A DNA stretch of 64,000 nt from Eledone cirrhosa (lineage: Eukaryota): NCBI GenBank assembly GCA_964016885.1, contig OZ024745.1, forward strand, positions 11,904,001 through 11,968,000, given 5' to 3'. The position numbers and the translations under genes are program-made. Under the pieces are notes generated by a model. It saw nothing but the letters and a program-made list of their open reading frames with translations, searched no databases and was not told the origin of the DNA. Every line of letters begins with the position of its first letter. Positions within the stretch are counted from its first letter, which is position 1. Positions 1 to 64,000 of this stretch are shown here, piece after piece.

Positions 1-296
1 ACGATACTATCATACTGTCAATGTTGGACAATAGAACTACGATACTATCATACTGTCAATGTTGGACAATAGAACTACTATAGTATCATACTGTCAATGT
101 TGGACAATAGAACTACTATACTATCATACTCTCAATGTTGGACAATAGAACTACTATACTATCATACTCTCAATGTCGGACAATAGAACTACGATACTAT
201 CATACTGTCAATGTTGGACAATAGAACTACCATACTATCATACTGTCAATGTTGGACAATAGAACTACTATACTATCATACTGTCAATGTTGGACA
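1..296. repeat. 38-bp tandem minisatellite (runs off window start)
   Basis: Unit ACTATCATACTGTCAATGTTGGACAATAGAACTACTAT repeated about 8 times; ORF starts at 211 and 249 are 38 apart. Confidence 0.95.
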
Positions 297-357
297 TTTT
301 TGTTGTATTTTGTTATACAAATTATTTTGCAGTTTACGAATTTTATGCTCACTATTG

Positions 358-809
358 TACATGTGTGTGTGTGTATGTGTGTGTGCGCGTGTGCGTTATG
401 TGTGTGCGTGTGCGTCATGTGCCTGTATGTGTGTGCGTGTATGTGCGTGTGTGTGTTTACGCTTGTGTGTATGCGTGTATGTGCGTGTGTGTGTGCGTGT
501 GCGTGTGTGTGTGTGTATGTGTGTGCGTGTATATGCGTGTGTGTGCGTGTGTGTGTGCGTGTGTGTGTTCGTGTATGTGTGTGTGTGTGCGTGTGTGTGT
601 GTGCGTGTATGTGCGTGTGTGTGTGCGTGTGTGTGTGCATGTATATGTGTGTGTGTGTTGGTGTGTGTGTATGTGTGTGTGTGTGCGTGTGTGTGTGTTC
701 GTGTGTGTGTGTTCGTGTATGTGTGTGTCTGTGTGCGTGTGTGTGTGTGTGCGTGTATGTGCGTGTGTGTGTGCGTGTGTGTGTGCATGTATGTGTGTAT
801 GTGTGTGTA

Positions 810-887
<78 letters not shown>
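358..887. repeat. Degenerate (GT)n microsatellite
   Basis: Directly visible; it generates the spurious CV/TH ORFs. Confidence 0.95.
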
Positions 888-890
<3 letters not shown>

Positions 891-1075
891 GTTTCTGTTT
901 GATAGAACACATTGCAACATATGATAGAAAATGCTGCGAAAAGTTGTGAAGCTGTGTAGAAGGGAGAGAAAGAGAGAAATACTGTGTTACATCACCAACA
1001 CTCTGTATAATTAACTAACATTGAATAAACTATATAACTTGACAACACGACTGTTCATTATAGGGTTGATATTGC

Positions 1076-1266
1076 GCGGTGGATTGGCAGTATCGGTAGA
1101 GAGTCGAACGCCATGATTTGCAGCATAGAGTTACACCCCTTTACGGTCAGAGTTCAAATCCCGCTGAGGTTAACTTTGCTTTTCATCCTGATGCGGTCGA
1201 TAAAATGAAGTACCAGTAATGCACTGGGGAAATTGCTGGCCTTGTGCCAAAAGTAGAAACAATTAT
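1076..1266 (+). mobile_element. tRNA-derived SINE, family A (near full-length copy)
   Basis: A-box-like GGATTGGCAGTATCGGT, B-box GAGTTCAAATCC, core CTTTGCTTTTCATCC..GTCGATAAAAT..GTACCAGT, 3' end GTAGAAACAATTAT. Further approximate copies at 1330-1400(+), 1800-1900(+), 11755-11865(-), 14165-14485(-), 17935-18085(+), 18870-18990(-), 20380-20795(-), 24610-24750(-), 31865-32030(+), 43810-43950(-), 48443-48620(-). Confidence 0.85.
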
Positions 1267-1974
1267 AGAGTTGATAAGGGAGCTCAGTTGATAGACCGTG
1301 TTTCTTTTGGTTCTTCTTTCGAATCACACCAAGGTCAACTTAGTTTTTCATCCTTCCGATGTTGATAAGATAAAATACCAGTCAAATACTGGGGTGGATT
1401 TAACCGGCTTTCTCTCCTCCATCAGTCTAAAAGCTGTTTCTTGTACATCTACCAGAATTAATGTTACTTATCATTTGGATTTGCCATTCTTCTTCGTAGA
1501 CGACGAGTAGGTTGCTGCTACGTTTTAATATTAAACTCTTCAAATACATCGCCTGTTCTCCAGCCAACTTTAAGAATAATTCATGCCAAAGTCCAAATGC
1601 ACCGATTTTTACACAATTTTAGTTTTTTGGGGTATTTTTGTCGTATTGTTAATCTGTGTGCCATATGTCAACGACTTTTATGGATACGATCAATAAAAAC
1701 GCTGAACAACTACAGAAAGTAAATAAATTACAAACCTTGACAGAATCGTTTCAAGTCAAACAAAATTGCTATGTAGAATTGGTTATCATTATTTACATTC
1801 TCAGTTCAAATCCGACCGAGCTCAGCTTTGCTTTTCATCTTTCAGGGAGTCGATACAATAAAGTACCAGTAACGTTCTGGGGTTAATGGAATCGATTAAT
1901 CCCCCTCCCCACCCACACAGACACTCGTTCACCCAAATTTCTCGTCTTGTGATTACGTTAATAATGATTTTTTA

Positions 1975-3029
1975 TCCTCATACATACGTCATATTCCTAG
2001 CAACATATCCTCATACTTATCTCATATTCCTAGCAACATATCCTCAGACATACGTCATATTCCTAGCAACATATCCTCATACATACGTCATATTCCTAGC
2101 AACATATCCTCATACATAGTAATATTCCTAGCAACATATCCTGATAGTTACGTCATATTCCTAGCAACATATCCACATACTTACGTCATATTCCTAGCAG
2201 CATATCCTCATACTTACGTCATATTTCTAGCAACATATCCTCTTACTTACGTCATATTCCTAGCATCATATCATCAGACATACGTCATATTCCTAGCAAC
2301 ATATCCTCATACTTATCTCATATTCCTAGCAACATATCCTCAGACATACGTCATATTCCTAGCAACATATCCTCATACATACGTCATATTCCTAGCAACA
2401 TATCCTCATACATAGTAATATTCCTAGCAACATATCCTGATAGTTACGTCATATTCCTAGCAACATATCCTCATACTTACGTCATATTCCTAGCAACATA
2501 TCCCCATACTTACCCCATATTCCTAGCAACATATCCACATACTTACGTCATATTCCTAGCAGCATATCCTCATACTTACGTCATATTTCTAGCAACATAT
2601 CCTCTTACTTACGTCATATTCCTAGCATCATATCATCAGACATACGTCATATTCCTAGCAACATATCCTCATACATACGTCATATTCCTAGCAACATATC
2701 CTCATACGTACGTCATGTTCCTAGCAACATATCCTCATACTTACGTCATATTCCTAGCAACATATCCTCATACTCACCTCATATTCCTAGCAACATATCC
2801 TCAGACATACGTCATATTTCTAGCAACATATCCTCTTACTTACGTCATATTTCTAGCAACATATCCTCAGACATACGTCATATTTCTAGCAACATATCCT
2901 CTTACTTACGTCATATTCCTAGCAACATATCCTCATACATACGTCATATTCCTAGCAAAATATCCTCATACATACGTCATATTCCTAGCAACATATCCTC
3001 ATACTTACGTCATATCCCTAGCAACATAT
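1975..3029. repeat. 33-bp tandem minisatellite
   Basis: Unit ATCCTCATACATACGTCATATTCCTAGCAACAT, about 32 copies. Confidence 0.95.
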
Positions 3030-3246
3030 TGTCGTCCATTGAAAGATATTGGCTATCCAAAGGTCTTCCGGCCCTAATCATAAGTCTTTTCCAGATATAT
3101 TGTATCTAGAACTGTATCATCTAATGTGTCCTTTCCTTTTAGACGTTGATTTTACAGAGATGTGGTTGCTATTTCTAGCGAGAGACATTTAAAATTATTG
3201 CTTTTTTAGTTATGTAAGTGTATGTATGTATATATGTATATATATA

Positions 3247-3383
3247 TTGCTAAAGACTGAAAGTAGTGCCACTCAATTTAAAATACATGTTATCTCTATC
3301 ATATCCTCAGAGACTGTCTCTGAGGATATGATGGAGATAACATGTATTTTAAATTGAGTGGCACTACTTTCAGTGTTTAGCAA
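3247..3383. repeat. Near-perfect palindrome (68-bp arms, centre 3315) next to a TA tract
   Basis: TTGCTAAAGACTGAAAG...CCTCAGAGAC-T-GTCTCTGAGG...CTTTCAGTGTTTAGCAA. Confidence 0.95.
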
Positions 3384-3420
3384 TTTTTAGACAACTCTAT
3401 CAGTGAAACAATTGTTAGAC
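3316..3420 (+). ncRNA. Type I hammerhead ribozyme with long stem II
   Basis: Stem I GTCT/AGAC; core CTGAGGA 3320-3326; stem II base TGATGGAG/CTCTATCA; GAAA 3405-3408; palindromic stem III ACAATTGT; predicted cleavage GUU after 3416. Confidence 0.7.
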
Positions 3421-4054
3421 TGCAAATAAATCCCCTTTTTTGTACTGTTGACCATGTTATTCTCCACTTTTTCAATTTTATTACTCCAAGATAAACTTAC
3501 ATAGGAATACAAGTGAAATCATAAACTCGTCATCCACGTATACCTCTTATTGAGTCATACAACGCTGTACGCTAAAACTATCCATGATAAGAAGTATTCG
3601 CAACCTCTAATCGGATTACCTTTAACGATATCTTGTTATCCTCTCTCTCTCTATATATATATATATATAAAGAGAGCTACATACATACATCTAAAGTAAG
3701 GAAATATATATTTTTTAGAATTTTCAACATCAATATGTCACGCTTGACTGAGAAATGGAAAATTTTGATAGCGACAATGGTAAAATTTAAAATAACTTTC
3801 TTCTAACAATCTGAACTTCATTTAATAGATAATAAACTAATTAACAACTAAACACTGCTATGAAAAACACGACCTTTCAGTTTCCAAGTAAACTATATCT
3901 CTTATAAGCGGGAATTTACGCTTGACAGACGATCAATATGAATGTTAATACGAAACTGTACTACATGTCTGTAAAGACGTTATCTTGGATTGTTTCTTCA
4001 ATTTCTGTTCTTAGCAAAATGACTATCACTCACTTAATTAGATATATATGTGTG

Positions 4055-4113
<59 letters not shown>

Positions 4114-4119
4114 ATATAT

Positions 4120-4268
4120 AACAAAGAGGGTGTGGTAAGATTCCAGGTGGACCAAAATGCACCAGAGTACTTGATACTTTGGATAGTAGAGTGAGTAATA
4201 TGAACGAGTTCAGATCTAGCTGTCGAAACGGCCGGAGACCAGCTGTCGGGGTCTTGAATCTTTTCATA
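4120..4268. mobile_element. (TA)n-embedded half-hammerhead element (family H)
   Basis: Similar to 16840-17023 and 27535-27723; contains GAAACGGC..GCTGTC-GGGGTC; flanked by (TA)n on both sides. Confidence 0.75.
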
Positions 4269-4349
4269 TATATATATATATGAGAGAGAGAGAGTGGGGG
4301 ATAAGAAAATGCAAAGTAGTTTCAGATTTTAAAGTCCTTTATTTATAAG

Positions 4350-4424
4350 GCTATTATATATATTTCAATGACGACAGTGGCCACGTGATTCCGCCTAACC
4401 AGTGCCATGATCTCATCAGACAGC
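4350..4424 (-). ncRNA. Type I hammerhead ribozyme
   Basis: Minus strand reads GCTGT-CTGATGA-GATCATGGCA...TGTCGTCATT-GAAA-TATATATA-ATAGC; stem I GCTGT/ATAGC, extended stem II, palindromic stem III, AUA site. A 5'-half relative lies at about 27760-27797(-). Confidence 0.75.
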
Positions 4425-4789
4425 TTCTTACATAATACGGTTACGTTCTCGAGGGAATGGTCAAAGATGATGTTCTTGAGAGAGAGACAGAGAACTTTTT
4501 CTCTGTAGGAAATGACCTTCGCCAGCCAATATTTATATGCATAAAGACTATAAGCTTTTAGTTTATTTTCGTCTTAGCATCCAAGAGAGGTTAACCCCTG
4601 TGACGAAGGATAAAGAACCAGAAACAGTGCCACCAGGGTGCTCTCCCTTTATAACTAAGATAATGGTGAATAAATCACCGCTTCTAAAATTCATAGTGAG
4701 GCTACAAAAATGTTTATTTAGATGAATATTTCGTATATAATTCAATATACCACCCCAGTCATATATATAGATATATATAGATATATGAC

Positions 4790-5676
4790 TGGGAAGAGAT
4801 ATATTAGATATGTCTCATTTGAAATAATACAGCCAATTCTCCACGCAATACTTTTAGTTAGCACCCCGAACACATAATTGGGAGTATAATCACTTATTTC
4901 CTAATGTTTGTTGAGTGAGTTGGAATTTGGCCGGAGTATCGCTAAAAAGCTTTCTCCGATATTGTATTTATTTACTTACTCTTGGCGCAGCAGATTTGAA
5001 AAAAATTCCCGGTATAAGGTTAGCATCTCTTTGTTTATTTTTATATATGAATATTGATTTTCCTTATATCTCATTCTGTTATTTTGCCCGAGAAAATATC
5101 TGTGTGTGTCATCAAATGTTGTACACACATAGATATTTTTTCAATTTCCAATTGAGTTCTTAGCACGTGGCCTGAATTCCTTTCAGAGTTCATTGTCACG
5201 CGCATGTATTGTTTTTTTTTGCGTTAATTCACTTCCTGGTTTTTTGAATCAGTTCGAGCACTTCTTTCAGAACTGCTGGACTGGCAACCTGACAGATACC
5301 TCAGGCACAGAAAGTGATTTTCGCTAAATGCTGATGTTGGTTAGATTATCAATATTAGTATTATTGGGGCACCCACTGATGAATTATAGGAGCCCACTTG
5401 AATATATATCTATTGATGGTATACAAGCTCCTACATAAATTGGTATAATTTCACCCAACTTGTAGGAATCCTATAATGAAACGAGACGTCCGTCTGGGAA
5501 GAGATATATTAGATATGTCTCATTTGAAATAATACAGCCAATTTTCCACGCAATACTTTTAGTTAGCACCCCGAACACATAATTGGGAATATAATCACTT
5601 ATTTCCTAATGTTTGTTGAGTAAGTTGGAATTTGGCCGGAGTATCGCTAAAAAGCTTTCTCCGATATTGTATTTAT
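4790..5676 (+). mobile_element. Non-coding HHR-bearing element: 705-nt unit plus about 180-bp direct repeat (retrozyme/pLTR-like)
   Basis: 4790-4971 is repeated at 5495-5676 (TGGGAAGAGATATATTAG...CCGATATTGTATTTAT); ends in (TA)n. Confidence 0.85.
5372..5498 (+). ncRNA. Type I hammerhead ribozyme with branched stem II
   Basis: CCCA-CTGATGA(5376-5382)-ATTATAGGA...TCCTATAAT-GAAA(5478-5481)-CG-AGACGTC-CGTC-TGGG; perfect 9-bp stem II base; GUC cleavage after 5494. Confidence 0.88.
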
Positions 5677-5797
5677 ATATATATATATATATATATTAGA
5701 AAGTGAGGTTTTTTTTACAAAATGAAAAATAACCGAGGTGTCCTACACGAGTGGAAGTATAAAGAAAAAGAGATGAAATCGAAAATGCAACTGAAGT

Positions 5798-5830
<33 letters not shown>

Positions 5831-5848
5831 ATATATATTTATTTGGTT

Positions 5849-5886
5849 CCTTTACCGGTTTCGCAGTTCTTCTGCTTTTCAAAAGG
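5849..5886 (-). ncRNA. Minimal hammerhead, U3-A8 core variant (mirror copy)
   Basis: Reverse complement of 5963-6000. Confidence 0.65.
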
Positions 5887-5962
5887 TGAGTTGAGATGGA
5901 GGGTCTGTGGTTTTTCTCACATCTCAGATGTGAGAAAACCACAGACCCTCCATCTCAACTCA

Positions 5963-6000
5963 CCTTTTGAAAAGCAGAAGAACTGCGAAACCGGTAAAGG
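5963..6000 (+). ncRNA. Minimal hammerhead, U3-A8 core variant
   Basis: CCTT-TTGAAAA-GCAG-AAGAA-CTGC-GAAA-CCGGT-A-AAGG: all three stems pair; GUA site. Confidence 0.65.
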
Positions 6001-6018
6001 AACCAAATAAATATATAT

Positions 6019-6050
<32 letters not shown>

Positions 6051-6200
6051 CTTCAGTTGCATTTTCGATTTCATCTCTTTTTCTTTATATATATAGTTTT
6101 GCGAGGTTTTTTATATGAAATCGTGTGTCGAAACAAATATTGTTATACTTGGGGAGGGTCATATTTGTGTAATATTGCCAGAATTAATAACAGAACACAC

Positions 6201-9200
6201 ACAAGTTGAACGACTAAAACACACAATAACAGTTAATATGAAAAGAACAACATACACAAAAGTCAACGAACTTTACAGACAGAAACGCATTAACGGTAAG
6301 GAAGTCCAAAATCTCACCACACCAAACGAAAGGGATGACTTCATGAGCGTCATCCGACGTGAAATGAAATACGCCCGAAACGAATGCAATAGGCATTTCA
6401 ATAAGAAATTAGAATGGATGAATAAGAAAAAACTACAAGAAAGGAAAATAGAATATTCTCAAAAATACCCAGATAACATCAACAATATCCGTATGACTGA
6501 TGTAAAACTACCGGAAGAATTTACCAATGACCACACAGTAAATATTTATGGGAACACTTTAATCAGTGAACAAGAACAATAAATCCTGCAGCTACCACCA
6601 AAATTTGCCATCTACAAAAAGATTAACCCTATTGAGTGCAAAACGTATCTGGAAAAGTGTTTCACAAAAATACGTTGGAATGCAAAAGTAAACAACAACA
6701 ACAACAATAATAACGGTAGTAGTAATATAAACAATAACTCTGAGTATAGAAATAACAGCCATAACAATAACAATAGCAGAAGAGTGAGAAATAGTAATAA
6801 TGGTAATAATACTAACGATAGACAGAACAACAACAACAACCACAATAATAATAATAATAGAAACATTAACCACAGACACAGCGACCACAGTAGTAATAAC
6901 GGTAATAATACGAACAACAACAACAACCACAGTGGAAATAATGGAAATAATACATGTAGCAACATTAATGATAGACACAACAAAAACAAGAAACATAATA
7001 AAAGTAACAACCACAATGGTAGAAATAACAGTAACAACAACAATAGCGGTGAAGTAAACAACAATCACAGCAAATCTATCTAGCAATCATCTAGCAATCC
7101 TAACAATAATAATAATGCTAATGATAGGAACAACAACAACCACCATAATAACAATAATAGCAACACACACAACTATGACGATAGATATAATGACAACCCT
7201 TAGAGAAACTATTTTTCAACCCAGCTGACAAAACATAAGATGGGTAATATCTATCCTACGAGGTTACCCTTTAATAAAAGAGTTTGCATACCACAACAAA
7301 TAGATGACGAGACAGAGGTACAGTTCACCATAGCTAGAAATAAGATTAGACAAATAGTAGACCGGTATACTAAGAGACAGAGCAGTCCAGAGGCCCAACA
7401 ACTTGGGAGGAAACCTGTAGAAGGCTTAGTTAGCCTCAAGCAGAGCACAAGGGATGGTGAGGTAGTATGTCTACCCACAGATAAGTCTGGTAGGATGTCA
7501 ATAGATAGCATGCCGAACTACATCAAGGCTATGCAACCCCACATCACCAACACGAGCGAAATTGCACAGCAAACACATGATGGGAGAGAGAAAATCCTCA
7601 ACGCTCACATGATGTGGACTGACATCCTAAAGCCAAGCAGACGCACTGCCAACAATTTCCAGGCGTCTAACAATGGCATACCACCCTTGTATGGGCTCCG
7701 CAAAGACCACAAGACAGTCGACGACCCGACAACAGGACCACCAACAAGACCCGTATGCGGAGCTAATATAGCTAGCAACTACAGGATCTCCTACTTCCTC
7801 TCAATGGTTATACGCCCCATAATCTAGATGTCCCCAGATGTATGTGACAGTACAGAGGACCTCCTCAGCAGAATCAGTGAGTGCAACAACAACAAAATCA
7901 GGAACCTATCCAACTGCATAATAGGCAGCATGGATGTGGTATCACTGTACCCATCCATTAACATTGATTTTGCTGTGGAAAAATGTGTGGAGATGATCAT
8001 TGAGAGTGAGGTGGAGTTCTGCGACGTCGACACAAACGAACTGGGCCTCCTACTTAGACTTACCTACGACACTGACTACCTAGACAGCCATGACCTTAGA
8101 CGTTTCTGCCCTAGTAGACCCATAAGAGGTAGACGCCCCACCATAACCTCCATGGCAAAAAAGACTCCCATGAGAAGGTGGATTGGGTGGACCAAAGCTA
8201 TACGGACCCCCCAAAACAATGATCAAGTAAGAAAAATGGTCGCACATGCAATAGGGGCTAGTATCAAAACTACCCTAAAGGGCTACACATTCAAGTTCAA
8301 CGAGAAGATCTACACCCAAAATGAGGGAGCATCCATTGGCGTCAGCATAGCTGGTGATGTTGCCAACCTTTTTATGGTATGGTGGGAAAGGAGACTTAAA
8401 GATCTCCTTAATGAGAGCTCCATAGACCTCATCATGTACTCTCGTTACGTAGACGATATCAATATAGTTATAAGAACATGCCCACTAGAGAGCACTAACA
8501 AGTTTGATTTAGAACGTAGCACAATGGAAAGCATCCAGCAGATAGCTAATTCCATACACCAGAGTATAACTGTAACTATCGACTACCCTTCCAAACACCC
8601 TAACAATAGACTACCTGTATTAGACACAGAACTCTTGATTAACACTATAGACGAGAGAGCCCAAATTCTCCACTCACACTATACTAAACCCATGGCCTCC
8701 AAATACCTGATACTCAAAAACTCAGCAATGTCCAGTAGTGCTAAGTTTAATATTCTGATCGCAGATTTGGTACGAGTGATGAAGAATGTGTCCCGCATGT
8801 GCGACCCAACAGAAGTGGAAAGACACATCCAACACTTCATCAACCGCATGCAGTTCTCTGGCTACAACCAAAGAGACAGAGTCAGAGTATACGAAGGAGC
8901 CATGGAGAAGTATAAGACCATCATAGAGGAATTTGCCCATTATACAGGAGCAAATCCTGGAATAGCTTAGATAGGGCTAGACATAAGATAGGGAAAGCCA
9001 CCTCATGGTACGACAACCAGAGATACCAGAGTGTCATGTTTGTGGATGCTACCCCTGGAGGGAAATTAGCTAACCAGTGTAGAAAGGCCCTGAGAAAGAC
9101 CCACTTAAAGATTAAGGTGGTAGAAAAGCCAGGAACCACCATAAAATCCCTGATCAGCAAAACCTACCCTTTTAAGAAAACCCACTGTACTAATAGGAAG

Positions 9201-9588
9201 TGTATCATATGTAAGGTAAACTCCCGGATAAACTGTAAAACTAGAAACGTAATCTATAGCATAAGATGTACAGAGGGTACTTGCAGAAACATGACAACAA
9301 CATACATAGGTGAAACAGCTCGTAGCATAGGTGAAAGGATAGACCAACACTGGGCGGAACTAAAAGGACGAAAAAACGGGTCAGTACTATACGAACATGC
9401 CAGACAACAACACGACGGTAACATAGACAACATAGAAATTAGAATAATATCTAAACATAGAAATGACCCAGCAGATAGGTGAATCAGAGAGGCCAGTGAA
9501 ATAGAACTTAGAAGGCCAAGACTAAACAGAAAGAATGAATGGAATAACAACACCACCCAAACAAACAACACTGACCTAAGAGAAGTAT
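6201..9588 (+). pseudogene. Disrupted PLE polyprotein ORF
   Basis: ORF pieces starting at 6115, 6784, 7240 and 7828 share one frame, with stops at about 6580, 7081 and 7825; frameshift near 8930 into the GIY-YIG piece 9036-9482. Confidence 0.88.
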
Positions 9589-9856
9589 AAATAAATAAAT
9601 AAATAGATAAATAAATAAATACATACACAAGCACAATAACAACAAACACATATAAACACACACTCTTAAACATAGAACACATTAACCAATACACAGTCAC
9701 CCAATCACGAACACACATCAAACAAAACACTATACACACACGCAAACGCATGCGCAAAGAAGACAAAATAAAATAAACAAACAAACAAATAAATAAATAA
9801 ATATATAAACAGACTAAATAAAGTTGGCGTAGAAATACAATGCAACGGGAGGAATC

Positions 9857-9912
9857 TATAGCACCACTGACGATGTTGCAGATGTGCAACGAAAGAACTT
9901 TGATAAACTATA
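9857..9912 (+). ncRNA. Hammerhead in PLE 3' pLTR (stem I mismatched)
   Basis: ACCA-CTGACGA-T-GTTGCA-GATG-TGCAAC-GAAAG-AA-CTT-TGAT; same layout as 10356-10400. Confidence 0.7.
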
Positions 9913-10105
9913 TATATGTGTTTGTGTCTATATTGTATCTGTATTATTTTTGACCGTTGGTCAGTCAATGGCAGCATTGAGGACCGCATAAATTTTATTA
10001 CCGATATAAAAGATAAAGAAGCGAAAAGCGAAAACCAAACAAACAGTGAGTGTGTTCTGTTATTAATTCTGGCAATATTACACAAATATGACCCTCCCCA
10101 AGTAT

Positions 10106-10192
<87 letters not shown>

Positions 10193-10197
<5 letters not shown>

Positions 10198-11300
10198 ATA
10201 CTTTGGGAGAGTCATGTTGCCAATAAGAAACACACGCACCAGTTGCTTTCACTTCAATTTATTATATATTTATAAATTTATAAATTTACAAATCCACAAA
10301 TTTATAAATTTCTGGTTGGTTGGTTGGTTCCACAACCAGATAGTTGTTTATATATAGTCATAGTCCTTTCGTCACACACTCTGTGACCTCTTCAGTGACT
10401 GGGGATTCCTTTCTTTGTTTCTGTGCCTTCCCTTTCTTCTGTCCTACGCCATTTTGTTTCTGTGTGTGTGTTGTGTGCTCAGTTTGCGCATGCGCCACAT
10501 CCGAGTGTCTGTGTGTGTTTGTGTTCATTTATCTATTTGTTTATTTATTTATTTATTTACATGTTATTGGTTGGTTGTTTGTTCTATGTGTGTGTGTGTT
10601 TTCATTTTGTCCTTAATTGTAAGTTGTGATATTGCTGTTCCACTCATATTTTCTATTTAATTTTGGTTGTAATTCTTTTATGTTTATTGCCTCTGTAATT
10701 TGTCTAAACATTGCATCTTTTCTGTGTGTAGATTCTATTTTTATTTCTATGTTCTCTAATTTACCCTTGTGTTCTATCTTAGCATGTTGGTAGAGTACAG
10801 ATGATTCTTTATTATCTTGAAGGTCTCGCCAGTGTTCATTTATCCGTTCCCCTATACTACGAGCTGTCTCACCTATGTACACTATATTTTTGTTTCTACA
10901 TTGTCCTTCAGTACATCTTATGCTATACACTACATTTCTAGTTTTACAGTTAATATGGGGGCTTATTTTACAGGTTATACTTTTCTTATCTATACATGAG
11001 CTTCTTTGAAACGGGTATGTCTTGCTAATAAGTGTTTTTACGGAGGTACCTGGTCTTTCTACTATCTTAATATGGAGTTTATGTTTATTTAGGGCCCTTC
11101 TAAATTTGTAGGCTAGTTCGCCTCTAGGGGTTGTATCGATGAACATTACACTCTGGTATTTATTGCTATCATACCATGAGTTTATTCTATTGGCCTTGTT
11201 CCTAGTTCTTTCTATTCTATTCCAAAATTTGCTCCTATACAAGGGGCAGGTCCCATTTATGTCATTATTTACCATTTTTTCCCATTTGGTTCTGGCTCCT
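10193..11300 (-). mobile_element. 5'-truncated Penelope-like element (GIY-YIG part plus 3' pLTR)
   Basis: ORF 10613-11545 contains VMFIDTTPRGELA, NVVYSIRC and VYIGETARSIGERI, a diverged homologue of 9036-9482; its 3' terminus TGACTCTCCCAAAGTATAACAA-(TA)n resembles that of the first element. Confidence 0.92.
10356..10400 (-). ncRNA. Minimal type I hammerhead in PLE 3' pLTR
   Basis: AGTCA-CTGAAGA-G-GTCACA-GAGTG-TGTGAC-GAAAG-GA-CTA-TGACT; perfect stems I and II; CUA site. Confidence 0.85.
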
Positions 11301-11410
11301 CTATGAGAGGATGAGAGAGGAGGAGAAATGAGTGAGAGAGAGAGAGAGAAATAGCCTTTAAAACAGAGAAAGGAAAAGGGATAAAAAGAAGAAAGATAGG
11401 GGATCACAAC

Positions 11411-11446
<36 letters not shown>

Positions 11447-42364: not shown

Positions 42365-43949
42365 AGGAAAGAAAGAAAGTGGAAGAATCCACTAATATTT
42401 TAATAAGATGAGTGAAGCTCAATACGTTATTATAATGATAGAGGAAGGTGATGAAAGCCACAGGGCATAAATCATCAATTCAAAAGGAAACCAAGGATGT
42501 TATTGAATTTCATCATTTAATTAAATGGCTGAAATTCAATAACAAACCTTGGTTTTCCTTCTGAATCAATATATATATATATATAAATCGAAGTTGCAAC
42601 CGCAGTAGAGCAGAAACCAATCGAATTGTTTGAACCAGTCACAAAGCTCTCAATTTCGTCCAGAGTAAACACAAATTTAAGAAAGTGTGACACCATGAAT
42701 AAAACGACCAAGTGTTTGTGGTCAGAGTTTATCACAACTGCGATAAATACAAACAGATGGAAAACTAACCTGGATCATCTCGTATAGATAGGAATCGATA
42801 GAAATCGATAAAAATCGTCCATAGGTTTCTGGGAACCTGGTTCATGCACCAAGAGTTGCACAATGCAAATGCCAGTTATATATACACCTAGTGATGGAAC
42901 GAGAGATCCTTTCCTCAGCAGATGTTCGTTCAATATTATCCGACGTAGTTCTGCGTGGACGAAGCAGGGAAGCATTCTACCGTAGTAGTAAATTCTCCTG
43001 TGTCATCACGTGACTTCTTTCGAAAGGGGAAGGTCATTTGGCCGAACTTTTGGTGGATATATTTAAGGTGTGGACAAAAAGATTTTCACAGCCTCAAAAT
43101 CTCTCAACTATCGATAATAAACAAAAAATAACGAATATGTTATTAATTCATTACATGAAACTGAGAATAATAATAATAGGTATAAATCAAAGCTGTAGCT
43201 ACAGTAGGGCAGACACTAACCGAATTGTTTGAGGCGGTCACAAAGCACTCAATGGTGCGAAAAGTTAATACACTTTCGTCCAGAGAAAACTCAAATGTAA
43301 TAAAGTGTGATACCATGAATGAAATTACCAAGTGTTTGTGGAAGACCAACAGTCGCCCATGTATACCAGTTTTCCCTCTCCAAGCCACCGATACTTTCCA
43401 AGGGAAAGGTAATGGCTGATACAGCTTGGCACCAGTGACGTCACAACTCATTTCTACAGCTGAGTAAACTGAAACAACGTGAAATAAAGTGTCTTGCTCA
43501 AGAACACAACTCACCGCCGTTACATAACTACTCGTATATACATTCAGCCGACGTGTAGTGTACGTTGCCCAAAGCTTTTGATTGTTATGTTCGCAGAACA
43601 CAATTTATATATTGATAACAAGTCATAACATAGGATCAAAGACTTTCATTTTATATTGGCCATATGAGACAATTCCAAATTTAAAGTGATTCTTCGCACA
43701 ACCACATATTGTGATTACACGTAATATCTATTATATGAAGAATTGCGACCGACTACAATATATGTCTCTCTTCTATTACTGGTTATATCATACTTCGAAT
43801 AATATTAATAATAATTGTTTCTACTTTTGGGCAAAGCATAGCATTTGACCCTCTACCGATACTGCCAATCCACCGTCCATTCTACTTTTGGCACAAGGCC
43901 AGCAATTACCCAGTGTATTACTGGTACTTTATTTTATCGATCCCGTAAA

Positions 43950-44013
<64 letters not shown>

Positions 44014-44814
44014 GGGAAGAAAACGCACATGGTGGATATATATCGTTATGGAATCGCTCCCGTAAGTTTTTGGTTTTTACTTATTTAAAACAACTGTGAT
44101 AGAATAATTCTTATTACAAATGAAGTATAAGATTACAGTTTTTTACTCTCAGCAAACGACAACGCATCACATTACGGCATAGGGCCCCCATATTTAATAT
44201 TTAATTTTGGATCAGAAATGTTATAGTCGAAAAAGAGAAAAATGGCTAAGTGGACAGACAGGCAAATAATTTCACCACCAACACCACCACCGCCACCATC
44301 ACCACTACCACGCCAAAAACTCTAGTCAAGTTACCTCAACTTCTATTTCTACTTCAACTTCAACACCATCACTACAGTACTACGATCACATCACCACCAC
44401 CACTACCTCATTATCGCTACCGCCGCTATTCTCTCTCACTACCTCCTGCTAAGTACTACTAGCACATCACCACCACCACCACTGCCTCATTATCACTACC
44501 ACCGCTATTATCTCCCACTACCTTCTGCTAAGAGAAGCATCGTAGTATTCCCACTAAATGAGGAAGGCATCAAAAGATATAAATAGACTGATTTGATGAC
44601 CCGGTCAAAAAATCAAAAAACCAAAAATCAAAATCAAAAAAGCACAGCAGCAACGAAAAACGTAAAGAAAAGAAAAAAGAAAAGAAAAACAAACAGACAG
44701 GCAGACAAAAAAACTAAATCAGACATTCAAACATTACATTACAATGAAACTTATGTTTTTTTTTTTTTTGGGGGGGGGGGGTTTACCTATTTGTTTGTTT
44801 GTTTATTTATGTTC

Positions 44815-47800
44815 GTCTACAGCGTGATAGTGCCACACTAAAATCACAGGGGGTGATGAAATCACCGATGGTTATGTAACCATACATTCACCAATCCTCG
44901 ATAAGTGTTTAAATGTCGAACCTAAACAGTTCGAATAACGGTGAAGTGGAGACTGGAATGTCATGTGACAGACTCTCACCCAGCAGGTGCCCCCTGGCTC
45001 AGCAGCAGGGACCTGGCTGTCAACCAAATACTGCTGGTGTCGGAGGAAGAAGAATAAGAAGGAAAGGGACCAGAACCAACTGGACGAAAGAATTGAATAG
45101 AACTGTTATGCAATGTTACCTGAAGAGTAACCCCAAGGAAAAGGGCTATAGGAAACGGATGCATAACATCTGGAACGAGATTGGTCTATTTAAATTAGAT
45201 GAACAAAAATTGGCCGGGCAGGCTCGGGTAATAAGAACTAATGGGTGGATAATCGAGCTGGAACTGGAGGAACTGAGCAGAGAGATTAGGTTGGAAATGG
45301 AGAGTGGAGTATGCCAGGCAAACGAGCCAGTGGGAAATGAAGGTGAAGAGGTTGAGGGAACGGAAGAACCATCCGAAGCAGACAATGGTCTGAATGCTGA
45401 AATAAATAATACCTGGAACAAAGATACGGCCATTGAGGAGATGAATGCTGACGGGCTAGGACAAGATTTGGTTGATATCCTAAACTTAGTGGTAGATGAA
45501 ATGAACAATGATAGTGGGAAACCTATGAACCTAAGATTTGTAGATAGGAAAAAGTTAAAAGAAACAACAGCTAAGGTAAACAAAGTCATCCCATACCTTG
45601 AGGCGAGGAGCCTTCACCAGTGCAACAATATCCTCAAAGCAACAGCAAATGCGGTGAGGAAATTACTTGGCATAAAAGCGAGAGGAAGCAACAAACAAGA
45701 AAGATCAGAACCTTGGTGGAAGAAACGACTGAATGGTCAAATCAGGGAAATGAGAAATGACATTGGAAAGCTTAAGTCCCTACTGAATGGGACACTAAAA
45801 AACATCGACACTAAAAATAGACTGGAAATAAAGTACAAAACTAGGAGGAAAAGGCTAAATATTATCATAGAGGAACTGAAGCAACGCATTGTAGCAAAGA
45901 GTACAAAAATTAGGCGATACGAGAGCAGGGTCAGTCAGTATAGACAGAACCGCATGTTTGACAACAACCAGAAGATGTTGTTTGGACAGTTTGAAGGGAA
46001 AGAAAGAGGCAACGACTTGATCCCTGAGGCGGAACAAACTAAGACATTCTGGAGAGGAATATGGGAGCAGGATGTTAAAGATAATGACCAGTCAGTGTGG
46101 ATTGAGACAGTACAAAAGGAGATTAGTGAACAGGCACACCAACAAACTGATTTGAGTATCACAGTTGAAACTCTTAAGGAACACGCCAAAAAACTAACCA
46201 ACTGGAAATCACCAGGCCCAGATGGTGTGCAGGAGTATTGGATTAAAAATATAACATCCGTCTACCCGAAACTGACAACCATGTTCAATGACTGCTTGAT
46301 GTCAGGTGAGTTACCAGAGTGGTTGACAAAAGGTACTACAGTTCTGGTAATGAAAGACCGAATCAATGGTAATGATGTTACCCAGTATAGACGTATCACA
46401 TGCCTGTCGGTAATGTGGAAACTGTTGACAAGCATTGTCTGAGGAAATCTACTATCACCTCCACACAAACAACTTGTTACCGGACGAACAGAAAGGATGC
46501 CTAAAGAAGTCCCGTGGTACAAGGACCAGTTACTTATTGATAAGATGGTAATGAGGAATTGCAAGAGGAGACACACTGGTCTTGCCATGGGATGGATAGA
46601 CTACAAAAAGGCATTTGACATGGTGCCTCATTCTTGGATCACCAAAAGCCTAGAGATCTTCAAGGTGGCAGATAACGTCAGACAGTTGTTGATCAAAAGT
46701 ATGAAGTCCTGGCAAACAAAGTTACATCAGCTGGAGAATCCTTGGGAGGCGTGAAGATCAAGAGAGGTATCTTCCAGGGAGATAGTCTGTCCCCTCTGTT
46801 GTTTGTCCTTGCTCTGATGCCCCTGACCATTATACTGCGAGAAGTGAGAGCAGGATACAAGTTGGGAAAGGGAGAGCTTACCATCAATCATCTCCTCTTC
46901 ATGGACGATCTTAAGCTCTTTGGGAAGAGTGAGAAGGAGTTGGATGTGCTTGTTGACACTGTCCGCATTTTCAGCAATGATATATGTATGCAATTTGGTA
47001 TTAGTAAGTGTGGAGTCCTTGTGATGAAGAGGGGTAAATTGAGCAGAAGCAACGGAATCCAGGTACCAGCAGGTGAGATGATAAAGGAAATTGACACTGA
47101 TGAAGGATACAAGTATTTGGGTGTTCTGGAGGCTGATGACATCAAGAACAAAAAAATGAAGGAATTGATAAGATCTGAATACATTCGGAGAGTAAGGAGC
47201 GTATTAAAATCACATCTGAACAGTAGCAATGCCATAAGTGCAGTAAATTCCCGAGCTGTGTCTATTATTAGGTACAGTGCGGGAATTCTGAGATGGAATG
47301 TTGCTGAACAAAAAGAAATGGATAGGAAGACTAGGAAGCTATTGACTATCTACAACATGTTCCACAAGAGGAGTGATGTCGATAGACTCTACTTAAGGAG
47401 AGTTGAAGGTGGAAGAGGTCTTATCAGCATAGAGGACTGTGTTCAGATGGAGAACAACAACCTACACAAATACGTGACTGATCGTAGGGAGCCAATGCTC
47501 AGAATTGTACTGAAGGAGAGGACAATAGACAAGGGGATATCCAAGGAGGAAATAACAACAAGGAGAAAGAGCAACCTTCATGAAAAATCCCTTCATAGTA
47601 CCTTCTTTGAGAAAACTGAATTTAGAGATCCACAGACATGGAGCTGGTTGAAAAGAGGAGACCTTAAAAAGGCTACAGAAGGAATGCTAATGGCTGCGCA
47701 AGAGCAGGCCCTCAAAACGAAGTGGTTGAAACACCATATTTACAAGGAGGAGGCTAGCCCACTGTGTAGGATCTGTGGAGAGAGGAGACTGTGGCTCACA

Positions 47801-48410
47801 TTGTATCCGAGTGTAAACACCTAGCCCAGACTCACTATAAAGGCTGGAGACATGATGTGATGGGCAGGGTGATCCACTGGCACCTACGCAAAGTAAACAA
47901 TTTACCACATTCTGAGAAGTGGTATGAGCATAAGCCAGAGTCGGTGATAGAAAACGATCAGGTGAAGGTGCTGTGGAATTTTAGGATACAGACGGACAAG
48001 ATACTGGAACACAATAGACCTGACCTGGTGGTTTTGGACAAGGAAAAAAGATCGTGCCTGATTGTGGATGTAGCCTGCCCATTCGACACGAGAGTGCAAG
48101 AGAAGGAGAGGGAGAAAATTAACCGATACCAGGACTTAAAGTGGGAGGTAAAAAGGATTTGGAACTGCTATGAAGTCAAAGTGGTCCCGATTGTCATAGG
48201 CGCACTAGGTACTATCTCAAAGAGTTTCCAAGGATGGTTAAAGAAAATTGGTCCCGCCCCGCTTTTTGGAACACTTCAAAAGGCATGGTTGCTGGGAACA
48301 GCAAGAACCCTCCGATACGTCCAGAATATCTGAGGCTGCAGGTAGTGGCTTGATATTCATTTCAACAAACTTTCCAGTTAAATAACATCAATGACTGAGA
48401 CTCAAAGAAC

Positions 48411-48442
<32 letters not shown>
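44815..48442 (+). mobile_element. R4/Dong-type non-LTR retrotransposon (RT + CCHC + restriction-like endonuclease)
   Basis: [79 protein letters not shown]; short 3' UTR and (AAT)n tail; 5' boundary approximate. Confidence 0.93.
44913..48333 (+). pseudogene. Frameshifted single ORF of the R4/Dong element
   Basis: Four consecutive pieces (44913-46442, 46497-46754, 46742-47824, 47791-48333) reconstruct one protein of about 1140 aa. Confidence 0.9.
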
Positions 48443-48443
<1 letters not shown>

Positions 48444-48704
48444 TGTTTCTACTTTTGGCACAAGGCCAGCAATAACCCAGTCCATTACTGGTACTTTATT
48501 TTATCGACCCCGTAAGGATGAAAGGCAAAGTTAACCTCGGCGGGATATGAACTCAGACCGCAAAAGGGACGTAACTATGCTGGAAAGCATGGCGTCCGAC
48601 CCTCTACCAATACTGCCAATCGTCTAATTTAGGCACAAATTATCATAGTTGACCAATTATCTAGATGGCAAGCTGACAAGAAACCCTCAAAATATGAGTG
48701 TAGC

Positions 48705-48766
<62 letters not shown>

Positions 48767-48825
48767 CCTTAACCTTTTCTTATTTGCACTCACTCGCTTC
48801 TCACTCCCTCTTTATTTTTCCTTTC

Positions 48826-51800
48826 ACCCCACTCTCTATCTTTCTCTCCACTCTCTGTCTTTCTCTAACTCCCTGTCTTTCTCTAACTCCCTGTCTTTCT
48901 CTAACTCCCTGTCTTTCTCTAACTCCCTGTCTTTCTCTAACTCCCTGTCTTTCTCTAACTCCCTGTCTTTCTCTAACTCCCTGTCTTTCTCTAACTCCCT
49001 GTCTTCCTCTAACTCCCTGTCTTTCTCCCCACCTTCTATATTTCTCCCCACTCTCTATATTCTCCCCACTCTCTATCTTTCTCTAACTCCCTGTCTTTCT
49101 CCCCACTCTCTATCTTTCTCCCCACTCTCTATCTTTCTCCCCACTCTATATTGCTCCCCACTCTCTATCTTTCTCCCCACTCTCTACATTTCTCCCCACT
49201 CTCTATCTTTCTCTCCACTCTCTGTCTTTCTCCCCACTCTATATTTCTCTCCACTCTCTATCTTTCTCCCCACACTCTATATTCTCCCACTCTCTATATT
49301 CTCGCCACCCTCTATATTTCTCCCCACTCTCTATCTTTCTCCCCACTCTCTATATTACTCTCCACTCTCTATCTTTCTCCCCTCTCTCTATATTTCTCCC
49401 CACTCTCTATCTTTCTCCCCACTCTACATTTCTCCCCACTCTCTATCTTTCTCTCCACTCCCTGTCATTCTCCCCACTCTCCATCTTTCACCCCACTCTC
49501 TATCTTTCTCCCCACTCTCTATCTTTCTCCCCACTCTCTATATTCTTCCCACTCTCTATCTTTCTCTAACTCCCTGTCTTTCTCCCCACTCTCTATCTTT
49601 CTCTCCACTCTCTATCTTTCTCTCCACTCTCTGTCTTTCTCCCCACTCTATATTTCTCCCCACTCTCTATATTTCTCCCCACTCTCTATCTTTCTCTCCA
49701 CTCTCTGTCTTTCTCCTCACTCTCTATCTTTCTCCCCACTCTCTATATTCTCCCCACTCTCTATAATCTCCCCACTCTCTATCTTTCTCCTCGCCCTCTA
49801 TCTTTCTCCCCACTCTCTATATTTCTCCCCACTCTCTATCTTTCTCCCCACTCTCTATCTTTCTCTCCACTCTCTATCTTTCTCCCCACTCTCTATCTTT
49901 CTCTCCACTCTCTGTCTTTATCTAACTCCCTGTCTTTCTCCCCACTCTCTATATTTCTCCCCACTCTCTATCTTTCTCCCCCTCTCTATATTACTCCCCA
50001 CTCTCTATATTTCTCACCACTCTCTATCTTTCTCACAATCTCTATGTTTCTCCCCACTCTCTATCTTTCTCCTCGCCCTTTATCTTTCTCCTCACTCTCT
50101 ATATTTCTCCCCACTCTCTATCTTTCTCTCCACTCTCTGTCTTTATCTAACTCCCTGTCTTTCTCTAACTCCCTGTCTTTCTCTAACTCCCTGTCTTTCT
50201 CTAACTCCCTGTCTTTCTCTAACTCCCTGTCTTTCTCTAACTCCCTGTCTTTCTCTAACTCCCTGTCTTTCTCTAACTCCCTGTCTTTCTCTAACTCCCT
50301 GTCTTTCTCCCCACCTTCTATATTTCTCCCCACTCTCTATATTCTCCCCACTCTCTATCTTTCTCTAACTCCCTGTCTTTCTCCCCACTCTCTATCTTTC
50401 TCCCCACTCTCTATCTTTCTCCCCACTCTATATTGCTCCCCACTCTCTATCTTTCTCCCCACTCTCTACATTTCTCCCCACTCTCTATCTTTCTCTCCAC
50501 TCTCTGTCTTTCTCCCCACTCTATATTTCTCTCCACTCTCTATCTTTCTCCCCACACTCTATATTCTCCCACTCTCTATATTCTCGCCACCCTCTATATT
50601 TCTCCCCACTCTCTATCTTTCTCCCCACTCTCTATATTACTCCCCACTCTCTATCTTTCTCCCCTCTCTCTATATTTCTCCCCACTCTCTATCTTTCTCC
50701 CCACTCTACATTTCTCCCCACTCTCTATCTTTCTCTCCACTCCCTGTCATTCTCCCCACTCTCCATCTTTCTCCCCACTCTCTATCTTTCTCCCCACTCT
50801 CTATCTTTCTCCCCACTCTCTATATTCTTCCCACTCTCTATCTTTCTCTAACTCCCTGTCTTTCTCCCCACTCTCTATCTTTCTCTCCACTCTCTATCTT
50901 TCTCTCCACTCTCTGTCTTTCTCCCCACTCTATATTTCTCCCCACTCTCTATATTTCTCCCCACTCTCTATCTTTCTCTCCACTCTCTGTCTTTCTCCTC
51001 ACTCTCTATCTTTCTCCCCACTCTCTATATTCTCCCCACTCTCTATAATCTCCCCACTCTCTATCTTTCTCCTCGCACTCTATCTTTCTCCCCACTCTCT
51101 ATATTTCTCCCCACTCTCTATCTTTCTCCCCACTCTCTATCTTTCTCTCCACTCTCTATCTTTCTCCCCACTCTCTATCTTTCTCTCCACTCTCTGTCTT
51201 TATCTAACTCCCTGTCTTTCTCCCCACTCTCTATATTTCTCCCCACTCTCTATCTTTCTCCCCCTCTCTATATTACTCCCCACTCTCTATATTTCTCACC
51301 ACTCTCTATCTTTCTCACAATCTCTATGTTTCTCCCCACTCTCTATCTTTCTCCTCGCCCTTTATCTTTCTCCCCACTCTCTATATTTCTCCCCACTCTC
51401 TATATTTCTCCCCACTCTCTATATTTCTCCCCACTCTCTATCTTTCTCCCCACTCTCTATATTTCTCCCTACTCTCTATCTTTCTCCCCACTCTCTATCT
51501 TTCTCCCCACTCTCTATCTTTCTCCCCACTCTCTATCTTTCTCCCCACTCTCTATCTTTCTCCCCACTCTCTATCTTTCTCCTCGCCCTCTATCCTTCTC
51601 CCCACTCTCTATATTTCTCCCCACTCTCTATATTTCTCCCCACTCTCTATCTTTCTCCCCACTCTCTATCTTTCTCCCCACTCTCTATCTTTCTCCCCAC
51701 TCTCTATATTTCTCCGCACTCTCTATCTTTCTACCCACTCTCTATCTTTCTCCCCACTCTCTATCTTTCTCCACACTCTCTATCTTTCTCCTCGCCCTCT

Positions 51801-51997
51801 ATCTTTCTCCCCACTCTCTATCTTTCTCCCCACTCTCTATATTTCTCCCCACTCTCTATATTTCTCCCCACTCTCTATATTTCTCCCCACTCTCTATCTT
51901 TCGCCCCATTCTCTATCTTTCTCCTCGCCCTCTATCTCTAACTCTATCTCTCTCTATCTCTCTCTAACTCTCTCTATCGCTCTCTAACTCTCTATCT
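48826..51997. repeat. CT-rich about 21-bp minisatellite with a 1282-bp higher-order duplication
   Basis: Units CCCCACTCTCTATCTTTCT / CTAACTCCCTGTCTTTCT; matching ORFs offset by 1282 (48836/50118, 49151/50433). Confidence 0.92.
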
Positions 51998-52089
51998 CCT
52001 ATTCTTTCCATTAATATCAACTGTCAATCTAACGCTTTCTTTACATTTCCAGCTAATCTGGCAGTTGAATTAAGTTATCAATATTGAGA

Positions 52090-55000
52090 GACGGTGAATT
52101 GTCAGAGTCTTTAGAGAGTCAGATAGAATACCTTGCAGTATTTGGTCTGGCTCTCTCTGTGTGAATTGTCAGAGTCTTTAGAGAGTCAGATAGAATACCT
52201 TGCAGTATTTGGTCTGGCTCTCTCTGTGGGGATTGGCAGAGTCTATAGAGAGTCAGATAGAATACCTTGCAGTATTTGGTCTGGCTCTCTCTGTGTGAAT
52301 TGTCAGAGTCTTTAGAGAGTCAGATAGAATACCTTGCAGTATTTGGTCTGGCTCTCTCTGTGTGAATTGTCAGAGTCTTTAGAGAGTCAGATAGAATACC
52401 TTGCAGTATTTGGTCTGGCTCTCTCTGTGGGGATTGGCAGAGTCTATAGAGAGTCAGATAGAATACCTTGCAGTATTTGGTCTGGCTCTCTCTGTGTGAA
52501 TTGTCAGAGTCTTTAGAGAGTCAGATAGAATACCTTGCAGTATTTGGTCTGGCTCTCTCTGTGGGGATTGGCAGAGTCTATAGAGAGTCAGATAGAATAC
52601 CTTGCAGTATTTGGTCCGGCTCTCTCTGTGTGAATTGTCAGAGTCTTTAGAGAGTCAGATAGAATACCTTGCAGTATTTGGTCTGGCTCTCTCTGTGGGG
52701 ATTGTCAGAGTCTTTAGAGAGTCAGATAGAATACCTTGCAGTATTTGGTCCGGCTCTCTCTGTGTGAATTGTCAGAGTGTTTAGAGAGTCAGATAGAATA
52801 CCTTGCAGTATTTGGTCTGGCTCTCTCTGTGGGGATTGGCAGAGTCTATAGAGAGTCAGATAGAATACCTTGCAGTATTTGGTCTGGCTCTCTCTGTGTG
52901 AATTGTCAGAGTGTTTAGAGAGTCAGATAGAATACCTTGCAGTATTTGGTCCGGCTCTCTCTGTGGGGATTGTCAGAGTGTTTAGAGAGTCAGAGAGAAT
53001 ACCTTGCAGTATTTGGTCCGGCTCTCTCTGTGGGGATTGTCAGAGTCTTTAGAGAGTCAGATAGAATACCTTGCAGTATTTGGTCTGGCTCTCTCTGTGT
53101 GAATTGTCAGAGTGTTTAGAGAGTCAGAGAGAATACCTTGCAGTATTTGGTCTGGCTCTCTCTGTGGGGATTGTCAGAGTCTTTAGAGAGTCAGATAGAA
53201 TACCTTGCAGTATTTGGTCTGGCTCTCTCTGTGTGAATTGTCAGAGTGTTTAGAGAGTCAGAGAGAATACCTTGCAGTATTTGGTCTGGCTCTCTCTGTG
53301 TGAATTGTCAGAGTCTTTAGAGAGTCAGATAGAATACCTTGCAGTATTTGGTCCGGCTCTCTCTGTGGGGATTGGCAGAGTCTTTAGAGAGTCAGATAGA
53401 ATACCTTGCAGTATTTGGTCTGGCTCTCTCTGTGGGGATTGTCAGAGTCTTTAGAGAGTCAGATAGAATACCTTGCAGTATTTGGTCTGGCTCTCTCTGT
53501 GTGAATTGTCAGAGTGTTTAGAGAGTCAGAGAGAATACCTTGCAGTATTTGGTCCGGCTCTCTCTGTGGGGATTGTCAGAGTCTTTAGAGAGTCAGATAG
53601 AATACCTTGCAGTATTTGGTCCGGCTCTCTCTGTGGGGATTGTCAGAGTGTTTAGAGAGTCAGAGAGAATACCTTGCAGTATTTGGTCCGGCTCTCTCTG
53701 TGGGGATTGTCAGAGTCTTTAGAGAGTCAGATAGAATACCTTGCAGTATTTGGTCCGGCTCTCTCTGTGGGGATTGTCAGAGTGTTTAGAGAGTCAGATA
53801 GAATACCTTGCAGTATTTGGTCTGGCTCTCTCTGTGTGAATTGTCAGAGTGTTTAGAGAGTCAGATAGAATACCTTGCAGTATTTGGTCCGGCTCTCTCT
53901 GTGTGAATTGTCAGAGTCTTTAGAGAGTCAGATAGAATACCTTGCAGTATTTGGTCTGGCTCTCTCTGTGGGGATTGTCAGAGTGTTTAGAGAGTCAGAT
54001 AGAATACCTTGCAGTATTTGGTCCGGCTCTCTCTGTTAATTGTCAGAGTCTTTAGAGAGTCAGATAGAATACCTTGCAGTATTTGGTCCGGCTCTCTCTG
54101 TGGGAATTGTCAGAGTCTTTAGAGAGTCAGATAGAATACCTTGCAGTATTTGGTCCGGCTCTCTCTGTGGGGATTGTCAGAGTCTTTAGAGAGTCAGATA
54201 GAATACCTTGCAGTATTTGGTCCGGCTCTCTCTGTGGGGATTGTCAGAGTCTTTAGAGAGGCAGATAGAATACCTTGCAGTATTTGGTCCGGCTCTCTCT
54301 GTGTGAATTGGCAGAGTCTTTAGAGAGTCAGATAGAATACCTTGCAGTATTTGGTCTGGCTCTCTCTGTGGGGATTGTCAGAGTCTTTAGAGAGTCAGAT
54401 AGAATACCTTGCAGTATTTGGTCCGGCTCTCTCTGTGGGGATTGTCAGAGTCTTTAGAGAGTCAGATAGAATACCTTGCAGTATTTGGTCCGGCTCTCTC
54501 TGTGGGGATTGTCAGAGTCTTTAGAGAGTCAGATAGAATACCTTGCAGTATTTGGTCCGGCTCTCTCTGTGGGGATTGTCAGAGTCTTTAGAGAGTCAGA
54601 TAGAATACCTTGCAGTATTTGGTCCGGCTCTCTCTGTGGGGATTGTCAGAGTCTTTAGAGAGTCAGATAGAATACCTTGCAGTATTTGGTCCGGCTCTCT
54701 CTGTGGGGATTGTCAGAGTCTTTAGAGAGTCAGATAGAATACCTTGCAGTATTTGGTCCGGCTCTCTCTGTGGGGATTGTCAGAGTCTTTAGAGAGTCAG
54801 ATAGAATACCTTGCAGTATTTGGTCCGGCTCTCTCTGTGGGGATTGTCAGAGTCTTTAGAGAGTCAGATAGAATACCTTGCAGTATTTGGTCCGGCTCTC
54901 TCTGTGGGGATTGTCAGAGTCTTTAGAGAGTCAGATAGAATACCTTGCAGTATTTGGTCCGGCTCTCTCTGTGGGGATTGTCAGAGTCTTTAGAGAGTCA

Positions 55001-58000
55001 GATAGAATACCTTGCAGTATTTGGTCCGGCTCTCTCTGTGGGGATTGTCAGAGTGTTTAGAGAGTCAGATAGAATACCTTGCAGTATTTGGTCCGGCTCT
55101 CTCTGTGGGGATTGTCAGAGTCTTTAGAGAGTCAGATAGAATACCTTGCAGTATTTGGTCCGGCTCTCTCTGTGGGGATTGTCAGAGTCTTTAGAGAGTC
55201 AGATAGAATACCTTGCAGTATTTGGTCCGGCTCTCTCTGTGGGGATTGTCAGAGTCTTTAGAGAGTCAGATAGAATACCTTGCAGTATTTGGTCCGGCTC
55301 TCTCTGTGGGGATTGTCAGAGTCTTTAGAGAGTCAGATAGAATACCTTGCAGTATTTGGTCCGGCTCTCTCTGTGGGGATTGTCAGAGTGTTTAGAGAGT
55401 CAGATAGAATACCTTGCAGTATTTGGTCCGGCTCTCTCTGTGGGAATTGTCAGAGTGTTTAGAGAGTCAGATAGAATACCTTGCAGTATTTGGTCCGGCT
55501 CTCTCTGTGGGGATTGTCAGAGTGTTTAGAGAGTCAGATAGAATACCTTGCAGTATTTGGTCCGGCTCTCTCTGTGGGGATTGTCAGAGTGTTTAGAGAG
55601 TCAGATAGAATACCTTGCAGTATTTGGTCCGGCTCTCTCTGTGTGAATTGGCAGAGTCTTTAGAGAGTCAGATAGAATACCTTGCAGTATTTGGTCCGGC
55701 TCTCTCTGTGGGGATTGTCAGAGTCTTTAGAGAGTCAGATAGAATACCTTGCAGTATTTGGTCTGGCTCTCTCTGTATCAATTGTCAGAGTGTTTAGAGA
55801 GTCAGATAGAATACCTTGCAGTATTTGGTCCGGCTCTCTCTGTGGGGATTGTCAGAGTCTTTAGAGAGTCAGATAGAATACCTTGCAGTATTTGGTCTGG
55901 CTCTCTCTGTATCAATTGTCAGAGTGTTTAGAGAGTCAGATAGAATACCTTGCAGTATTTGGTCCGGCTCTCTCTGTGGGGATTGTCAGAGTCTTTAGAG
56001 AGTCAGATAGAATACCTTGCAGTATTTGGTCCGGCTCTCTCTGTGGGGATTGTCAGAGTCTTTAGAGAGTCAGATAGAATACCTTGCAGTATTTGGTCTG
56101 GCTCTCTCTGTGGGGATTGTCAGAGTCTTTAGAGAGTCAGATAGAATACCTTGCAGTATTTGGTCCGGCTCTCTCTGTGGGGATTGTCAGAGTCTTTAGA
56201 GAGTCAGATAGAATACCTTGCAGTATTTGGTCTGGCTCTCTCTGTGGGGATTGTCAGAGTCTTTAGAGAGTCAGATAGAATACCTTGCAGTATTTGGTCC
56301 GGCTCTCTCTGTGGGGATTGTCAGAGTCTTTAGAGAGTCAGATAGAATACCTTGCAGTATTTGGTCTGGCTCTCTCTGTGGGGATTGTCAGAGTGTTTAG
56401 AGAGTCAGATAGAATACCTTGCAGTATTTGGTCCGGCTCTCTCTGTGGGGATTGTCAGAGTCTTTAGAGAGTCAGATAGAATACCTTGCAGTATTTGGTC
56501 TGGCTCTCTCTGTGGGGATTGTCAGAGTCTTTAGAGAGTCAGATAGAATACCTTGCAGTATTTGGTCTGGCTCTCTCTGTGGGGATTGTCAGAGTCTTTA
56601 GAGAGTCAGATAGAATACCTTGCAGTATTTGGTCCGGCTCTCTCTGTGGGAATTGTCAGAGTGTTTAGAGAGTCAGATAGAATACCTTGCAGTATTTGGT
56701 CTGGCTCTCTCTGTGGGGATTGTCAGAGTGTTTAGAGAGTCAGATAGAATACCTTGCAGTATTTGGTCTGGCTCTCTCTGTGGGGATTGTCAGAGTCTTT
56801 AGAGAGTCAGATAGAATACCTTGCAGTATTTGGTCTGGCTCTCTCTGTGGGGATTGTCAGAGTCTTTAGAGAGTCAGATAGAATACCTTGCAGTATTTGG
56901 TCTGGCTCTCTCTGTGGGGATTGTCAGAGTCTTTAGAGAGTCAGATAGAATACCTTGCAGTATTTGGTCTGGCTCTCTCTGTGGGGATTGTCAGAGTCTT
57001 TAGAGAGTCAGATAGAATACCTTGCAGTATTTGGTCCGGCTCTCTCTGTGGGAATTGTCAGAGTGTTTAGAGAGTCAGATAGAATACCTTGCAGTATTTG
57101 GTCTGGCTCTCTCTGTGGGGATTGTCAGAGTCTTTAGAGAGTCAGATAGAATACCTTGCAGTATTTGGTCTGGCTCTCTCTGTGGGGATTGTCAGAGTCT
57201 TTAGAGAGTCAGATAGAATACCTTGCAGTATTTGGTCCGGCTCTCTCTGTGGGGATTGTCAGAGTCTTTAGAGAGTCAGATAGAATACCTTGCAGTATTT
57301 GGTCTGGCTCTCTCTGTGGGAATTGTCAGAGTGTTTAGAGAGTCAGATAGAATACCTTGCAGTATTTGGTCCGGCTCTCTCTGTGGGAATTGTCAGAGTG
57401 TTTAGAGAGTCAGATAGAATACCTTGCAGTATTTGGTCCGGCTCTCTCTGTGGGAATTGTCAGAGTGTTTAGAGAGTCAGATAGAATACCTTGCAGTATT
57501 TGGTCCGGCTCTCTCTGTGGGAATTGTCAGAGTGTTTAGAGAGTCAGATAGAATACCTTGCAGTATTTGGTCCGGCTCTCTCTGTGGGAATTGTCAGAGT
57601 GTTTAGAGAGTCAGATAGAATACCTTGCAGTATTTGGTCCGGCTCTCTCTGTGGGAATTGTCAGAGTGTTTAGAGAGTCAGATAGAATACCTTGCAGTAT
57701 TTGGTCCGGCTCTCTCTGTGGGAATTGTCAGAGTGTTTAGAGAGTCAGATAGAATACCTTGCAGTATTTGGTCCGGCTCTCTCTGTGGGAATTGTCAGAG
57801 TGTTTAGAGAGTCAGATAGAATACCTTGCAGTATTTGGTCCGGCTCTCTCTGTGGGAATTGTCAGAGTGTTTAGAGAGTCAGATAGAATACCTTGCAGTA
57901 TTTGGTCCGGCTCTCTCTGTGGGAATTGTCAGAGTGTTTAGAGAGTCAGATAGAATACCTTGCAGTATTTGGTCCGGCTCTCTCTGTGGGAATTGTCAGA

Positions 58001-61000
58001 GTGTTTAGAGAGTCAGATAGAATACCTTGCAGTATTTGGTCCGGCTCTCTCTGTGGGAATTGTCAGAGTGTTTAGAGAGTCAGATAGAATACCTTGCAGT
58101 ATTTGGTCCGGCTCTCTCTGTGGGAATTGTCAGAGTGTTTAGAGAGTCAGATAGAATACCTTGCAGTATTTGGTCCGGCTCTCTCTGTGGGAATTGTCAG
58201 AGTGTTTAGAGAGTCAGATAGAATACCTTGCAGTATTTGGTCCGGCTCTCTCTGTGGGGATTGTCAGAGTCTTTAGAGAGTCAGATAGAATACCTTGCAG
58301 TATTTGGTCCGGCTCTCTCTGTGGGAATTGTCAGAGTGTTTAGAGAGTCAGATAGAATACCTTGCAGTATTTGGTCTGGCTCTCTCTGTGGGGATTGTCA
58401 GAGTCTTTAGAGAGTCAGATAGAATACCTTGCAGTATTTGGTCTGGCTCTCTCTGTGGGGATTGTCAGAGTCTTTAGAGAGTCAGATAGAATACCTTGCA
58501 GTATTTGGTCTGGCTCTCTCTGTGGGGATTGTCAGAGTCTTTAGAGAGTCAGATAGAATACCTTGCAGTATTTGGTCTGGCTCTCTCTGTGGGGATTGTC
58601 AGAGTCTTTAGAGAGTCAGATAGAATACCTTGCAGTATTTGGTCTGGCTCTCTCTGTGGGGATTGTCAGAGTGTTTAGAGAGTCAGATAGAATACCTTGC
58701 AGTATTTGGTCCGGCTCTCTCTGTGGGGATTGTCAGAGTGTTTAGAGAGTCAGAGAGAATACCTTGCAGTATTTGGTCTGGCTCTCTCTGTGGGGATTGT
58801 CAGAGTCTTTAGAGAGTCAGATAGAATACCTTGCAGTATTTGGTCTGGCTCTCTCTCTGTGAATTGTCAGAGTCTTTAGAGAGTCAGATAGAATACCTTG
58901 CAGTATTTGGTCTGGCTCTCTCTGTGGGGATTGTCAGAGTGTTTAGAGAGTCAGATAGAATACCTTGCAGTATTTGGTCCGGCTCTCTCTGTGGGGATTG
59001 TCAGAGTGTTTAGAGAGTCAGAGAGAATACCTTGCAGTATTTGGTCTGGCTCTCTCTGTGGGAATTGTCAGAGTCTTTAGAGAGTCAGATAGAATACCTT
59101 GCAGTATTTGGTCTGGCTCTCTCTCTGTGAATTGTCAGAGTCTTTAGAGAGTCAGATAGAATACCTTGCAGTATTTGGTCTGGCTCTCTCTGTGTGGGGA
59201 TTGTCAGAGTCTTTAGAGAGTCAGATAGAATACCTTGCAGTATTTGGTCCGGCTCTCTCTGTGGGGATTGTCAGAGTCTTTAGAGAGTCAGATAGAATAC
59301 CTTGCAGTATTTGGTCCGGCTCTCTCTGTATCAATTGTCAGAGTCTTTAGAGAGTCAGATAGAATACCTTGCAGTATTTGGTCCGGCTCTCTCTGTGGGG
59401 ATTGTCAGAGTGTTTAGAGAGTCAGATAGAATACCTTGCAGTATTTGGTCTGGCTCTCTCTGTATCAATTGTCAGAGTCTTTAGAGAGTCAGATAGAATA
59501 CCTTGCAGTATTTGGTCCGGCTCTCTCTGTGGGGATTGTCAGAGTCTTTAGAGAGTCAGATAGAATACCTTGCAGTATTTGGTCCGGCTCTCTCTGTGGG
59601 GATTGGCAGAGTGTTTAGAGAGTCAGATAGAATACCTTGCAGTATTTGGTCTGGCTCTCTCTGTGGGGATTGTCAGAGTCTTTAGAGAGTCAGATAGAAT
59701 ACCTTGCAGTATTTGGTCCGGCTCTCTCTGTGGGGATTGTCAGAGTGTTTAGAGAGTCAGATAGAATACCTTGCAGTATTTGGTCCGGCTCTCTCTGTGG
59801 GGATTGTCAGAGTGTTTAGAGAGTCAGATAGAATACCTTGCAGTATTTGGTCCGGCTCTCTCTGTGGGGATTGTCAGAGTCTTTAGAGAGTCAGATAGAA
59901 TACCTTGCAGTATTTGGTCCGGCTCTCTCTGTGGGGATTGTCAGAGTGTTTAGAGAGTCAGATAGAATACCTTGCAGTATTTGGTCTGGCTCTCTCTGTG
60001 GGGATTGTCAGAGTGTTTAGAGAGGCAGATAGAATACCTTGCAGTATTTGGTCTGGCTCTCTCTCTGTGAATTGTCAGAGTCTATAGAGAGTCAGATAGA
60101 ATACCTTGCAGTATTTGGTCCGGCTCTCTCTGTGGGGATTGTCAGAGTCTTTAGAGAGTCAGATAGAATACCTTGCAGTATTTGGTCTGGCTCTCTCTGT
60201 GGGGATTGTCAGAGTCTTTAGAGAGTCAGATAGAATACCTTGCAGTATTTGGTCCGGCTCTCTCTGTGTGAATTGGCAGAGTGTTTAGAGAGTCAGATAG
60301 AATACCTTGCAGTATTTGGTCCGGCTCTCTCTGTGTGAATTGGCAGAGTGTTTAGAGAGTCAGATAGAATACCTTGCAGTATTTGGTCCGGCTCTCTCTG
60401 TGGGGATTGTCAGAGTGTTTAGAGAGTCAGATAGAATACCTTGCAGTATTTGGTCCGGCTCTCTCTGTATCAATTGTCAGAGTCTTTAGAGAGTCAGATA
60501 GAATACCTTGCAGTATTTGGTCTGGCTCTCTCTGTGTGGGGATTGGCAGAGTCTTTAGAGAGTCAGATAGAATACCTTGCAGTATTTGGTCTGGCTCTCT
60601 CTGTGGGGATTGGCAGAGTGTTTAGAGAGTCAGATAGAATACCTTGCAGTATTTGGTCCGGCTCTCTCTGTGGGAATTGTCAGAGTCTTTAGAGAGTCAG
60701 ATAGAATACCTTGCAGTATTTGGTCTGGCTCTCTCTGTGTGGGGATTGGCAGAGTCTTTAGAGAGTCAGATAGAATACCTTGCAGTATTTGGTCCGGCTC
60801 TCTCTGTGGGGATTGGCAGAGTGTTTAGAGAGTCAGATAGAATACCTTGCAGTATTTGGTCCGGCTCTCTCTGTGGGAATTGTCAGAGTCTTTAGAGAGT
60901 CAGATAGAATACCTTGCAGTATTTGGTCTGGCTCTCTCTGTGTGGGGATTGGCAGAGTCTTTAGAGAGTCAGATAGAATACCTTGCAGTATTTGGTCTGG

Positions 61001-64000
61001 CTCTCTCTGTGGGGATTGGCAGAGTGTTTAGAGAGTCAGATAGAATACCTTGCAGTATTTGGTCCGGCTCTCTCTGTGGGAATTGTCAGAGTCTTTAGAG
61101 AGTCAGATAGAATACCTTGCAGTATTTGGTCCGGCTCTCTCTGTGGGGATTGGCAGAGTGTTTAGAGAGTCAGATAGAATACCTTGCAGTATTTGGTCCG
61201 GCTCTCTCTGTGGGGATTGTCAGAGTCTTTAGAGAGTCAGATAGAATACCTTGCAGTATTTGGTCCGGCTCTCTCTGTGGGGATTGTCAGAGTGTTTAGA
61301 GAGTCAGATAGAATACCTTGCAGTATTTGGTCCGGCTCTCTCTGTGGGGATTGTCAGAGTGTTTAGAGAGTCAGATAGAATACCTTGCAGTATTTGGTCC
61401 GGCTCTCTCTGTGGGGATTGTCAGAGTGTTTAGAGAGTCAGATAGAATACCTTGCAGTATTTGGTCCGGCTCTCTCTGTGGGAATTGTCAGAGTGTTTAG
61501 AGAGTCAGATAGAATACCTTGCAGTATTTGGTCTGGCTCTCTCTGTGGGGATTGTCAGAGTGTTTAGAGAGGCAGATAGAATACCTTGCAGTATTTGGTC
61601 TGGCTCTCTCTCTGTGAATTATCAGAGTCTATAGAGAGTCAGATAGAATACCTTGCAGTATTTGGTCCGGCTCTCTCTGTGGGGATTGTCAGAGTCTTTA
61701 GAGAGTCAGATAGAATACCTTGCAGTATTTGGTCCGGCTCTCTCTGTGGGGATTGTCAGAGTCTTTAGAGAGTCAGAGAGAATACCTTGCAGTATTTGGT
61801 CTGGCTCTCTCTGTGGGGATTGTCAGAGTGTTTAGAGAGTCAGATAGAATACCTTGCAGTATTTGGTCCGGCTCTCTCTGTGGGGATTGTCAGAGTCTTT
61901 AGAGAGTCAGATAGAATACCTTGCAGTATTTGGTCCGGCTCTCTCTGTGGGGATTGTCAGAGTGTTTAGAGAGTCAGATAGAATACCTTGCAGTATTTGG
62001 TCCGGCTCTCTCTGTGGGGATTGTCAGAGTGTTTAGAGAGTCAGATAGAATACCTTGCAGTATTTGGTCCGGCTCTCTCTGTGGGGATTGTCAGAGTGTT
62101 TAGAGAGTCAGATAGAATACCTTGCAGTATTTGGTCCGGCTCTCTCTGTGGGGATTGTCAGAGTGTTTAGAGAGTCAGATAGAATACCTTGCAGTATTTG
62201 GTCCGGCTCTCTCTGTGTGAATTGTCAGAGTGTTTAGAGAGTCAGATAGAATACCTTGCAGTATTTGGTCCGGCTCTCTCTGTGGGGATTGTCAGAGTGT
62301 TTAGAGAGTCAGATAGAATACCTTGCAGTATTTGGTCTGGCTCTCTCTGTATCAATTGTCAGAGTCTTTAGAGAGTCAGATAGAATACCTTGCAGTATTT
62401 GGTCCGGCTCTCTCTGTGGGGATTGTCAGAGTGTTTAGAGAGTCAGATAGAATACCTTGCAGTATTTGGTCCGGCTCTCTCTGTGTGAATTGTCAGAGTG
62501 TTTAGAGAGTCAGATAGAATACCTTGCAGTATTTGGTCCGGCTCTCTCTGTGTGAATTGTCAGAGTGTTTAGAGAGTCAGATAGAATACCTTGCAGTATT
62601 TGGTCTGGCTCTCTCTGTATCAATTGTCAGAGTCTTTAGAGAGTCAGATAGAATACCTTGCAGTATTTGGTCTGGCTCTCTCTGTGGGAATTGTCAGAGT
62701 GTTTAGAGAGTCAGATAGAATACCTTGCAGTATTTGGTCTGGCTCTCTCTGTATCAATTGTCAGAGTGTTTAGAGAGTCAGATAGAATACCTTGCAGTAT
62801 TTGGTCTGGCTCTCTCTGTATCAATTGTCAGAGTGTTTAGAGAGTCAGATAGAATACCTTGCAGTATTTGGTCTGGCTCTCTCTGTATCAATTGTCAGAG
62901 TGTTTAGAGAGTCAGATAGAATACCTTGCAGTATTTGGTCTGGCTCTCTCTGTATCAATTGTCAGAGTGTTTAGAGAGTCAGATAGAATACCTTGCAGTA
63001 TTTGGTCTGGCTCTCTCTGTATCAATTGTCAGAGTGTTTAGAGAGTCAGATAGAATACCTTGCAGTATTTAGTCCGGCTCTCTCTGTATCAATTGTCAGA
63101 GTCTATAGAGAGTCAGATAGAATACCTTGCAGTATTTAGTCCGGCTCTCTCTGTATCAATTGTCAGAGTCTTTAGAGAGTCAGATAGAATACCTTGCATT
63201 ATTTGGTCCGGCTCTCTCTGTGGGGATTGTCAGAGTCTTTAGAGAGTCAGATAGAATACCTTGCATTATTTGGTCCGGCTCTCTCTGTGGGGATTGTCAG
63301 AGTCTTTAGAGAGTCAGATAGAATACCTTGCAGTATTTGGTCTGGCTCTCTCTCTGTGAATTGTCAGAGTCTTTAGAGAGTCAGATAGAATACCTTGCAG
63401 TATTTGATCTGGCTCTCTCTGTGGGAATTGTCAGAGTGTTTAGAGAGTCAGATAGAATACCTTGCAGTATTTGATCTGGCTCTCTCTGTGGGAATTGTCA
63501 GAGTCTTTAGAGAGTCAGATAGAATACCTTGCAGTATTTGATCTGGCTCTCTCTGTGGGAATTGTCAGAGTGTTTAGAGAGTCAGATAGAATACCTTGCA
63601 GTATTTGGTCCGGCTCTCTCTGTGGGGATTGTCAGAGTCTTTAGAGAGTCAGATAGAATACCTTGCATTATTTGGTCCGGCTCTCTCTGTGGGGATTGTC
63701 AGAGTCTTTAGAGAGTCAGATAGAATACCTTGCAGTATTTGGTCTGGCTCTCTCTGTGGGGATTGTCAGAGTCTTTAGAGAGTCAGATAGAATACCTTGC
63801 ATTATTTGGTCCGGCTCTCTCTGTGGGGATTGTCAGAGTCTTTAGAGAGTCAGATAGAATACCTTGCATTATTTGGTCCGGCTCTCTCTGTGGGGATTGT
63901 CAGAGTCTTTAGAGAGTCAGATAGAATACCTTGCAGTATTTGGTCCGGCTCTCTCTGTGGGAATTGTCAGAGTCTTTAGAGAGTCAGATAGAATACCTTG
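52090..64000 (+). repeat. 67-bp satellite array (about 178 units, runs off window end)
   Basis: Unit GGGATTGTCAGAGTCTTTAGAGAGTCAGATAGAATACCTTGCAGTATTTGGTCCGGCTCTCTCTGTG; ORF period 67. Confidence 0.98.

Follow-up and report, generated by a model that had tools for sequence, protein, structure and literature searches.

An excess of 5' junctions at the predicted hammerhead cleavage site in a 705-nt repeat family of Eledone cirrhosa

Metazoan non-LTR retrozymes, as described in the accessible parts of two studies, are non-coding head-to-tail units that each carry a type I hammerhead ribozyme, have a GC content below 50%, are highly self-paired and occur alongside Penelope-like elements (PMC7229834; bioRxiv 10.64898/2026.07.22.740005). 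Their length is 150-450 bp in the former study (Cervera and de la Pena 2020) and spans 51-972 bp in the latter (Li, Clavereau and Pollet), where a Penelope origin is proposed for them and where no in vitro cleavage was seen for eight of nine retrozyme dimers from Xenopus; the accessible text of neither maps insertion ends relative to the cleavage site. The second group of described systems comprises PAc of Anolis and other Penelope-like elements, which form a partial tandem structure (pLTR) with a hammerhead located upstream of a fixed, internal 3' end, insert into AT-rich or (TA)n targets, and have read-through of the ribozyme as the main outcome (PMC11167929, PMC8557442, in the parts available). 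In PAc, reverse transcription starts inside the RNA downstream of the hammerhead, mostly on uncleaved RNA, and insertion in vitro does not need the ribozyme (PMC11167929). Tails, a bias towards (TA)n and non-autonomous elements that form pLTRs have also been described (PMC8557442). In R2, self-cleavage by a 5' HDV-like ribozyme sets the template's 5' end, and where the cut falls at the end of the element the junctions vary through microhomology priming (PMC3774820, available part). Whether hammerheads in Penelope-like elements and in animal retrozymes cut in vivo, and which RNA form the reverse transcriptase (RT) uses, are called open questions in the accessible text of PMC7761336, PMC4209133 and PMC11167929. 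A literature search, with most subscription papers out of reach, returned no paper whose title, abstract opening or accessible text places the insertion ends of retrozymes or Penelope elements relative to the cut of the hammerhead.

Here we describe a repeat family of Eledone cirrhosa that shares the structural features listed above for retrozymes, and the pLTR, hammerhead position, target type and predominant read-through listed for Penelope-like elements. Its 705-nt unit falls inside the 51-972 bp range and is longer than 150-450 bp. The family differs from metazoan retrozymes in the 77-nt branched insert of stem II and in that most copies are dispersed and 5'-truncated, sharing a single fixed 3' end in (TA)n, and from Penelope-like elements in that the unit has no ORF. 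For PAc, the accessible text reports no RNA-seq reads ending at the cleavage site (PMC11167929), whereas the genomic copies in Eledone show a minority peak there. R2 belongs to another ribozyme class, is autonomous and has a fixed 28S target, and its cleavage marks the element 5' end as a rule (PMC3774820) but in Eledone in a minority of copies. Assignment to the plant LTR retrozymes, which have a type III hammerhead in their LTRs, a PBS, a PPT and a 4-bp target-site duplication, was rejected: the topology is type I and no duplication is resolvable. With a probability of roughly 0.72, we read the insert as a copy of a 705-nt hammerhead family, likely a retrozyme, copied by a Penelope-like RT that passed through a first junction and at the next likely ran off the cut end.

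Layout of the insert and its hammerhead motif

The analysed window is a 64-kb stretch of the genome (64,000 nt), and positions below refer to it; +1 denotes the first base 3' of the predicted cut. The direct repeat of about 180 bp announced in the original prediction is present at 4789-4974 and 5494-5679 (186 nt, 98% identical, spacing 705). The 705 nt given there as the length of the element proved to be that of the repeat unit, the whole insert measuring ~890 nt, and tandem units at other loci abut in the same register as the unit defined here. The unit contains no sense-strand ATG-started ORF of at least 40 aa and its predicted fold is unusually stable (z = -8.3; none of 20 shuffles as good); GC content is 0.34 over 4001-6000.

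The upstream repeat opens at the same TGGGAAGAG as the cut site, in agreement with a start at the predicted cut. The accompanying claim of at most 1 nt of further similarity upstream gives way to an ambiguity of up to 3 nt: the junction reads GAC|UGGG, and the flank GAC matches the element GTC in two of three bases; thus its start may lie at +1, -1 or -3. No target-site duplication is resolvable at this insert. The AT-rich hairpin just inside the cut contains the ATATAT microhomology at which many other copies start, and the 3' end of the tail would correspond to the start of reverse transcription. The window copy carries one ribozyme and could not itself release a monomer.

Table 1. Features of the insert and its hammerhead in the window
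Feature	Position	Strand	Remarks
Complete repeat unit, from one predicted cut to the next	4790..5494	+	705 nt, non-coding, strongly structured
Repeat copy 1	4789..4974	+	5' junction at predicted cut, ambiguous -3 to +1
Repeat copy 2 (tail), cut to the family's fixed 3' end	5495..5679	+	
(TA)n target, 3' side	5674..5696	.	
TA-rich microsatellite, 5' side of target	4761..4786	.	
AT-rich hairpin, 9 bp, just inside the cut	4796..4816, again 5501-5521	+	predicted in three subfamilies
Type I hammerhead ribozyme motif	5372..5498	+	predicted cut GUC/UGGG after C5494
Hammerhead stem I	5372-5375 (CCCA) / 5495-5498 (TGGG)	+	read directly
Hammerhead core CTGATGA (CUGAUGA)	5376-5382	+	read directly
Hammerhead stem II, 9 bp	5383-5391/5469-5477	+	encloses 77-nt branched insert
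Hammerhead GAAA	5478-5481	+	read directly
Hammerhead stem III, 3 bp	5481-5483/5491-5493	+	loop AGACGTC
Cleavage triplet GTC	5492-5494	+	read directly
Competing hairpin UGGG-GCA-CCCA	5365..5375	+	predicted; would tie up stem I's 5' strand

All parts of the predicted hammerhead were read in the sequence, its stems covary, and it is the sole match of a hammerhead descriptor on both strands of the window (no match in 10 block shuffles), confirming the motif and its predicted cut as originally placed. A search of Rfam for a hammerhead gave no match, either at the gathering score or for E values of up to 10; the 77-nt insert in stem II is the probable reason. Between subfamilies, both sides changed in 7 of 31 stem pairs, one of them in stem I, in a set of eight hand-picked rows from four subfamilies with the structure taken from the window copy; none of 500 shuffles scored as high. 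The core is nearly invariant across about 100 units; in the eight rows the free core position 7 varies. These compensatory changes and the variable position 7 indicate that the motif has been kept as an RNA structure, for which cleavage is predicted.

In context, the active hammerhead fold is not favoured by thermodynamic folding, and this counts against our preferred reading. In three longer contexts the competing hairpin is predicted to form with a pair probability of 0.6-0.9 versus 0.00-0.01 for stem I, which reaches 0.44-0.85 once that hairpin is left out; stem III has 0.00-0.02 in context, and the constrained hammerhead fold lies 8 kcal/mol above the minimum.

Several other repeats were observed in the window and among the fetched loci. 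Further hammerhead motifs lie in other repeats (L219:1620, L220:1796, L055:1683, L129 and L136:1136), two of them with long stem II inserts like that of the 705-nt family, and an RT frame lies downstream of the motif in L219. A common dispersed repeat between TA runs (4122-4265), with several more copies in the window, has a degenerate hammerhead-like look (GAAAC ... GTC). The window also contains a fold-back with 114-nt perfect arms (5758-6089), the left part of which recurs in more than 10 fetched loci, an endonuclease-domain fragment of a different Penelope-like family (10613-11560, minus strand), a weak tRNA-like match (26737-26796, minus strand) and a 67-nt satellite of 178 copies (52098-64000).

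Copies of the family in the genome

The search for the element in the 3.0-Gb genome gave 2,501 candidates; a 25-mer close to its 3' end has 905 exact matches, and exact read-through junctions number 1,029. The first 100 of the 905 matches in order of position gave, after merging of tandem matches, a sample of 86 insertions. Among 90 alignment chains, 84 stop at unit position 170-195, and 81 of these precede TA-rich sequence; this fixed 3' end bears out the proposed pLTR-type nature of the partial repeat. The 5' ends in the sample are graded truncations with a median length of 402 nt. Arrays of 2 to about 5 head-to-tail units exist at other loci, and two full ribozymes are present in 6 of the 86 insertions. 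Two young subfamilies deviate by 1.7% and 2.4% from their own consensus, and older ones are about 83% and 70-74% identical. In the search for a partner, the fetched loci gave only four distant, non-coding relatives. DNA contigs from three sequencing runs of one study show the family at high copy number, and none of these pieces spans the 5' junction.

Taken together, 5' truncation, a partial tandem structure, insertion into TA and an internal 3' end that is fixed match Penelope-like elements, and the element is likely a non-autonomous non-LTR retrozyme. Intact Penelope-like elements flanked by TA are present in the genome. As to an autonomous partner, the unit has no similarity to L217-L220 (four loci: the neighbouring Penelope-like family described below and two other hammerhead-bearing repeats), and it shares no sequence with that family beyond TA-rich stretches.

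A very different history, in which the family moves or grows as DNA (as an expanding satellite, by cut-and-paste or as rolling-circle DNA) and merely carries the ribozyme along, would account for the tandem arrays, for one array with signs of local duplication (L004) and for the long arrays of the second family described below. It is hardly credible in view of the dispersed copies with fixed 3' ends and graded 5' truncation and of the compensatory changes in RNA stems, all of which fit an RNA intermediate.

A decayed Penelope-like element adjoins the insert (6097-9560, plus strand, with an inverted end near 10048-10110) and contains an RT, a C-terminal GIY-YIG-type region and an Asn-rich insert. 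Its family (L217, L218) has 14,479 candidates, including intact 1,217-aa frames, and its 4,118-nt tandem units are 99.98% identical, which points to a very young family.

5' ends at the predicted cleavage site

Junctions were listed by patterns displaying the upstream bases, and the rows were classed by eye. An unselected list of 100 matches contained 94 read-through junctions, 4 starts at +1/+2 and 2 at -3 to -6. A genome-wide list of 95 junctions without G at -3 includes 38 that start at +1/+2, each of them verified in the fetched DNA, and 4 that start at -2/-1. Of the rows set aside, 45 are read-through junctions bearing small indels or point changes, 3 have a junction to other sequence of the element, 4 lack the element downstream and 1 was left out. 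Two of the 38 exact starts (L154 and L155) are identical and may represent one event. Exact starts thus amount to about 38 of 1,120 junctions (3.4%), a slight undercount, as the pattern filters exclude some copies, that of the window included. In three loci (L135, L180, L181) internal element sequence is joined straight to +1, by template jumps or microhomology deletions.

From the neighbouring positions about 3.6 ends would be expected at +1/+2 (Poisson p about 1e-25), the exact starts at the cut being about ten times as frequent as the neighbouring rate. The control list for -16..-3 gave 22 ends among the first 100 of 114 matches listed, and the equally T-headed pair -6/-5 has 7 ends compared with the 38 (binomial p 3e-6). 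On the other side, 0 ends were found at +3 and 1 at +4 among the first 100 of 178 matches listed (about half the genome), showing that the peak is sharp. The T at +1 may derive from the TA target, so that +1 and +2 are indistinguishable.

A broader cluster at +5 to +14, largest at +10, coincides with ATATAT homology to the TA target and comprises 47-53 ends among the first 100 of 178 matches listed, an estimated 15% or so of passes. The lists for +3..+14 and 605-620 required a leading W on a consensus G or C, which enriches truncated copies and makes the denominators estimates. In the sample of 86 insertions, ends fall in the zone -2..+15 in 10 of 69 first passes (8 without two ambiguous ones) and 3 of 12 second passes, a stop rate of 0.009-0.015 per nt versus 0.002 overall; of the 25 insertions with the highest scores, 10 have their second-pass stop in this zone (9 of 24 if the window copy is set aside). 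About 80% of passes read through the predicted cut site. Elsewhere in the unit, the TA run at 612-620 (zone 605-620) has about 8 ends genome-wide and the AT-rich hairpin zone 538-552 about 33, with at most 6 at one base. An apparent second hot spot at 543-551 (6 ends in the sample) was dropped, the roughly 33 genome-wide ends being spread over 15 nt.

These distributions bear on the possibility that the 5' end in the window is an ordinary truncation, produced by RT drop-off, random or at the +7..+27 hairpin, and joined by microhomology, so that the match to the cut is coincidental. We consider this improbable and already weakened at the family level. The mostly scattered 5' ends, the position of the largest cluster (+10) on ATATAT and the partial match of flank and element at the window junction speak for it, and at about 0.2% per nt roughly one in six exact-looking ends would arise by chance. 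However, 38 ends at +1/+2 share a homology of one T, when the equal T positions -2 and -6 give 4 and 7 ends, and the longer TA run at 612-620 yields few; stalling caused by the hairpin should occur at its 3' base, close to +27.

Copies with exact starts occur in at least three subfamilies. On a tree of 35 stop and 50 read-through rows there are 21 label changes, the two kinds of copies being interleaved, and exact-start copies therefore arose many times independently. The stop label is mildly clustered (6 of 500 shuffles as low), partly owing to the choice of rows. A single short master for the +1 copies was rejected, given the scatter of stop copies over the family tree. Nearly all exact-start copies (36 of 38) are single-pass, with about 185 nt; five second-pass ones were seen (the window copy, L006, L007, L024 and L026). 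A sharp 5' peak in several subfamilies might likewise arise if +1 were the transcription start of an internal promoter rather than a cleavage end. We regard this as very improbable, since the start would have to coincide with the exact base predicted by a covarying hammerhead.

The original prediction took the locus for a footprint of in vivo cleavage that defines the RNA's 5' end; it looked for a pile-up of 5' ends at the cut in other copies and named random starts as evidence against it. Both patterns are present. The pile-up is sharp but comprises only 3.4% of junctions, and most copies read through the site or start at scattered positions. Cleavage would thus define the 5' end in a minority of copies only, and their junctions at the cut are likely a DNA record of ribozyme cutting in the germ line.

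GUU performs poorly as a cleavage triplet. A second retrozyme-like family, with a 465-467-nt unit and a minimal hammerhead with a CTAG loop (L131:252-1052, L025, L036), has 7,442 junction matches in the genome and a GUU site in 95 of 100 junctions listed. Two ends at +1/+2 were seen among the first 100 of 453 variant matches listed, standing for roughly 1,600 junctions. This mostly GUU family has no +1/+2 peak among the matches listed, in a single comparison. Its arrays reach 20 or more units, with head-to-head inversions, and its 3' ends seem to be two, lying some 234 and 303 nt beyond the site; DNA recombination may have lengthened the long arrays, in which case its denominator would be inflated. 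A 472-nt tandem repeat in the window (15655-16787; 2.4 copies, 99% identical) is not this family by BLAST and has no hammerhead descriptor match.

Template form and significance

According to the preferred reading, a Penelope-type RT/GIY-YIG protein would nick (TA)n and initiate internally on the RNA, some 185 nt beyond the cut, by analogy with PAc in vitro. The ribozyme would cut only a fraction of junctions, leaving about one fifth of passes to end at or just inside the site and four fifths to read on. By analogy with R2, cDNA running off the cut end would join the target flush (+1/+2) or, more often, would be trimmed to the ATATAT microhomology at +5 to +14 before joining. Read-through transcription of any copy with one ribozyme would lead to release of a 3' fragment beginning at +1 and containing the RT start, and this would account for the predominance of single-pass exact copies. 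The window copy would have needed a template with two junctions, either a tandem transcript or a circle. Since about five in six exact-looking ends exceed the background, its 5' end was likely, though not surely, made by cleavage, as far as can be judged from the DNA sequence.

Another version of the template is a ligated circle, on which the RT stalls each round at the ligation junction (e.g. at a 2'-5' bond or a leftover phosphate). The peak would still record cleavage, though not a free 5' end. Circles are the main RNA form in coral, mussel and axolotl, according to the accessible part of PMC7229834, and in Eledone the stop rate is not lower on the second pass in either set of insertions given above. 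Rare variants are common to the units of one insertion 17 times versus 1.65 expected, in 12 of 33 loci, five complex loci being left out of this test; arrays of up to about five units exist, and C at -1 is kept in three of five second-pass copies. The constant stop rate and the shared variants fit a tandem transcript as well, as one that is partly cleaved predicts both. Against circles, units diverge by 3.2% within an insertion and by 4.2% between insertions, minor-allele comparisons are discordant in 32 of 97 cases, the array L004 may be a local duplication, and few insertions hold two full ribozymes. On balance we consider the ligated circle rather unlikely. It is an even bet, in our estimate, that the 5'-junction profile can be taken as a fossil read-out of cleavage in the germ line, with about one fifth of RT passes stopping at the cut or just inside it in each round in the GUC family and almost none in the GUU family.

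The class of element and, from R2, the principle are known, whereas the junction statistics are new; the finding is thus a useful data point rather than a new system. The base-precise excess of ends at the predicted cut, found across subfamilies, provides indirect evidence that cleaved RNA served as a template in the germ line, and the fixed tail ties a retrozyme to Penelope-type internal initiation. Junction counting is a cheap assay for any assembled genome. If the interpretation is true, assemblies alone could suffice to order Penelope-type hammerheads by their in vivo activity and to distinguish cut linear templates from circular ones.
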